NCBI GenBank assembly: GCA_043821705.1 | Contig: JBDRCN010000031.1 | Span: forward strand, 1 to 50,818 | Origin: Candidatus Omnitrophota bacterium | Lineage (GTDB): Bacteria; Omnitrophota; Gorgyraeia; Gorgyraeales; Gorgyraeaceae | DNA length: 50,818 nt | Direction of reading: 5' to 3' | Shown here: positions 1-50,818 of the stretch, one piece after another | How positions within the stretch are numbered: position 1 is the stretch's first letter | Layout: the number at the start of each line of letters is the position of its first letter | The notes under the pieces: generated by a model | Told to the model about the DNA's origin: nothing | The model's input: the letters and a program-made list of their open reading frames with translations, nothing else | Database searches by the model: none | Made by a program: the position numbers and the translations under genes

Positions 1-28
1 GTAGTAGATAAGTGAGTAGAAGTCTTTG

Positions 29-69
29 GCCGTGAGGCACGAAAAAGAATTCGCCTTACGGTTTTTTTT
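29..69 (+). promoter_or_regulatory. Leader hairpin with U-tract (attenuator-like) in the csp 5' UTR
   Basis: GCCGTGAGGC...GCCTTACGGT followed by a T run upstream of the RBS; a homologous hairpin precedes the second csp copy. Confidence 0.6.
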
Positions 70-120
70 ATCTTTCTGCAGTTATTTACTATAATTTTTG
101 GAGAAAGGAGGTAGTAGGTA

Positions 121-321
121 ATGGCAAAAGGAACAGTAAAATGGTTCAGTGACCAAAAAGGTTACGGATTCATTACTCCTGAGTCAGGACCAGATGTATT
201 CGTACATCATAGTTCGATTCAAGGCGATGGCTTTAAGTCTTTATCAGAAGGTCAAGCAGTAGAATTTGATATAGAAGACGGCGCAAAGGGCAAACAAGCT
301 CAGAACGTAGTAAAGTTATAA
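121..321 (+). CDS. cspA: Cold-shock protein (CspA family)
   Basis: 66 aa with RNP1 KGYGFI and RNP2 VFVHHS motifs; RBS AAGGAGG. Confidence 0.97.
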
Positions 322-331
322 TTCGGAAACT

Positions 332-366
332 AATAAGGCCTGCGGTAAAACGTAGGCCTTATTTTT
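332..366 (+). terminator. Rho-independent terminator after csp
   Basis: AATAAGGCCTGCG-GTAAAA-CGTAGGCCTTATT followed by T's. Confidence 0.8.
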
Positions 367-392
367 AAACCCCATCAAGAAGGAGCTTACAC

Positions 393-551
393 ATGGTTAA
401 GAAGATAAAGACATTCAGAAAGAACAGGATCTGTAAGTTTCCAAAATGTAGACAAGTTTTGAATATCTATAATCCAAGTACACTTTGTTATATCCATCAA
501 CAGCCCGTAATTTCCAAAGAAGAACCTGTAATCATAAACAGCCAATCATAA
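393..551 (+). CDS. Small basic putative zinc-finger protein (52 aa, C-x4-C-x12-C-x2-H), below the ORF-track cutoff
   Basis: AAGGAG RBS then ATG at 393; MVKKIKTFRKNRICKFPKCRQVLNIYNPSTLCYIHQQPVISKEEPVIINSQS*. Confidence 0.7.
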   Translation: MVKKIKTFRKNRICKFPKCRQVLNIYNPSTLCYIHQQPVISKEEPVIINSQS

Positions 552-627
552 TTTTTAAATAGTCACGTAAGATTGACAGATGGTGTCATTGGTATCCAAG
601 GCACTATTTTTTTTATCCACAAATAAT

Positions 628-2463
628 ATGCCCAATCAAAAAAGAAGAAAAAATGTTCGGAACCTCGCGATCATAGCGCACGTTGATCATGGAAAGACTA
701 CTCTTGTAGATGCTCTCCTGAAATATACAGGTGCCTATGATTTTAAAGATGGCGAAGTTGCTATAATGGACTCAAATCCTCTTGAGAAAGAAAGAGGCAT
801 TACTATCCTGTCTAAAAACGCTTCTCTTCAATACAAGGGCGTACAATTTAATCTCGTTGATACACCTGGACATGCTGATTTTGGTAGCGAAGTTGAACGC
901 ATCCTTAAGATGGTTGACGGGGTGTTGCTTCTTGTTGATGCTTTTGAAGGGCCTATGCCACAGACTAAATTTGTTTTAAAAAAGTCGCTAGAGTTACATT
1001 TAAAACCAATACTTGTTATAAATAAGCTTGATCGTCCCCATGCCAGGCCAGATGAAGTAGCGGATCTGACATTTGATCTTTTTTGTGAGTTGAACGCTTC
1101 AGATGAACAGCTCGATTTTCCGATCGTCTATGCTTCAGGAAAAGATGGTTATGCGACCCTTGATCTGGATGAACCAAGAGATTCCATGAAACCTCTTTTA
1201 GAGACTATTTTACATAGAGTGTTACCTCCAATAGCTAATCCTAACTTACCTTTTCAAATGCTAGTCACAATGCTTGATTATGATTCTTATGTAGGCAGGA
1301 TAGCCATAGGAAGGGTTTTTCATGGGACTGTCAACACAGGGGATCCTGTGGCACTTGTAAAGCGTGATGGGACTATTGCCAAGGGTAAGGTAACCAAGAT
1401 AATGAAATATCGTGGATTGGTCCGCGTAGAAGTCAACGAAGCTATAGCAGGAGATATTATATTGATTTCTGGGGTAGAGGACGTAGAGGTGGGAGAGACA
1501 CTTACATGCATAAATGAGCCAAAAGGACTATCTACTATTAAGATAGATGAACCTACTATCTCTATGAATTTTTCTCATAATACAAGCCCACTTTCAGGAC
1601 AAGATGGAGGAAGATTTTTAACATCTAGGCATATTCGTGAGCGTCTTCAGCATGAGGCTATGATAAATGTTGGCATAAAGATAGAGGATGTTCCAGGAAC
1701 TGAGCGCTTAAAGGTCTCAGGCAGAGGTGAACTCCATCTAGCTATCCTTATTGAAACAATGCGTCGTGAAGGATATGAGATGGAAGTTTCTAGGCCACAG
1801 GTTATTCTAAAGAAAATGGGTGATAGGCTTCTTGAGCCTGTTGAAGAAGTTATAATCGAGGTTGAAGATGAATACCAGGGTGTTATCATGCAGGTACTTG
1901 GAACTCGTAAAGCTCAGATGCGTGACCTGAAATCGCTCTCCACAGGCGCTATTCGTATGGAATTTATTATTGCATCCCGGGCATTGATAGGATTTAGAAA
2001 TGAATTTCTCTTAGTTACTCGAGGCAATGGCATCATGTATCAGAATTTTCTTGAATATCAGACCCATAAGGGAGAGATGCCTAGTCGTCAAAACGGTGTG
2101 CTTGTTTCACATGGAAGAGGGGATGCAGTGGCGTACGCACTGAATAATCTACAGGCACGCGGTGAGATCTTTATTAAACCAGGAGACAAGCTGTATGAAG
2201 GCATGATCGTTGGCGTTAATAATAAAGGAGTTGATCTTACTGTAAATGCCTTACGCGGGAAAAAATTGACTAATATGCGCGCTTCAGGAAGTGACGATGC
2301 TATCGCGCTTATCCCTCCACGGCAGATGACGCTTGAATTTGCTCTTGAGTTTATCGAGGATGACGAATTGGTAGAGATAACTCCTAAAAACATAAGACTT
2401 AGAAAAATAAATCTGACAGAAATAGAACGCAAACGAGCTAGTCGTAGCGTACAATCAGGATAA
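628..2463 (+). CDS. typA: Translational GTPase TypA/BipA
   Basis: RNLAIIAHVDHGKTTLVD, ERGITI, DTPGHADF, NKLD, GRGELHLAILIETMRREG, KKLTNMRASG. Start placed at ATG 628 (ORF open from 580). Confidence 0.96.
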   Translation: MPNQKRRKNVRNLAIIAHVDHGKTTLVDALLKYTGAYDFKDGEVAIMDSNPLEKERGITILSKNASLQYKGVQFNLVDTPGHADFGSEVERILKMVDGVLLLVDAFEGPMPQTKFVLKKSLELHLKPILVINKLDRPHARPDEVADLTFDLFCELNASDEQLDFPIVYASGKDGYATLDLDEPRDSMKPLLETILHRVLPPIANPNLPFQMLVTMLDYDSYVGRIAIGRVFHGTVNTGDPVALVKRDGTIAKGKVTKIMKYRGLVRVEVNEAIAGDIILISGVEDVEVGETLTCINEPKGLSTIKIDEPTISMNFSHNTSPLSGQDGGRFLTSRHIRERLQHEAMINVGIKIEDVPGTERLKVSGRGELHLAILIETMRREGYEMEVSRPQVILKKMGDRLLEPVEEVIIEVEDEYQGVIMQVLGTRKAQMRDLKSLSTGAIRMEFIIASRALIGFRNEFLLVTRGNGIMYQNFLEYQTHKGEMPSRQNGVLVSHGRGDAVAYALNNLQARGEIFIKPGDKLYEGMIVGVNNKGVDLTVNALRGKKLTNMRASGSDDAIALIPPRQMTLEFALEFIEDDELVEITPKNIRLRKINLTEIERKRASRSVQSG

Positions 2464-2500
2464 TATTCACTATAACAGTAGGTAAAAAGAGAGGTATGGT

Positions 2501-2953
2501 ATGAAAAAACTCACTAAGCGGAAGAGGCCATTGAAGGCATCACAGGATAAGCCTAACTTATCTGATATTATCACTAAAATGCAACAGCAGTTGGGCGATA
2601 TAGAAAAAAAGCTGGATATCTTGATCAGCCAGCCTGAAAAGCCAAATCAGAACTTTAACCGTCATGATCGTCATGATCGCCATGATCGCCATGATAGAGG
2701 AAGACAGGATTATGGTTCCAGGGAAAAGACCTACACCAAGGTTATTTGCGCAGACTGCAGTAAAGAATGTGAGATCCCATTCAAACCTAAAGATGGTCGT
2801 CCAGTATATTGCAAGGAATGCTTTTCAAAGAGCAGAAAAAGCAACTCGTTCAGCTCGAATCGGGATAACAGGCCTGAAAAAAGACAAAAGTTCGATAGAA
2901 ACAAGAAGCCGTTCTTTTTACGTAAAAAGAAACAGGCTCAACTAGATCGTTAA
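2501..2953 (+). CDS. CxxC-x17-CxxC domain protein with N-terminal coiled coil
   Basis: CADC-SKECEIPFKPKDGRPVY-CKEC; basic low-complexity flanks; GAGG RBS. Confidence 0.88.
   Translation: MKKLTKRKRPLKASQDKPNLSDIITKMQQQLGDIEKKLDILISQPEKPNQNFNRHDRHDRHDRHDRGRQDYGSREKTYTKVICADCSKECEIPFKPKDGRPVYCKECFSKSRKSNSFSSNRDNRPEKRQKFDRNKKPFFLRKKKQAQLDR
2660..2695 (+). repeat. In-frame tandem repeat, 4 x 9 bp (CGYCATGAT, encoding RHD)
   Basis: cgtcatgat cgtcatgat cgccatgat cgccatgat. Confidence 0.9.
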
Positions 2954-2996
2954 GTTCTTCCTTTACTTACACCTTGTTAGATATTAAGATAATACT

Positions 2997-4391
2997 ATGA
3001 TAAAAAAGACCTTATATTTCTTAAAAACCTTTGAAGTAAAAGTCATATTGATCTTGATCATAGCTATGCTGTCCATAGGTATCATGGGGAATGTCTTGGT
3101 GCATAAATTTGCCCTTGATTCACACTTCAATCAATTGCGCGACAAGTTAAAGATAATAGCTAGTACAACTGCATTAAGTATAGATGTAGACATGCTTCTC
3201 GAAGTCCCGTTAAATAAAGAGGGCGTAAATACCGAACCGTTCAAGAAAATTGTTAAAAAATTACAAAAGATAAAACAGCAAAACTCGCTTATACGCTATA
3301 TCTATATAATGACGAAGACTGACCAAGAAGGTGTGTGGCAGTTCATGGTGGATCCAGAACCAGTTGAAGAGGGCAATGAAGATGCTACAGCTTATCCTGG
3401 AGATAAATACGATGCTTCACGTTTTCCTGAGATGTTGAAAGCCTTTGACGGGCCATCTGCAGATATAAGATTAGAGGTAGACGAGTGGGGTGTTACATTG
3501 TCTGGCTACGCACCTATTTATGACAAAGACAACAAGGCTATAGCTATGCTAGGGGTAGACATGCTGGCTTCTGATGTATACCTGACGCAAAAGATAGTAC
3601 ATCGAAGAATGGTTTTTGTGTTGACACTAGGCATTATTTTATCAATGATATTCGGGCCATTATTTGCAAAGAGGATCACGGGCCCGCTCAAAAAATTGAT
3701 GGAAGGGACCAGGCGCATAAGTATGGGGGATCTGGGGTATAAAGTCAAAGCAGAAGGCAGTAACGAGGTAAGAGAGCTTGCAGAGTCTTTTAATACTATG
3801 GCAGATGAACTTTCCAGATCACAGAAAAAGAATAGCAGTTATTTTTATGATGTTATCCAGTCTATGGTGCGCATAGTAGAGGCAAAAGATCATTACACTA
3901 GGGGCCACTCGGAGAGAGTGGCAGAATATGCAGAGATGATAGCATCTAGTATGGCGCTTTCTCAAGACCAGATAGAGATAATAAAAGAGACAGCCATGAT
4001 CCACGATATAGGCAAATTAGGTATAAAAGATGATATACTCAATAAGAAGGGTAAGCTTACTGATGATGAGTGGGAGATGATCAAAAAGCATCCTGTTATT
4101 GGGGAGGACATAATAAAACCTGTCTCGCTTAACTCTGAAGTCCTGGCAATGATAAGGGGGCATCATGAACGACACGATGGGCTTGGCTATCCTGATGGTT
4201 TAAAAGGAGAGGATACCAATCTCTTTGCCCAGATCATATGCGTGGTAGATGCTTATGATGCTATGATATCATCCAGGGCGTACAGGCAAGCCATGCCAAA
4301 AGAAAAGGCAGTCGATGAATTAAAAAAGAACAAAGGCACGCAGTTTAACTCAAGGATCGTAGACATCTTCCTAAAGATCCTGGAAGCATAA
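2997..4391 (+). CDS. Membrane HAMP + HD-GYP c-di-GMP phosphodiesterase
   Basis: Two TM helices flanking a Cache-like sensor, HAMP, YTRGHSERV, HDIGK, HHERHDGLGYPDG. Confidence 0.92.
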   Translation: MIKKTLYFLKTFEVKVILILIIAMLSIGIMGNVLVHKFALDSHFNQLRDKLKIIASTTALSIDVDMLLEVPLNKEGVNTEPFKKIVKKLQKIKQQNSLIRYIYIMTKTDQEGVWQFMVDPEPVEEGNEDATAYPGDKYDASRFPEMLKAFDGPSADIRLEVDEWGVTLSGYAPIYDKDNKAIAMLGVDMLASDVYLTQKIVHRRMVFVLTLGIILSMIFGPLFAKRITGPLKKLMEGTRRISMGDLGYKVKAEGSNEVRELAESFNTMADELSRSQKKNSSYFYDVIQSMVRIVEAKDHYTRGHSERVAEYAEMIASSMALSQDQIEIIKETAMIHDIGKLGIKDDILNKKGKLTDDEWEMIKKHPVIGEDIIKPVSLNSEVLAMIRGHHERHDGLGYPDGLKGEDTNLFAQIICVVDAYDAMISSRAYRQAMPKEKAVDELKKNKGTQFNSRIVDIFLKILEA

Positions 4392-4432
4392 TATCCGCTC
4401 CACCCATACAATAAAAATTTCATAAAAAATAG

Positions 4433-4489
4433 TTGACAACCAGGGATTTTTGTATATACTTATGGACATATGAGCATAAGTTCATAAGA
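4433..4489 (+). promoter_or_regulatory. Sigma70 promoter with ArsR/SmtB-type operator
   Basis: TTGACA(4433)-16 bp-TATACT(4455); imperfect palindrome ACATATGAGCATAAGTTCATAAG near 4466-4488, directly upstream of the ArsR gene. Confidence 0.7.
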
Positions 4490-4510
4490 TAAAGAGAAGG
4501 AAGGACTGAT

Positions 4511-4852
4511 ATGCGCCTAAAAAAAGCCCGCCAGATATTAAAAACATTTGCCGACGATACAAGGCTTAGGATAATCAGTCTTTTAAAGGGCAATATATTG
4601 ACCGTGACTGATATATGTGTGGTTTTAAATAAGAAGCAATCGAATGTTTCAAAGCATTTGACAAGGCTGAGATTGACTGGTGTAGTTTCTGATAAGAGGA
4701 AAGGGGCTAATGTAAATTATTGCCTAGCTGACCAGAAGGACCCATCCTGTAAGGCACTTCTTAAGGCTATTACCAATGGACTCTCAGATCTTGAGATCTT
4801 ACAAAAAGACAAGGAGACATTAACTAAACTAAGGAAGAGGAGGACTAGATGA
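4511..4852 (+). CDS. ArsR/SmtB family transcriptional regulator
   Basis: KTFADDTRLRII...LTVTDI...QSNVSKHLTRLR...RKG..VNY wHTH signature. Confidence 0.92.
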   Translation: MRLKKARQILKTFADDTRLRIISLLKGNILTVTDICVVLNKKQSNVSKHLTRLRLTGVVSDKRKGANVNYCLADQKDPSCKALLKAITNGLSDLEILQKDKETLTKLRKRRTR

Positions 4853-5277
4853 CGAGACGTATTTTTGTTTTAGCGATCTTGCTGGTTGTGTCAGCGTTTA
4901 TGTTTACTAATATAGCTTTGCTGAGAGCAGAAGAGCAAGTAGATCTAAGTTATGAAAATGATCTAAATGAGCTTATGAACATGGAAACAGAAGAAGTAAC
5001 TGCCCAGGAAGAGCAATACGCATGGGGAGCAGTAAAGAGTATAACGCCTAGCGAGATCAGTATTTCAGAGTTTGACTATGAGCTGGAAAAAGATGTTGCT
5101 ATAGCGTATGTTATTGATAAAGACACCAAGCTCGACAACTTTAAGTCTATAAGCGAGATATCAATGGGTGACAATGTCGAGGTCGAGTATATACAAAAAG
5201 ACGATCAGAAGATCGCGAAGACCATTGCTTTAGAAAAAGAAGAAACCGATCCAGAACTTATGGAAGGAGCAGAATGA
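4849..5277 (+). CDS. Exported acidic hypothetical protein (OB-fold-like)
   Basis: Signal peptide; WGAVKSI...ISMGDNVEVEY...AKTI pattern; ATGA overlap with the ArsR stop. Confidence 0.75.
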   Translation: MTRRIFVLAILLVVSAFMFTNIALLRAEEQVDLSYENDLNELMNMETEEVTAQEEQYAWGAVKSITPSEISISEFDYELEKDVAIAYVIDKDTKLDNFKSISEISMGDNVEVEYIQKDDQKIAKTIALEKEETDPELMEGAE

Positions 5278-5284
5278 ACTTAAA

Positions 5285-6451
5285 ATGGAGACAGAAAATA
5301 GAGAGACTTCTGTTGTAAATGACGAACCTCCTGGATGTAGCAGCGCTAGTGAAAGTTGGAAATGGCAGTTAATAAATTCAGTAAAAGATCTTGATGTCTT
5401 AAGTGATCTGTTTTATTTTGACGCAGGCAAAAAACAAAGCCTAGAAAGAGTCATAAAGGAGTACCCTTTCAGAGTCACACCATACTATCTCTCACTTATC
5501 AATAAAACTGACCCCGATGATCCTATCAGGAGACAGGCCATACCTTCTCCTGAAGAAGAAAACTTCTATATAGAAGTCCAGAATGACCCTTTAGGCGAAG
5601 AAAAGGATACTGTTATGCCTGGCCTTGTGCATCGTTACCCAGACAGGGTCTTGGTAACTTTGACTAACATGTGCCCAATGCTCTGCAGGCACTGTACAAG
5701 AAAAAGGGAATGGCAAGGAGGGAATTGGGTAAGAAGCCCTAAGGAGCTGGAAGAGATATATAAATACATATTTCTTCATGAAGAAATAACAGATGTTATT
5801 CTTTCCGGAGGAGACCCTTTAATATTATCAACAGAAAAACTGGAAGGGATACTTGCAAGTTTAAGGTCTATAAAACACATAGAGATAGTGAGGATAGGCA
5901 CTCGCTGTCCAGTGGTATTGCCTCAGAGGATAGATGAGAGCTTGGTAGCAGTTTTAAAAAAATACAGGCCTATATGGGTAAATACTCATTTTAATCATCC
6001 GAACGAGATCACTGCTGAATCAAGCAAGGCTTGTGATAGGCTGCTTCTAAACGGGATACAGGTAAATAATCAGACTGTGCTTTTAAAGGGTGTAAATGAT
6101 GACCCTAAGACCATGATAAGGCTTTGTAAAGGCCTTCTAAAGATCGGGGTCAGGCCTTATTATCTTTTTCACTGCGATCCAGTGAGCGGGGCTGGACATT
6201 TCAGGACATCTATAGATAAAGGCCTTAGTATAATAAAGGAGATGAGGGGTTTCATATCAGGGTTAGCAGTGCCTACATACGTGGTAGATGGCCTGGAAGG
6301 CCAGGGAAAAGTGCCTTTGCAGCCAGATAACCTGGTCTCTAAGGAAAAGGATTATTTTACACTAAGAGGATATAAAGGAGAGGCCTTTAACTACTATAAC
6401 ATCGAGGAAAAAGAACATGAAAATAGGCATAACTTACAATCTAAAAGATGA
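5285..6451 (+). CDS. kamA: KamA family radical SAM/PLP aminomutase (lysine 2,3-aminomutase-like)
   Basis: HRYPDRVL, CPMLCRHC, SGGDPL, PVVLPQRI, HFNHP, NQTVLLKGVND, PYYLFHCD, GQGKVP (PLP lysine). Confidence 0.92.
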   Translation: METENRETSVVNDEPPGCSSASESWKWQLINSVKDLDVLSDLFYFDAGKKQSLERVIKEYPFRVTPYYLSLINKTDPDDPIRRQAIPSPEEENFYIEVQNDPLGEEKDTVMPGLVHRYPDRVLVTLTNMCPMLCRHCTRKREWQGGNWVRSPKELEEIYKYIFLHEEITDVILSGGDPLILSTEKLEGILASLRSIKHIEIVRIGTRCPVVLPQRIDESLVAVLKKYRPIWVNTHFNHPNEITAESSKACDRLLLNGIQVNNQTVLLKGVNDDPKTMIRLCKGLLKIGVRPYYLFHCDPVSGAGHFRTSIDKGLSIIKEMRGFISGLAVPTYVVDGLEGQGKVPLQPDNLVSKEKDYFTLRGYKGEAFNYYNIEEKEHENRHNLQSKR

Positions 6452-7451
6452 TCCGTTCTTTGCTGGACTTTCGAACAAGGAGAACTCCGAAGAATTTGAT
6501 TCTATAGAGACCATCCATGCTATAAGTAATGTGTTCAAGAAGAATGGTTTCGAGGTAGTCGAGCTAGGCGGCAATTTAGATATAGTAGAAAAGTTGAAAA
6601 AAGAAAAAGTATTCTTTGTATTTAATATAGCAGAAGGGTATTATGGAAGGAACAGGGAATCTACTATACCTTCGATATTAGAGATGCTGAACACACCTTA
6701 TTCAGGCTCAGACCCCTTGACGCTCGGGCTGGCGCTGGATAAAGTAGCCAGCAAGAAGATACTGCAATATGCTAAGGTACAGACACCTAGTTATTGGGTA
6801 ATAAAAAAAGAAGAAGACCTGTTGGATGTAGAATGCAGGCTCAGGTTCCCTATGATAACAAAGCCTGCGTGGGAAGGTTCCAGTAAAGGTATATATGATT
6901 CCTCCAAGGTGTTTGATAAGGAAGGCCTTGTAAAAAGCATAAAGACGCTTTTAAAAAAATATCCAAAACAACCCATCCTGGTGGAAGAGTATATTAAAGG
7001 CAGGGAGATAACAGCTGCTGTCATAGGAAATGAAAAACCAGAGATATTAGGACTGATGGAGATGGTAAATAAAGATAAGGCCAAAGATGATTTTTTCTAT
7101 TCGCTAGAGACCAAAAGGAACTGGGAAGACCTGGTAGAGTATAAATCTCCTCCAGAACTGCCTCAGGCTTTAGAACTACGCATAAAACGCCAAGCGATCG
7201 TTGCTTTTAAGGAATTTGGCTGCAGGGATATAGCGAGGATAGATTTTAAGGTCTCAGAGTACAATGAACCATTTGTCCTGGAGATAAATCCATTACCAGG
7301 ACTTTCGCCTAAATATGGGGACTTGGTCATAATGGCTAAGATGAATAATATTGGACACGAGGAGCTTGTATTAAAGATACTGAATGCTGCGTTCTCCAGG
7401 TACAATATAAAAAATATAGCTCCCAAACCTTCTGAGGCTTGCGGGATATGA
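6417..7451 (+). CDS. D-Ala-D-Ala ligase-like ATP-grasp enzyme
   Basis: FNIAEG, GSDPLTL..ALDK, KPAWEGSSKGI, VEEYIKGREI, ARIDF, LEINPLPGL. Confidence 0.9.
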   Translation: MKIGITYNLKDDPFFAGLSNKENSEEFDSIETIHAISNVFKKNGFEVVELGGNLDIVEKLKKEKVFFVFNIAEGYYGRNRESTIPSILEMLNTPYSGSDPLTLGLALDKVASKKILQYAKVQTPSYWVIKKEEDLLDVECRLRFPMITKPAWEGSSKGIYDSSKVFDKEGLVKSIKTLLKKYPKQPILVEEYIKGREITAAVIGNEKPEILGLMEMVNKDKAKDDFFYSLETKRNWEDLVEYKSPPELPQALELRIKRQAIVAFKEFGCRDIARIDFKVSEYNEPFVLEINPLPGLSPKYGDLVIMAKMNNIGHEELVLKILNAAFSRYNIKNIAPKPSEACGI

Positions 7452-8431
7452 AAACATATGATTTTGCGCTCACTTGGAATAGTGACAAAAAAGAAAAATT
7501 TGTAAAATGGTTAAAGGAAGAATCTTCTTTAAAAGGCCTTAGGTTTTTGCTTATAGACAGCAATAATGCATCGATGGTAATAGATGACCTGGAAAAGGGC
7601 AAGTTACAAATAAAGTTCTTGTTGGATAATGAGGCAAATTATAATGATCCTAAAGATGTGTTTGCCAGATTATGCTATGCAGCAAAGGATGCGAATGGGT
7701 TCGTGGTATGTGATCCTGATGACGCAAGGCAGGCTTCAAATAAAGCAATAGCTCATTATGACCTCGTCAATGCAAATATTGTAGTTCCTTATACCATTGT
7801 TGTCAGGAATTGGAAGCCAGATGACACTTCTCTCACAAAAGCAGAGTTAAAAAAGTTAGGCGCACCTTTTATCATAAAGCCTGCTTCAGGGTTTGGACAG
7901 AAGGGTGTGGTAAAGAACGCTACTGGGTCTATCGCTGAGATAGCTGAAGCAAGACATTTTAATAGAGGCGATGACTTTCTTATACAGGAGAAGATAGAAC
8001 CAGTGTTTTTCGGGGAAAAGCAAGGCTGGTTCAGGGTATATTTTCTATTCGGAGAGATAATACCATGTTGGTGGAATACTGAAAATGGCCATTATGAGCA
8101 TCTTACACTAAAAGATATGCATAGTTACAAATTGACGCCATTAGCTAGAATAACCTCTAAGATCGCAGAGTTGACCAATATGGTATTTTTTACAACAGAA
8201 ATAGCAATAACTGGCAAAGGAAAAGACAGGCGTTTTGTCTGCATAGATTATGTAAATGACCAGCCAGAACTATGTGTTCGTCCAGGTAAAGGCGGGCCAG
8301 TACACGAAGTAGTAAAACATATAGCAGAAAGAATAATAGATATCGTATGGAGGATGCAAAAAGCAAAGCAGCAGGACATACACAGGTCTATATGGCTTGC
8401 AAAAGCGCAGACAGAAGATGAAACCATTTAA
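7448..8431 (+). CDS. Second, divergent ATP-grasp fold protein
   Basis: NKAIAH..L....I.VPYT, PFIIKPASGFG, FLIQEKI, FRVYF, IDYVND; ATGA coupling to the upstream stop. Confidence 0.78.
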   Translation: MKTYDFALTWNSDKKEKFVKWLKEESSLKGLRFLLIDSNNASMVIDDLEKGKLQIKFLLDNEANYNDPKDVFARLCYAAKDANGFVVCDPDDARQASNKAIAHYDLVNANIVVPYTIVVRNWKPDDTSLTKAELKKLGAPFIIKPASGFGQKGVVKNATGSIAEIAEARHFNRGDDFLIQEKIEPVFFGEKQGWFRVYFLFGEIIPCWWNTENGHYEHLTLKDMHSYKLTPLARITSKIAELTNMVFFTTEIAITGKGKDRRFVCIDYVNDQPELCVRPGKGGPVHEVVKHIAERIIDIVWRMQKAKQQDIHRSIWLAKAQTEDETI

Positions 8432-9359
8432 CCCCAGAAAACCCTTGAGACTTAATATAGGAGACACTATTGGTATAGTAGCTCCTGCATGGTCATTTGA
8501 CCCTGAAAATTTTAAAAGAGGAGTGGCCAAGCTTTGTAAGTTAGGTTTTAAGTTAAAATATAGCCAGAATATCTTTAAAAAACACTGGTCCATGGCTGGC
8601 TATGACCGTGAGCGGGCAGAGGAAATAAACAAGATGTTCGGGGATAAAAAGATCAAGGCTATATTGTGCGCAAAAGCAGGCTATGGCTCAATAAGGACAA
8701 TACCCTACCTGGATAAAAGGATAATAAGAAACAATCCAAAGATATTTATTGGCTATAGTGATATAACAATACTTCTTTCTTATCTCTACAAGACAGCCTA
8801 TATGGTAGTTTTTCACGGACCCGTGGTATCAGGAGAGATCCATGATAATATGAATCCAATGACATTGGAACATTTGTTCCGTGCGATCACTCAGCCCTAT
8901 CCACTTGGCAAGAAAAGATTTTCTGCATTAAAGACCCTGCATTCAGGAAAGGCAAGCGGCATTCTGGTAGGAGGGAATATCTCCCTTCTTCTAAACACTA
9001 TAGGGACAGGCTATGAAATAGACACAAAAAATAAGATCTTGTTCCTGGAAGATATAGGTGAAGACCTGGAGACAATAGATAATTATCTTATGCACCTTAA
9101 ATTAGCTGGGAAATTCAAGAAAGTAAGAGGCATAGTATTCGGCAGGATGCTTGGCTGTAAAGATAGCTCTGGAAATCAATATAGTGTAAAACAAGTATTG
9201 AAAGACATGTTAAAAGATGTAAAGGTCCCGATAATATATGGATTTCCTTCAGGCCATAGGATATCCGGGGATGTGAATGTCACACTTCCATTCGGTGTCT
9301 TAGCTACGCTCAATGCCAATGAACCCAGCCTATCTATTGACGAATCAGCTGTTGTTTGA
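8418..9359 (+). CDS. S66 family peptidase (LD-carboxypeptidase/MccF-like)
   Basis: GDTIGIVAPA, GYSDIT (Ser), LFLED (Glu), GFPSGH (His); start at ATG 8418. Confidence 0.92.
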   Translation: MKPFNPRKPLRLNIGDTIGIVAPAWSFDPENFKRGVAKLCKLGFKLKYSQNIFKKHWSMAGYDRERAEEINKMFGDKKIKAILCAKAGYGSIRTIPYLDKRIIRNNPKIFIGYSDITILLSYLYKTAYMVVFHGPVVSGEIHDNMNPMTLEHLFRAITQPYPLGKKRFSALKTLHSGKASGILVGGNISLLLNTIGTGYEIDTKNKILFLEDIGEDLETIDNYLMHLKLAGKFKKVRGIVFGRMLGCKDSSGNQYSVKQVLKDMLKDVKVPIIYGFPSGHRISGDVNVTLPFGVLATLNANEPSLSIDESAVV

Positions 9360-9429
9360 AGAGATTAGCTCTTTACTTACCTATAATTAAATAATACAAT
9401 GATAAAGATAAGCCACAGGGGTGTAAAAA

Positions 9430-10113
9430 ATGAACAAAGTATTTAAAACGGTTAAGGCATTATCTATTTTACTACTTGTAGTAGGGATCGGGACAGTAGC
9501 AGTAGTGTTTTACTTAAAGTTCTCCAGCGAGAATAAAATATTACATCAGATCATATCCAGGCTAGAGTCTGATTCCAGGATCGCTGAAGTCCTTGTGACA
9601 GGGGTTAATTACAATGAGGCCACAGGAAAGACGATTACTACTATTAAATTCTTGGAATATGATTCTTTAGGGGCCCCTCTGAAACCCAGGTATTTTACTT
9701 TTTCAGGTAATATTATCCAGTTTCAGTCTTTGGTGATACGTTTTGATGATAGGTACATCAGGATGGGCGATAAGCTTAGAGGAAAAAGCATTTATCTATT
9801 CTGGAAAGTATTTATGTTAGACGGGAAAAATACTGAAGAATATGAGATAACCAGTGTGAATAGTATCCCAGAAGGTTATAAATTGAATACTACAGAACAT
9901 GCTTTTGAGAACAATATATGGGAAAAGTTCTGGGATTATGCGTTAAAGGAAAAGGAAAAAGGCAGGCTAGGTATTAAAAATGCCCAGATCGAAGCCCCTG
10001 GCCTGATGTTTGTTCCTGGGATACTCTATTCGATAAAGATAGAGCACGATGGCGGCATGAGAATAGATACTAATAAATTGCCTGAGATCTTAAAAGGCGA
10101 GACAATACTATAA
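9430..10113 (+). CDS. Membrane-anchored hypothetical protein
   Basis: 227-aa ORF with one N-terminal TM helix; no recognised motif. Confidence 0.75.
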   Translation: MNKVFKTVKALSILLLVVGIGTVAVVFYLKFSSENKILHQIISRLESDSRIAEVLVTGVNYNEATGKTITTIKFLEYDSLGAPLKPRYFTFSGNIIQFQSLVIRFDDRYIRMGDKLRGKSIYLFWKVFMLDGKNTEEYEITSVNSIPEGYKLNTTEHAFENNIWEKFWDYALKEKEKGRLGIKNAQIEAPGLMFVPGILYSIKIEHDGGMRIDTNKLPEILKGETIL

Positions 10114-10149
10114 AACTATTTATACTACTTTTGAAATGCGAGGGGCATT

Positions 10150-10731
10150 ATGATAAATAATATTTTTTTAGCATTTATCCCTATCTTTGTAGCAGTCGAC
10201 GCAATAGGCGTCTTGCCGCTATTCATATCTTTTACAGAAGGACTTACTAGAGAAGAAAGAAAAAACATAGTAAAGCAGTCACTCGTAACAGCGCTTATGG
10301 TAGCGTTTTGCTTTATATTCCTTGGAAAATTCATCTTCAAGGTCTTAGGTATAATGGTAGAGGACTTTATGATAGCTGGAGGAGCTATCCTGTTTTGCAT
10401 AGCGATAATCGATATAATAAATCCCAATAAGAAGCGTCGACTTCCCTCTAAAGAATTGGGTTTTGTACCATTAGGTACGCCTTTAATAGTAGGGCCAGCT
10501 GTCCTTACGACATCCTTGATGATAATCCCTAGTTATGGCATCTACGCTACTTTAATATCAATAGTGGCCAATGTTCTTATAGCAGGGCTAGTGTTTTTAT
10601 TCTCTGAGAACCTGATAAAGGTATTTGGCGAAGCAGGCACAAAGGCTTTATCAAAGATAATGAGCCTCTTACTGGCTGCTATAGCAGTTATGATGATCAG
10701 AAAAGGGCTTTTTTTGATACTGGGATTATAG
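10150..10731 (+). CDS. MarC family integral membrane protein
   Basis: FIPIFVAVDAIG, F.IAGG..LF, VPLGTPLIVGPA, K.MSLLLAAIAV. Confidence 0.9.
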   Translation: MINNIFLAFIPIFVAVDAIGVLPLFISFTEGLTREERKNIVKQSLVTALMVAFCFIFLGKFIFKVLGIMVEDFMIAGGAILFCIAIIDIINPNKKRRLPSKELGFVPLGTPLIVGPAVLTTSLMIIPSYGIYATLISIVANVLIAGLVFLFSENLIKVFGEAGTKALSKIMSLLLAAIAVMMIRKGLFLILGL

Positions 10732-10741
10732 AGCTATTCAT

Positions 10742-12016
10742 ATGAAAAATAGAAAAATATATCTTATTATAATACTAGCTGTTATTATTGCTATTATCTC
10801 ATCCATATATTTTTTATTTTTTACTAGTATCGGCTCAAGTTCGCTTGTCAAATATGTAATATCCAGATATCTGGATTCATCCACTGTAGATTTTAAAGAC
10901 GCAGAAGGCAATATTTCAAAGGCTGTGACTATTAATGATATATCCATAACTGATCTTGAAGGTTTTCCTGAAGGTTCGATCTTAGAGATAAAGAGCCTGG
11001 AATTATCCATCCGTTCTTTTGATATAGAGGGCATTTATTTGGATATAAAAAATGCCAGATTGACTGTACCAGGCGAAGACCCTTTGTTTTTTTATGGTAC
11101 TTGTAAGGATAATTCCCTGGATTTCAATCTATATTCCAGCTCCTTGGACATAAAGACCATTATCGAGCTATTAGACCTTAAGACATTGAGTAGCGTATCT
11201 GGTGATCTGAGCGAGTTGGATCTATATATATCTGGCTCATTGCTTGAACCTCGTATAGGAGGAAAATTTAAAATTGACCAGGGTAAATACGATCTTTTTT
11301 CAATAAAGAACGCCCCTGTATCTTTTAATATAAAATTAAGGGATATCCCTACCGATCTGAGCATGTCAGGAGAAATAACTATAATTTCAGGGGATATCTC
11401 TGGGCCAAAGACAGCTAAGGTAGCGCTGGAAAATAGCAAGATATTTTTCAATAAGGACCCGAAAAATCCATCTCTTAGTTTAAAAGGCGCTTCGACAGTA
11501 GGAAATACAAGTATTAAGATAACTCTTAATGGCACTATGAAAAAGCCAGATATTATCCTGTCTTCTGACCCACCACTGCCAAAGGAAAAACTTCTTTTAA
11601 TGTTAGCTACCAATAGAAGCTGGGATGGAGTAGAGGCAGCCCTGCAACAGGGCCAGGTCTCTACTGAGGCAGTAAGGGAGTTTATGAATTATTTCGTGTT
11701 TTCAGGCTCTGGAAGCAGGCTTACTGAGTCACTTGGCTTAAAAGGCGTTTCTTTTAAATTCGATGAAAGCACTAAGGGTATTGGACTTAAAAAAGACTTA
11801 ACTGGAAAAGCAGAGGTCAATTATGCTATAGAGGAATCCTATAAGAAGGATGGAGACCCTTCTTCAACTCAAAAGATAGGCACTGATTATAAGCTCACTG
11901 ATACCCTAAGCGTGGGAGCTGAAAAAGAGATAAAACAGGCCCCAGGAGTGACTAAAGAATAAAAAATAGTAGAGTCAAACGACAAGGTGTTGTTGAAGTA
12001 TAAGAAAAAGTTCTGA
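10742..12016 (+). CDS. TamB/DUF490-like (AsmA-like) protein with in-frame TAA at 11960-11962; frame continues to TGA at 12014-12016
   Basis: N-terminal TM anchor, beta-rich body, NP.L.L..., [17 protein letters not shown]...L; 17 further sense codons after the TAA ending LKYKKKF. Confidence 0.7.
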
Positions 12017-12023
12017 TCATAAT

Positions 12024-12692
12024 ATGCGTATACTGTTAGTTGAAGACGAAGAGAAGATAGCTAGTTTTCTCAAGCGAGGCCTGAAAGAAGAACACTATGC
12101 TGTTGATGTAGCTAGTGACGGAGAAAAGGCCTTATATCTAGCCAATATAAATAAATATGATTTGATAATCCTTGATATCATGCTGCCCTGCAAAGATGGT
12201 ATTTATATATGTAGGGAACTGCGTTCAAAAGAGGAGGATACTCCTATTTTAATGCTTACAGCAAGAGATGGCGTAAGCGACAGGGTAAAAGGCCTGGATG
12301 CAGGAGCTGATGACTACCTTACAAAGCCATTTGCATTTGACGAACTCCTGGCGCGGTTAAGGGCGCTTCTACGTAGAAAAAGGGCAGTAAAAGCCACTGT
12401 TCTCAAGATAGCGGATCTGGAGCTGGATCAGATCACCCATAAGGTAAGGAGAGCTGGTAAAGAAATATCATTAACCAGTAAGGAATATGCCTTACTGGAA
12501 TATCTTATGTTGAATAGAGATCAAGTCGTAACGAGAACCATGATATCGGAACACGTATGGAATGATGACTTTGACTCATTTACCAATGTAATAGATGTCT
12601 ATGTGAATTATCTGCGCAATAAGATAGATAAAGGCTTTAAGAAGCCCCTTCTCCAAACTCTTAGAGGCAGAGGATACATCCTGAAGGGATAG
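12024..12692 (+). CDS. OmpR family response regulator (CusR/MprA-like)
   Basis: [61 protein letters not shown]. Confidence 0.96.
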
Positions 12693-12697
12693 ATCAA

Positions 12698-14176
12698 GTG
12701 AAAACCAATTCGATCAGATTTAAGATATCTGTATTGTATACAGCTTTATTAGGGGTGATCTTGCTTATATTTAGCAGTATCCTTTATTTTAGCCTGCAGT
12801 GGACACTTTACGATGACCTAGACGACGAACTTAGGATAAAGGCAGACGCAATAAGTAATGCTATAACTTCATATATAGAAATTCTTGGGACTGACAGAGA
12901 AACACTCCTATTTACTGTAAAGCGTATAATTTCTAAGGAAGGCGAGTATGCTGGCTACAGCAAGATAATGGATCTGGACCGTCAATGGGCGCAGAAGGCT
13001 GATAAGCTGGATATAGAAAACGATTATGTTGATTTTATAGGCCCGGGCAGAGAGATACTCACAGGGTCAGGCGACCTATCCAAAGAACATTTTTCTATCT
13101 TGTCACGAAGCATAAAAAGCAAAAAGGAAGATGCTGAAAGTTTTGTTAGCATAAAATTCGAAAATCGCAACTTACGCATGATCAATAAACCTTTCGTACA
13201 TGCTGGAGAAAGATATGTAATACAGGTGGCTACTTCTTTGAAACCAGTAAGCGAGATACTTAAGATGCGGCTTATCTTTATCTTATTTAGCATACCACCT
13301 ATTCTTATCTTTGCGAGCTTGATAGGCTATTTTTTAACCACCAAGAGTTTAAAGCCAGTAAAACAAGTGACTTTGGCAGCACAAAGCATTACACATAAAG
13401 ACTTGAGCGCTAGGGTCGAGTCTGAGCAGGCAGATGAAGAGATGAGGTATCTGGTCGATACCTTTAACAGCATGATCGAACGCCTAGAGAAATCATTTAA
13501 GCATATATCTGAATTCACTTCTCATGTTGCCCACGAGCTAAAAACCCCCTTGGCAATATTACGAGGAGAGACAGAGCTTATTTTACGCAAAGATCGTTCT
13601 CCTGAAGAATACAGGCAGGTAATGCAGGGGAACTTGGATGAGATACATCGTATGCTGAAGATCGTCGAGAATCTTCTGCTCTTAAGCAGGATCGAACATC
13701 AACCTGATATGTTTAAGTTTGAGGGCATCGCAGTCAGGCAGTTCTTGACAGATATATACGAAGAGATCCGTATTCTTGCTTCACAAAAAAATATCTCTGT
13801 AAATCTTACTTTGCCAGAACATGATTCTCTTCTTAATGCAGACAGATTAAATCTGAGAAGACTTTTTTTAAATCTAGTGAGTAATGCTATAAAATTTACC
13901 CCAAAAAACGGAACGATAAAGATAGAGGCCAGCTATAAAGGTAAAAAAACCTTGATATCTATCATAGATACAGGCATAGGTATTCCAGAGGAAAATATGG
14001 AGAAGATATTCGATAGATTCTTCTCCTATGGCAATGCCAAGCTGAACCTAGAGCAGAGCACTGGATTAGGGTTAAATCTTGCCCTTGGCATAGCCAAGGC
14101 CCATAGAGGCGATATTACTGTAAAAAGCGAATCAGGAAAAGGCTCTATATTCACCGTAGTTTTGCCCTCTGCATAA
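12698..14176 (+). CDS. HAMP sensor histidine kinase
   Basis: Two TM, HAMP, HELKTPL H-box, NLVSNAIKF, DTGIGI, IFDRF, GLGL; GTG start. Confidence 0.95.
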   Translation: MKTNSIRFKISVLYTALLGVILLIFSSILYFSLQWTLYDDLDDELRIKADAISNAITSYIEILGTDRETLLFTVKRIISKEGEYAGYSKIMDLDRQWAQKADKLDIENDYVDFIGPGREILTGSGDLSKEHFSILSRSIKSKKEDAESFVSIKFENRNLRMINKPFVHAGERYVIQVATSLKPVSEILKMRLIFILFSIPPILIFASLIGYFLTTKSLKPVKQVTLAAQSITHKDLSARVESEQADEEMRYLVDTFNSMIERLEKSFKHISEFTSHVAHELKTPLAILRGETELILRKDRSPEEYRQVMQGNLDEIHRMLKIVENLLLLSRIEHQPDMFKFEGIAVRQFLTDIYEEIRILASQKNISVNLTLPEHDSLLNADRLNLRRLFLNLVSNAIKFTPKNGTIKIEASYKGKKTLISIIDTGIGIPEENMEKIFDRFFSYGNAKLNLEQSTGLGLNLALGIAKAHRGDITVKSESGKGSIFTVVLPSA

Positions 14177-14212
14177 AAATCGTCAGGACCCGCTATCAAT
14201 CAGATTAAAATA

Positions 14213-14258
14213 TTTTAATGTTATTTTAACCTTCTTTTAATGTCTTCTGGCGTATACT
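14213..14258 (+). promoter_or_regulatory. Three 11-bp direct repeats (OmpR/PhoB-type site) upstream of a -10 TATACT
   Basis: TTTTAATGTTA TTTTAACCTTC TTTTAATGTCT (14213-14245); TATACT at 14253-14258; no canonical -35. Confidence 0.65.
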
Positions 14259-14292
14259 TGATCGTAATAAATACTACAAAAGGAAGTGACCT

Positions 14293-14649
14293 ATGAAAAA
14301 GATCCTCATCATAGACGATGAAAAGAAAATAAGGAATATCTATAAAAGATTATTATCTTTGGATGGGTATATTGTCATTGAGGCTCCGGATGCTTCTATA
14401 GGCTATGATATTTTACTAAAAGAAAAGGTCGACCTTGTATTACTAGATATAAATATGCCCGAAGTGGATGGAGACATCGTAACAGAGCTCATAGAGGCGT
14501 TTCATCTCAAGACAAAGATAATAGTTGCCAGTGTAAGGCCGATCAGCGAGCAGAAAGAGATGATCAAGGGCGCTCTTGATTATTATGACAAATCAGAAAG
14601 CCTTGATCTCTTATATAAAAAGATAGAAGCGCATCTGGGAGTGGTATAG
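14293..14649 (+). CDS. Stand-alone receiver domain protein
   Basis: ILIIDDE, LLDINMPEVDG, YYDKS. Confidence 0.9.
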   Translation: MKKILIIDDEKKIRNIYKRLLSLDGYIVIEAPDASIGYDILLKEKVDLVLLDINMPEVDGDIVTELIEAFHLKTKIIVASVRPISEQKEMIKGALDYYDKSESLDLLYKKIEAHLGVV

Positions 14650-15006
14650 GTGAAAAAAATAGTTGTTATTGATGATGAGCCAAAGATAAGAAACTTGTTC
14701 TGCCGGACATTGCACGAAACAGGATACGAGGCCCTTGAGGCAGAGGACGGCAAAGAGGGCTTGAGATTATTAAAAGAGGATAAAAATATAGGCCTTGTCA
14801 TACTGGATATTAGATTGCCAAAGATAAACGGCCTCGCAATATTCGATGCTATCAAGACATATTCGCCTCAGGTAAAGGTCATAATATCAAGCGTCTACTC
14901 TCACGATGAACAGGAATTCCTTATAGGGGGTGCTGACGATTATTATTATAAATCAGACAGTATTTTGGACCTCATAGATAAAGTGTATAACTGCATAAAT
15001 GAATAG
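14650..15006 (+). CDS. Stand-alone receiver domain protein
   Basis: IVVIDDE, ILDIRLPKING, GADDYYYKS; GTG start abutting the upstream stop. Confidence 0.9.
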   Translation: MKKIVVIDDEPKIRNLFCRTLHETGYEALEAEDGKEGLRLLKEDKNIGLVILDIRLPKINGLAIFDAIKTYSPQVKVIISSVYSHDEQEFLIGGADDYYYKSDSILDLIDKVYNCINE

Positions 15007-15976
15007 AATAGAAAAAAATACAATGTCAAAAAGCCTGGCAGGATTAATATCTCTGGAAAAAGAAGATATGATCTCTGTCTGGGTAAAGGATATCAAGCTC
15101 TTGGGAGGAAGTTACTCGCAGGTTAGGAATTCCGAGCTTAGAGAGTTATGCAGGGAGTTTTTAGATTCTCTCTCGGAGCTATTGCTCCACAATGATTTCT
15201 TGAAACTACGTATCTTCATAGAAAAGATAAGCCGTATCCGCTCAGAGCAGGGTTTCAGGTTGTCAGAGGTCCAACGCGCATACTATGGCTTTTACAATGT
15301 CATAACGCCGCGCGTGACACAATGGGACGCGGACGGAAAGATAGATAGAGTTATTCTGGATAAACTGCACGAGATCTTGATCAATACCTTGTTTGAGCTC
15401 TCTGAATCTTATCACAGAAGGCTAAATGAGAAGACGGATAAATATATCTCCCAGATGGAAAAGTTGAATAGCTCTCTGAAGGAGAACTCTATAACTGATG
15501 AATTAACCAGTTGTTACAATTACAGATATTTTCAGCACATGATCGCAATTGAGCTGGAAAGAGCTTTGCGTTATGATCGTCCGCTGTCTCTCGTGATGTT
15601 TGACATAGATCATTTCAAAAATATCAATGATGAGTTTGGCCATCTTATCGGGGATGAAGTCTTGAATTTGATCGGAAAGGCACTGCTTAAAAACCTAAGG
15701 CCCAGCGACCTGGCCTTTCGCTACGGCGGGGAAGAATTTGCTGTAATGCTTCCGGAAACAGAAGAGAGAAGAGCTTTTATCTGCGCAGAGCGTATAAGAA
15801 AAGAGGTCTCCAACATAAATTTCCTTATAAAAGGAAAAGAACTTTCTATAACGATAAGCGGGGGCATAGCTGGTTTTTCTAAAAATACCCCTGATAAGTC
15901 TTTTTTAATAAACAGCGCGGATAAGGCATTGTACAACGCAAAGAGGGAAGGCAGAAACAGGATCCTATTTTATTGA
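14999..15976 (+). CDS. Diguanylate cyclase with RsbRD-N/globin-like N-terminal domain
   Basis: DIDHFKNIND.FGH..GDEVL, RPSD I-site, RYGGEEF; helical N-terminus with R..QGF.LSEV. Confidence 0.92.
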   Translation: MNRIEKNTMSKSLAGLISLEKEDMISVWVKDIKLLGGSYSQVRNSELRELCREFLDSLSELLLHNDFLKLRIFIEKISRIRSEQGFRLSEVQRAYYGFYNVITPRVTQWDADGKIDRVILDKLHEILINTLFELSESYHRRLNEKTDKYISQMEKLNSSLKENSITDELTSCYNYRYFQHMIAIELERALRYDRPLSLVMFDIDHFKNINDEFGHLIGDEVLNLIGKALLKNLRPSDLAFRYGGEEFAVMLPETEERRAFICAERIRKEVSNINFLIKGKELSITISGGIAGFSKNTPDKSFLINSADKALYNAKREGRNRILFY

Positions 15977-15995
15977 TACCCATAAGGAGCGCACC

Positions 15996-16358
15996 ATGAA
16001 AAGGATACTTTTAGTAGATGATGAGAAAAAGATAAGAAAGATCTACAATAAGTTGCTTACGCAGGAAGGTTACAATGTAATTGAAGCAGTAAATGCTATG
16101 CAGGCCAGCGAGATATTGGTCAGGGAAAAGGTGGATCTGGTCTTACTTGATATAAATATGCCTGAAATTGACGGGGGTATTCTGTATGATATCATGGAGC
16201 TATTCCATAAAGACGTTAAAGTGGTAGTTTCAAGCGTGTATTTGCTTGATGAGCAGAGAGAGAGAATAAAAGGAGCTTATGATTATCATGATAAATCTCA
16301 AGGGAACGAGATACTGCTGGATAAGATAAGGACGGCGATTGAAAACAGCACTACTTGA
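15996..16358 (+). CDS. Stand-alone receiver domain protein (paralog of 14293-14649)
   Basis: ILLVDDEKKIR.IY, EKVDLVLLDINMPE.DG shared with the first receiver. Confidence 0.9.
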   Translation: MKRILLVDDEKKIRKIYNKLLTQEGYNVIEAVNAMQASEILVREKVDLVLLDINMPEIDGGILYDIMELFHKDVKVVVSSVYLLDEQRERIKGAYDYHDKSQGNEILLDKIRTAIENSTT

Positions 16359-16377
16359 CCTAAATGGTAGGAGGATT

Positions 16378-16818
16378 ATGTTAAAGAAGAAAATTATTTT
16401 ATGCGTATTGATCCCGGTTTTTTTATCAGGATGTGCTACTGGAAGAGGTAGCGTAAAACAGCAGGAGGTAGGTGTTCTTCAGGCTAAAGTAATGAAACTT
16501 GAACAGGAGATCTACAGGAAAGATATGATTATTAAAGACCTGGAAGATGACCTTGATAAAAAGATAAGTATCGTTAATAGTGAAGTTAGCAAGGTCTCTA
16601 AGAAAAGTGCCTACCATGGTACATCTACCCATAAGAAGACATTGGAGAATATACAACGCGCTCTTAAAAAAGCAGGATATTATAAGGGCCCTATAGATTC
16701 CAAGATAGGCCCGAACACTAAAAGCGCTATCGTGGCATTCCAAAAGGCAAATAGCCTTACGCCTGATGGAGTGGTAGGAAAAAAGACATGGTCTAAACTA
16801 AGTAAGTTTTTAGATTAA
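16378..16818 (+). CDS. Lipoprotein with coiled coil and PG_binding_1 domain
   Basis: GGAGG RBS, lipobox FLSGC, IQRALKKAGYY.GPID.KIG..T..AI..FQ....L.PDGVVG..TW. Confidence 0.9.
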   Translation: MLKKKIILCVLIPVFLSGCATGRGSVKQQEVGVLQAKVMKLEQEIYRKDMIIKDLEDDLDKKISIVNSEVSKVSKKSAYHGTSTHKKTLENIQRALKKAGYYKGPIDSKIGPNTKSAIVAFQKANSLTPDGVVGKKTWSKLSKFLD

Positions 16819-16833
16819 AAGAAAGGGATAAAG

Positions 16834-18027
16834 ATGCGAAAAAAAACTTTATGTAATTATCTTTTAACTTGCACATTGACCTTTTTATTTCTTTTTTTAG
16901 GTCTGACTGAATCCTTTGCTTCTGATAAGGAAATCAGAAAGATAAGGCAACTTGAGGACATGCAGAAGGACTTTAAATGGTGGCCTACGGATGCAAGGCC
17001 TGGACCTGTTAAAGATGAGGGTAAGGGCGGCTATTGGTGGTGGCCAGTTGAACCTGGAAAGGCAACACCATGGGGCAATAGAGGCTATATTTATGTGTAT
17101 AAAATAATCTTTGATTATAAAGAGGAAGAGCTCCCTCCTCCGAAACCAAAAGAGCTAAGACCTTCGCTATTAATAAAAAAGGTCATAAAGAATGTAAAAG
17201 TATACTTTGATTACGATAAAGCAGCCCTAAGGGACGATGCTTCAAAGATATTGGAAGGTGCTGTAGGCACATTAAAGAGGAATCCAGAGACGAGTATCCT
17301 TATAACAGGAAGTTGTGATGTGCGTGGAAGCAAGGAATACAATGAGAAGCTAGGTAGAAAAAGAGGGGAATCTGTAAAACAATTTATGCTGGATAAGGGT
17401 GTAAGTGAGGATCGCATAAAAATAGTAAGCCGTGGAAAATTAGACGCAGTAGCGCCTGTAACAGACCTGACTGGCATGCAGAAGGAAAGGAATGCGCAGT
17501 TCATGGTAGCGGAAGTGGAAGAGGTCATGATCCCATATGAGGGCGCAGAAAAATTAAGAGATGAGCTTGATATCGAGATGATCGATGAAGGAAAATACCT
17601 TGTTGAGGAAGAAAAGACCATAGAGTCAGAGCTAAGAGTATCTACAAAACCTTACACCATACAGGAAGGGGATACCCTTGCCAAGATAGCTAAGGAATAT
17701 CTTGGAGGAAGCCACAGGGCTAAATTTTTATATGAATTCAATAAGGATAAGATAAAAGACCCTGATAATCTTACCAAGGGAACAGCTATACTGATACCCA
17801 TAGAACAGGAATCCCAGGCAGTCAAGGAGAGTACTCAGACCAAAACTGTCTCTCAAGTCTCGACCAGGGAGTATATTGTCATTAAGAATGATACCCTTTC
17901 TAAGATCGCTAGAAAAGAGCTCGGGAATGGCCTTAGGTGGAAAGAAATCTCTGAATTGAATAAGGACAGGTTAAAAAACCCTGATAGGCTTATCCCTGGG
18001 ATGAGACTAAGATTGCCAGCTAAATAA
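16834..18027 (+). CDS. Exported OmpA-like peptidoglycan-binding protein with two LysM domains
   Basis: Signal peptide, VYFDYDK..L, G.CD.RGS.EYN..LG..R, YTIQEGDTL.KIA, YIV.KNDTLSKIA. Confidence 0.9.
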   Translation: MRKKTLCNYLLTCTLTFLFLFLGLTESFASDKEIRKIRQLEDMQKDFKWWPTDARPGPVKDEGKGGYWWWPVEPGKATPWGNRGYIYVYKIIFDYKEEELPPPKPKELRPSLLIKKVIKNVKVYFDYDKAALRDDASKILEGAVGTLKRNPETSILITGSCDVRGSKEYNEKLGRKRGESVKQFMLDKGVSEDRIKIVSRGKLDAVAPVTDLTGMQKERNAQFMVAEVEEVMIPYEGAEKLRDELDIEMIDEGKYLVEEEKTIESELRVSTKPYTIQEGDTLAKIAKEYLGGSHRAKFLYEFNKDKIKDPDNLTKGTAILIPIEQESQAVKESTQTKTVSQVSTREYIVIKNDTLSKIARKELGNGLRWKEISELNKDRLKNPDRLIPGMRLRLPAK

Positions 18028-18062
18028 AAGGATATTCGCAATTAAAAAGTAACAGATTTCTG

Positions 18063-18091
18063 TTGACAACATATATGCGCAAGCATAGAAT
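18063..18091 (+). promoter_or_regulatory. Sigma70 promoter for the GH130 genes
   Basis: TTGACA-17 bp-TAGAAT. Confidence 0.7.
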
Positions 18092-18227
18092 ATCCTAACA
18101 CGTATATATAGCATCTATGTTATAAAAGTCTATATATGATTTAGAGTGGTGGAAAGGCAATGGCCTTGGCTGCTCTTTTTTATTATATTTAAGGGCTAAA
18201 TATCCTAATTTGCCCAGGAGAATCACC

Positions 18228-20075
18228 ATGAAAAAGAAAAAGATCACAAAGACCGATGTTCAGAGTATCTATCATCCGCTTGGCGTAACAACTGTAAAAG
18301 GCAAGATCGTCCTATTTTTTAAATCGCAAGATATGGGAAAGGTTGGTCTATATCTTACTAGGGGGCAGACAGGCTTACGATTTTCTAAGGCCAAAGCTAA
18401 GATTAAATTATTGTCACCTTTGGGAAAAGAGCTGACAATTGAAAAAAGAGAACATATAAGTGTTTCTCCTTGCGATCAAGGTTACTTCATGACCTTTGTT
18501 GAAAAAGGCGCTAAAAAAGATCAGCTTATGGGAGCTATCACCAAGGATATGAAGAGTTTTAAGGTCACAGGTAAGATATCCAAGGCTGAAGACCAGGGTG
18601 TCTTGGTCCCAAACTATAAACATGAAGATAGATATGTCATATATCAAGGCAAAGGAACGATCACGATAGCATCATCAAAAGATCTTGAAAAATGGCGGAT
18701 CTCCGAAGTCTCATGTCTAACCCCTAGAAGTAATTTTTTTGATTTCGCGCAACTTACAGTGCTATCAACATCTCTGACACAACACGGCATACTAGTGATC
18801 TACGATGCTTCTTATAAAAAGAACAGCAGGCAGATCGTCCAGATAGGAGGAGCTTTATTCTCTATTGATGACCCTGAATCTCTCATATGGCGTTCAGAGA
18901 GCCCGCTGTGGGAAGCAAACATCGAGCCAGGAAATGACGAGATAGCCTCTATTGGAGCTGCATTTTATAAAGAAAATATCTATTTATATTTCTCGTCAAT
19001 GGCAAAAAGACTTAAGCTAGTAACTATTGCCAAGCCATTCCCATCTGTACCAGAGAAGTCCATAATCCAATTAAAGAGATTTCACAAAAATCCTATTATT
19101 GTGCCAAATTCAATAAACGAGTGGGAGACAGAAGGGACTTTCAATCCAGCAGCCTTATACGCTGATGGTAAGGTGCATCTTCTTTACAGGGCTATTGGAA
19201 GAGGCGGGTTCTCATGCTTTGGATATGCATCAACGAAAGACGGATTCCATATAGATGAATGTCTTCCAGAACCAGCATATATACCTAGAGAAGAATTTGA
19301 AGGTGTCCGTACCAAAATATCTCAGCGCAAAGACCTCTACAGGTCTGGAGGTGGTTGGGGAGGTTGTGAAGACCCTAAACTTACAGCTATAGACGACAAG
19401 GTGTATCTCACTTATGTCGCGTTTTCAGGATATGCTGAGCCAAGGGTAGCGCTAAGCTCCATAAAACTTGAAGACTTTTTGGCTAAAAACTGGAAGTGGG
19501 AAAAGCCAATACTTATATCTAGGCCAGGAGAGGTCAATAAGAGCGGGTGTATCTTACCTGAAAAAGTAAAAGGTAAATATGTGATCTTTCACAGGGTGTT
19601 TCCTCATATCCTGATAGACTATAGAGATGACCTTAAGTTCGATGACGGTAAATATCTTGAGGCAAAAGGCATGATAAAGACCAGGCCAAACATGTGGGAT
19701 TCGAGAAAGGTCAGCGTAGGAGCTACCCCTATCAAGACAGAAGATGGTTGGTTGGTCATATACCACGCTGTCGATGATAGAGATGCTACGAAATATAAGA
19801 TAGGAGCCATGATACTTGATCTAGAAGACCCTTCTAAAGTCCTTTTCCGGACATCTAAGCCTATCCTCGAGCCGGATGAGCACTATGAAAACGACTGGAA
19901 ACCCGGAATAGTATATCCTTGCGGAGCAGTTGTCCTCGAAAAAGAGCTCATTGTATACTACGGTGGAGGAGATAAGTTTGTCTGCTGCGCTACTGCAAAG
20001 CTTGATAAGTTTATGGAAGACATCAAAAAAGACAGACAAGTGACTTACGATCTGAAAGAAGTAGCATCCTTATAA
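18228..20075 (+). CDS. GH130 family glycoside phosphorylase/hydrolase with degenerate N-terminal propeller
   Basis: C-terminal NPII.P, FNPAA, LLYRA, GCEDPK, IVYPCGA, YYGGGD; AGGAG RBS before ATG 18228. Confidence 0.85.
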   Translation: MKKKKITKTDVQSIYHPLGVTTVKGKIVLFFKSQDMGKVGLYLTRGQTGLRFSKAKAKIKLLSPLGKELTIEKREHISVSPCDQGYFMTFVEKGAKKDQLMGAITKDMKSFKVTGKISKAEDQGVLVPNYKHEDRYVIYQGKGTITIASSKDLEKWRISEVSCLTPRSNFFDFAQLTVLSTSLTQHGILVIYDASYKKNSRQIVQIGGALFSIDDPESLIWRSESPLWEANIEPGNDEIASIGAAFYKENIYLYFSSMAKRLKLVTIAKPFPSVPEKSIIQLKRFHKNPIIVPNSINEWETEGTFNPAALYADGKVHLLYRAIGRGGFSCFGYASTKDGFHIDECLPEPAYIPREEFEGVRTKISQRKDLYRSGGGWGGCEDPKLTAIDDKVYLTYVAFSGYAEPRVALSSIKLEDFLAKNWKWEKPILISRPGEVNKSGCILPEKVKGKYVIFHRVFPHILIDYRDDLKFDDGKYLEAKGMIKTRPNMWDSRKVSVGATPIKTEDGWLVIYHAVDDRDATKYKIGAMILDLEDPSKVLFRTSKPILEPDEHYENDWKPGIVYPCGAVVLEKELIVYYGGGDKFVCCATAKLDKFMEDIKKDRQVTYDLKEVASL

Positions 20076-20078
20076 AAT

Positions 20079-21995
20079 ATGTTTAATGTACACAGGTCAC
20101 ATCATAATCCAATACTTTCACCACGCAAAAAAAATCCATGGGAGACTTTCGCTGCATTTAACTGGTCTGCTGTGATAAGCAAGACTGATAAAAAGTCGAT
20201 ACATTGTGTCTATAGGGCCATAGATGAACCTGATCTTATTCCAAAAGAAAAAATATATACCTCTTCCATAGGATATGCGTTCAGTAAGGATGGCCGCCAT
20301 TATAGTAAAAGATCCCAGCTTATAAAACCTGAATTTGAATGGGAAAAATATGGTTGTGAAGACCCCAGGGTCACAGAGCTAAATGGTAAATATTATATCT
20401 TTTATACTGCATTATCTGTCTACCCTTTTAATCATACTGGGATAAAGGTCGCTTGCGCTATTACAAAAGATTTCAAGAAAATAGAATCTAAGCACTTAGT
20501 GACGCCATTTAATGCAAAGGCAATGGCGCTTTTCCCTTCCAAGATAAATGGAAAGATGGTGGCAATACTTACAGCAAACACAGATAACCCTAAGTGCCAG
20601 GCAAAGATAACCATTGCTGAGTTTGAAAAAGAAGACGATATGTGGAATCCTATGTATTGGAGAGACTGGTATAGAAATATCAACAAACATACTCTAAGGG
20701 TAAGAAGGACCATTACAGACCATGTAGAGGTAGGAGCTGGGCCTGTTAAGACAAAAGAAGGATGGCTTCTTATATATTCTCATATTCAAAATTACCATAG
20801 TGATGCTAGGACTTTTGGTATTGAGGCGCTTCTTTTAGATCTTAATAATCCTAAAAAGATCATAGGAAGAACGCGTCACCCTATGATGATCCCTGAAGAG
20901 ACTTATGAAAAATATGGGCAGATACCGAATGTCATATTCCCTTCAGGCGCGCTGATAAAGGATAAAGAACTTTGGATCCTATATGGAGCCACAGATACCA
21001 CATGCTGTATGGCCAGGGTCGATCTAAAGAACCTCCTGCGAAGCATGCGTCCAATAAAAGAATATGACCATATCGTAAGATATAAGAACAACCCCATTAT
21101 TAAGCCGATAGAGGAAAATCCATGGGAGAAAAAAGCAGTATTCAATCCTGCAGCCATTGATCTTGACGGAAAGATACATATAGTATATCGCGCAATGTCA
21201 GAGGACAACACATCAACAATGGGATATGCTATGAGCGTGGATGGTTTGACTATCAAAGAACGCCTTCCTGAACCTATCTATGGTCCTCGAACTGATTATG
21301 AAAGCAAGAAAGTGCCTAATGGTAATTCTGGGTGTGAAGACCCGAGGATCACAAAGATAGGGAATAGGTTTTATATGTGCTATACAGCGTATAATGGAAT
21401 ACAGGTGCCAAGAGTCGGCATGTCACATATATCTGTAAAAGATTTCCTTGAACGAAAATGGGACTGGTCAGAACCAGTCCTTATAACGCCTCCTGAAATA
21501 GATGATAAAGATGCTTGCATACTGCCTGAAAAAGTAAATGGCCAATACATGCTTATACACCGCATAGAAAACCAGATCTGCGCTGATTTTTTCAATTCTT
21601 TGGAAAATCCACTTGAGGATGTGACCAAAGGCATGCGCCTCATGGCCCCTAGATATGGGATGTGGGATAGTAAAAAAATAGGGTTAGCAGGCGTGCCAAT
21701 AAAGACTAAAGTTGGTTGGATATTATTTTATCATGGTGTCAGCGAACACGTACGCTATTGTCTAGGAGCAGCATTGCTTGATCTTAAAAATCCTATGCGT
21801 GTTATAGCTCGTACTAATGAAGCTATACTGGAACCTGAAAAAAGATACGAGAAAGTCGGCCAGATCCCTAACGTAGTCTTCCCTTGCAGCCACATCTTAA
21901 GAGGTGATACTATCTATCATTATTATGGCGGAGCTGATTCAGTGATCGGTGTCGCTACGATGAAACTGTCAGCGCTCCTTGAGATGCTCATATAG
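20079..21995 (+). CDS. GH130 family protein with two tandem GH130 domains
   Basis: Two copies each of NPI..P, YRA, GCEDPR, PNV.FP, YG..D. Confidence 0.88.
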   Translation: MFNVHRSHHNPILSPRKKNPWETFAAFNWSAVISKTDKKSIHCVYRAIDEPDLIPKEKIYTSSIGYAFSKDGRHYSKRSQLIKPEFEWEKYGCEDPRVTELNGKYYIFYTALSVYPFNHTGIKVACAITKDFKKIESKHLVTPFNAKAMALFPSKINGKMVAILTANTDNPKCQAKITIAEFEKEDDMWNPMYWRDWYRNINKHTLRVRRTITDHVEVGAGPVKTKEGWLLIYSHIQNYHSDARTFGIEALLLDLNNPKKIIGRTRHPMMIPEETYEKYGQIPNVIFPSGALIKDKELWILYGATDTTCCMARVDLKNLLRSMRPIKEYDHIVRYKNNPIIKPIEENPWEKKAVFNPAAIDLDGKIHIVYRAMSEDNTSTMGYAMSVDGLTIKERLPEPIYGPRTDYESKKVPNGNSGCEDPRITKIGNRFYMCYTAYNGIQVPRVGMSHISVKDFLERKWDWSEPVLITPPEIDDKDACILPEKVNGQYMLIHRIENQICADFFNSLENPLEDVTKGMRLMAPRYGMWDSKKIGLAGVPIKTKVGWILFYHGVSEHVRYCLGAALLDLKNPMRVIARTNEAILEPEKRYEKVGQIPNVVFPCSHILRGDTIYHYYGGADSVIGVATMKLSALLEMLI

Positions 21996-22013
21996 TAATC
22001 TAATATTTTTTTC

Positions 22014-22042
22014 TTGATTTCCTCATACTCTAGAAGTAATAT
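22014..22042 (+). promoter_or_regulatory. Putative sigma70 promoter
   Basis: TTGATT-17 bp-TAATAT upstream of 22077. Confidence 0.45.
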
Positions 22043-22076
22043 GTATATATCTACATTAAATCCAAGTGAGGCATAA

Positions 22077-22583
22077 ATGAAATATAGGCGCTTGCTTTTA
22101 TTAAATATAGGTATAGCAGGGCTTCTGCTGGGGTTACTCGAATATCTTTTTAACCGGCCAATAGATTCATCCTATCTGCTATCATTCCGTTACGTAACAA
22201 TATTCAAAAAATATATTTCAGTTTTACCTTGTTTTTATGGCGTATTAGGCCAGTGGCTGCCTGATTTTTTCCATAGCTTTTCCTTTTCACTTATATTTAT
22301 AAGTTTGTTTTCATATTCCAGGATTTCACGATTATCTTTTTGCATTTTCTGGGTAACCATAGATTCATTATTCGAAATTGGACAAAAGTATGGAAGTCAA
22401 CTTTTAATTTATATTCCCTCTTGGTTTAACAAGATTCCAATTTTTAAAAATACAGAGAATTATTTTACGTTAGGAAGGTTTGACTCTATGGATATCTTAG
22501 CGATAATCTTAGGAGGTTTATTCGCTTATTGGATAAGTGAGTTATTGTTATCTAGGAAGGAGGTAGGTTATGAACTTGGGTGA
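22077..22583 (+). CDS. Small integral membrane protein (VanZ/DUF2809-like motifs)
   Basis: About 4 TM helices; WLPDFFH, FEIGQ, GRFDSMDILA. Confidence 0.7.
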   Translation: MKYRRLLLLNIGIAGLLLGLLEYLFNRPIDSSYLLSFRYVTIFKKYISVLPCFYGVLGQWLPDFFHSFSFSLIFISLFSYSRISRLSFCIFWVTIDSLFEIGQKYGSQLLIYIPSWFNKIPIFKNTENYFTLGRFDSMDILAIILGGLFAYWISELLLSRKEVGYELG

Positions 22584-22716
22584 AAAATTGTGTAAAAAAG
22601 CAATTAAGTATATGTGTATTCTAGCGCTTATAATCTTTGGGCTTGTATCAATAATCGCTACAGGCAGCGGAGACAGTACTCCAACTGCGGCAAGCGCAGG
22701 CGGTTCAGGAAAATAA
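22570..22716 (+). CDS. 48-aa signal-peptide-like small protein with Gly/Ser tail (not in ORF track)
   Basis: AGGAGG RBS; MNLGEKLCKKAIKYMCILALIIFGLVSIIATGSGDSTPTAASAGGSGK*; overlaps the upstream stop. Confidence 0.65.
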   Translation: MNLGEKLCKKAIKYMCILALIIFGLVSIIATGSGDSTPTAASAGGSGK

Positions 22717-22731
22717 TAAAGGAGGTTTAAG

Positions 22732-24771
22732 ATGAACTATTTAAAGATACGACCGGTATTTTTAGTATTATGCTTAGTGGTTGTAGCTAGTTTTGGGATA
22801 GAAAATTCTTTATTAGCAGCAGACCTGACAGCAGGTGGTACCTATACTATAACATTGGAAGCTATTAAAAGTAATGGAATACCAACCTCAGCTGCCAATG
22901 GAGATTTATTGAATTTAACTACAACTGCAATAGCAGATGCTAATAAAAAAATAGGTTTTAACATTTCGGGTATTCCCGACAGCAGTACCTATAATTTTTT
23001 AGTAGTTACAGTTAAGGATGCAGGAGGTGATACTGTCAGGCAATCGATTATACCAGCACCTTCGCCTGGGAGCAGTGTTAATTTAGGAGTTTCGCCAATG
23101 ACTTATGCGCAGACACAAGCGCTTCTTTCTGCGATGTCTACAGCAGGCAGTGATGATCCTATTATGGTGCTTTTTGGCGGCATTATTGTCCGTTCGGGAG
23201 GATTTACTGGTGATGACATAACCCACCTAGGTAATATAGGCAGGCTTGCTATAAAAGGCCCTAATGGAGATGATACAAGCGCAGGCTTTAATTGGTACCT
23301 TCTGAATCAAGCAGGTATCTCAATAGCCCAAATGGCCACTTTTAGATCCAGCATTGTAACAGGACTTGCTACATATACCTCGAACTTAAAGGATTCAGTT
23401 GATGTTTTAAGCAGGGCTGGCCTTACTGATGAAGAGAAGGCTGAGGAAGCAAGAAAAGAAAGAGGCGAAGCAGCTGCCTTGCTTAGCCAGATATTAATAG
23501 ATGCAGCCAGCGAAGCTGATTTTGATGTAGGTTATATTACTGCTGCAATGAAAGCTGCGTCTGACCAGGTGGAAAATTATCTTGGGGGTGATGGAGCTGG
23601 GATGAATGAGACTGCTGTATCTGCTATGGATTCTGTTATGATGGCAAATTATATGAAATTAACTGCAGAGCGTGTTAAAAGAAAATATACAGATGCGCTT
23701 ACAGTCCTTAATGCCTCTAGTGAGCAAATAACACGATATACTAATGCAATCAATACGCTTACAAACAGTCTTGTAGCAGCATTTCAATCCTTTGAGGAAG
23801 CATTTGAATATGAAGAGGCTAGTCCTGATAAAGATACTATAGATACTCTATATAGTGAGCAACAGACTGCATGTAATGCTGCATTCAGCCAATTTATGGT
23901 AGATTCAGCTTCAACCTGCGATGAAATAGATATAATGGTAATAGCTATGGAAGCTGGGTTTGTAGCAGATATTAGTGCCGGCATGCTGGGAACAAAAACA
24001 GAGGTTACTGACTATGATAATGATCCTGATGTTGATTATGAATACTATGATGGAGTGTTTGCTTGGCAGGATATGAGCGTAAATAAATTTAACTGGCCAA
24101 TACCAATAGTTGTTTCTGTCCAATTTGTAGCAGATAATTATGGTAATACCATGACATATACGCGGGATACGATTGGATTGCCTAAGTCCCACTGGTCACC
24201 CATTTTACTGGACGGTGATCCAGTCAGGACTGACTGGGGTGATTCTCATACAGAGGGCATAGCAGATGATCTTGTTAGTGAAGGTAATGGTATTGCAGGT
24301 GATGAGCAGTGTATGCCCGCAGGCCTTGCTGTGTTATTTGGTATCAGGGAGGATATAGAAATTATTATAGCAAGAAAATGGGCAGGCCTGGCTGAAGCAA
24401 GTAGAGATATGACGCTCTCAGGGTATAATAGATTAAGTGCATCTGATAAAACTACTGCTGATGGCTACGAAGCAGGCGGCGACCTTCAGATCTACGGCCA
24501 TGTTTACGGCGGTGATGACCCAGGTGAAACAGATAGCGATGATGACCCAGTAACCGGTGATGATGCAGGCTGTGTTGACTTAACTAGTTTTAACGTAATT
24601 GAAGATCTATTCCCCTATCTTACAGGAGAGGAGCATCAGGCTCTAGGCAATTTAGCAGTTACCAGGACAAATGCAATAAAGGATAATATAAGCGTTACAG
24701 GAGGAGGCACCATTACTGATGCACAGAAACAAGCATTGATTGACACTGCAGCAATGCCTGATTTTCAGTAA
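22732..24771 (+). CDS. Large secreted acidic hypothetical protein
   Basis: AGGAGG RBS, signal peptide, Ala/Asp/Thr-rich, Asp-rich loops (DYDNDPDVD, DSDDDP). Confidence 0.8.
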   Translation: MNYLKIRPVFLVLCLVVVASFGIENSLLAADLTAGGTYTITLEAIKSNGIPTSAANGDLLNLTTTAIADANKKIGFNISGIPDSSTYNFLVVTVKDAGGDTVRQSIIPAPSPGSSVNLGVSPMTYAQTQALLSAMSTAGSDDPIMVLFGGIIVRSGGFTGDDITHLGNIGRLAIKGPNGDDTSAGFNWYLLNQAGISIAQMATFRSSIVTGLATYTSNLKDSVDVLSRAGLTDEEKAEEARKERGEAAALLSQILIDAASEADFDVGYITAAMKAASDQVENYLGGDGAGMNETAVSAMDSVMMANYMKLTAERVKRKYTDALTVLNASSEQITRYTNAINTLTNSLVAAFQSFEEAFEYEEASPDKDTIDTLYSEQQTACNAAFSQFMVDSASTCDEIDIMVIAMEAGFVADISAGMLGTKTEVTDYDNDPDVDYEYYDGVFAWQDMSVNKFNWPIPIVVSVQFVADNYGNTMTYTRDTIGLPKSHWSPILLDGDPVRTDWGDSHTEGIADDLVSEGNGIAGDEQCMPAGLAVLFGIREDIEIIIARKWAGLAEASRDMTLSGYNRLSASDKTTADGYEAGGDLQIYGHVYGGDDPGETDSDDDPVTGDDAGCVDLTSFNVIEDLFPYLTGEEHQALGNLAVTRTNAIKDNISVTGGGTITDAQKQALIDTAAMPDFQ

Positions 24772-24782
24772 GATTTAAAAAT

Positions 24783-25820
24783 ATGGTCAAACGGTCAATT
24801 CTATATATATCTATCTTAAGTTTACTAGTCTGTTTTGAGCCAAAGGATTTGCCGGCAAAATCCAATGTTGATGCTCCCGGAACAATAGACAATGTAAGTC
24901 AGATAGCTATGTTTGACGCAACTAATGCGCGAAGAACTCTAGGTACAATTAAATATGATACCCTAGAAAAATACGCTTTAATAAAAGATTCTTCCACAAA
25001 AAAAGATCACTTATATAAGCGGGGTGATTATATTAATGATGGATTTAGGATAGCTGAGATTAATAATGATTTATTGGTTTTAGCAGATTACAAAAATGAT
25101 AGGATAATAAGCCTTACTCAAGGGATGTCTTCCGATAATATTGAATTTATAGATACGCTTAAATTAGACACATTTGAATATAGATACTGGCTTTTAGAAA
25201 AAGATGAAGAGGTTAGAGATAAAGGTTTCGAATTTGTAAAAGTGGAAGGATCAAAAGCAATTCTAGAAAAATCTTACAAAGAAGAAAGCTATGAGGCAAG
25301 GCAGGCTGTTAAGGAAGGATCCTCTATGGAAGAATTCTTTATAGAAGATTCCTATGATGTTACTTCCCTGGCACAAAATAACTCTGAGGCGAGCGTTGAC
25401 GAGGTATTTTTCAATCAGCTTAAAACAAAAAAAATGGGTAATGATGTATGGATGGTAGACGGGGAAAGCGTTTCAAAAGAGATTGTAAACGATACTGCCG
25501 AGGTGTTAAAAGATGTAACTAAGGCCTTTAAAGGCGTTTCCTTTGGAAGCGGAGGCATCAGGGTGAATTTCAAGGCCAAAAGCGGAAACGTAGTTTTAGA
25601 TAGAAGCGGATTTCTGGTTGATTCTCTTACAGCTGATGTAAAATCAAAGGCCGGGTTCTTAAATGGAGACATTATAAAGACAATTAACAATAAAGCAATA
25701 TATAATTTTACAGATATGGCATTTATGTACTTTGAGATTATGGATAACAATATTTCACAAGTACAGATAAAATTATTGCGCGAAAACCAAATAAAGACAC
25801 AAACCTATCTTATTAATTGA
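24783..25820 (+). CDS. Exported protein with GspC-like HR region and C-terminal PDZ-like domain
   Basis: LGTI.....YALIKD......LYKRGD.I..GFRI.EI; KAGFLNGDIIKTINN...LLR.NQ.KT.TY.I. Confidence 0.6.
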   Translation: MVKRSILYISILSLLVCFEPKDLPAKSNVDAPGTIDNVSQIAMFDATNARRTLGTIKYDTLEKYALIKDSSTKKDHLYKRGDYINDGFRIAEINNDLLVLADYKNDRIISLTQGMSSDNIEFIDTLKLDTFEYRYWLLEKDEEVRDKGFEFVKVEGSKAILEKSYKEESYEARQAVKEGSSMEEFFIEDSYDVTSLAQNNSEASVDEVFFNQLKTKKMGNDVWMVDGESVSKEIVNDTAEVLKDVTKAFKGVSFGSGGIRVNFKAKSGNVVLDRSGFLVDSLTADVKSKAGFLNGDIIKTINNKAIYNFTDMAFMYFEIMDNNISQVQIKLLRENQIKTQTYLIN

Positions 25821-26103
25821 TTTATTCTTTAAAAAATTAAAATTATAAATTAGGGACACAGCCTAAAAATACGCACCCTCCCCATACTAAAACTCAAGCC
25901 AATAATTATCCTTTTGTTTTTCCATTTTTAGTAGTATACTTTTTATAATGAGCTGGGAACGGGCATGAAAGAACTTAAGGCAGTCTCGCTTCTTAGACAT
26001 CTACCTTAAAGACATAAAGACCCTTATATCCTCGAGTTTCATATGGCAGCCAAAAAAAGCAGGTCAGGATAAAATTTGATTCTATCATGTGTACATGTGA
26101 TAA

Positions 26104-26247
26104 AGAATACTAAAAGATAAGATATCTGATGCGATGAAAGAAATAAGAAAAATAAGAATAGACAGGCCCTTGAAAAGGGGCGATACTATAATCAAAGACT
26201 TATTAGGCACAGGCACATCTCTTGTTTCCGCTAGAGATGTCAATTGA
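26104..26247 (+). pseudogene. 3' remnant of a DUF1667-family gene
   Basis: RILKDKISDAMKEIRKIRIDRPLKRGDTIIKDLLGTGTSLVSARDVN* preceded in frame by TAA; the N-terminal CxxC part is absent. Confidence 0.6.
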
Positions 26248-26260
26248 TAGGAGATAGATC

Positions 26261-27343
26261 ATGTCAAAACTCATAAAAAATATGTCAAGGAAGATGAAAT
26301 TAGCGCCTCCGGGTGCACTTATACATATCGGGGAACAGAAGACAGAAAAAGTAAAGATAACGATCATAGATTATGACGAGACTAAGTTCCAGGAAAAAAC
26401 AATAGCCTCAGTGAAAGAATGCGCTCCTTTTAAAGATAAACCTACGGTCACATGGATAAATATAGACGGCATCCACGAAGTGAACATTATAGAGGAGATA
26501 GGCAGGCAATATGGGCTTCACCCTCTTATCATGGAGGATATTCTTAACACAGGCCAGAGGCCGAAGATAGAAGATTCTGAGGATTTTATCTTTATAGTGT
26601 TAAAGATGCTTCAATGTGACAATAAAGATGATGTCATGACTGAGCAGGTAAGCTTGATCTTAGGAAATAATTTCGTGATCTCTTTTCAGGAGAAAGAAGG
26701 GGATGTCTTTAATAATATAAGAGAAAGGATAAGGAGCTCAAAAGGCCGCATAAGAAAAATGGGAGCAGATTATCTTTTATATAGCTTGATAGACGCTATA
26801 GTTGATAATTATTTTGTGATATTAGAAAAGATGGGAGACAAGATCGAAGGCATGGAAGAAGAACTTATCTCAAGGCCTGTGCCAGCTACGCTTCAGAGCA
26901 TACATAATATAAAAAGAGATATTATATTTTTACGTAAGAGCGTCTGGCCATTGAGGGAGGTCATAGGTAATCTAGAAAGAGGAGAATCCGTTCTTGTTAA
27001 GGAAACTACAGGCATATTCTTGAGGGATCTATATGACCATACCATACAGGTCATAGATACTATCGAGACTTTTAGAGACATGGTCTCAGGCATGCTGGAT
27101 ATATACTTGTCCAGCATAAGCAATAAGATGAATGAGATCATGAAGGTCTTGACCATGATAGCCACTATATTTATTCCCATAACATTTGTTGTAGGTGTCT
27201 ATGGTATGAACTTTAATACAGGGGCCTCTAGATGGAATATGCCTGAGCTTAATTCCAGGTTCGGCTACATAGGTGTGTGGGTAGTCATGCTTTCAATAGC
27301 AGCGGTAATGCTTATGTATTTTAAGAGAAAAAAATGGTTCTAG
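26261..27343 (+). CDS. corA: Magnesium/cobalt transporter CorA
   Basis: PPG.L.HIG, WINIDG, LHPL..EDI, QRPK.E, YGMNF, MPEL. Confidence 0.96.
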   Translation: MSKLIKNMSRKMKLAPPGALIHIGEQKTEKVKITIIDYDETKFQEKTIASVKECAPFKDKPTVTWINIDGIHEVNIIEEIGRQYGLHPLIMEDILNTGQRPKIEDSEDFIFIVLKMLQCDNKDDVMTEQVSLILGNNFVISFQEKEGDVFNNIRERIRSSKGRIRKMGADYLLYSLIDAIVDNYFVILEKMGDKIEGMEEELISRPVPATLQSIHNIKRDIIFLRKSVWPLREVIGNLERGESVLVKETTGIFLRDLYDHTIQVIDTIETFRDMVSGMLDIYLSSISNKMNEIMKVLTMIATIFIPITFVVGVYGMNFNTGASRWNMPELNSRFGYIGVWVVMLSIAAVMLMYFKRKKWF

Positions 27344-27344
27344 G

Positions 27345-28838
27345 ATGAACATATTATTTAAATCTAAAGATGAGATAAGCGATAGTGAATTAAAGATAGG
27401 CATGAGGTCTGTTGTCATGGACGGGGTAATGAGTCACCTGATGGGTGTCTTGACAGGTGGGGTATTCCTTGTCGCTATTGCATTGAAATTAGGCGCAACA
27501 AATTTTCAGATAGGCCTTTTGGCAGCAATACCACCTTTAATGCAGCTTGTCCAGCTGCCAGCTGTATTTTTAATAGAAAAGCTCCATAGCAGAAAGACAG
27601 TCGCAGTATATTCTGCTCTAATAAGTAGATTTGCTTTTTTGTTAGTGGCATTAAGCCCGCTTTTATTCCCGCCTTCTATAGGGCTATTAATACTGATTTT
27701 TGCGGTTTTATTCCAATCTGGATTTGGGGGAATAGGAGGCTGTGCATGGAATTCTTGGATGAGGGATCTAATACCTGAGAATCAGATGGGGAGTTTTTTT
27801 TCAAATAGACTGCGCATTGCTACTTTTCTGGGTATTTTAGTAAGCCTTTTAGCCAGTATATTGATTGATTTCTGGAAAGTCCATTTCCCTTCATACGAGA
27901 TATACGCTTATTCAGGACTTTTCGGAGCAGGCTTTATATTAGGTATGATAGGGATATTATACCTATCAAAAACACCTGAGGTAAAAATGATACCTCAGAA
28001 GACAGAGTTTATAAAACTTCTTAGCCAACCGTTCAAGGATGTAAATTTCAGGCGCCTCATGCTTTTTTTAGGCTCATGGAGTTTCGCAGTCAATCTCGCA
28101 GCTCCATTTTTTACAGTCTATATGTTAAGCAGGATCGGTCTTAGCATGTCTATGGTAGTCATTTTAAGCATAGTAAGCCAGGCATTTAATTTCATGTTTC
28201 TTTCTCTTTGGGGTAAGTGGTCAGACAAGTTCAGCAATAAATCTGTCCTGGCTGTAAGCGGGCCTCTTTTTATATTCAGTATACTTGGATGGACTTTTAC
28301 CACTATGCCGGAGAAATATTTTTTGACTTTTCCGATCTTGATAGCTATCCACATAGTTATGGGTATAGCTACAGCAGGCGTAGGTATAGCCTCTGGGAAT
28401 ATAGGCCTTAAGCTTGCGCCAAAAGGCCAAGCTACTGCGTATCTAGCAACAAATGCGCTTGTAAATTCATTTGCAGCTGGTATAGCGCCTATACTAGGAG
28501 GAATATTCGCAGATTTTTTTGCAGCGCGAAAACTGTCGCTTGTAATAAATTGGACATCTCCTAGTAGGGAGCTGGCTATACAGGCATTTAGTCTCAGGCA
28601 TTGGGATTTCTTTTTTGGGCTGGCATTTTTAATAGGCTTATACTCACTGCATAGATTGACCATGGTAAAAGAAGAAGGCGAAGTAGATGATGAAGTAGTG
28701 CGCGCTGAGTTCATAGCTGCTATCAAAAGGCCCATAAGAAGCCTTTCTTCTGGAGCAGGGATATTCCAGGTCATATCTTACCCATATTTTTTTATAAAAA
28801 AAGGGATCAAGAGCATGAAAAGGGTAGTTGAAAAATAA
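27345..28838 (+). CDS. MFS transporter
   Basis: About 12 TM helices; W.SWMRDLIP...G.FF..R, WGKWSDKFSNK. Confidence 0.88.
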   Translation: MNILFKSKDEISDSELKIGMRSVVMDGVMSHLMGVLTGGVFLVAIALKLGATNFQIGLLAAIPPLMQLVQLPAVFLIEKLHSRKTVAVYSALISRFAFLLVALSPLLFPPSIGLLILIFAVLFQSGFGGIGGCAWNSWMRDLIPENQMGSFFSNRLRIATFLGILVSLLASILIDFWKVHFPSYEIYAYSGLFGAGFILGMIGILYLSKTPEVKMIPQKTEFIKLLSQPFKDVNFRRLMLFLGSWSFAVNLAAPFFTVYMLSRIGLSMSMVVILSIVSQAFNFMFLSLWGKWSDKFSNKSVLAVSGPLFIFSILGWTFTTMPEKYFLTFPILIAIHIVMGIATAGVGIASGNIGLKLAPKGQATAYLATNALVNSFAAGIAPILGGIFADFFAARKLSLVINWTSPSRELAIQAFSLRHWDFFFGLAFLIGLYSLHRLTMVKEEGEVDDEVVRAEFIAAIKRPIRSLSSGAGIFQVISYPYFFIKKGIKSMKRVVEK

Positions 28839-28858
28839 AGGAGCTTTTTGCAGAAAAA

Positions 28859-30691
28859 ATGAAAAACTACGATTATGCTATAATAGGGAACTGTACTACT
28901 GCCTGCTTGATATCCTCTGACTGCAGTATTGACTGGATGTGTATGCCTTATTTTGATTCTTCCAGCGTATTCGCTAAGATCCTGGATGATAAAAAGGGCG
29001 GATATTTTAAGATATCAGCAGTCGATGTCTTAGAGATCACACAAAGCTATGTCCCGCACACACCTATTTTAAAGACCATATTTAAAACAAAACACGGGAT
29101 ATTCGAAGTAAGGGATTATATGCCTAGGTTCATAGGCAGAAAAGGGTCTTATTACTGCCCTCCAGAGGTCCATAGAGATATTTTAGTGATAGCAGGTAAG
29201 CCCAGAATAATAGTAGATATAAAACCTAAACCTAATTATGCGATCAGTGACAGTAAATTTATATATGAAGAAAATGGCCTCAAGATCATATCTGAAAAAG
29301 GGGAATATAATAGTTTTTATCTTTACAGCAACCTTGATATAGAAAAGATAGGTAAAAGCGAACCTATAGAACTAAAAGGCACCTCATTTCTGCTTCTTTC
29401 TTACCATGAAAAATTAGAAGACATAGATACTGACAAGATATACATTGAATACGAAAAGACAAAGACATATTGGTTGGATTGGGTATATAGGACCAAGCTT
29501 CCAGAGAAAAACAAGGACCTCCTGGTCAGGTCTGCAATAACCTTAAAACTTCTTACTTATCAAAAAACAGGCGCTGTCATAGCTGCTCCTACGGCATCTT
29601 TACCAGAGATAATAGGCAAAGACAGGAATTGGGATTATAGATATTGCTGGATAAGAGATGCTTCTATGGTAATAGATCTTTATGCCAGGATAGGGCATTT
29701 AAAGTCTGCTGAAAGGTATATGAATTTTGTACTGAATAGAATGCTTTTAAAGCACGATAATATCTCTGTCCTTTATGGGATAAATGGAGAGAAGATACTT
29801 ACAGAAAAGGTATTAAGTCATCTGGACGGCTATGAGGGTTCAAAACCTGTTCGCATAGGGAATGATGCATACCAGCAGAAACAGAACGACCTTTATGGCC
29901 AATTGATAGAGGCGATCTATACGTACTTTGTAGTAAACCAGGAAGAAAACATGGATTTTAGCGAAGAGATATGGACAGTGGTCAGGTCATTGGTGAATTC
30001 TGTCATTGCTTCCTGGAAGACCCCTGATAGCGGTATATGGGAGAGAAGGGAAGAACCGAGGCATTATATACACTCAAAGCTCATGAGCTGGGTAGCGATG
30101 GATAGAGGGATAAAGATAGCTTTGTTCATAGGAAAGCATAAATACGCAGAACGATGGGACAAGATAGCTTATGAGATAAAAAATGACATATTGGATAAAG
30201 GATGGAATGAAAAGATAGGCGCATTTACCCTGCATTATGGATCAGATGACCTTGATGCAGCAAATCTATTGATGCTACATTATGGCTTTTTACCCAGGAG
30301 TGACCCGAGGATCATAAGCACTGTAAAAAAGACATATGAAAACCTTGTCAAGGATGGCTTTGCTTTTAGGTACATCCAGAAAGATGTATTTGGCTTACCA
30401 GAAAATGCTTTTATTGTATGTACTTTTTGGATGATAAACGCATTGTACCTGATAGATGAAGAAGAAAAAGCTATGAATATGTTCAATAATATAATAGGAT
30501 TTACAAATAGGTTCGGCCTGTTTTCAGAAGACATCGAGATATCAACAAAGCGTCTTACAGGGAATTTTCCGCAAGGATATTCTCATCTAGCTTTGATACA
30601 GACAGCTTTGCTTCTAGAGACTTCATATAATTGGAGCGATGCTTATAAGTTTTACCCTAGGCTAAAACCCAGAAGAAGCGATACGCCTTGA
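28859..30691 (+). CDS. GH15 glycoside hydrolase (trehalase/glucoamylase-like)
   Basis: YAIIGNC, AAPT.SLPE.IG..RNWDYRYCWIRDA, PDSGIWERR, FSED, GNFPQGYSH. Confidence 0.92.
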   Translation: MKNYDYAIIGNCTTACLISSDCSIDWMCMPYFDSSSVFAKILDDKKGGYFKISAVDVLEITQSYVPHTPILKTIFKTKHGIFEVRDYMPRFIGRKGSYYCPPEVHRDILVIAGKPRIIVDIKPKPNYAISDSKFIYEENGLKIISEKGEYNSFYLYSNLDIEKIGKSEPIELKGTSFLLLSYHEKLEDIDTDKIYIEYEKTKTYWLDWVYRTKLPEKNKDLLVRSAITLKLLTYQKTGAVIAAPTASLPEIIGKDRNWDYRYCWIRDASMVIDLYARIGHLKSAERYMNFVLNRMLLKHDNISVLYGINGEKILTEKVLSHLDGYEGSKPVRIGNDAYQQKQNDLYGQLIEAIYTYFVVNQEENMDFSEEIWTVVRSLVNSVIASWKTPDSGIWERREEPRHYIHSKLMSWVAMDRGIKIALFIGKHKYAERWDKIAYEIKNDILDKGWNEKIGAFTLHYGSDDLDAANLLMLHYGFLPRSDPRIISTVKKTYENLVKDGFAFRYIQKDVFGLPENAFIVCTFWMINALYLIDEEEKAMNMFNNIIGFTNRFGLFSEDIEISTKRLTGNFPQGYSHLALIQTALLLETSYNWSDAYKFYPRLKPRRSDTP

Positions 30692-30716
30692 CATAGCCAT
30701 AATAAAAGAGTAATAT
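30688..30716 (+). promoter_or_regulatory. Sigma70 promoter overlapping the GH15 stop
   Basis: TTGACA-17 bp-TAATAT. Confidence 0.6.
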
Positions 30717-30738
30717 AAATATAAGTAGTGATAATCAT

Positions 30739-30774
30739 AGCTCCTGCTTAAAATAGAGTAGGAGCTTTACTTTT
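30739..30774 (+). terminator. Hairpin terminator between GH15 and the antiporter
   Basis: AGCTCCTGCT-TAAAATAG-AGTAGGAGCT then TTACTTTT. Confidence 0.65.
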
Positions 30775-30798
30775 ATAGATTATTTATAGGTATTGAGA

Positions 30799-32475
30799 AT
30801 GGGCAATATTTTAAACAGCATATCAATAATTCATCTGAACATAATGTTCCTTTTAGGATTAGCGCTTTTTGGAGGCACTATAGGGGGAAGATTATTCCAG
30901 AAGATACATATCCCTCAAGTAGTAGGTTATATCGCAATAGGGATCCTTATAGGAGAATCAGGGTTTAAGATCGTGGATCATGATACGATAATGTCGCTAC
31001 AGCCCTTTAATTATTTTGCATTGGGATTGATAGGCTTCATGATAGGGGGAGAGCTGAAGAAAGAAGTGTTTGCTAAATATGGCAAGCAATTTATCAATAT
31101 ACTTCTTTTTGAGGGCATAACAGCTTTTTTAGTTGTTTCTATTCTGGTAGGGGTGACCGGGACTTTTCTTTTTGGAGATTGGAAACTTGCTTGGGCGCTT
31201 GGGCTTCTTTTAGGTGCTATTGCTTCAGCTACTGCTCCTGCAGCTACCAGTGAGGTGTTGAGAGAATATAAGACCAGGGGCCCTCTAACCAGGACTGTTC
31301 TTGGTATCGTTGCGCTGGATGATGGCCTGGCGCTTATTTTATTTGCAATTGCTGCGAGTATAGCTGGAAGTTTGAGTGGTAAGGTCAATGAGAGCATATT
31401 AAGGACCTTTATACATCCTATGTATGAGATAGGCATGTCAGTGGTTATAGGTATTATAGGGGGGAAAATCCTCAGCGAATTGCTGAAAAAATATTCTGAA
31501 GAAGCAAGGATACTAGCATTTTCTATAGGTATAGTGCTTCTTGTATCAGGCCTTGCAATAGCTATACATGTCGATATGCTATTAGCGACAATGACCTTAG
31601 GAGTTATTGTTGTAAATTTTACTCCTCGCAAGAGTAAGGATGTGTTTAAGCTAGTAGCGAGTTTTACTCCTCCTATATATGTCTTGTTTTTTGTCTTAGT
31701 AGGAGCTAAGTTAAACATAAAATATCTAACGCTTCCTATAGTAATACTATGTTGCGTGTACCTTATTGGAAGGAGCAGTGGAAAAGCAATAGGAGCTAGT
31801 ATAGGCGCTCGTATCTCTAATGCTCCTAAGGTAGTCAGAAAATATCTTCCGCTATGCCTATTAAGTCAAGCAGGTGTGGCAATAGGCCTTTCTATATTAG
31901 CCAGCCATTATTTCCCAGGAGATATCGGCAATGCCATAGTAGTGATCATAACTGCGACTGCATTTATACTGGAACTTGTTGGGCCTACACTGGTCAAGAT
32001 AGCAGTGACCAAGGCAGGGGAAGTAGGCCTGAATATTACTGAAGAGGATATCATAGAAAAGACCTTTGCAGAAGATGTGATGGATAAGAACCCTCCAATA
32101 GTGTATGCAAATATGCAATTAAAAGACATCCTTAGAATATTTAGCGATAATGATAGCCTCTATTACCCTGTCATAGATAAAAATAAAACACTTCTAGGCA
32201 TCATAACAGTCGAAGGCATAAAACAGACGTTCTTGGACCTGGATATGAGTGATCTTGTGGTAGCCCACGATCTTATGGAGCCAGTAATGGCTAAACTTCC
32301 CGCAAGAGCACATATCTCAGAGGTTAACAATGCATTAAATAGGTATAATATAGAATATATGCCTGTTATTAATGGTGGAGACAGGTTAGAGGGTTTTATA
32401 GAAAGAAAAAAGCTAAATAAGTATATCTCTACCAAGATGTTAGAACTTCAAAAACAAGCTGATTCCTTGGAATAG
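30799..32475 (+). CDS. Cation:proton antiporter with C-terminal CBS pair
   Basis: IPQVVGYI, ATAPAAT, GPLT..VLGIVALDD, FFVLVGA, QAGVAIGL; CBS motifs AEDVM...YPVID...LGIIT. Confidence 0.92.
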   Translation: MGNILNSISIIHLNIMFLLGLALFGGTIGGRLFQKIHIPQVVGYIAIGILIGESGFKIVDHDTIMSLQPFNYFALGLIGFMIGGELKKEVFAKYGKQFINILLFEGITAFLVVSILVGVTGTFLFGDWKLAWALGLLLGAIASATAPAATSEVLREYKTRGPLTRTVLGIVALDDGLALILFAIAASIAGSLSGKVNESILRTFIHPMYEIGMSVVIGIIGGKILSELLKKYSEEARILAFSIGIVLLVSGLAIAIHVDMLLATMTLGVIVVNFTPRKSKDVFKLVASFTPPIYVLFFVLVGAKLNIKYLTLPIVILCCVYLIGRSSGKAIGASIGARISNAPKVVRKYLPLCLLSQAGVAIGLSILASHYFPGDIGNAIVVIITATAFILELVGPTLVKIAVTKAGEVGLNITEEDIIEKTFAEDVMDKNPPIVYANMQLKDILRIFSDNDSLYYPVIDKNKTLLGIITVEGIKQTFLDLDMSDLVVAHDLMEPVMAKLPARAHISEVNNALNRYNIEYMPVINGGDRLEGFIERKKLNKYISTKMLELQKQADSLE

Positions 32476-32506
32476 ACCTTTATTAACTGACGTAGTTTAG
32501 AGAATT

Positions 32507-34087
32507 ATGAGCATACTAAATACATCTAAAAAAAGATACAGGATGAGGATAATAATTCCTGCATTCCCAGCATTTAATATCTATTCTTATATTGCTAGCA
32601 AGACTACTGCTTTGGGGCCCATATGTGTAGCTAGCACTGTAAATAAGATGGAGGCATGGGATGTAGAAGTGATCGATGAGAATAATCTGCGTAGATATGG
32701 CCCTAAGAGTGATTCAGGCGGGGCTGATCATGAATTCTTGCAAAATATCAGGCCTGCTGATATCGTAGGATTTTATGGAGGATTGACCAGCACCATACCT
32801 AGACTATATAAGCTAGCTAGCTATTATAAAAATAAAGGTGCTATTACTGTAGCAGGTGGGCAGCATTTTATCACAAGCAATATAGAAGAGGCATTGAGGT
32901 CTGGTATAGATTATATAGTGATCGGTGAGGGTGAAGAGACAATAAGAGAACTTTTATTGGCCTTTGAAGGCAAGATGAAACTGCAAGATGTAAAAGGCAT
33001 TGCTTATAGGGATGGAGAAAAGGCCGCTTTTACTCCCAAGAGAGATCCTATTACTGATTTTGATAAACTACCCCTCCCTGATTTTTCATTACTACGTTAT
33101 TCCAATATAAAACTTTATCCTGTCGAGAGGATACGTGGATGTGGCATGGACTGTGAGTTCTGCACTGTAAAAGGCAAACCCAGGTTCTCATCTCCTGAGA
33201 GGATGTTAGAAAGAATAAGTTTTCTTTTGGAGACAAAGGATGCAAGGCATTTCTTTATTGTCGATGATCTGTTCGGACAGCAGCGTGATGAGACCATAAG
33301 ATTTTGCCATATGTTGAGAGATTATCAAAAGAATATCAGGAAGAGGCTTGACCTGGGTGTACAGATAAGACTGGATAAGGCGAATGATACTGAGCTTCTC
33401 ACTGCAATGCGCCAGGCAAGTATAAATACAGTTGCCATAGGATTTGAATCACCCATTGAAGAAGAGTTAAAGGCTATGAGCAAGAGATTAAAGCCAGAGG
33501 ACATGATATCTTTTGCAAGAAAATTCCATGAATTCGGTTTTTTAGTACACGGGATGTTTATCTTTGGTTATCCCATGAAAGAAGGTATGGATTTTAAGAT
33601 GACTGGGGAGGAGAGAGTAAAGCGCATAAAAAGATTTGTAAAACAGGCAAAGCTCGATACTATCCAGATCTTATTGCCAGGCCCGCTTCCAGGCACTGAA
33701 TTAAGAGAGAGGCTTGAAAAGCAAAACAGGGTCTATCCAGTTAAAGATGTAGGCTGGGAGTATTATGATGGCAATTTCCCTCTCTTTGAGCCAGACAAAC
33801 CAATGACAGCTGAGGATATGCAGTTATCTATCCAAAAGATCATGGGTAAATTCTACCAGTTCAAGTATATGTTTATGATAGGGCTGAATATATGCTCTTT
33901 TCCTGCTATGATCTTCTTTTTACATAATATCAAGGCAGGATGGGAGAGATGGTATAGATCTTGGCGAAATTATCTTGTCCGTTTTGGGGGATGGCTGACT
34001 ATCAGAGGATGGTCAAGAGAGTTTAAAAAAGACAAGTTCCTGGAAAAGTTAAAAAATGCAAAAGAGACCTTAAAAAGTAATTCATGA
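32507..34087 (+). CDS. B12-binding domain radical SAM protein
   Basis: VAGGQH, DYIVIGEGE, RGCGMDCEFC, IGFES, HGMFIFG, PLPGT. Confidence 0.9.
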   Translation: MSILNTSKKRYRMRIIIPAFPAFNIYSYIASKTTALGPICVASTVNKMEAWDVEVIDENNLRRYGPKSDSGGADHEFLQNIRPADIVGFYGGLTSTIPRLYKLASYYKNKGAITVAGGQHFITSNIEEALRSGIDYIVIGEGEETIRELLLAFEGKMKLQDVKGIAYRDGEKAAFTPKRDPITDFDKLPLPDFSLLRYSNIKLYPVERIRGCGMDCEFCTVKGKPRFSSPERMLERISFLLETKDARHFFIVDDLFGQQRDETIRFCHMLRDYQKNIRKRLDLGVQIRLDKANDTELLTAMRQASINTVAIGFESPIEEELKAMSKRLKPEDMISFARKFHEFGFLVHGMFIFGYPMKEGMDFKMTGEERVKRIKRFVKQAKLDTIQILLPGPLPGTELRERLEKQNRVYPVKDVGWEYYDGNFPLFEPDKPMTAEDMQLSIQKIMGKFYQFKYMFMIGLNICSFPAMIFFLHNIKAGWERWYRSWRNYLVRFGGWLTIRGWSREFKKDKFLEKLKNAKETLKSNS

Positions 34088-34093
34088 TTTAGG

Positions 34094-34122
34094 TTGACAA
34101 GCGAAACTCATTGGTATATAAT
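34094..34122 (+). promoter_or_regulatory. Consensus sigma70 promoter of the second csp
   Basis: TTGACA-17 bp-TATAAT. Confidence 0.85.
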
Positions 34123-34244
34123 AAATTACAAGAAGTAAATAAGCGATAGATGTTTTTAACCGTAAGGCAGAAAATATTCGCCGGGCGGTTTTTTTATTTT
34201 TCCATTATTTACTATACGTTAAGAAGGGAAGGAGGTAGTAAGTA

Positions 34245-34445
34245 ATGGCAAAAGGAACAGTAAAATGGTTCAATGACCAAAAAGGTTATGGATTTATTAC
34301 TCCTGAAGAAGGATCTGATGTATTCGTACATCATTCTGTTATTCAGGGAGATGGCTTTAAGTCTTTATCAGAAGGACAAGCAGTCGAGCTTGACATAGAA
34401 AAAGGCCCAAAAGGCAGACAAGCTCAGAACGTAGTAAAGTTATAA
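34245..34445 (+). CDS. cspA: Cold-shock protein (second copy)
   Basis: 66 aa, near-identical to 121-321. Confidence 0.97.
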
Positions 34446-34457
34446 TTCGGAAACTAG

Positions 34458-34493
34458 TAAGGCCTGCGATAAAATGTAGGCCTTATTTTTTTT
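34458..34493 (+). terminator. Rho-independent terminator after the second csp
   Basis: TAAGGCCTGC...GTAGGCCTTA followed by a T run. Confidence 0.85.
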
Positions 34494-34607
34494 ATCTCAT
34501 ACCAACCAAACGATCGATCTTGATTTCTCTCTTTACTTACTCATCATTAAATACTAAAATAATATCATCACGGCTTCCATGGATTTTCTTAAAAACAAGG
34601 AGATAAA

Positions 34608-34907
34608 ATGAAAAAGTGTCTATTTTGTGCAGAAGAGATACAAGATGATGCGATCAAATGTAGATATTGCGGGGAGTTTTTAGATAAAGATCAGAAAACA
34701 AAATGGTATTTCAAGCCCTATTTTTTGGTAGTTGCTTTTTTATGCGTAGGCCCACTTATGTTACCGTTGGTTTGGCTCAATCCTGATCTCGACAAAAAGA
34801 AAAAGATAATCATATCTCTCGTTATCATTATAGTAAGTTATATTATAGGGATTTTAGTCGGAAATTCTATAAAGACATTAAATACATATTACAAACAAAT
34901 ATTTTAG
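34608..34907 (+). CDS. Zinc-ribbon membrane protein
   Basis: [22 protein letters not shown] followed by two TM helices. Confidence 0.85.
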
Positions 34908-34922
34908 GAAAGGGAGGGACAA

Positions 34923-35171
34923 ATGGAAGAAAATCAGATAGGGGTAGTGGATCATTTTTTTGGGAATATCAGTGTTAGCATGATCAAGCTGACAGATGAA
35001 TTGAAAGTGGGTGACAAGATACGCATAAAGGGTAATACAACTGACCTTGTGCAGGATGTAAGCTCTATGCAGATCGACCGTGTTTCTGCTCAGGAAGCAA
35101 AAGCAGGCGATCTTATCAGCATAAAAGTCGACCAAAAAGTCCGCAAAGACGACGCTGTCTATAAGGTCTGA
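34923..35171 (+). CDS. Small translation-elongation-factor-like beta-barrel protein
   Basis: IG.VDHFF..ISV..I.L...LKVGD.I.IKG.TTD..Q.V.SMQI...A.AGD.I.IKV...VR..D.VYK. Confidence 0.8.
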   Translation: MEENQIGVVDHFFGNISVSMIKLTDELKVGDKIRIKGNTTDLVQDVSSMQIDRVSAQEAKAGDLISIKVDQKVRKDDAVYKV

Positions 35172-35243
35172 TTTTTTAGAGAAAAAGGGGTCTAAGGGTA
35201 TAATGACAAAGATCAAATTAGACATGCATGATATTTTTAATAG

Positions 35244-36515
35244 ATGAAAATAAAAATAGATAAGATAATCTACCCTGGGAAAAGCCTGTCAAAGACAGAA
35301 GGAAAGGTTGTTTTTACCGATGAGGGGTTGCCTGGAGAATATATTGAAGCTGAGTTAGTAAAGAATAAAAAAAACTATCTAGAGGCAAAGGTTTCCGCTA
35401 TTCTAGACCCATCTAAACATAGGGTCAGAAATAGATGTAAACATTACAGGATCTGCTCCCCATATCAATACATTCAATACGACGAACAGCTTAGGATAAA
35501 AAAATCTCAATTAGAAGAGATATTTCTACACGATCTCAAGATAAAGACTCCTTCTATAGCCTTTAGAAGGAGTCCAAAAGAATGGGGATATAGGAACAAG
35601 ATACATTTGAGATTGATCTGGGATGGCAGGTCCCCTGGTTTTGCCTACATATCGCTTGATAGAGAAAAGACACTTCATAAGATAGATGGATGTTCCCTTG
35701 CTTCGGAAGAAGTGAATGACCTGATGGATATATTATTAGAGGTCATAAAGGTCAATAGGCTAGACTTTATAGAGGAAGTGATCATAAGAGAAAATCATAA
35801 AAAAGAGATACTGCTTATCTTCCTGGGCTCAAAAGAAGAAGAAAAAGAAAGGTTACTATTGAGCTTTGAAGAAAAAAGCGCTCCTCCGCACATAAAAGGC
35901 TTGATCTACGTAATAAAAGGGTCAGAACATGTTATAAATCTATGGGGCCAGGACTTTCTGACAGAAGAGATAAAAGGCAGGTCGTTTGAAGTAGGGGCAT
36001 TATCTTTTTTCCAGGTGAATGCCGAAGCATTAAAATGCCTTATAGACGACATGTATTCATCCCTGGCTTTTACAGGGGATGAGAAGATGGTAGATCTATA
36101 CTGTGGGGTAGGGACATTTGGTATTTTATTTTCAGATAAAGTGAAAGAAGTGTCAGGCGTGGAGTCTTCAAAAGCTAATATTGTCTTTTTAAAGGAGAAC
36201 CTGCTTTTAAATAACATCGAGAACTTCGATGTAAATAAAAACACTTGTGAAAAAGCTATTAAGGAGATATTGAAGAAAAAGCCTGATATTATTATAGTGG
36301 ACCCTCCCAGAAAAGGCCTTGATAACTCGCTTATAGACGCTCTACTTAGAGAACCTGTGTCAAAAATAGCTTATATCTCGTGTAACCCATCCACGCTTTC
36401 AAGGGATCTAAAGAAGCTCTTATTAAAATATAAAATAAGCAAGATATTCGGGTATGATTTTTTCCCGCACACTCCTCACATCGAAACATTTACCCTCCTT
36501 GAAACACCTCAGTAG
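35244..36515 (+). CDS. rlmD: RlmD/TrmA family RNA m5U methyltransferase
   Basis: TRAM-like N-terminus, YRNK, SFFQVN, DLYCGVGTF, DPPRKG, YISCNPSTLSRD, DFFPHTPHIE. Confidence 0.9.
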   Translation: MKIKIDKIIYPGKSLSKTEGKVVFTDEGLPGEYIEAELVKNKKNYLEAKVSAILDPSKHRVRNRCKHYRICSPYQYIQYDEQLRIKKSQLEEIFLHDLKIKTPSIAFRRSPKEWGYRNKIHLRLIWDGRSPGFAYISLDREKTLHKIDGCSLASEEVNDLMDILLEVIKVNRLDFIEEVIIRENHKKEILLIFLGSKEEEKERLLLSFEEKSAPPHIKGLIYVIKGSEHVINLWGQDFLTEEIKGRSFEVGALSFFQVNAEALKCLIDDMYSSLAFTGDEKMVDLYCGVGTFGILFSDKVKEVSGVESSKANIVFLKENLLLNNIENFDVNKNTCEKAIKEILKKKPDIIIVDPPRKGLDNSLIDALLREPVSKIAYISCNPSTLSRDLKKLLLKYKISKIFGYDFFPHTPHIETFTLLETPQ

Positions 36516-36621
36516 ACTCATTTGGGTACACCCTACCTCACGAAAATCTGATATTTTTAGGCCTTGGCAAATAGGAAAATTCTTGTTTTAGTTCGCTTAC
36601 CCCTGTGTTATACTATCAATA

Positions 36622-36963
36622 ATGAAAATCGTTACAGAAATTTTAACTCTGAATGAACTTAAGCAGATGGCCGAAGCAACATTTGGCAATATGATAAAGG
36701 CTGTTGTAGACGTTAAAAGAGAGCTCGTCGCTATTGATGCTGAACTTCATTCCGATCTAGAAGCACTACTCTTAGACAATGGGTCAAAACAGATTGATTT
36801 ATGGGGGATAAATTTCTATCCGGAGTTCTCAGGAGATGATTTTATTGAATTTGATTCCATGATCAACATGAGGCCTTCCCAAGGAAATAGAACCAGAGGT
36901 GTTAATGATGAAGTAATACGCAGGAAAATCATTGATATTGTTGCAAAGAGGATCAAACGATGA
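36622..36963 (+). CDS. DUF5674-like protein
   Basis: IKAVVDV, LHSDLE..LL..GS.Q.DLWGIN, IEFDSMINMRP.QGN. Confidence 0.8.
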   Translation: MKIVTEILTLNELKQMAEATFGNMIKAVVDVKRELVAIDAELHSDLEALLLDNGSKQIDLWGINFYPEFSGDDFIEFDSMINMRPSQGNRTRGVNDEVIRRKIIDIVAKRIKR

Positions 36964-37292
36964 GCGCGCAACATAAAGATCTTGCAGGGGGACGATGGAG
37001 TCAATTGTCATTTCTTGAAAAAATGGCAAATATTGGCAGTGAAGTAGATCGCGCCCTTAACTGGAAGGCAAAAAACAATCTTGTCTATAGCGAGAAGGCT
37101 TTTGAACGTATTCTAGAGCTTTTAGATCTAACCTTAGATAGTGTAAAAAGCTTACCCCGCCTTAAGGAATTAGCTCGCGTACGAGAAGCAATTGTTGATT
37201 ATTTTGCTGGAGAAAATCAGTTCAAGTCTACAGAGGCATTATGGAAAGGGTATTTTTTGCCCTTTACTTATGCTGCTCGAAGAAACTATTAA
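36960..37292 (+). CDS. Helical hypothetical protein coupled to the DUF5674-like gene
   Basis: ATGA overlap; W.QLS..E.MANIGSEV.RA...ELARVRE. Confidence 0.78.
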   Translation: MSAQHKDLAGGRWSQLSFLEKMANIGSEVDRALNWKAKNNLVYSEKAFERILELLDLTLDSVKSLPRLKELARVREAIVDYFAGENQFKSTEALWKGYFLPFTYAARRNY

Positions 37293-37406
37293 TCTCACTT
37301 CTAATAGATTTAGGGGTTTGATGGAGCAGGCTTGTTACCTACCTAGTTTAATTATTTTTTATGATATCTATGGCACAATAGCCAAATATATAATATAATA
37401 GAAAAT

Positions 37407-40400
37407 ATGAGAGAAAAAATAATTAATTTTTTTCTAAAAAGACATTTACTTACTAACCTATTATTTGTCACTGTTTTTGTCGGTGGAATCATTTCCTGGA
37501 TCCAGATCCCAAAAGAAGAACTTCCTGACATCACTTTTGATCGCGTGGGAATAAGTGTAAGCTATCCTGGCGCTTCAGCAGAAGAAGTTGAATATTATGT
37601 TACTAGGCCTATAGAAGAGGTTATTCGTGGTCTTGATGGTATATATTCGATAGCTAGTTCTACGGGCACAGGAAGATCTTCTGTTAATGTTGAGATAGAT
37701 AAGAATTATACTGATAAAGATGAAGTTATTACTGATATTCGTAATGCTGTGCTTGATGTTGACCTACCAGAAGATATTATCGATGATCCTAATGTCAGGG
37801 TTTTTAAGACTTCTCGTAAGGCAATTATTGATATTGGACTTATTTTAGAAGATAAAGACTTGCTTGATGTTGAATCGCGGGATACCTTACAGACCCTTAC
37901 TTTAGCTTTAGAGAATAAACTTTTAAGCTTACCTGAAGTAAGCTCTGTGAATCGCAGTGGTTATCTTAAGGAAGAGATCCATATTAAGGTCGATCCCCAA
38001 AAATTAGTTGATTATCGTATTCCTTTTAATACTGTTATCAAGGAAATTCAAGATAATAATGTCAGACAGCCCGCTGGAAACATTGAAAATGAAAAAGAGA
38101 CTAAAGTCACTCTTTCAGCAGAGCTTAATAGCATTGATGACCTGAAGGAACTTGCTGTGCAGGGTGGCTTTGAAGGACAGGTCATACGCTTAAAAGATAT
38201 TGCTGAAGTGGTAAAAGGTTATGAGAAGACAAAAGAGGTATTAAAGATAAATGGCCATGAAGGTGTATTTTTAAATGTAGTCAAGAGTTCGTCATTTGGG
38301 ATCATTGAAGCTACTGATGTTGTAAATCAGATGGTTAAAGATTTTTCCAAGCATAATATTACTAATGGAAAGATGAAGATAGTTTTGCTTGATGACGAAT
38401 CTTTTGATGTCAGAAACCGGCTTTCACTCATTGGCATAAATGGAGCTATTGGTTTTATCCTGATACTTATATGTCTCTTTTTATTTTTGGATGTACGCTC
38501 TGGCATCTGGGTAGCAGCTGGGATTCCTTTTACTTTTTGTTTCGCTTTGATTGCTGCACTTTTCGCTGGTTATTCTATAAACAATATAACTCTGGCAGCA
38601 GTTATCATAGTTATGGGTATGGTAGTTGATGATGCTATTGTGGTTTCAGAGAATGTTACTCGCATGAGGACTCAGGGATTATCAGTGGAAGAGGCAACAG
38701 TAAAAGGGACTTCTTATGTGTTTTTGCCAGTCATAGCCAGTATACTTACTACATGTGTAGCGTTCCTGCCTTTATTGTTTTTTTCCGGTCGGTTTGGTCT
38801 TATGGTAAGATTTATTCCTTTGATCATTATTTTTATTTTGGGAGGAAGCCTTATCGAAGCACTAATAATACTTCCTGGACACATGGCTCTTCCTATAGGT
38901 AATGCTTTCAATAGATTTTTTTCTAAACTTAGCCACTTGGTAAATAAAAAAGAATTTCTGAAGAACCGTATATCTTTAGAAGTAGCAGCAAAAACCCACT
39001 GGTTTGATCGTTGGGAAGATCTTTATGGTAAATTCATAGAAAAGATACTTCCTTCAAAAAGAAAGATATTTGGGGGTTTTATCGTTCTTCTTATAATTTC
39101 ACTTTTTATAGCTGGTTTTAAGATGAAATTTGTCATGTTTCCTGATGAAGAGACTCGTCAGCTGAGACTTACTGCAGAAGCTCCTGCTGGAAGCACTCGC
39201 TATGAGACTGCACATCTTGCTCAAGGACTTGAAGATATTATCAGTACATATATTGGCAAAGAGGTGATAGGTTTTCGTAATGAGATCGCTAGGACGAGAA
39301 GAGGTTCAGTTTCTCAGGAGAACAAGATGCGGATGAGTATAGAGATTCTCCCAAAAGAGAAACGTAAGAAAAGCGCTAATCAGCTTATTAAAGAAATGGA
39401 GAAAAAGTTTGTATCAGTTAAGGATATTTCCAACATCCGCTTTAGTAAGACCTGGCATGGTCAATCTAGCTCAAGCCCAATAGAGATCTTGGTAAAAGAA
39501 AATAATGATTCTTTACGCAGTCAAGTTACAGAAGAGCTTTCAGCTATCATGCAGAAACACCCATCCTTAACAAATGTAGAAATAGACCAACCGCTTTTAA
39601 CTCCTGAATACAAGATAAGCTTGGACAGGGATAAGATCAGGCGCCTGGCTATAAATCCATCGGATATTGCAAAGACTATACGAGCAGCTTTAGAAGGAAA
39701 GATACTTTATGAATTTATGGGGGATGATGAGGAGATATATGTTAGACTTACGACAGTAGAAGGGGCTAAGGATGATATTAATAAAGTCCTTAAGATACCA
39801 GTAGAGAATAAAGGGCAATATCTAGTGCCTTTAGAAGAGATTGTTACTCTTACTGAGAGTTCTAAGCCTGATTCTTTGACTCGCGAGGACTTGAAGCGTA
39901 TAACTGCTATTTACGCGGATTTAAAACCTAAAGCTAAACATACACCTTTAGAGATCGCCAGTTATTTTGAGAAAGAATCTTTCCCTGATATCAATAAACG
40001 TTTTCCTTCTAGCATTATTGAATTTGGAGGAGAAGTGAGAGATTCGAGAGAGTCTCGCAAGGATTTTAGCCTTGCTATTATTATGGCCATTGCTTTTATA
40101 TATATTATCCTAGCACTTTTATTCAATTCCTTGGGCAAGCCTTTTATTATTATGCTTTCTATACCTTTTGGCATAGTAGGTATAATCTTAGCTTTCTGGA
40201 CACATGGGATTGCTTTATATGGTTTTTTTGCTGTCATAGGGGCATTGGGTCTTTCAGGAGTTGTAATTAATGATGCTATTATTATGCTGACAAAACTAGA
40301 TAAAGAGTTTGATCCCAAAGCTCCCTCAGATAAGCTTAATAACCAAATTGCACAAATTGCAAAGACACGCTTGCGAGCTGTAGTTCTTACCACGCTTACT

Positions 40401-40562
40401 ACAGTAGTAGGCATAATCCCTACTGCATATGGATGGGCTGGATATGACTCTATGTTGTCCCAGATGATGTTAGCTCTTTGCTGGGGACTTATTTTTGGTA
40501 CAATGATAACGCTTTTACTGATACCTTGTGTTTATTGTGTTGTTAAGGAAAGAAAATTATGA
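37407..40562 (+). CDS. RND efflux transporter permease (AcrB family)
   Basis: 1051 aa; YPGASAEEVE, GMVVDDAIVVSEN, GVVINDAII, RLRAVVLTTLTT. Confidence 0.95.
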   Translation: MREKIINFFLKRHLLTNLLFVTVFVGGIISWIQIPKEELPDITFDRVGISVSYPGASAEEVEYYVTRPIEEVIRGLDGIYSIASSTGTGRSSVNVEIDKNYTDKDEVITDIRNAVLDVDLPEDIIDDPNVRVFKTSRKAIIDIGLILEDKDLLDVESRDTLQTLTLALENKLLSLPEVSSVNRSGYLKEEIHIKVDPQKLVDYRIPFNTVIKEIQDNNVRQPAGNIENEKETKVTLSAELNSIDDLKELAVQGGFEGQVIRLKDIAEVVKGYEKTKEVLKINGHEGVFLNVVKSSSFGIIEATDVVNQMVKDFSKHNITNGKMKIVLLDDESFDVRNRLSLIGINGAIGFILILICLFLFLDVRSGIWVAAGIPFTFCFALIAALFAGYSINNITLAAVIIVMGMVVDDAIVVSENVTRMRTQGLSVEEATVKGTSYVFLPVIASILTTCVAFLPLLFFSGRFGLMVRFIPLIIIFILGGSLIEALIILPGHMALPIGNAFNRFFSKLSHLVNKKEFLKNRISLEVAAKTHWFDRWEDLYGKFIEKILPSKRKIFGGFIVLLIISLFIAGFKMKFVMFPDEETRQLRLTAEAPAGSTRYETAHLAQGLEDIISTYIGKEVIGFRNEIARTRRGSVSQENKMRMSIEILPKEKRKKSANQLIKEMEKKFVSVKDISNIRFSKTWHGQSSSSPIEILVKENNDSLRSQVTEELSAIMQKHPSLTNVEIDQPLLTPEYKISLDRDKIRRLAINPSDIAKTIRAALEGKILYEFMGDDEEIYVRLTTVEGAKDDINKVLKIPVENKGQYLVPLEEIVTLTESSKPDSLTREDLKRITAIYADLKPKAKHTPLEIASYFEKESFPDINKRFPSSIIEFGGEVRDSRESRKDFSLAIIMAIAFIYIILALLFNSLGKPFIIMLSIPFGIVGIILAFWTHGIALYGFFAVIGALGLSGVVINDAIIMLTKLDKEFDPKAPSDKLNNQIAQIAKTRLRAVVLTTLTTVVGIIPTAYGWAGYDSMLSQMMLALCWGLIFGTMITLLLIPCVYCVVKERKL

Positions 40563-41947
40563 GATTAAAGATCATGATCCTAAGTAGTATTATTTTTGCT
40601 TTAAGTTTAAATGTACGAGCTGAGGAAAAAGTGAATAAAATAACTCTTGAGGAGTTTATTAAAATATCCTGTCAAAAAGATACAGCATTTCAAGAGGTCC
40701 TTATAGATGAGCTTAAGCTTAAATACGAAAAAGCTCTAGCTATTCCAGCAAAAGACCTAGTTTTGGAAATAGAAAGTAAATATGAATTTCTCTTTGATCC
40801 TAGCGAGGAGGATGTGGAGAACACTGTTACCTTGACTAAATTATTTCCTTATATTGGGACTGAAGTCGCAGCTGAATATAGTTCTTCGGTAGCTACAACG
40901 ACTCGTAATGTCACTTCAGATCTTACACTTGAGATATCTCAGCCTATTGCACGTGATGCTTTTGGTCGAAATACTCGCCTTATAGATAAAATTACCGGGA
41001 TCGAGATCGATGTTGCGCGATATCAGATCGCAGAGGCTTATGAAGATTATCTAGCCAATGTTATCATGCTTTATTATGATTGGTATTCAGCTTACGAGAA
41101 CCTAAGAACTGCTGAGAATTCCTATAAAGAGAACCTAAAGCTTTTAGAAAACATAAAAGAACGCGAAAAGAGTAAGATTGCCTTACCTATAGATGTAAAT
41201 AAAATAACTCTGCAGGCCTTGGCAAAAAGAGAAAACGTGATAACTCGTAAAAATCAATATGAAGACTATCTGAACGAGGTGAAAGTTGCATTACGCTATG
41301 GGGAAGATATACCACTTGAGCCTAAAGAGTCTTTGCTTTATGCAGATCTAGACATTGATTTTGAAAAGGGGCGTGAGACTTTTAATCTTTCTAGCCGTAC
41401 AGCTAAGGTGCTTAAAATGTTGGAAGATAAAAGTTCTTTTGAGGTAGATGAGTATGCTGATGAACTTCTTCCTTCGATCAACCTACTTATGGGCTATACA
41501 TTAGAAGGCTCAAGCCACGACATAGAAAAAGAAACCCTTGCTTATGCTGGTGTATCCTTAGAATGGCCATTTCCTGACCAAGTAGATAGAGCTGATTATG
41601 AGACCTCGAAGATAGAGCTTCGCAAGACAAAGCTTTCCTCTGAGACCACACATATGCGGCTATATACAGACCTTAAAAACTTGGATAACCAGATACAGAG
41701 AGAAAAAGAGTTGATCGAAGTAGCTGATGAAAAGATAAAATTAGCTGAAGCTATAGTGAAAGATGAAAAAGAAAATTATTCCTTAGGAAGATCTAGCCTT
41801 AATGACCTTATTGATGAGGTTAATAAGCTTGAGGATAATAAGTTTAATAAGATTACCCATAATATCCAATTGCGTAAATTAACAGTTGAGTGGCTGAGAT
41901 TATCGGATACTCTTATTAAAGAAAGTGATATTTTTAATAAGCAATAA
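40559..41947 (+). CDS. TolC family outer-membrane protein
   Basis: Signal peptide, ITLEEFI, ISQP, LLPSINL, GVSLEWP, Y.LGR.S..DL; ATGA coupling to the RND gene. Confidence 0.85.
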   Translation: MRLKIMILSSIIFALSLNVRAEEKVNKITLEEFIKISCQKDTAFQEVLIDELKLKYEKALAIPAKDLVLEIESKYEFLFDPSEEDVENTVTLTKLFPYIGTEVAAEYSSSVATTTRNVTSDLTLEISQPIARDAFGRNTRLIDKITGIEIDVARYQIAEAYEDYLANVIMLYYDWYSAYENLRTAENSYKENLKLLENIKEREKSKIALPIDVNKITLQALAKRENVITRKNQYEDYLNEVKVALRYGEDIPLEPKESLLYADLDIDFEKGRETFNLSSRTAKVLKMLEDKSSFEVDEYADELLPSINLLMGYTLEGSSHDIEKETLAYAGVSLEWPFPDQVDRADYETSKIELRKTKLSSETTHMRLYTDLKNLDNQIQREKELIEVADEKIKLAEAIVKDEKENYSLGRSSLNDLIDEVNKLEDNKFNKITHNIQLRKLTVEWLRLSDTLIKESDIFNKQ

Positions 41948-42019
41948 TACTGCATTTATTCCTAATCCCTTTATTTCACCTTTCACCTAATCTTAATATA
42001 GACATAGTTCCTTATTTTT

Positions 42020-42150
42020 GTTTTTGTTGCCCTGCCAAACGTGGTAGGGCGTTCTTTTTAGGGCTTCGACGAAGACAGTAGATTTGTTGGGTGAAGAGTA
42101 GTAGAATAGAAGAAGGTTGTTAAAAGAGTGATTTGGAGATCTTTGGCAAA
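42020..42150. repeat. Dispersed intergenic repeat, copy 1
   Basis: GTTGCCC-hairpin-GGGC...GATTTGTTGGGTGAAGAG...GGTTGTTAAAAGAGTGATTTGGAGATCTTTGGCAAA. Confidence 0.75.
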
Positions 42151-42208
42151 TTGAAAGTCAGAAGTATTTTATAGTCATATGAAGTAAAACATGAAGAGGA
42201 GGAATATT

Positions 42209-42319
42209 ATGGGCGACAAGGGTAAGAAAGATAAGAATAAGCACGACAAACAAGTAAACCAAGCAAAAAACGCACAAAACGAAGCAAACAGGAAAAAACA
42301 AGAAAAGACACACCAGTAG
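42209..42319 (+). CDS. Small Lys/Gln-rich protein (36 aa, not in ORF track)
   Basis: GAGGAGG RBS; MGDKGKKDKNKHDKQVNQAKNAQNEANRKKQEKTHQ*. Confidence 0.65.
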   Translation: MGDKGKKDKNKHDKQVNQAKNAQNEANRKKQEKTHQ

Positions 42320-42425
42320 AAAAGAGAAACGCTTCATTAGTAATGTGTTCTCAGGTGACACACCCCCATATACTACAATAGGGCAGTAACAACGCAGGAA
42401 AGCAAAAAAAAGAAAGGAGTTGCCA

Positions 42426-43391
42426 GTGAGTATCAAAGAAATAACGCTCGAGAAGTTTGATGTCATGGGATTTATCAAGGAAAAGGCGAAAGAGATATCC
42501 GGGCTTGTGGGAGATGGCGTGGCTATTAATGCTCTTTCAGGAGGCGTAGATTCTTGCGCTGTTACGATGCTGGGGCACAAAGCCCTGGGAAAAAGACTTA
42601 AGACATATTTTGTAGATAACGGGATAATGAGAGCAGGCGAGCCTCAGAAGATCGCGGAATTATTTAAGAGCATGGGGGTCCACATAGAGATAGTCGATGC
42701 GCAGGATGAATTTTTTAATGCATTAAAAGGCCTGACTGACCCTGAAGAGAAGAGAGAAGCGATCACGCAGTCTTTTTATAAAGATGTATTTGGCAAGCTT
42801 GTAAGAAAGAGCAATGCTAAATACCTTTTGCAAGGCACGATCCTGACAGATGTGGATGAGACAGTTGCCGGCATAAAGAGACAGCACAATGTCTTTGAGC
42901 AGCTGGGTATTGATCCCCAAAAAGAATTTGGATATAAGATAATCGAACCCCTGATCCAATTACGCAAAGATGGTGTAAGGAAACTCGCTGCTGGTTTAGG
43001 CCTGCCGGAATCTGCTTATAAGCGTATTCCTTTTCCAGGACCAGCCCTGGCAGCCAGGGTCATAGGTGCAGTGACCAAGGAAAAGATCAGCATAGTGAGG
43101 ACGGCGACTGCTATTGTTGAAGAGGAGCTTAGTTATACAGGTGCATTCCAGTATATGGCGATCTTGCATCAGGACAGGGTTACTGGCATGCGGGACGGAA
43201 AAAGGGATTTTGGCCTGCAGATCGAGGTGCGATGTTGGGATAGCATAGATGCGAGAAAGGCTACTCCTACGAAATTGCCTTATGAGGTACTATGTAAGCT
43301 GGCAGACAGAATAGTTGCTCAAGTACCCGGTGTTGTAAGCGTTACTTATAATATTACCAAGAAACCGCCGTCAACAATAGAAGCGATCTAA
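42426..43391 (+). CDS. guaA: GMP synthase ATP-pyrophosphatase subunit-like protein (no glutaminase domain)
   Basis: ALSGGVDS, VDNG.MR, TDPEEKR, LLQGTI..D..E, IK.QHNV, IEPL..L.KD.VR, PFPGPALA.R, YNIT.KPP.TIE; GTG 42426 fits the AAGGAG spacing better than TTG 42420. Confidence 0.85.
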   Translation: MSIKEITLEKFDVMGFIKEKAKEISGLVGDGVAINALSGGVDSCAVTMLGHKALGKRLKTYFVDNGIMRAGEPQKIAELFKSMGVHIEIVDAQDEFFNALKGLTDPEEKREAITQSFYKDVFGKLVRKSNAKYLLQGTILTDVDETVAGIKRQHNVFEQLGIDPQKEFGYKIIEPLIQLRKDGVRKLAAGLGLPESAYKRIPFPGPALAARVIGAVTKEKISIVRTATAIVEEELSYTGAFQYMAILHQDRVTGMRDGKRDFGLQIEVRCWDSIDARKATPTKLPYEVLCKLADRIVAQVPGVVSVTYNITKKPPSTIEAI

Positions 43392-43402
43392 AAAGAGATA
43401 GA

Positions 43403-43574
43403 CTAATAAATGGCAGAAGGAAAGAGACTATTTCTGCTCTAGAGTTTCTGCTATGAAGCCTTTTACAATGGAAGCCATATTGATATTGTGCCTCAGATAG
43501 AGGAATGGGATATTGCTTCTCCTGGGGATATAGCTAAGAGTAGTGTGGTGGAGATGGTTGTGAGGATGAGGTAG
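43403..43574 (+). pseudogene. Frameshifted 3' fragment copy of the YiiX-like gene (47888-48044)
   Basis: Near-identical DNA to the 3' end of 47539-48051, with two extra bases near the CSE codons. Confidence 0.85.
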
Positions 43575-43635
43575 GGTGAAGAGGATGGGCGAGGATAGAG
43601 GGTGTAAAAAGCGTAGTTTGGAGATACTTGGCGAG
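43574..43635. repeat. Dispersed intergenic repeat, partial copy 2
   Basis: GGGTGAAGAG...AAAAGCGTAGTTTGGAGATACTTGGCGAG. Confidence 0.6.
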
Positions 43636-43669
43636 TCAAAAGCTCTTTAAAAAAAAATTTAATTGCTCC

Positions 43670-43698
43670 TTGCTTAAATAATATTAGATTGGTATAAT
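43670..43698 (+). promoter_or_regulatory. Sigma70 promoter (extended -10) for the S8 protease
   Basis: TTGCTT-17 bp-TATAAT with TG at the extended position. Confidence 0.65.
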
Positions 43699-43755
43699 AT
43701 TATTGTTGGTTTTGATGAGGCGGTAATGAGAAGAAAAAAGCTGGTTCTATAATAG

Positions 43756-43790
43756 AAGGCAATCTTGGTACAAACTAAGATTGCCTTTTT
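43756..43790 (+). terminator. Leader terminator upstream of the S8 protease
   Basis: AAGGCAATCTTGG-TACAAA-CTAAGATTGCCTT then TTT. Confidence 0.7.
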
Positions 43791-43812
43791 GTGTTTAAAA
43801 AAAGGAGGGGGT

Positions 43813-46050
43813 ATGAAAAAAATACATTTGATTGCAGGAATCGCTTTGTTGTTTGTTTTAGTTTTCAGCCACAAAGGATTTGCCGCATCTACTGGTGATC
43901 AGATCCTGGAAAAGAGTCCTGTTATTGGGCAGAGCGGACAGAAGTACGTTCCAGGGGAAATTATTGTTAAGTTCAATCCTGGAGTCAGTGGCAGGGCAAT
44001 TGCTGAGATAAACTCAAGGCATGGGGCCTCTGTGATTTCTACAAGCCGGTTTGCTGGTTTTAAGAGATTGAAGATTCCCAGGGGAAAATCGCTCGAAGAG
44101 ATGGTGGAGATATATAACAGAAATCCTAATGTTGAATATGCAGAGCCAAACTATATTGCTCATGCTTCTATGACCCCTAATGACGCATATTATCTCGATC
44201 AATGGCACCTTGATAATGATGAGTATGGTGGAATTAATATGGAATCAGCCTGGGACATTGAGACTGGAGATTCAAGTGTTATAGTGGCAGTAATAGATAC
44301 TGGGGTAGCTTATGAAGATTATGAAGAATTTATTGATAATCCTGGTAGAGGTAGAGATTATTGGATAACTTATGAACAGGCAAGTGATCTGGCTAACACT
44401 AATTTTGTGGATGGTTATGACTTTGTTAACGACGATATACACCCTAATGATGATGAAGGGCACGGCACCCACGTTACAGGAACTATTGCTCAAAGTACAA
44501 ATAATACCATAGGAGTAGCTGGTGTAGCCTTTGATACATCTATTATGCCGGTGAAGGTACTGGATAATACAGGTGCTGGGACATATGCAAATATTGCTGA
44601 TGGCATCTACTTCGCTGCTGACGGCGGCTTTGGCGGCGCTACTGGCGATAGTGGTAACAGCGCCAATATTATAAATATGAGCTTAGGTGGGCCCAGCGGA
44701 TCAATTACTCTGGAAAACGCTGTTGCCTATGCATATGAAAATGGTGTCACTATAGTTTGTTCCTCAGGAAATGATGGGTCAGCAACCACGATAAGTTATC
44801 CTGCAGCGTATGATGACTATTGTATCGCAGTTGGTGCTACCAGATATGATGAGGCAGTAGCTGGTTATTCTAATGCAGGATCTTCTCTGGATTTAACAGC
44901 TCCGGGCGGCGATCTAAACGTGGATCAAAATGACGATGGATATGGTGATGGAGTACTCCAACAGACCTTCGGCAGTAGTCCTACAGATTGGGGTTACTGG
45001 TTTTACCAAGGCACTTCTATGGCTGCTCCTCATGTAAGTGGAGTGGCAGCTCTGGTAATAGCCAATAATGTAGCTACTACCCCGGATGATGTGAGATATG
45101 TTTTAGAGTCCACTTCAGAAGATAAAGGATCTTCTGGTTGGGATTCAGAGTATGGCTGGGGAATAGTTGATGCTTATGCTGCGCTGAACTACAGTCCAGT
45201 ACCTAATGATCCGCCAATAGCAGATGCAAATGGCCCCTACACAGGAACAGAAGATACAGCTGTTCCTTTTGATGGCTCAGGTTCTTCTGATCCAGATGGC
45301 GATACCATAACTTATTCCTGGAACTTTGGGGATGGAAATATTGGAACTGGTATAAGCCCAGTTCACACATATAGTGCTGGTGGAACATATACGATCACAT
45401 TGGTTGTAAATGATGGTAGGGTAAATTCTGATCCATCTACTACTACAGCTGAGATAGAGGAAATTAACGATTATCCAGTTGCTAATGCTGGATCAGACCA
45501 GTCTGCTTTTATAGATGCAACCGTGACCTTTGATGGGTCAGATTCATATGATCCTGACGGGTCTATCTCTTCCTATGCTTGGGACTTTGGCGATGACTCG
45601 GTAGGGTCTGGCATAACAACTACCCACGAGTATTCAGCTGCTGGAACCTACACTGTTACTTTGACAGTAACGGATAATGGTGGCCTAACAGCTACAGACA
45701 CTGCAGTAGTCAGCGTTACAGAACAAGCCACTTTGGCTATGCATGTGGCTAATATCGCAATGTCTACAAGGAGAACAGGTGTAAATGTTGTTGCCACAGC
45801 TACAATAACCGTTGTAGATGCTGACAATGACCCTGTTGTAGGCGCAACAGTCTCTGGAAGCTGGAGTGGACTAACCAGTGATAGTGATTCAGGAGCCACT
45901 GGTACAAGTGGAGTTATCTCGCTTAGTTCCAACAAAGTGAAAAATCCTAATGGAACATTTACTTTCACCGTAGAAAACATCACTAAAGATGGATGGGGCT
46001 ATGATTCTGCGGATAATCTTGAGACAAGCGATTCAATAACTGCTCCTTAA
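43813..46050 (+). CDS. Secreted S8 subtilase with two PKD domains
   Basis: Signal peptide, YVPGEIIVKF prodomain, VAVIDTG, GHGTHVTGTIA, GTSMAAPHV; two WNFGDG/WDFGDD PKD domains; GGAGG RBS before ATG 43813. Confidence 0.95.
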   Translation: MKKIHLIAGIALLFVLVFSHKGFAASTGDQILEKSPVIGQSGQKYVPGEIIVKFNPGVSGRAIAEINSRHGASVISTSRFAGFKRLKIPRGKSLEEMVEIYNRNPNVEYAEPNYIAHASMTPNDAYYLDQWHLDNDEYGGINMESAWDIETGDSSVIVAVIDTGVAYEDYEEFIDNPGRGRDYWITYEQASDLANTNFVDGYDFVNDDIHPNDDEGHGTHVTGTIAQSTNNTIGVAGVAFDTSIMPVKVLDNTGAGTYANIADGIYFAADGGFGGATGDSGNSANIINMSLGGPSGSITLENAVAYAYENGVTIVCSSGNDGSATTISYPAAYDDYCIAVGATRYDEAVAGYSNAGSSLDLTAPGGDLNVDQNDDGYGDGVLQQTFGSSPTDWGYWFYQGTSMAAPHVSGVAALVIANNVATTPDDVRYVLESTSEDKGSSGWDSEYGWGIVDAYAALNYSPVPNDPPIADANGPYTGTEDTAVPFDGSGSSDPDGDTITYSWNFGDGNIGTGISPVHTYSAGGTYTITLVVNDGRVNSDPSTTTAEIEEINDYPVANAGSDQSAFIDATVTFDGSDSYDPDGSISSYAWDFGDDSVGSGITTTHEYSAAGTYTVTLTVTDNGGLTATDTAVVSVTEQATLAMHVANIAMSTRRTGVNVVATATITVVDADNDPVVGATVSGSWSGLTSDSDSGATGTSGVISLSSNKVKNPNGTFTFTVENITKDGWGYDSADNLETSDSITAP

Positions 46051-46084
46051 AGAAATAAGTATATAAGAGAAAAAAGACGTCCTA

Positions 46085-46130
46085 AAAAGGGGTGCTTTAG
46101 AATAAAATAAACTTTCTAAAGCCCCCTTTT
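46085..46130 (+). terminator. Terminator after the S8 protease
   Basis: AAAAGGGGTGCTTTAGAA...TTCTAAAGCCCCCTTTT. Confidence 0.7.
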
Positions 46131-46421
46131 ATTTACCCCTCATTAACTCCCATGCTCCTTACCCTATATATACCCCTCTTTTACTGAATCATTGCATTGC
46201 TTAAAGATGAAGGAATTGATATATATTCTATGTTTAAGCGTGGTATTGCCAGACATTTCCATGTTAGTGAGGGTACTATTAGGGAGGGGTTTAATGATTT
46301 AGATGGTTTAGAGTAGTTGTGTAGTGAAATTAAGTAAGTTGTTTATTTTATTATTTATTTTCTTAAGGTGTTTGTTTAGATGTATTATTAGGTGGTTTCT
46401 TGTTAATGTATTTCTTGTAGG

Positions 46422-46560
46422 TTTTAGTTTGTTGCCCTTCCAAAAGAGGCAGGGCGTTCTTTTTTTAGGGCCTTGGCAAAGCAGTCTATTAAGTAGCTTG
46501 AAAAACTTAAGCGAGTAGGGGAGAGGTTTAAAAAAAGTTGCGCGGTGAGCCTTGGCAAAG
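46422..46560. repeat. Dispersed intergenic repeat, divergent copy 3
   Basis: TTTGTTGCCCT...AGGGCGTTCTTTTTTTAGGGCCTTGGCAAAG...GAGAGGTTTAAAAAAAG...CCTTGGCAAAG. Confidence 0.65.
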
Positions 46561-46611
46561 CGGGAAGCATAGGGTATGCTTTAGGTAATATGAATTAAAT
46601 AGGAGGGTTTT

Positions 46612-46842
46612 ATGTTAAAAACCTGGATGAAGTTTTCATTAGGTGGTATTTTGTTTCAGGTATGTGTTACAGCTTATGCTTGGGATACAATTTATCCTTC
46701 ACATACAATCCCCGAATTATTTTCATCAAATCCTATGCATTTCATAGGGATTTTAATTGGAATTTGTTTATGGGGGATCGCAATAGGAACAATACTATTT
46801 TTTATTTGGTATTTTGCTTCCGGCAGGAAGACTAAAAAATAA
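46612..46842 (+). CDS. Small membrane protein
   Basis: GGAGG RBS, signal-like N-terminus, C-terminal TM and basic tail. Confidence 0.65.
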   Translation: MLKTWMKFSLGGILFQVCVTAYAWDTIYPSHTIPELFSSNPMHFIGILIGICLWGIAIGTILFFIWYFASGRKTKK

Positions 46843-46857
46843 AAAAGGAGCTAAGTT

Positions 46858-47517
46858 ATGTTAAAAAAGAGCATGGATATATTAAACAAGAATATTTTAC
46901 TTATAAGCTTAGGAACGCTACTATTTTTTCCTCAATTTTTAATAATACGTAAATCTTTTTTGTCTCTTGTAATTACAGTTATTTATACAATTGTTGCATG
47001 CGGTATATATTCTTCGTTATGGCAATATAGCCAAGAAAATAAATACAATTTTATTAAAGGTTTAAAAGATAATTTTTTGCGGTATTTAGGGGTTTTTATA
47101 GTTTTGATGTTGGTTATGTTTTTAGTTATGACACCAATATTCTTCATTGTAGCACTATTAGGAAATGCAGTGTTTATGCCTTCGTCTATAGCAAGATGTT
47201 TATATGCATTAATGGCGGCTTTGTTTAGCATATTAACCGTATTTACAATGTCTTATGTGTTTAGTAAAAGAAGGGGCATAGATGCAATTATAGATGCTGT
47301 GAAATATATTAAGAAAAATTACAAAACTTCTCATTTGCCTATGGGGTTAGCATTTTGTTATAGTATTATTTCTTTTTTATTAAGTAAGCTTTCCAACTCT
47401 ATTCTTTATTTTCCTTTAAATATAGTATTATTATTGGCTGGTTCTTTTGCCGTAACATATTTAACATATCTAGCGTTTCTTGTAGCGAGTTTTGATATTA
47501 ATAAAGGAGAGAGGTAA
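46858..47517 (+). CDS. Multi-pass membrane hypothetical protein
   Basis: AAGGAG RBS, about 6 hydrophobic segments, very AT-rich. Confidence 0.75.
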   Translation: MLKKSMDILNKNILLISLGTLLFFPQFLIIRKSFLSLVITVIYTIVACGIYSSLWQYSQENKYNFIKGLKDNFLRYLGVFIVLMLVMFLVMTPIFFIVALLGNAVFMPSSIARCLYALMAALFSILTVFTMSYVFSKRRGIDAIIDAVKYIKKNYKTSHLPMGLAFCYSIISFLLSKLSNSILYFPLNIVLLLAGSFAVTYLTYLAFLVASFDINKGER

Positions 47518-47538
47518 ACCGGTGTAAGAGAGATCTAT

Positions 47539-48051
47539 ATGCAAGCAGGTGACATATTCTTATTCAGAGCTGAAAAAGCCTTTTTTTCCAAGGTAATTGC
47601 TTGGGGCACTAACAGTAAGTATTCTCATGTAGCTATCTGTATATCCCCTGAGATGAATCTAGCTATAGAAGCCATGACAAAGGGTGGGGTAAGGGCAAGA
47701 GACATCAGATCTATCACTGAAGCCTACGATATATATAGAATAAAAGACAAATCTTTACTATATCTTAATAAAACAGCCTCATTCCTAGTAAGTAAGCTTA
47801 ATAGTAACTATGATTACTTCGGAGTAGTCTTTCTAGGTACATTAAAGCTCCTCAGTAAGATATTAGGCAAAACCCTTAAGAATATAGCTAATAAATGGCA
47901 GAAGGATAGAGATTATTTCTGCAGTGAGCTTTGCTGTGAAGCTTTTTACAATGGAAGCCATATTGATATTGTGCCTCATATAGAGGAATGGGATATTGCT
48001 TCTCCTGGGGATATAGCTAAGAGTAGCGTGGTGGAGATGGTTGTAGCGTAA
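47539..48051 (+). CDS. Permuted papain-like (YiiX/YebB, NlpC/P60 C92) enzyme
   Basis: GDIFLFR, YSHVAI (His), YDY, YFCSEL (Cys), SPGDI. Confidence 0.88.
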   Translation: MQAGDIFLFRAEKAFFSKVIAWGTNSKYSHVAICISPEMNLAIEAMTKGGVRARDIRSITEAYDIYRIKDKSLLYLNKTASFLVSKLNSNYDYFGVVFLGTLKLLSKILGKTLKNIANKWQKDRDYFCSELCCEAFYNGSHIDIVPHIEEWDIASPGDIAKSSVVEMVVA

Positions 48052-48096
48052 TTTATTGTTGAAGTTATCTGTTCAGGGGTTTATTATAGGTTTGGG

Positions 48097-48220
48097 GCCG
48101 TATCAGAGATACGGCGGTTAAAAGATTTCAAGTCCTTGGCAAAGTAATGGATTTGTTAGGTGGAGAGTGGTAGAGTAGAGAGAGGTTGTTAAAAGCGTGG
48201 TTTGGAGATCTTTGGCAAAG
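48097..48220. repeat. Dispersed intergenic repeat, copy 4
   Basis: GCCGTATC-AGA-GATACGGC GGTTAAAAGATTT...CCTTGGCAAAG...GATTTGTTAGGTGGAGAG...GGTTGTTAAAAGCGTGGTTTGGAGATCTTTGGCAAAG. Confidence 0.8.
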
Positions 48221-48268
48221 ATAAAATCTTTTGGTGTATCGCAAATTTAAATAATCCTTAAATAACCA

Positions 48269-48314
48269 TTGACATAGGAAAAATATTGTGTTATTATTTT
48301 TACAAAAGTAACAC
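48269..48314 (+). promoter_or_regulatory. Sigma70 promoter overlapped by a NikR-type operator
   Basis: TTGACA(48269)-17 bp-TATTAT(48292); GTGTTAT-N13-GTAACAC at 48288-48314. Confidence 0.75.
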
Positions 48315-48329
48315 AATGAAAGGGTTTTT

Positions 48330-48440
48330 ATGTCAGAATTAGTCAGATTTGGTGTGTCTTTAGAAAAAGATCTTTTAAGAAATTTCGACAAGCACATCAA
48401 AGATAAAAAATATCAAAACCGCTCTGAGGCCAGGGGATAA
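48330..48440 (+). pseudogene. nikR: Truncated nikR (ribbon-helix-helix part only)
   Basis: MSELVRFGVSLEKDLLRNFDKHIKDKKYQNRSEARG*; breaks off within the NRSEAIRD motif. Confidence 0.85.
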
Positions 48441-48570
48441 AAGATAAAAGGGGACGTGCGAAAAAGGGACACTTTGGTAGGGGAGGGGTAAACCGGTACA
48501 AGAAAGACCTATGGAAAAAGGGTTATTGCCTAAAAAGGATGCCCTGGTAGGGTAGGGGAGAGGAAGAAAA

Positions 48571-48617
48571 GTTGCAAGCCACAAGACACAAGTCACATGT
48601 CATGTTGCAGGTCGCAT
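48571..48617 (+). repeat. Degenerate heptamer array (consensus about GTCRCAA)
   Basis: gttgcaa gccacaa gacacaa gtcacat gtcat gttgcag gtcgcat. Confidence 0.6.
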
Positions 48618-48706
48618 GGCATACACCACAAAATCAAAAAAATCCAAAATAATTTGAAAGAAAATGACCCCCTCCTGTGTCTTATATGGTAGAGGGGAGG
48701 TGTATT

Positions 48707-49225
48707 ATGCCAAAACAGATAGTAGAATCAGAATTTATTGATAATAAGATATTCTTCATAAGGGGGCAAAAGGTGATGCTGGATAGGGATCTGGCAATGC
48801 TTTATAGGGTAGAGACAAAAGTGTTGATCCAAGCAGTAAAGCGCAACATTGAACGCTTTCCAGAAGACTTTATGTTTCAGTTAACCTGGGAGGAGGTTAA
48901 TTCTTCAAGGTCACAAATTGTGACCTTGAAACATGGTCACAATATCAAATATTTACCTTATGCTTTTACTGAACAAGGTGTAGCTATGCTTTCAGGAGTT
49001 CTGCATAGTAAACGTGCCATTGAGGTAAATATTGCTATTATGCGGGCATTTGTAAGGATAAAGCAGGTCCTTTCTACACATAAAGAGCTTGCTGAAAAAC
49101 TAAGGGAATTAGAAAAAGAAGTCGGAAGAAATAGCAAGCTTATTATAGAAATATTTGAGATAATTAAGAAGCTTACACAGTCGCCTATGCCACCACCAAA
49201 GCGTCAGATAGGATTTCATAGTTAA
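48707..49225 (+). CDS. ORF6N domain DNA-binding protein, copy 1
   Basis: IRGQKVMLDRDLA.LY.VET, VKRN.ERFPEDFMFQLT, PYAFTEQGVAMLS, A.EVNIAIMRAFV, KRQIGF; RBS before ATG 48707. Confidence 0.92.
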   Translation: MPKQIVESEFIDNKIFFIRGQKVMLDRDLAMLYRVETKVLIQAVKRNIERFPEDFMFQLTWEEVNSSRSQIVTLKHGHNIKYLPYAFTEQGVAMLSGVLHSKRAIEVNIAIMRAFVRIKQVLSTHKELAEKLRELEKEVGRNSKLIIEIFEIIKKLTQSPMPPPKRQIGFHS

Positions 49226-49234
49226 TATAGGGTT

Positions 49235-49416
49235 TTTTGTTTTGTTGCCCTATCAGAGATAGGGCGGTTAAAAGATTTAAGGATTCGATGGAGCCGAGGC
49301 TTTAAGATCCCGGATCTTGCCGGAATATACTAGCATGTTTGAGATCCGGGATCTGGGTTGGTGAAGAGTTATAGCGCAGCATTCGCTATAAAAAGCGTAG
49401 TTTGGTGGTCTTTGGC
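49235..49416. repeat. Dispersed intergenic repeat, copy 5, containing an extra inverted repeat (49305-49354)
   Basis: TTTGTTGCCCTATC-AGA-GATAGGGC GGTTAAAAGATTT...GTTGGTGAAGAG...AAAAGCGTAGTTTGGTGGTCTTTGGC. Confidence 0.75.
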
Positions 49417-49521
49417 TTAGTTAATCTTATCGGTATCACAATCTCAAAGTAAAAAAATATAAAATAATTTGAAAGAAAATAGCCCCCTCCTGTGTCATAT
49501 ATAGTAGAAGGGGGGTGGATT

Positions 49522-50040
49522 ATGGCTAAAAAAGGTCTGATTCCATCAGAAACTATCGAGAATAGGATATTTTTGATAAGAGGTCAAAAGGTCATGCTAG
49601 ATAGGGATCTGGCAGAATTGTATGAAGTGTCTACAAAGCGTTTAAATGAGCAAGTCAGAAGAAACATCGATAGGTTTCCGGGCGACTTCATGTTTAGACT
49701 GACAAAGGCAGAAAAAGATGAGGTGGTCGCAATTTGCGACCACCTAAAGCCCCTTAAATTCTCACCACAATTACCTTATGCATTTACAGAGCATGGTATT
49801 TTAATGCTTTCATCAGTATTAAATAGTGACCGTGCTGTTCAGGTAAATATATTTATTATGAGGATTTTTGTTAAGATAAGGCATGTTCTGGCTAACAATA
49901 AGCAATTAGCCGATAAATTAAAAGAGCTTGAAATAAGACTTGATAAACATGACGAAGAGATAACAGTTATTCTTGATGCAATCAACAAGCTCATGAGAAA
50001 GCCAGAAAAACTTAAACGCCAGATAGGTTTTCATAATTAA
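49522..50040 (+). CDS. ORF6N domain DNA-binding protein, copy 2
   Basis: IRGQKVMLDRDLAELYEV, VRRN.DRFP.DFMF.LT, PYAFTEHG..MLSSVL, KRQIGF; start at ATG 49522. Confidence 0.92.
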   Translation: MAKKGLIPSETIENRIFLIRGQKVMLDRDLAELYEVSTKRLNEQVRRNIDRFPGDFMFRLTKAEKDEVVAICDHLKPLKFSPQLPYAFTEHGILMLSSVLNSDRAVQVNIFIMRIFVKIRHVLANNKQLADKLKELEIRLDKHDEEITVILDAINKLMRKPEKLKRQIGFHN

Positions 50041-50065
50041 ATAAAAATCTTAGTTTAGAAACTTA

Positions 50066-50084
50066 AGGTTCCAATTTGGAACCT
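50066..50084. repeat. Orphan palindrome of the ORF6N-internal type
   Basis: AGGTTCCAA-T-TTGGAACCT. Confidence 0.8.
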
Positions 50085-50089
50085 GCAGC

Positions 50090-50118
50090 TTGACAAACCA
50101 GCCTCCATAGTCTATAAT
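50090..50118 (+). promoter_or_regulatory. Consensus sigma70 promoter
   Basis: TTGACA-17 bp-TATAAT. Confidence 0.85.
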
Positions 50119-50180
50119 AGTTTTATAACCGAATATCAGTCCCGAGTTAAGAAGGGGTAAATCCCGGACTTAAATAAAGT

Positions 50181-50222
50181 AAAACCTTCACGAGTGTAAT
50201 CTTGTGAGGGTTTTTTGTTTTT
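50181..50222 (+). terminator. Leader terminator downstream of the 50090 promoter
   Basis: AAAACCTTCACGAG-TGTAAT-CTTGTGAGGGTTTT followed by TTGTTTTT. Confidence 0.8.
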
Positions 50223-50328
50223 AAGGGGCTCTCAAGTCGTACGTTTGGAAGGGGTCACTGCGACTATAAACAATTAAAACCTTCTTTTGTTAAACCAGCC
50301 TTGCCAAAGGCTAACAAAAGGGGGTAGT

Positions 50329-50818
50329 ATGGTGGTAATCAAGTTGATCAAAGTATTAGTTATAATTTCAATATTCCTTGCTGCATTTTTCCCGATTTAT
50401 ATTAATGTGTCTGTGTTTGCTCTAGAGCAAGTAGGTTTTCAGAAAACATCAGATAATACTTTCTTAAATTTTGAAGAAGTTATTTCAGAATATTCTGAAC
50501 GTAGAGAGATCTTTGAGATGATAGAAGACGGCGAGAAGCAGCTAGAACTTCACCCCTCTAGGACCTATCTATACGAAGGCCTTGCGCTATTATACGACAG
50601 AGTAGAAATGTACGACAATGTCTTGAGATGACATTAAATCAGCTTGAATGCTCCCAGGACAGTAGCCCTGTAAATCTCGGTATCATATATGCCAATATCG
50701 CCAGATGCTATCTCAGTCTAAATAAGCTTGATGAAGCTAAGACCGCGATCGATAGATCCTTGGAATATTCCCCTGAAAACCCCATAAACAGGACTCACCT
50801 GGTTGACTACTATATCCG
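50329..50818 (+). pseudogene. Exported TPR protein with a frameshift near 50620 (runs off the window)
   Basis: Signal/TM, then LYEGLALLYDRVEMYDN; the other frame continues LEMTLNQLEC...IIYANIARCYLSLNKLDEAKTAIDRSLEYSPENP with no stop to the window end. Confidence 0.7.

Follow-up and report, generated by a model that had tools for sequence, protein, structure and literature searches.

Beta-lysine occurs in known antibiotics such as streptothricin and viomycin, and N-epsilon-acetyl-beta-lysine serves methanogens and some bacteria as a compatible solute. The latter is produced by AblA/AblB, a lysine-type aminomutase of the KamA family followed by an amide-forming enzyme. Successive ATP-dependent ligations are performed by GshA and GshB (or GshF) during the synthesis of the tripeptide glutathione. 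ATP-grasp ligases that extend a carboxylate may also work with a partner hydrolase that cleaves off the residue they attached, as in the LysW/LysX/LysK system, RimK with its trimming partner, and tubulin tyrosine ligase with its carboxypeptidase. A locus of an uncultured Omnitrophota bacterium, whose genome is 91% complete, shows likenesses to each of these systems. In the 50,818-nucleotide window (the whole stretch of DNA analysed), a KamA-family aminomutase is followed by a Ddl-like ATP-grasp ligase, a divergent ATP-grasp ligase (AG2) and an S66 serine peptidase. The explanation that we favour, at slightly less than even chances, is that two ATP-grasp steps build an undescribed beta-lysine peptide and that the S66 enzyme reverses the AG2 step. 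We hold equally tentatively that the six genes from the upstream ArsR gene to S66 form one operon for this small peptide.

The four ORFs lie on the plus strand at positions 5285–6451 (KamA), 6417–7451 (Ddl-like), 7439–8431 (AG2) and 8397–9359 (S66) and overlap, as called, by 35, 13 and 35 nt, in agreement with the run of overlapping genes described in an earlier note on this DNA. Because alignments of its relatives begin at residue 3–4, the ATG at 7448 is a likelier start of AG2 than position 7439 and would give a 4-nt overlap with the Ddl-like gene. The identical gene order was found again in related genomes and metagenome contigs, and chance is excluded as the source of the arrangement. Upstream, an ArsR/SmtB-family transcription factor (4511–4852, plus strand; HTH_5; NF033788, 66.3 bits for a cut-off of 55), the probable regulator of the operon, shares 4 nt with the gene of a secreted, very acidic 142-aa protein (4849–5277, plus strand) with a signal peptide, a weak DUF5666-like match and an acidic C-terminal tail. 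These two genes are co-conserved in 7 loci, and the tails across the acidic protein family finish in E or Y. ArsR homologues are found upstream of KamA or AG2 at 12 of the 33 AG2 loci (13 members, cluster 3) and likewise at loci L074 and L088. The 119-nt gap 5′ of the ArsR gene contains the site of the region that most resembles a sigma-70 promoter (4433–4460, plus strand; TTGACA, 16 nt, TATACT; 11/12). It ranks top among 24 sites in 4300–10200, a number to be set against a mean of 15.9 in shuffles, and therefore counts as a consensus match only. Its −10 hexamer is overlapped by a 14-2-14 inverted repeat (4459–4488, no strand assigned; 86% complementary), a candidate operator of the ArsR-type repressor. 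Further downstream lies a MarC/NAAT-family membrane transporter (10150–10731, plus strand; PF01914, TIGR00427), a possible transporter of the product, whose homologues adjoin the cluster in L035, L048, L074, L100, L108, L140 and L168.

KamA is a radical SAM/PLP 2,3-aminomutase of the lysine type (Radical_SAM and LAM_C domains), present as a single copy in the genome, that scores 323.9 bits against the KamA-family model TIGR00238 (cut-off 199.2). Its alignment to the lysine 2,3-aminomutase of Clostridium subterminale (2A5H, E=2.1e-105) matches both Asp293 and Asp330, bearing out the claim that the two lysine-type aspartates are kept, as well as the CxxxCxxC motif, the Arg that follows it and the PLP lysine. 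In 2A5H, the Asp pair binds the substrate, the motif holds the cluster and the lysine binds PLP. KamA stays below the cut-offs of all three substrate-specific models, for lysine (429.9 against 525.4, the AblA cut-off, a difference from AblA/AblB), glutamate (412 against 650) and arginine (393.9 against 600); the substrate may instead be arginine or another basic amino acid. The earlier note had found epmA, efp, ablB and lysine-fermentation genes missing from the window. A search of the entire genome (91% complete) gave no EpmA above the cut-off (best score 218.3 bits, cut-off 286.9), neither AblB nor BKACE was found, and efp is located on a different contig; the known uses of beta-lysine are therefore not encoded. 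The ORFs behind the best EpmA scores, of 502 and 467 aa, are tRNA synthetase-like by length alone.

The Ddl-like ligase (PF07478, Dala_Dala_lig_C) is a paralogue of D-Ala-D-Ala ligase. Like Ddl and VanA/B/C, it keeps the fold, the C-terminal domain and the Mg/ATP motifs (R-x-D, E-x-N), but it has motifs particular to its own family in place of the N-terminal GGxSxE, the "ALHG" and the omega-loop K-Y motifs. It falls below all Ddl cut-offs (175.6 bits for the best model, cut-off 243), and contig C35 of the same genome encodes a canonical Ddl in which every signature motif is present; these scores, the changed motifs and the canonical enzyme rule it out as the housekeeping Ddl.

KamA homologues occur in 191 of the 401 genomes of the phylum. 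Of the 150 KamA matches listed, at least 112 lie no more than 4 kb from a Ddl-like match that is also listed. The pair is present in 28 of 31 loci according to our own ORF calls, and is fused into a single ORF in G145 (731 aa) and G397 (745 aa). Among the 120 long KamA homologues listed, 80 carry PF07478 and 32 a GNAT domain, indicating that an amide-forming enzyme is the regular partner of KamA. These fusions are the two main architectures of that set, a likeness to AblA/AblB in which the Ddl-like ligase would occupy the position of the AblB-type acetyltransferase. Given this adjacency and the many fusions, amide or peptide ligation of the aminomutase product is the natural reading. Unlike the AblA/AblB system, the locus has no AblB and has a second ligase and a peptidase in addition; since the amide would be made by ATP-grasp ligases, the partner of beta-lysine would be an amino acid or carboxylate rather than acetyl-CoA. 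Over most of the phylum, the KamA–Ddl-like pair is embedded in a conserved block of housekeeping genes (Era, Nth, TypA, PurH, FolC, MnmE), which offers no osmotic clue.

AG2 belongs to a family without a Pfam model: at E≤0.001 it has no Pfam match, and ATP-grasp_3 appears only at E=0.047. Its AlphaFold model (pLDDT 89.8) nevertheless identifies it as a real ATP-grasp of the RimK/LysX/GshB/Ddl fold. The best Foldseek matches are Ddl, ArgX/LysX, RimK and PsnB (probability 1.00, TM by target 0.6–0.75, 11–16% identity), and an Atlas structure search also returned RimK-type matches. As in the glutathione pathway, two ligases would act in series, and AG2 shares its fold with glutathione synthetase and RimK; sequence similarity to their models is weak (NF009110, 2.5e-5; TIGR00768, 3e-6), and AG2 falls well short of the family cut-offs. 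In place of GshA, the first of the two ligases is Ddl-like, and no thiol chemistry is implied. Fifteen columns are invariant among 29 AG2 homologues.

The S66 enzyme has both Peptidase_S66 domains of the LdcA/MccF family, and in an alignment with the MccF-like 4E5S its catalytic Ser (GYSD), Glu and His are matched. It differs from LdcA in scoring 139.1 bits against the LdcA equivalog (cut-off 378) and in its distribution: S66 homologues were found in 18 of the 401 genomes of the phylum, all AG2-positive, and not in the other 383, and they adjoin AG2 at 16 of 33 loci. This confinement marks S66 as the dedicated partner of AG2 and not as a general murein recycler. The idea that it provides editing or immunity can thus be restated as that of a hydrolytic counterpart of the AG2 ligase, with immunity to a toxic product a possibility.

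The four genes are not conserved together as a single unit. The neighbourhood survey shows two modules, KamA with the Ddl-like ligase and AG2 with S66, joined only in some lineages. AG2 is present in 28 of the 401 genomes at E≤1e-26, and 8 of these lack any KamA; AG2 and S66 occur together there too, so a role with beta-lysine is not inherent to AG2, and each module could yield a product of its own. The AG2 of the window falls in a clade of 5 rows (support 100/100), every one of which is linked to KamA and the Ddl-like gene, and the Ddl-like gene adjoins 10 of 10 AG2 copies of at least 55% identity on metagenome contigs with both flanks.

Altogether, these findings are compatible with a model in which KamA, judging from its conserved residues, would convert L-lysine to beta-lysine, and the Ddl-like ligase, in view of its adjacency and fusions, would form an amide bond between beta-lysine and a second amino acid or carboxylate. 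AG2, from its fold and the gene order, would add a further residue to a carboxylate of this product, much as GshB finishes glutathione. The cytoplasmic S66 carboxypeptidase would take that residue off again, allowing turnover or adjustment of the pool, a step suggested by the strict co-occurrence with AG2 and by the chemistry of the S66 family. Expression of the operon would be under the control of the ArsR-type repressor, and transport of the product may fall to the NAAT/MarC protein. The incorporation of beta-lysine into a peptide, as first proposed, is thus partly supported, by the lysine-type KamA, the lack of encoded known fates and the very strong KamA–ligase link.

Among the alternatives, it is unlikely, although more plausible than the others, that AG2 ligates beta-lysine or its conjugate onto a small protein at its acidic C-terminal tail, with S66 releasing or trimming it in the manner of LysK for LysW or of the carboxypeptidases of the tubulin tyrosination cycle. 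AG2 does count ArgX/LysX and RimK among its top structural matches (3vpb, 3vpd, 5k2m, 5zct), ArgX is its top PDB match in a profile search (E=0.0051), and the upstream secreted family has acidic tails with a last residue E or Y. In addition, L035, L036 and L101 have a micro-ORF of 46–50 aa, with 7–8 Cys and an acidic tail, just 5′ of KamA, which favours a carrier-protein mechanism in those three relatives. However, among the 14 upstream regions that were examined, only these three have such a micro-ORF, and the window has none, its small protein gene ending 7 nt before KamA. A tblastn search of the genome gave a best E of 0.06 and a pattern scan found none; no carrier or substrate protein gene was thus found in the window or genome, unlike in the LysW system, whose LysK is moreover an M20 enzyme. 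The clear signal peptide of the 142-aa protein makes a cytoplasmic ATP-grasp unlikely as its modifier, and no AG2 fusions were found, which is weak evidence.

Slightly less likely still is an antibiotic-like beta-lysine peptide, for which S66 would confer self-immunity as a hydrolase of the MccF type and MarC would be the exporter. Such a role would suit the presence of beta-lysine in known antibiotics, the MccF-like best PDB sequence matches of S66 (4e5s, E=5.4e-33; 3tla) and the patchy spread of AG2 and S66 over many families. Yet S66 resembles LdcA in length and can be aligned from end to end with one LdcA chain (6uuk), the KamA and Ddl-like core is present in about half of the genomes of the phylum (1–2 Mb), mostly within the housekeeping block, domain searches of the operon found no dedicated ABC/MFS exporter, precursor or tailoring genes, and the neighbours are stress and ion genes, with no conflict genes. 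Modification or recycling of murein stem peptides, the peptidoglycan role of the earlier note, is improbable. It would make S66 an LD-carboxypeptidase and have the ligases rebuild or alter the stem, in keeping with the best-known context of the S66 and Ddl families and with a c-di-AMP cyclase/YbbR gene that adjoins AG2-S66 at several loci. Against it stand the canonical Ddl elsewhere in the genome, the missing Ddl signature motifs of the ligase here, the narrow distribution of S66 described above, the lack of mur, fts and transpeptidase genes in the neighbourhoods examined, and the fact that beta-lysine is, to our knowledge, not a murein constituent. Finally, EF-P beta-lysylation with KamA as EpmB and the Ddl-like ATP-grasp attaching beta-lysine to the conserved lysine of EF-P would account for the KPGKG loop with a modifiable lysine in the genome's EF-P, the missing EpmA and the adjacency of KamA and the translational GTPase TypA in many genomes (less than 3 kb apart here), but is very improbable, as KamA is below the EpmB cut-off (255.8 against 369.3), efp is on a separate contig, the variable extra ligases, GNAT and peptidases resemble small-molecule chemistry, the TypA adjacency is a piece of a long syntenic block, and we know of no ATP-grasp that acylates a protein lysine.

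If the locus makes a small beta-lysine peptide, as we favour, its likeliest role would possibly be that of a compatible solute or organic cation against osmotic or ionic stress. The neighbours in relatives (MscL, MscS, TrkH, TreT, c-di-AMP cyclase, CorA and the NAAT transporter) hint at such a role, and stress-related neighbours are a further likeness to AblA/AblB; of the three roles first proposed, the osmolyte has the most support from context. AG2 loci also neighbour a Na+/H+ exchanger and MgtC, and TreT occurs at 3 of them. Ten stress families, excluding GARS-like and MsrAB, gave 24 matches at AG2 loci (465 ORFs) and 3 at KamA loci lacking AG2 (495 ORFs). This comparison is post hoc: the families were chosen from the AG2 loci themselves, and the controls are their syntenic relatives. 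In the genome itself, TrkH, TreT, DAC, CorA, MgtC and the MFS gene are each present in about one copy.

The cluster of four enzyme genes lies on contig C31 of an assembly of 1.41 Mb with 91% completeness. GC content is even, at 0.37-0.40, over the first 40 kb of the window, and base composition therefore does not mark the cluster as foreign. The genes named next are encoded on the forward strand. TypA (580-2463), a 150-aa CxxC zinc-finger protein (2501-2953) and a HAMP-HD phosphodiesterase (2997-4391) are followed by an ArsR-family regulator (4511-4852), a secreted acidic protein of 142 aa (4849-5277), the KamA-family aminomutase (5285-6451), the Ddl-like ATP-grasp ligase (6417-7451), the second ATP-grasp, AG2 (7439-8431), and the S66 peptidase (8397-9359). 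A membrane protein with no family (9430-10113) and a MarC/NAAT transporter (10150-10731) come next. From ArsR through S66, successive genes overlap, apart from one gap of 7 nt. Ahead of ArsR stands the region's best promoter-like site (4433-4460; TTGACA, 16 nt, TATACT), and a 14-2-14 inverted repeat over its -10 hexamer (4459-4488) is a candidate operator, both being consensus matches only. From this arrangement, the genes from ArsR to S66 are read as a single six-gene operon under a putative autoregulated ArsR repressor. A search for RNA evidence over 4400-9400 listed no match. In the zinc-finger protein, a run of HDR tetrapeptide-like repeats (HDRHDRHDRHDR) precedes a treble-clef zinc finger of the pattern CxxC-x17-CxxC (TIGR04272). 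The small secreted protein belongs to a family also found at related loci (L001, L035, L036, L038, L041, L048), whose members have a clear signal peptide and a very acidic domain and end, at the C-terminal tail, in E or Y; its gene accompanies that of ArsR even where KamA is missing (L041, L048), and the protein perhaps binds cations.

KamA passes the cut-off of its family model, TIGR00238 (323.9 bits against 199.2), and contains the cluster motif C-P-M-L-C-R-H-C (CxxxCxxC). Its phmmer alignment with the Clostridium subterminale lysine 2,3-aminomutase (structure 2A5H; E=2.1e-105) pairs a lysine with the PLP lysine of that enzyme. The earlier note, which proposed a candidate beta-lysine peptide or cell-wall pathway, had remarked that two substrate-binding Asp residues appeared retained, and the alignment bears this out: Asp293 and Asp330 of 2A5H, which bind the epsilon-ammonium group, are both Asp in KamA (HCD and VVDG). 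Nevertheless, KamA falls below the lysine 2,3-aminomutase equivalog TIGR03820, which describes AblA/KamA proper (429.9 bits vs 525.4), as well as the glutamate (412 vs 650), arginine (393.9 vs 600) and EpmB (255.8 vs 369.3) equivalogs. It is the sole KamA homologue of its genome. Few fates of beta-lysine are known, namely the osmolyte acetyl-beta-lysine, modification of EF-P, lysine fermentation and a few antibiotics. In this 91%-complete genome, AblB (TIGR03827) was found neither beside KamA nor elsewhere, while the positive control matched in 6 of 14 genomes; BKACE was not found, and the 5,6-aminomutase family had no match in the genome, its positive control matching nowhere either. The best match to EpmA stays under the cut-off (218.3 vs 286.9) and lies in a 502-aa open frame that, by its length, looks like a tRNA synthetase. 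With EpmA over cut-off, AblB and BKACE all missing from the matches, the known fates of beta-lysine appear not to be encoded.

The Ddl-like ligase has a Ddl C-terminal domain but misses every Ddl cut-off (best 175.6 vs 243), and another contig (C35) encodes a canonical Ddl in which every signature motif is present. Alignment of 43 KamA-associated ligases with housekeeping Ddl reveals a conserved signature of their own, in which R-x-D and E-x-N are kept but three substrate motifs of Ddl are replaced, namely GGxSxE at the N-terminus, 'ALHG' and K-Y in the omega loop. A third Ddl-like paralogue of 357 aa with an E-A-N-A-N-P motif (G000:C1:129920-130990, in the same genome) is of neither the housekeeping nor the KamA-linked type.

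AG2 matches no Pfam family at E<=0.001 and only weakly, below all cut-offs, the models of RimK (26.8 vs 143.4), glutathione synthetase (23.4 vs 408) and LysX (18.6 vs 275.6). Its structure, predicted from 29 homologues (pLDDT 89.8, pTM 0.89), retrieves Ddl, ArgX/LysX, RimK and PsnB with Foldseek at probability 1.00, with TM scores by target of 0.58-0.75 and 11-16% identity. On this predicted fold, AG2 is a genuine ATP-grasp family for which Pfam has no model, and its members are mostly named 'hypothetical protein' in databases. The S66 protein has both domains of its family (PF02016, 117.7 bits; PF17676, 118 bits), and its Ser (GYSD), Glu (LEDIGE) and His (SGH) align with those of the MccF-like structure 4E5S, the catalytic triad of the S66 family. 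It lies far below the cut-off of the LdcA equivalog NF008424 (139.1 vs 378).

Each protein was searched against 401 genomes of the phylum Omnitrophota. KamA homologues occur in 191 genomes, and Ddl-like matches at E<=1e-30 in 221, among which those near 1e-31 to 1e-37 may be housekeeping Ddl. At least 112 of the 150 listed KamA matches share their contig with a listed Ddl-like match no more than 4 kb away, a lower bound drawn from 150 of 353 ligase matches. ORF calls place the pair in 28 of 31 loci examined, and at two of the three others (G050, G218) the separate ligase search has a match beside KamA. A second Ddl-like gene is present in 9 of these 31 loci and a small GNAT in three (L074, L089, L090). 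In the main class of the phylum, the pair stands in a housekeeping block of Era, Nth, the pair itself, TypA, YchF-like, PurH, FolC and MnmE. In five loci from five families of another class (L069-L073; genomes G188, G050, G014, G042 and G100), three TldD/PmbA-type metallopeptidase genes lie immediately upstream of KamA and the ligase. At L075 and L090, the KamA-linked Ddl-like gene is directly followed by one for a protein of 456-482 aa whose N-terminus weakly resembles LmbE/BshB1-type deacetylases; at L075 a second Ddl-like gene comes after that.

In G145 and G397, KamA and the ligase are also joined in a single open reading frame, of 731 and 745 aa respectively. A collection of 5.8 billion proteins contained 155 long KamA homologues at E<=1e-40. 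Among the 120 listed, 80 carry a Ddl C-terminal domain, with source names that include Omnitrophota, Ca. Magnetoovum, Eubacteriales, Syntrophobacteraceae and Deltaproteobacteria; a GNAT domain is present in 32 (Dehalococcoides, Chloroflexota), five have no further domain, and PurD, an intein and a LacI-type domain occur once each. This domain make-up indicates that KamA is regularly partnered by an enzyme that forms amides, be it an acetyltransferase or a Ddl-like ligase. An aminomutase is thus tied to ATP-grasp ligases in about half of a candidate phylum and, via fusion proteins, in other phyla. In the intein-split homologue (P0091), the inserted domains are Hom_end_hint, LAGLIDADG_3 and Intein_splicing. 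The KamA-PurD fusion (P0092) was considered as a link to the PurD-like ligase found near AG2 and was rejected, because its ligase half passes the purD cut-off (322.8 vs 288) and shares only 24% identity with the AG2-linked protein (113 bits).

AG2 is much rarer than KamA, with 31 positive genomes out of 401 at E<=0.001 and 28 at E<=1e-26. KamA occurs in 20 of these 28, which leaves eight genomes that have AG2 without it. S66 homologues turned up in just 18 genomes, every one of them AG2-positive, a co-occurrence that is absolute in this sample although kinship among the genomes inflates any statistic. Among 33 AG2 loci, AG2 is adjoined by S66 in 16 (one being a 70-aa remnant), by KamA and the ligase in eight, and by a PurD-like ATP-grasp (113 bits, cut-off 288) in five. 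A further 80 metagenome contigs contain an AG2 relative, 39 of them with at least 1 kb on either side. In these 39, S66 lies within 1.5 kb in 13, a Ddl-like gene within 1.5 kb in 11, KamA within 3 kb in 11 and the PurD-like gene nearby in two; none of the four is found in 18, and KamA, ligase and S66 all accompany AG2 in five. Where AG2 is at least 55% identical to that of the window (ten two-flank contigs), the Ddl-like gene is always present and S66 in four. A maximum-likelihood tree of 31 AG2 proteins places that of the window in a clade of five with 100/100 support, whose members are all linked to KamA and the ligase and represent different families of the phylum; in other clades the linked gene is S66 or the PurD-like one, and the fusion-bearing locus L043 stands outside the window's clade. 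No AG2 fusion was seen among longer proteins, a search that is itself weak evidence. The four genes, which the earlier note had treated as a single pathway, are therefore conserved as two modules, KamA with the Ddl-like ligase and AG2 with S66, and not as one unit. The window adds an ATP-grasp family and an S66 enzyme found in the phylum solely alongside it. The PurD-like ATP-grasp (430-466 aa) lies beside AG2 in L046, L048, L051, L054 and L055, and also accompanies it in L136, L140, L159 and L162, mostly in genomes where KamA was not found (G045, G275, G394), as if it replaced the KamA and ligase module.

A four-step pathway can be tentatively proposed, for which we infer all substrates, the order of steps and the role of the product. 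KamA would produce beta-lysine, and the Ddl-like ligase, which probably uses the aminomutase product, would make the first amide. AG2 would add a further residue to a carboxylate, as its relatives RimK, GshB and LysX do, and S66, acting as a carboxypeptidase, would take that residue off again. S66 enzymes would then gain a likely substrate class beyond murein and microcin C. Full-text literature searches, seen as listings and the beginnings of abstracts, returned no published description of a KamA/ATP-grasp system. The enzymes of the pathway are few, soluble and readily tested in vitro.

It is also conceivable, if doubtful, that the chemistry takes place on a carrier protein or a protein tail. 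ArgX/LysX and RimK are among the best matches of AG2, and a Cys-rich micro-ORF with an acidic tail precedes KamA in L035, L036 and L101; against this, the window has no room for such a micro-ORF and none was found in the genome. A LysW-type small Zn-ribbon carrier with an acidic tail is absent from the window and was not found in the genome; in relatives, the micro-ORF of L035, L036 and L101 is a candidate for one. The conserved micro-ORFs, which lie between the genes of the small acidic protein and KamA (L035:9302-9781, minus strand; L036:5445-5860; L101:538-690), are of two kinds, both absent from the window: one of 46-50 aa with 7-8 Cys and an acidic tail (L035, L036, L101) and one basic, of 45-46 aa (L035, L036, L105). 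In a rather unlikely form of this idea, AG2 and S66 would run a reversible 'tailing' cycle, the ligase attaching a residue and its dedicated carboxypeptidase taking it off, on beta-lysine chemistry that a small protein bears on its acidic C-terminal tail. Such a cycle would be the bacterial equivalent of carrier biosynthesis of the LysW type or of tubulin tyrosination and its reversal, and the window would represent a version with no carrier or with one encoded at a distance. That the cluster makes an antibiotic, with S66 providing MccF-like immunity, is likewise unlikely: AG2 and S66 are patchily distributed, as would suit it, but the KamA-ligase core occurs in half the phylum and is embedded in a housekeeping block. 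A murein role, the cell-wall option of the earlier note, appears very improbable given the separate canonical Ddl and the confinement of S66 to AG2-positive genomes. A route through EF-P, whose KPGKG loop is present in the protein encoded on contig C16, is possible on paper but has little support and is the least credible.

To return to the proposed four-step pathway, the favoured role of its product is that of an osmotic or ionic stress metabolite, by analogy with AblA/AblB and from the neighbouring genes. In relatives, AG2 lies near MscL (L001), MscS-type channels (L039, L056, L175), TrkH (L057, L144), Na+/H+ exchangers (L040, L062, L063), the trehalose synthase TreT (L001, L036, L048), a c-di-AMP cyclase with YbbR (L052, L053, L119, L144, L152), CorA, MgtC, an MFS transporter, Hsp20 and MsrAB. 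At seven loci or more, the cluster has a MarC/NAAT transporter as a neighbour. BLAST searches with one example per family, leaving out GARS-like and MsrAB, gave 24 stress or ion family matches in 465 ORFs of AG2 loci vs 3 in 495 ORFs of KamA loci lacking AG2, a contrast to be taken as a hint, since the comparison was made post hoc against closely related control loci from a syntenic block. The genome itself holds about one copy of each of these neighbour genes. If a stress solute or an organic cation is what the pathway makes, this would be relevant to the tolerance of salt and ion stress in these very small, uncultured bacteria. Within the window, 17 kb downstream of the cluster, CorA (336.9 bits, cut-off 200.75) and a 497-aa MFS-like gene (26261-28838) are 47% and 49% identical, respectively, to the CorA-MFS pair beside AG2 in L043, L044, L055 and L056. 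A dense signalling block at 12024-16358 comprises an OmpR-type regulator with a histidine kinase, three single-domain response regulators and a GGDEF cyclase.

Follow-up and report, generated by a model that had tools for sequence, protein, structure and literature searches.

A DNA palindrome inside ORF6N genes is kept at the DNA level and changes in step with the predicted recognition helix of the encoded protein

The origin iterons of phage lambda lie inside gene O, and similar initiator genes contain the binding sites of their own products. ORF6N genes, the subject of this study, resemble gene O, on the reading proposed here, in that the dyad-symmetric sites of a DNA-binding protein fall within the gene that encodes it, in a stretch where the protein can accommodate them, and in that, as among the relatives of lambda O, the site and the specificity of the protein vary together. 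The two cases differ in that lambda O has four iterons and an AT-rich region, whereas an ORF6N gene usually has one site and lacks a replication context; further, the ORF6N site, unlike that of lambda O, is perfectly symmetric, conserved throughout the family across phyla and found in three reading frames. A further parallel is offered by roadblock repression and by intragenic auxiliary operators such as lac O2 and gal OI. Such operators share with the ORF6N palindrome a position within a coding region, sometimes with a promoter-proximal partner copy, but they lie in a target gene rather than in that of the regulator itself, are imperfect and are not conserved across a family; where they have a promoter-proximal partner, they also differ from the two genes studied here (g1 and g2), which have no promoter copy upstream.

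Palindromes within or near genes are known in other settings. The palindromic elements of Rickettsia lie in-frame within the coding sequences of many unrelated genes of one genome. According to the accessible part of one report, the coding palindromes of Nematomorpha mitochondria are likewise perfect inverted repeats whose DNA symmetry shapes the encoded peptide, and they also occur in many unrelated genes of one genome (PMC6649704). The ORF6N palindrome differs from both: it is linked to a DNA-reading helix and occurs, in many genomes, at one homologous place within a single protein family. As far as the accessible part of their description goes, REP elements, with their RAYT transposases, are likewise short palindromes that have covarying stems and gather around a single gene family, but they lie outside genes, are imperfect and number in the hundreds (PMC8266576). 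The genome studied here, in contrast, has three palindrome copies, two of them coding, and no HUH transposase.

The two ORF6N genes and their palindromes

The window (the whole stretch of 50,818 nucleotides that was analyzed) contains two adjacent ORF6N genes, the products of which are 52% identical. Model positions 1-86 of PF10543 are covered in each (curated cut-off, 27.8 bits), and both genes are thus members of the family; g1 also matches PHROG anti-repressor family 4792 (E 1.3e-30). The features of the locus are as follows.

48631..48715, + strand: leader of 85 nt, conserved ahead of g1 and g2 as a direct repeat; second copy at 49446-49530, 85% identical
48707..49225, + strand: ORF6N gene g1, 172 aa; PF10543 E 3.5e-35, 120.6 bits; palindrome read as SSRSQIVTLK, frame class 0
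48904..48930, no strand assigned: palindrome 1, perfect 13-1-13, TTCAAGGTCACAA-A-TTGTGACCTTGAA; core GGTCACAA-A-TTGTGACC; center 48917
48935..48943, + strand: extra half-site GGTCACAAT, just 3' of palindrome 1, picked up as an inverted repeat; read as GHN in the third frame
49305..49354, no strand assigned: two short palindromes, AGATCCCGGATCT and AGATCCGGGATCT, with outer arms TTTAAGATC and TTTGAGATC like the outer arms of the family
49522..50040, + strand: ORF6N gene g2, 172 aa; PF10543 E 6.5e-31, 106.9 bits; palindrome read as EVVAICDHL, frame class 1
49721..49745, no strand assigned: palindrome 2, perfect 12-1-12, AGGTGGTCGCAA-T-TTGCGACCACCT; core GGTCGCAA-T-TTGCGACC; center 49733
50062..50088, no strand assigned: palindrome 3, non-coding, CTTAAGGTTCCAA-T-TTGGAACCTGCAG; perfect 9-1-9 at 50066-50084, with 8 of 10 outer pairs matching
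50090..50118, + strand: perfect sigma-70-type promoter (TTGACA, 17 nt, TATAAT; 12 of 12 positions), directly after palindrome 3

The original prediction had placed two perfect palindromes in g1 and g2, at homologous positions and in different reading frames. Both palindromes were re-found, with arms of 13 nt (palindrome 1) and 12 nt (palindrome 2) that are 100% complementary and separated by 1 nt, and both lie between the protein motifs FMFxLT and PYAFTE. Counted from the ATG of its gene, the center base lies at offset 210 in g1 (48917; codon position 1) and at offset 211 in g2 (49733; codon position 2), so that the frames do differ; in a nucleotide alignment, the two cores come into register only with 2-nt gaps, before the palindrome in g2 and after it in g1. 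The codons of palindrome 2 form mirror pairs (GTG/CAC, GTC/GAC and GCA/TGC). Because only 36 distinct perfect palindromes (arms of at least 12 nt, loop of at most 5 nt) exist in the whole 1.41-Mb genome, two of which fall at homologous places in g1 and g2, and because none of 100 synonymous shuffles of either gene reached the observed arm length (null mean 4.5 for both), we conclude that palindromes 1 and 2 did not arise by chance. When folded as single-stranded DNA, they gave -11.9 and -13.5 kcal/mol (z -5.3 and -6.9), respectively, and none of 200 shuffles did as well.

Palindrome 3 lies 22-48 nt past the stop codon of g2, without ORF6N coding context, and ends, on its right, 1 nt short of the -35 hexamer of the consensus promoter. 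Neither palindrome 3 nor the half-site had been listed in the original prediction. The two short palindromes between the genes may, by inference, be copies of the family from which the center has been deleted. We also note that the gene pair adjoins a truncated nikR.

The palindrome across ORF6N and RhuM genes

ORF6N genes were present in 101 of 151 genomes searched in the Omnitrophota, with at most 8 matches per genome, and they extend to many further phyla as well as to viral contigs and plasmids; a tblastn search of a phage collection matched five unannotated records. We compared 192 unique ORF6N genes with codon-shuffled controls, 58 of 317 loci having been dropped for want of a match to the segment pattern. 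Of these 192 genes, drawn from many phyla, 165 form 12 or more of 15 Watson-Crick pairs about a single center, and in 148 genes the observed number of pairs was reached by none of 100 synonymous shuffles. The mean perfect arm was 10.3 compared with 4.6 in the shuffles. A sample defined by HMM matches comprised 29 loci, of which 28 had a match interval that could be used; 22 of them have perfect arms of 11 or more. The element that emerges is 27 bp long (13-1-13), with an invariant CAA-W-TTG center and a sharp edge at 13 bp per arm. The expectation of dyad symmetry with a fixed half-site spacing was met, the total length remaining unchanged even when the innermost pairs fail. Compensatory double changes occurred in 10 of 13 pairs, and 94.4% of cells were paired, compared with 73.4% after shuffling (0/500 as high) and 30-43% when partners were slid. 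The frame, pair-profile and helix tables exclude nine of the 192 genes, in which fewer than 11 of the 15 pairs form, and rows whose flanks were short do not enter the trees (2/192), the comparison of N- and C-part identities or the helix tables.

Codon choice at the palindrome is far from the usage of each gene: CAA was used 146 times against 8 for CAG (CAA fraction elsewhere, 0.47), ATT 73 times against 2 for ATC and none for ATA (ATT fraction elsewhere, 0.36) and TTT 56 times against none for TTC. The palindrome center falls at codon position 1 in 167 ORF6N genes and at position 2 in 25. A comparable palindrome occupies the corresponding place in RhuM genes; its arms reach 10 or more in 28 of 35 genes (null 5.0), and its center falls mostly at codon position 3. 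Some of these copies sit inside type I restriction operons. No match was found in the Escherichia coli genomes searched with RhuM DNA. Overall, we conclude that ORF6N and RhuM genes preserve the palindrome as DNA, in three frames and in spite of codon usage. Codon bias, compensatory pairs, the use of several frames and non-coding copies of the same sequence family give strong support to the inferred selection on the nucleic acid itself, and the check that had been proposed, in which frequency, covariation and frames were set against codon-shuffled controls, placed the symmetry above the null. The apparent protein motifs that are most strongly conserved in the family, LRSQIVTS, EVVANCDHL and, in RhuM, IRKFRI/CAKFAH, therefore exist as translations of a DNA palindrome in three frames. 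The extension to DinD is only partial: in dinD of E. coli K-12, 14 of the 15 positions of a 15-2-15 palindrome are paired, but among eight further DinD homologues one had an intragenic palindrome, one an upstream palindrome and six none at the thresholds used.

Genomes with a single ORF6N gene still keep perfect palindromes. No identical palindromes were found where neighboring paralogues could be compared (four loci only). We also note that, of the sequencing runs matched to the window, none is of RNA, that two DNA runs share 0.09 and 0.07 of sampled words with it and that the aligned reads come from conserved parts of the ORF6N genes of other organisms.

The palindrome is essentially confined to ORF6N and RhuM genes and their immediate surroundings. 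The 1.41-Mb genome has three strong copies, all at the g1/g2 locus and two of them coding, and no upstream copy ahead of g1 or g2 was found in it. In five other genomes, 20 Mb in total, six of seven core matches lay inside ORF6N genes (1-3 matches per genome), whereas a reversed control pattern gave no match in the same genomes. At other loci, 22 of 47 extra copies lay 25-130 nt before start codons and 7 of 47 just past stop codons, and 22 of 47 outside copies were 200-350 bp upstream of the intragenic palindrome. The non-coding copies retain the same sequence family, including the center, and neighboring copies differ from one another while each is internally perfect. At pair 4, the non-coding copies often differ from the palindrome of the neighboring gene (e.g. 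at loci L004, L013, L054, L066, L068 and L077); they cannot therefore be regarded merely as additional sites for the neighboring protein. No promoter copy is nearly as constant as the intragenic one. Of 112 copies outside recognized segments, 21 were accompanied by remnants of other module types and 60 lay in long ORFs, which indicates that the regular expression used to recognize the segment missed some genes; the counts of non-coding copies are therefore upper bounds.

Two kinds of element were considered and set aside. Dispersed palindromes of the REP/RAYT or MITE type did not fit, given the absence of a many-copy scatter (three strong copies at one locus), and neither did an origin of the lambda O/ori type, with one copy per window gene and no replication genes nearby.

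Both g1 and g2 match the PADLOC model PDLC04856 of PDC-S05, a candidate single-gene system of phage defense, over almost their full length (E 8.1e-63 and 7.3e-64, respectively). The accessible part of the study of PDC-S05 describes the tested member as having a RhuM domain and reports that this representative lowered plating of phages T7 and T5 about 1000-fold in E. coli B (10.1101/2024.09.26.614923). That representative differs from g1 and g2, and the same part of the source contains no assay of an ORF6N-only protein like theirs and no mention of the palindrome (10.1101/2024.09.26.614923).

Covariation of the predicted recognition helix with the palindrome

To the features above we add the predicted recognition helices of the two proteins.

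48815..48847, + strand: predicted recognition helix of g1, T37-N47, TKVLIQAVKRN (AF2 helix 37-46; contingency tables)
49633..49665, + strand: predicted recognition helix of g2, T38-N48, TKRLNEQVRRN (contingency tables)

Four residues, 38, 39, 42 and 43, on one face of the predicted helix 37-46, covary near-deterministically with pairs 4, 5, 7 and 8 of the palindrome; in g1 these are K38, V39, Q42 and A43. Residue 42 foretells pair 4 in 171 of 181 genes: the pair is A·T where the residue is Gln, G·C where it is Glu and C·G where it is Arg or Lys. Gln was accompanied by A at pair 4 in 99 of 104 genes, Glu by G in 48 of 48 (16/16 within frame class 1 alone) and Arg or Lys by C in 24 of 25. At residue 39, Arg went with G in 52/52 and Val with A in 49/49, and Lys at residue 38 went with G at pair 7 in 100/102, Lys being associated with G·C at pairs 7 and 8. 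The rule is obeyed in both frames and by the two window genes, Q42 of g1 going with A·T at pair 4 and R40 and E43 of g2 with G·C, and the covariation agrees with the usual amino-acid/base preferences. Because the palindrome pairs change in step with DNA-reading helix residues, it appears that each protein binds its own gene.

The association could, however, partly be a legacy of three old subfamilies. On well-supported branches of a poorly resolved tree we found three independent residue/base pairs, all concordant (p 0.25); such tests were underpowered, with 3, 3 and 2 pairs. The fold label also remains an inference, since no significant structural match was obtained. A PDB sequence search with a 40-row profile returned coiled coils only (E of at least 0.2), and Foldseek found nothing in the PDB at E ≤ 0.001, the best matches being winged helices of the MarR type (E 0.4) and SKI/Dachshund domains. 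The AF2 model has a pLDDT of 80, and residues 71-80, encoded by the palindrome, are its least confident part (pLDDT 54).

The self-encoded operator and competing explanations

The original prediction had offered three options for what the symmetry is selected for: a self-encoded operator, a site of hairpin recombination or nicking and a swappable cassette that diversifies the protein segment. Of these, the self-encoded operator is best supported, as helix residues covary with pairs 4, 5, 7 and 8, albeit without binding data. We consider it somewhat probable, on comparative evidence alone, that the palindrome is a duplex operator inside its own gene, to be bound by the product of that gene. The 27-bp palindrome would be the cognate duplex DNA site of the protein encoded by the same gene, and a dimer, the formation and binding of which are inferred, would read it symmetrically via the second helix of the ORF6N helix-turn-helix. 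The g1 helix (V39, Q42) would pair with GGTCACAA and the g2 helix (R40, E43) with GGTCGCAA, whereas a Lys-type helix, which no gene of the genome supplies, would be required for the third copy (GGTTCCAA). By inference, the protein would bind the body of its own gene, probably in cis during synthesis, and the outcome might be negative feedback, by roadblock or by looping to the extra promoter-near copies, or, alternatively, the protein might mark its own DNA molecule. The peptide that the palindrome encodes falls between two strands, where the prediction is loose; this segment may form the wing of a winged helix and would tolerate any of three frames, duplications and module exchange. Natural operators are rarely so perfectly symmetric, which counts against the operator reading, as do the differences at pair 4 between non-coding copies and the neighboring gene, the lesser constancy of promoter copies and the lack of an upstream copy at g1 and g2.

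The cassette option retains some support, and with it the idea that the palindrome is a hairpin or cruciform that promotes recombination, driving exchange and duplication of the middle module so as to diversify candidate defense genes, with the helix covariation being secondary. The middle module does depart from the flanking phylogeny: on flanking sequence, the members of frame class 1 do not group as a single clade (12 changes among 67 rows), and an AU test rejects such a clade (log-likelihood difference 173, p 3.7e-44). On a tree of 190 rows, frame class takes 17 changes compared with 19-22 for shuffled labels, and pairwise identities of the N and C parts correlate only weakly (0.27, against 0.62 for two C halves). 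Further, a minority of relatives have two or three tandem module copies, intergenic arrays of module-like remnants occur (seven palindromes in 1.2 kb at locus L347), and gene fragments begin or end at the palindrome (L168, L230 and L030). The support does not extend to the place of exchange: in the two recent mosaic pairs that could be aligned, the switch in similarity falls at the domain border, 120-140 nt beyond the palindrome on its downstream side, and not at the palindrome itself. Genomes with one ORF6N gene, as noted above, also keep the palindrome perfect, 27-bp palindromes are short as substrates for cleavage by hairpin nucleases, and a hairpin hot spot leaves both the invariant CAA-W-TTG center and the link between pair 4 and the helix residue unexplained. 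We regard recombination as an unlikely primary function. An mRNA hairpin that controls translation, processing or stability, or that is the site for an RNA-binding form of the protein, would account for strong stem covariation around a conserved apex and for the Arg/Gly-rich segments that follow the palindrome in many proteins, and the copies just before starts or just past stops could be transcribed. G·U pairs, however, are rare (29 of 1924 cells), which indicates a DNA rather than an RNA role, and A·C mismatches (56) exceed G·T (22) in frame class 0. Pairs 1 and 2, beside the 1-nt center, are kept (75% and 98%) yet cannot form in a hairpin, and helix-turn-helix covariation that follows DNA base preferences fits a duplex better. 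No family was matched in an Rfam scan of 48300-50300 (E up to 10), in which no hit was better than E 0.5 and all were far below gathering scores, at chance level. A role as RNA thus seems very unlikely. As a candidate, a structured RNA element was disfavored by low G·U tolerance, the excess of A·C over G·T and the lack of an Rfam match, and an intrinsic terminator was likewise discarded, no sense-strand terminator having been flagged at palindromes 1 or 2 and only the minus strand of palindrome 2 having been flagged at all.

It is also conceivable that the palindrome has no function and is a quasi-palindrome of old standing, renewed by template switching in which one arm is copied from the other, in a tolerant protein segment. 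The internal perfection of copies that differ from their neighbors, the continuation of the symmetry right up to the center and the position of the encoded peptide in the least confident part of the model (residues 71-80) are all compatible with this. Template switching would, however, have to be reconciled with an arm length fixed at 13 bp with a sharp edge, a center that is invariant in non-coding copies too, persistence across many phyla and in a second family (RhuM) and preferred positions of the extra copies, and it leaves the helix/base covariation unexplained; we therefore give it very little credence. Origin, nick and packaging sites are typically hairpins with conserved apices and covarying stems, and the palindrome could in principle be such a site of a mobile element, recognized as a hairpin by a relaxase, a rolling-circle Rep or a transposase, as ORF6N genes do occur on viral contigs and plasmids and the g1/g2 pair lies beside the truncated nikR. 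No gene of the relaxase, Rep or transposase type is present beside g1 and g2, however, and the copies are single, within chromosomal genes in many phyla, those of RhuM sitting in type I restriction operons. With no link to the helix residues on offer, a mobile-element site is scarcely credible, and we found no evidence for the nicking site that had been suggested.

Returning to the operator within its own gene, a stronger form of it can be put forward only as a speculation that we think will more probably fail than hold. ORF6N and RhuM proteins would be "self-addressed", in that the DNA coding for a variable segment of each protein, possibly the wing, contains the exact duplex site read by the helix of the same protein, so that protein and target travel as a unit and remain matched through a simple code of residues and bases. 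Newly made protein would bind in cis to the gene that encodes it. Different helix/palindrome pairs would keep paralogues, and copies gained by horizontal transfer, orthogonal, and module exchange and changes of frame would make new pairs.

No earlier description of the in-gene palindrome of ORF6N or RhuM genes, and no DNA target for ORF6N, was on record in the literature searched, most subscription journals being outside its scope. ORF6N is among the commonest uncharacterized DNA-binding domains; the target proposed here is its own gene, with a recognition code that can be read. The palindrome is also a clean natural case in which a nucleic-acid signal dominates the evolution of a protein sequence. 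The finding bears on candidate phage-defense genes (PDC-S05) and on RhuM genes within type I restriction loci and, if true, self-addressing in such candidate defense genes could be a form of self-marking or a dosage tripwire on the carrier DNA.

Two palindromes in adjacent ORF6N genes

The two adjacent ORF6N genes near the end of the window (g1 and g2) encode proteins that are 52% identical and are the only PF10543 matches in their own genome (1.41 Mb, 38% G+C, 91% complete); their closest homologues are from Omnitrophota by source naming. The features of this region are as follows.

48631-48715 and 49446-49530: two copies, 85% identical, of an 85-nt leader, ahead of g1 and g2
48707-49225: g1, ORF6N gene, 172 aa, co-oriented with g2 (PF10543, E 3.5e-35)
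48904-48930: palindrome 1, perfect 13-1-13, inside g1
49522-50040: g2, ORF6N gene, 172 aa, co-oriented with g1 (PF10543, E 6.5e-31)
49721-49745: palindrome 2, perfect 12-1-12, inside g2
centre at 50075: third palindrome copy, non-coding, right end 1 nt from a -35 hexamer
50090-50118: sigma-70-type promoter (12/12 positions), directly after the third copy
50181-50214: intrinsic-terminator-like hairpin and T-run, downstream of this promoter

Both coding palindromes are exactly as described in the original prediction, as is their difference in frame: the centre base falls on the first codon position in g1 and on the second in g2, and in a nucleotide alignment of the two genes the cores come into register only with 2-nt gaps, before the palindrome in g2 and after it in g1. 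When the arms must be 12 or longer and the loop no more than 5, the whole genome contains just 36 distinct perfect palindromes, and for each gene the observed arm length was reached by none of 100 synonymous shuffles. Further, among the 91 CAAWTTG sites in this genome, flanks complementary at 8 or more of 10 positions occur at only three, all of which lie at the ORF6N locus. No ORF6N coding sequence surrounds the third copy.

We note several other features of the neighbourhood. The promoter and terminator-like hairpin outline an RNA or leader of ~95 nt ahead of a TPR-like gene (window 50090-50224), a region with weak Rfam matches only (L10_leader, E 0.51; His_leader, E 0.84). The TPR-like frame (50287-50816) has a TGA at ~50629-50631 and continues in a frame overlapping by 4 nt, and represents either one broken gene or two separate ones. 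The 85-nt leader holds CCCCCTCC and, ~20 nt further, GAGGGG overlapping the ribosome-binding site, which pairing between the two could mask. At 49305-49354, two short palindromes, AGATCCCGGATCT and AGATCCGGGATCT, are mutual reverse complements with outer arms like those of the ORF6N palindrome family; they fold jointly at -14.5 kcal/mol (z -4.6) and may be copies without the centre. A 36-aa open frame at 48330-48440 matches just the first 34 positions of NikR (NF003381, E 9e-11) before ending; the remainder of nikR was not seen, and the ORF6N pair may lie inside or beside a disrupted nikR.

Symmetry, codon choice and frame across the ORF6N family

ORF6N loci were fetched from genome, metagenome and viral contigs by protein patterns outside the palindrome segment (RFPxDFMF, PYAFTEQG and others), keeping the best 80 of 595 confirmed relatives in genome contigs, of 583 in metagenome contigs, and of 209 and 221 in two scans of viral contigs. 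A recognisable FMFxLT...PYAFTE segment was present in 259 of 317 loci, giving 192 unique segment DNAs. The perfect arm in these genes had a mean of 10.3 (median 12), compared with 4.6 in within-gene synonymous shuffles, and in 165 of them 12 or more of the 15 positions around the best centre form Watson-Crick pairs. The observed pair number was matched by none of 100 shuffles in 148 genes and by at least 10 in just 11, so palindromicity exceeds the codon-shuffled null. An independent sample defined by the Pfam HMM alone comprised 29 loci, each from a different genome of the phylum; of the 28 with a usable match interval, 22 had perfect arms of 11 or longer. Of the remaining six, five fell one or two mismatches short of perfect and one (L327) carried only a weak 8-of-10 copy. 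The palindrome is thus far more general than the two window genes. No prior description of an ORF6N coding palindrome was found in the literature searched, which had incomplete journal coverage.

Within 13 positions of the centre, pairing was 75-100%; it was ~55% at positions 14-15 and at background from 16, which makes the element 27 bp long. When 148 distinct sequences were aligned without gaps, 94.4% of cells were paired, compared with 73.4% after shuffling (0/500 shuffles as high) and 30-43% with slid partners. The centre, CAA-W-TTG, was invariant or nearly so, and 10 of 13 pairs had changes on both sides (366 double-change cells observed vs 86 expected). Codon choice at the site shows the price of maintaining this symmetry: Gln is CAA in 146 cases and CAG in 8 (in the rest of these genes the CAA fraction is 0.47), Ile is ATT in 73 cases, ATC in 2 and ATA in none (ATT fraction elsewhere, 0.36) and Phe is TTT in 56 and TTC in none, with the same bias in 76 GC-rich genes.

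The two frames seen in the window recur in the family, with the centre at codon position 1 in 167 genes (class 0) and at position 2 in 25 (class 1). Class 0 peptides are, for example, (N)L[RK]SQ[IF][VA]T[SL], and class 1 consists of mirror-image codons, GAG GTG GTC GCA A.T TGC GAC CAC CTC, read as E V V A N/I C D H L. Whether A or T stands at the centre accounts for Ile alternating with Phe in class 0 and Asn with Ile in class 1, and the cores TCACAA, TCGCAA and TGCCAA were each found in both frames. In the AF2 model of g1, the palindrome encodes residues 66-75, a helix end and the beginning of the least confident stretch (residues 71-80, pLDDT 54), between strands 56-58 and 85-88; some relatives carry 2-3 tandem copies there, which the protein evidently tolerates. 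We read the encoded peptide as the passenger of the palindrome.

In five large genomes (20 Mb in total), the 13-letter core occurred seven times, six times in ORF6N genes and once as an imperfect chance match; a reversed control pattern gave no matches. Of 47 copies outside the recognised segment at other loci, 22 lie upstream, 200-350 bp from the intragenic one (25-130 nt before the start codon), and 7 lie downstream, 300-400 bp from it and directly after the stop codon. When 112 outside copies were rechecked, 60 sat in long ORFs missed by the segment pattern, 21 had module-like coding remnants and 31 were bare palindromes; the outside counts are therefore upper bounds. One locus (L347, G052:C11, 1150-2450) has two neighbouring ORF6N genes and five extra palindromes, making seven in 1.2 kb; the flanks of its intergenic palindromes look like remnants of other module types (ELVTNCDRFKSLK, NWRSQIVTSN, LMFQFGTSSW, SLRCQIGISS and SRSQIVTLKRGQHSQYMP).

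Palindromes in RhuM and dinD genes

The g1 and g2 proteins match the PADLOC candidate defence system PDC-S05 (E 8e-63 and 7e-64). In a preprint, a PDC-S05 member with a RhuM domain lowered T7 and T5 plating ~1000-fold in E. coli B (bioRxiv 10.1101/2024.09.26.614923). Of 121 genomes of the phylum, 32 have RhuM (PF13310) genes, which also occur on plasmids of Vibrio, Pseudomonas, Bacteroides, Arcobacter, Roseomonas, Methylocystis and Pseudonocardia. RhuM genes have a coding palindrome of their own, of AACT...AGTT or CAGT...ACTG form (arms 10-15) at the place equivalent to that in ORF6N, directly after a KHxxNIF helix. Arms were at least 10 in 28 of 35 unique RhuM genes (null, 5.0), no shuffle of 100 beat the observed palindrome in 19 of the 35, and seven of the eight plasmid genes fetched had it. 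Because the RhuM centre is mostly at codon position 3 (20/23 genes), all three frames are in use across ORF6N and RhuM. On plasmids of Arcobacter, Roseomonas and Methylocystis (L388, L389 and L391), RhuM lies in a type I restriction-modification operon, after and overlapping the methylase gene (hsdM or DNA methyltransferase), with hsdS next in L389 and L391. Table 2 of PMC9881135 gives RhuM as enriched beside programmed inversion targets (odds ratio 14.4).

We also note that E. coli K-12 dinD (L393, gene 9761-10585) contains an inverted repeat at 9934-9965, a 15-2-15 in which 14 of the 15 positions pair, at codons 58-69, directly after the predicted DNA-binding helix. Of eight further homologues, Chondrinema dinD shows a perfect 14-0-14 in the corresponding position and Thiothrix dinD a perfect 13-2-13 upstream of the gene; the remaining six had no such palindrome at the thresholds used.

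Helix residues, base pairs and the role of the palindrome

To relate protein to palindrome, we computed mutual information between protein columns outside the palindrome-encoded peptide and the variable base pairs, numbered outward from the centre. The top columns (27, 28, 31 and 32 of the N-terminal part) correspond to residues 38, 39, 42 and 43 of g1, with up to 1.19 bits for pair 4 (95% permutation threshold, 0.20). The resulting tables are close to deterministic, as shown below.

Helix residues and base pairs in ORF6N genes
Residue 42 Gln: A·T at pair 4, 99/104 genes
Residue 42 Glu: G·C at pair 4, 48/48 genes
Residue 42 Arg/Lys: C·G at pair 4, 24/25 genes
Residue 39 Arg: G·C at pair 4, 52/52 genes
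Residue 39 Val: A·T at pair 4, 49/49 genes
Residue 38 Lys: G at pair 7, 100/102 genes

The residue-42 rule is obeyed by 171 of 181 genes and also within class 1 (Glu/G 16/16, Gln/A 3/4). The usual protein-DNA contact preferences are Gln for adenine, Glu for cytosine and Arg/Lys for guanine. In the AF2 model (mean pLDDT 80), the four residues share one face of helix 37-46, the second helix of a beta-beta-helix-helix unit. Both window genes obey the rule, the g1 helix TKVLIQAVKRN pairing with GGTCACAA and the g2 helix TKRLNEQVRRN with GGTCGCAA; the compensatory pair noted between the two cores thus has its counterpart in the proteins (Q42 to E and V39 to R). With the helix columns left out of the tree, the states change 30-42 times, and this tree is poorly resolved; since well-supported branches offered just three independent pairs, each of them concordant (p 0.25), the shared ancestry of three subfamilies cannot be ruled out.

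Maintenance as RNA finds little in its favour: G·U pairs occupy 29 of 1924 cells, class 0 mismatches are more often A·C (56) than G·T (22), pairs 1 and 2 are conserved although they cannot form around a 1-nt loop, and no Rfam family matched the palindrome region. The palindrome thus appears, on these sequence patterns, to be maintained as DNA rather than RNA. The suggestion of a swappable cassette holds in part. A single clade for the frame class was rejected by the AU test (67 rows; log-likelihood difference 173, p 3.7e-44), the class changes 17 times on a flanking-sequence tree (190 rows; 19-22 with shuffled labels), and pairwise identity correlates at 0.27 between N and C parts and 0.62 between the two C halves, so the middle module is mosaic among backbones. 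However, the palindrome was not shown to be the cause. In the two alignable recent mosaic pairs, similarity switches 120-140 nt past it. In pairs of ORF6N genes from viral contigs (L258 vs L278 and L287 vs L297), DNA identity jumps from ~72% to 99% or from 94% to unrelated where the ORF6N domain meets the C-terminal coiled coil, which shows recent domain-level recombination.

Among the options in the original prediction, the best support goes to a self-encoded duplex operator that the protein would read with its own helix-turn-helix; this is inferred from sequence, mainly from the code between helix residues and base pairs. We infer that binding by an ORF6N protein could provide feedback by roadblock, could loop the DNA to flanking copies or could mark the protein's own DNA in cis.

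Follow-up and report, generated by a model that had tools for sequence, protein, structure and literature searches.

A free-standing palindrome after a tandem ORF6N gene pair in a Candidatus Omnitrophota genome is a member of a palindrome family associated with ORF6N genes

The perfect 19-base palindrome that stands between the second of two tandem ORF6N genes and a sigma-70-type promoter is well supported as a free-standing member of a family of ORF6N palindromes, belonging to the class that follows the stop codon and lying at the right-hand edge of the two-gene block. Comparison across ORF6N and promoter loci establishes its family membership, its position class and the absence of linkage to the downstream promoter. 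The window analyzed here, 50,818 nucleotides in length, is the entire contig C31 of a genome (G000) of 1,409,165 bases in 59 contigs, which has a GC content of 38% and is 91% complete. ORF6N genes are very widespread, often present in multiple copies and listed as candidate anti-phage genes; we found no published description of an ORF6N palindrome in a literature search that covered material other than supplementary files. Modest when taken alone, this orphan palindrome is of value for what it tells about the family: not being constrained by coding, it reveals the letters that are retained for the sake of the element itself. New in this account are the 3'-flank class, the per-gene frequencies of 5' and 3' copies, the conservation of the apex without coding constraint, the toxin-antitoxin neighbors of copies, and the result that the orphan does not belong to the promoter that it abuts.

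The orphan occupies positions 50066-50084, with no strand assigned, and reads AGGTTCCAA-T-TTGGAACCT, its perfect 9-base arms flanking a central T at 50075 within the core GGTTCCAA-T-TTGGAACC. A first-pass annotation had described a palindrome of the form GGTnnCAA-W-TTGnnACC at this place, 25 bp after gene 2 and 5 bp before TTGACA, and had given its reading in the gene 1 frame; the sequence confirms the 19-base palindrome, the gap of 25 bases from the gene 2 stop codon (TAA, 50038-50040), which puts the orphan center at about +35, the 5 bases to TTGACA (starting at 50090), and the frame reading *FRNLRFQFGTCS. Membership of the family rests on the CCAA-T-TTGG core with T at -6 and A at +6, on nine perfect pairs (the family being set at nine or more complementary bases), and on a location within about 130 bases of an ORF6N gene, the range allowed for copies that are not inside one. 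A longer, partly decayed palindrome extends over 50059-50091, again without strand, with 13 of 16 positions complementary between arms 50059-50074 and 50076-50091. Its left outer arm matches the consensus of the 38 free-standing copies out to -13, while the right outer arm is off consensus at 3 of 7 outer positions and reaches into the -35 box, covering its first two bases. When folded as single-stranded DNA, the orphan has an energy of -7.3 kcal/mol (z -3.3), and the two intragenic copies fold more strongly (-11.9 and -13.5 kcal/mol).

These intragenic copies lie in a tandem pair of ORF6N genes near the end of the contig, with the orphan in the 3' flank of the second. Gene 1 (48707-49225, plus strand) and gene 2 (49522-50040, plus strand) each encode 172 amino acids and match Pfam PF10543 over model positions 1-86 of 86, with E values of 3.5e-35 and 6.5e-31 and scores of 120.6 and 106.9 bits (cut-off 27.8); their E values for PADLOC model PDC-S05 are 8.1e-63 and 7.3e-64, respectively. 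Among named records, the closest ORF6N relatives are mostly from Candidatus Omnitrophota, and five unannotated phage records contain partial matches. The portion of a preprint that deals with PDC-S05 describes a representative with a RhuM domain, which is not of the ORF6N type, as having protected E. coli B against T7, T5 and T4 (bioRxiv 10.1101/2024.09.26.614923). The gene 1 palindrome (48904-48930, strandless) has 13-base arms about a center at 48917 and encodes SSRSQIVTLK; that of gene 2 (49721-49745, likewise strandless) has 12-base arms about a center at 49733 and encodes VVAICDH. The reading frame of the palindrome in gene 2 is one base out relative to gene 1, the center falling on codon base 1 in gene 1 (RSQIVT) and on base 2 in gene 2. 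The two genes are most alike in their upstream regions and first 90 bases. The kinship of the orphan with both intragenic palindromes, suggested in the first-pass annotation, is borne out, all three being one kind of element.

The motif is far from background frequency in this genome, as the scan proposed in the first-pass annotation makes clear. The pattern GGTNNCAAWTTGNNACC occurs 3 times in the window, as against 0 in each of 100 shuffles, and the same 3 occurrences, all within 1.2 kb, are the only ones in the 1.41-Mb genome, where the backwards control pattern gives 0; two are intragenic and the third is the orphan. Counted by script, perfect odd palindromes whose arms reach at least 8 bases number 63 in the genome, and the sole further palindromic T..CAAWTTG..A core among them (C39:31779) lies in an unrelated divergent promoter region. 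Other matches of the CCAAATTGGAA type were rejected as family sites, belonging as they do to an unrelated MITE-like repeat of about 130 bases, and a loose pattern, TNNCAAWTTGNNA, is too noisy for genome-wide use.

Beyond this genome, the palindrome is a hallmark of the ORF6N gene family. ORF6N genes are present in 21 of 41 related genomes (40 relatives and G000), and nearly every one in the relatives carries a long palindrome at the position matching gene 1 residues 64-76. We also assembled an unbiased set, in which one species genome was taken per match, of 80 loci with 88 gene segments from Omnitrophota, Planctomycetota, Verrucomicrobiota, Chloroflexota, Acidobacteriota, Nitrospirota, Bacteroidota, several Proteobacteria, Patescibacteria and others. 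A hairpin score of at least 9 is found at the fixed place in 81 of the 88 segments, with locus GC ranging from 0.29 to 0.75, and when both sets are joined the palindrome is present in 101 of 110 near-full-length ORF6N genes, the main copy lying about 210 bases into the coding region. When 150 distinct units are aligned without gaps, pairing is seen in 91.6% of cells, compared to 70.5% in shuffles, and changes on both sides are seen in 414 cells versus 121; double changes affect 11 of 13 pairs, none of 500 shuffles reaches these values, and no slid register comes near them. Since the units were picked as hairpins, the paired percentage is partly by construction, but the number of pair types is not. 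The near-invariant parts are the center, C-A-A-W-T-T-G (or CA-NNN-TG), and the T/A pair at +-6; in alignment A2, C15 and A16 are invariant and T12, A17, T20, G21 and A24 are conserved at 90% or more.

Several observations bear on the level at which this constraint acts. Alternative reading frames of the palindrome occur not only in gene 2 but also in L051 (LVTICDH) and in L036 and L048 (LVTNWHRF), and the palindrome stretch is the most variable part of a protein alignment that is otherwise 65% identical. An AlphaFold model of the ORF6N protein consists of an alpha/beta N-domain and a helix at residues 102-157, and the loop encoded by the palindrome is its least confident part (pLDDT 59 for residues 71-80, compared to 85-91 around it). 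The shifted frames, the variable peptide and the low-confidence loop together place the constraint at the intragenic palindrome on the nucleic acid and not on the peptide. The occurrence of the palindrome at one codon position from 29% to 75% GC, in different frames, together with the free-standing copies at gene edges and near toxin-antitoxin cassettes, is a strong pointer to a structured DNA or RNA site at the center of the ORF6N system. In-frame duplications of the unit, about 14 codons apart, are found in L062, L064, L100, L105, L118, L119, L030 and L037, and L065 has three units. The orphan form itself also occurs within genes. ORF6N alleles encoding LRFQFGT, which the first-pass annotation had suggested looking for, were found in 3 of the 88 segments (L072, Verrucomicrobiota; L086, a proteobacterium; L089, Nitrospinota), each carrying the exact orphan 19-mer, and the form with A at the center encodes LRFQIGT in relative G033 (L049). 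In addition, L122 encodes FENLRFQFGTSS, in which 10 of 12 residues equal the orphan frame reading.

Free-standing copies form a recurrent class to which the orphan belongs. The 156 distinct family units comprise 118 inside an ORF6N gene, 25 on the 5' side, 11 on the 3' side, and 2 without ORF6N in the locus. Counted per gene, a copy lies within 130 bases upstream in 13 of 106 cases and within 110 bases downstream in 9 of 104, gene 2 included. The 3' copies are located at +3 to +99 from the stop codon, and no T run follows any of those inspected. Among the relatives within Omnitrophota (L030, L035, L041, L045, L048), 5' copies are placed after a conserved upstream motif and ahead of the ribosome-binding site; one Omnitrophota 5' region has three different copies in tandem. 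At positions that were not used in selecting them, the 38 free-standing copies have T at -6 in 37 cases and A at +6 in 36, and positions +-4, 5, 7, 8 and 10 covary. Such copies are found in independent phyla, are often perfect and have arms of up to 17 bases. The flavors of free-standing and intragenic copies within one locus mostly differ, which argues both against the idea that each protein reads its own flavor and against a role as donor cassette; two free-standing copies (L033:1998 and L035:1429) have arms of two different flavors.

The mismatches in imperfect copies are mostly transitions without strand bias. Intragenic copies have 12 A.C, 6 C.A, 7 G.T and 5 T.G mismatches, and the corresponding numbers for free-standing copies are 7, 2, 4 and 3. 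An RNA hairpin under selection on the sense strand would be expected to show an excess of G-U pairs and was rejected, given that G.T and T.G together number 12 versus 18 for A.C and C.A in intragenic copies, and 7 versus 9 in free-standing ones. The A+T-rich center and the frequently perfect arms fit pairing at the DNA level, as a cruciform or a hairpin in single-stranded DNA. A search for sequencing runs that contain this genome listed two, both of DNA and with small shares.

Copies situated apart from ORF6N genes were also surveyed. A scan for a common flavor, AAGGTCACAAWTTGTGACCTT, returned at least 97 occurrences in at least 96 loci (16 viral and at least 80 metagenomic). At least 62 of these are inside an ORF6N match, mostly at query residues 68-80, and at least 1 is in the gap of a match; at least 7 flank an ORF6N gene on the 5' side and at least 2 on the 3' side, and at least 25, of which 14 are viral, have no ORF6N in the fetched locus. 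Many viral copies of AAGGTCACAAWTTGTGACCTT are followed by a T run and are terminator-like. The orphan 19-mer was likewise found in 6 viral loci, of which none has an ORF6N match and 4 are terminator-like. These exact matches in phage contigs were rejected as family members because they look like independent terminator hairpins, and the occurrence of terminator-like phage copies without ORF6N means that the bare sequence is not diagnostic. Among genomes, a restricted pattern, RTYRCAAWTTGYRAY, matched 20 of 41, versus 2 for the control, and perfectly symmetric sites of the C flavor occur in 13 of 21 genomes with ORF6N versus 2 of 20 without it, the related genomes in this count not being independent. 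Family palindromes are therefore mostly found in genomes having ORF6N; two genomes that are 81% and 83% complete (G007 and G014) have family palindromes and no ORF6N match. When 139 open reading frames beside stand-alone copies were scanned, metagenomic and genomic copies were often seen to adjoin small genes of mobile or addiction type, namely those for BrnT (L016, L232), a CopG antitoxin (L020), BrnA followed by ORF6N (L111, L125), ParE and an HTH gene (L191), PIN (L199), an IS30-like transposase (L212) and TnpW (L229). A contig of G014 (C183) has the order gene, two palindromes, gene, palindrome, toxin/antitoxin, palindrome.

The reading that we tentatively prefer, with somewhat less than even confidence, is that the orphan is a satellite site of the ORF6N system, a structured site predicted to be read by the ORF6N protein. 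The master copy sits at one fixed place in the coding sequence of almost all genes of the subfamily, with extra copies just before the start or after the stop in a minority of genes, and the element would work as a site forming a stem-loop or cruciform. The apex of this element (C-AAWTT-G) and its T/A pair at +-6 would be recognized by a protein, for which the ORF6N protein itself is the likeliest candidate, whereas the covarying arms would need only to pair. A conserved apex on a covarying stem, the tight linkage to one gene family, and the positions at the start, middle and end of the gene are best fitted by a protein-read structured site. To be set against this, covariation at positions that the protein need not touch points to pairing within one strand and not to a classical double-stranded operator, and it could also arise from arm-to-arm correction without any function. 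For the ORF6N protein, the prediction is a nucleic-acid-binding domain of KilA-N/APSES-like type and, behind it, a long helix through which two copies probably pair. Structure matches of the modeled N-domain are weak, though their direction is as expected: the N-domain of baculovirus Orf22 (4ye7_B, Bro-N-like) was matched by VIA-align with Z 6.6 and an rmsd of 3.5 over 93 aligned residues, and Dachshund (1l8r_B), Ski and Mbp1 (1bm8_A) gave Z scores of 6.0, 5.5 and 4.8, all four values being below the caution level of 8. The best Foldseek match had an E value of 0.23, and a sequence search of solved structures returned no relative, only coiled-coil noise (best E 0.13).

By acting on the sites of its own gene, such a protein would set its own expression, and specificity for an 'own site' is not visible, given the differing flavors within loci. 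A protein bound to the orphan, which is centered about 50 bases before the transcription start, would touch the -35 box of the promoter at 50090, and the promoter might thereby be coupled to ORF6N, in this one genome and as a by-product of where the site lies. Within its family the orphan is weak, and selection on this particular copy may be slight, as a genome of the same genus (G001) keeps only a core-less remnant at the corresponding place. A dedicated operator, an RNA hairpin at the 3' end of the message and a donor cassette are less likely explanations. The last of these had been proposed in the first-pass annotation as a silent donor and is not borne out, both because flavors within a locus mostly differ and because identity between genes 1 and 2 does not switch at the palindrome, where a mosaic break was sought.

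The main rival to a protein-read structured site, unlikely in our estimate but the strongest of the alternatives, is that the palindromes are recombination or rearrangement joints, that is, hairpin-forming hot spots (REP-like sites or sites of an unknown recombinase) at which accessory cassettes join, vanish or move. The orphan would then be the fusion point of the ORF6N block with the locus of the downstream promoter and its leader. The comparison with G001 is suggestive in this respect. Homology to G001, at 90% identity, starts at 50076, the base after the orphan center, and the segment 48431-50075 (strandless), whose right edge is the orphan center, is without a counterpart at either flanking G001 locus. 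Its left edge is in a nikR-like gene, truncated at 48430 after roughly 34 codons; in G001 this gene is whole (137 aa) and on another contig, and the rest of the locus is absent from the G000 assembly. G001 has an ORF6N pair of its own, 17 kb away on the contig with the promoter-leader. The cassette array in G014, the toxin, antitoxin and transposase genes beside stand-alone copies, the mixed-flavor arms in L033 and L035 and the in-frame unit duplications in several ORF6N genes would also be in keeping with recombination, and in relatives many fragments of ORF6N genes terminate close to the palindrome. No palindrome, however, is found at the left edge of the block (48430/48431) or between genes 1 and 2, and no identity switch is seen at the palindrome between these paralogues. 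Moreover, there are just three copies in the genome, none of them near its four Y1-transposase matches, and recombination leaves unexplained the fixed codon position of the master copy across phyla.

That the orphan is a decaying by-product without function, either a copy made by slippage or template switching at a hairpin or the final remnant of an ORF6N gene otherwise lost, and now eroding, seems to us improbable. The orphan does have the shortest arms of the three copies (9 bases versus 12 and 13), three mismatches in its outer right arm and the weaker fold; its G001 counterpart has decayed, with the core missing, and the resemblance of FRNLRFQFGTCS to the L122 peptide would fit descent from a coding copy. 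Against this, free-standing copies recur in independent phyla and are often perfect, which would be unexpected of neutral scraps, and they are enriched in the flanks of intact genes. The more specific proposal of the first-pass annotation, a scar of a third ORF6N gene, did not hold up, since there is no ORF6N coding similarity on either side of the orphan and free-standing copies recur next to intact genes. The genome has two PF10543 matches, a tblastn search found no ORF6N pseudogene fragment in 50041-50818, and the flanks of the orphan are homologous to other elements.

We regard it as highly unlikely that the orphan is a dedicated operator of the promoter at 50090, meaning a site that evolved to put the downstream transcript under ORF6N control. 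This promoter (50090-50118, plus strand) is of the sigma-70 type, TTGACA-17-TATAAT, with 12 of 12 consensus positions, and is the start of a multi-copy promoter-leader element. It is followed by a conserved leader RNA (50119-50225, plus strand) of about 95 bases, which has a 5' hairpin and its own intrinsic terminator (50181-50214 and a T run) and lies outside the palindrome system; in an Rfam search of 47900-50818 nothing scored over threshold, L10_leader (E 0.75) being below its own. Together with the conserved element downstream of it, as far as about 50300, the promoter-leader has matches in 23 of 41 genomes, often at several places in one genome and without ORF6N nearby. An effect of the orphan on the promoter is sterically possible, considering that it lies 5 bases from the -35 box and that its extended arm overlaps the TT of TTGACA, and a strong promoter-like site begins at a distance of 8-45 bases on the outer side of 4 of the 38 free-standing copies (the orphan, L065 and two in L111), compared to 7 of 692 control positions. 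The family palindrome, however, is absent before the -35 box in 16 of 16 other loci with an alignable promoter part. In G001, at an equal distance from TTGACA, there is only AAGGTT-AG-AACCTT, a short palindrome without the CAAWTTG core and with no ORF6N upstream. These two observations imply that the palindrome travels with ORF6N and not with the promoter; judged from the aligned sequences, it has decayed where ORF6N is gone. A genome-wide regulon was rejected since the genome has no further site, and the matching layout in L065 precedes an unrelated thioredoxin-like gene, as would be expected if nearness to a promoter merely follows from short spacers. Least probable of all is a hairpin at the 3' end of the gene 2 message that acts as a stabilizer or weak terminator, for although the region 50041-50094 folds as RNA (-11.6 kcal/mol, z -2.1) and T runs follow the same sequence in phage contigs in a terminator-like manner, the orphan is followed after its stem by GCAGCTTGAC without a T run, is not listed by the terminator scan, and belongs to a family whose imperfect copies show no sense-strand excess of G-U pairs.

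The ORF6N palindromes resemble several known systems in part. Rickettsia palindromic elements, which Ogata and colleagues are said to have described in 2000, are reportedly inserted in frame into genes, and the likeness lies in a palindromic element within open reading frames that is translated as a tolerated surface segment, and in in-frame unit duplications. Those elements, however, are scattered over many genes of one genus, whereas the ORF6N unit is much shorter (25-35 bases) and is confined to one gene family across phyla, in nearly all of its members. Integron attC sites are imperfect palindromes between small cassettes rich in toxin-antitoxin genes, in which structure is conserved over sequence. 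The ORF6N copies are similar in lying between small cassettes and in keeping structure more than sequence, and differ in having their conserved letters in the center and not at the outside, and their main copy inside a gene; no R' and R'' cores were seen by eye. Palindromic operators are also used for autoregulation by small regulators of phages and mobile elements, as exemplified by the C-boxes of restriction-modification controller proteins. Here the likeness consists of dyad symmetry, a location by or in the gene of the regulator itself, in some cases as tandem copies, and a small predicted DNA-binding protein with a pairing helix. Covarying arms and a conserved center, on the other hand, are the reverse of what is usual for such operators, and the main ORF6N copy is about 210 bases inside the gene.

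Perhaps, though we consider it rather doubtful, ORF6N and its palindromes make up a new self-contained hairpin-recognition system. The protein would recognize a stem-loop or cruciform that has its master copy inside the protein's own gene, and satellites at gene edges and at the borders of toxin-antitoxin and other accessory cassettes would serve as regulatory or recombination sites, or as structure-forming sensors of phage interference with DNA or hairpin processing. The sensor option follows from the candidacy of PDC-S05 as a defense system. Among known systems that pair hairpins with a gene, REP elements with RAYT (Y1/HUH) transposase genes, or 'REPtrons', are short hairpin-forming palindromes near one small gene. 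The ORF6N palindromes are like them in being extragenic and sometimes tandem, clustered by one small gene, and found at rearrangement joints and between accessory genes. In contrast to the REP arrangement, the ORF6N master copy has a fixed codon position within its partner's coding sequence, the partner is an ORF6N protein of predicted KilA-N/APSES-like fold in which Pfam found no HUH or Y1 motif, and in place of many dispersed copies there are 3 in one 1.2-kb stretch. A link to RAYT was rejected as non-discriminating, Y1_Tnp being present in 36 of 41 genomes with or without the palindromes. The four Y1_Tnp matches of G000 are on C7, C16, C46 and C51, with none on C31, and none of these genes is flanked by the family palindrome; the Y1_Tnp gene at C51:50340-50648 is flanked by a different palindrome family.

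Immediately 3' of the orphan copy of the ORF6N-associated palindrome (50066-50084), we identified a multi-copy promoter-leader element (50090-50300 in the window, with further copies in the fetched loci L007-L025) in which a perfect promoter is followed by a leader of approximately 95 bases. This leader holds a conserved hairpin (GTCC...GGAC) enclosing GAAGGGG, together with an A-rich tract and a terminator stem that covaries. The segment 50041-50330 is matched in 23 of the 41 related genomes, a set that includes the genome of the window, and 13 copies were aligned. No Rfam family corresponds to this element, a putative attenuator or small RNA.

A hairpin is also present at 50279-50325 (-22.8 kcal/mol, z -3.2), in which an upstream tract pairs with AAAGGGGG, the ribosome-binding site for the gene starting at 50329, and translation of this gene may therefore be gated by the hairpin. 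The region 50329-50816 holds an open frame running from start to stop (50329-50631) and then a TPR-encoding frame starting at 50628. In the same-genus genome G001 the corresponding frame is undivided and spans at least 297 codons, and the split in the genome studied here may reflect a frameshift or a sequencing error.

The tandem ORF6N genes share 84-85% identity over their upstream regions and initial 90 bases (48631-48796 versus 49446-49614) compared to only about 50-70% beyond this 5' part. This difference points to gene conversion of the 5' part or to its shared control. In addition, the ORF6N 5' untranslated region carries a CCCCCTCC tract able to pair with the ribosome-binding site. A BrnA-antitoxin-like gene lies 5' of the ORF6N gene in each of two proteobacterial genomes, and one to three palindromes of the ORF6N-associated family are located upstream of its promoter-like site (L111, 151-257; L125, 166-188).

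A repeated intergenic module, composed of a hairpin, then GGTTAAAAGATTT and then a GTTGTTAAAAGCGTGGTTTGGAG-like box, is found 3' of several small genes in the window (48084-48128 and 49234-49278, and also at about 48186, 49385, and 42100). This module is also present in G001 and other relatives, where it lies upstream of promoter-leader copies. A nikR-like ribbon-helix-helix gene at 48330-48440 is truncated after approximately 34 codons; its promoter (48269-48297, an 11/12 match) and an inverted repeat (48285-48317) are retained. The gene is intact in G001 (137 codons), and the remainder of the locus is absent from the assembly containing the window.

Elsewhere in this assembly, a MITE-like repeat, about 130 bases long and built around CCAATACCAAATTGGAAATT, is present in at least eight copies on contigs C1, C2, C16, C35, C39, and C51, outside the window. 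Palindromes of a separate family, CCGCAGACCC-N-GGGTCTGCGG, occur at C51:50047-50881, C21:24118, C39:950, and C51:68975. On C51 they flank a Y1 transposase match (50340-50648), which is a classical REP/RAYT arrangement.
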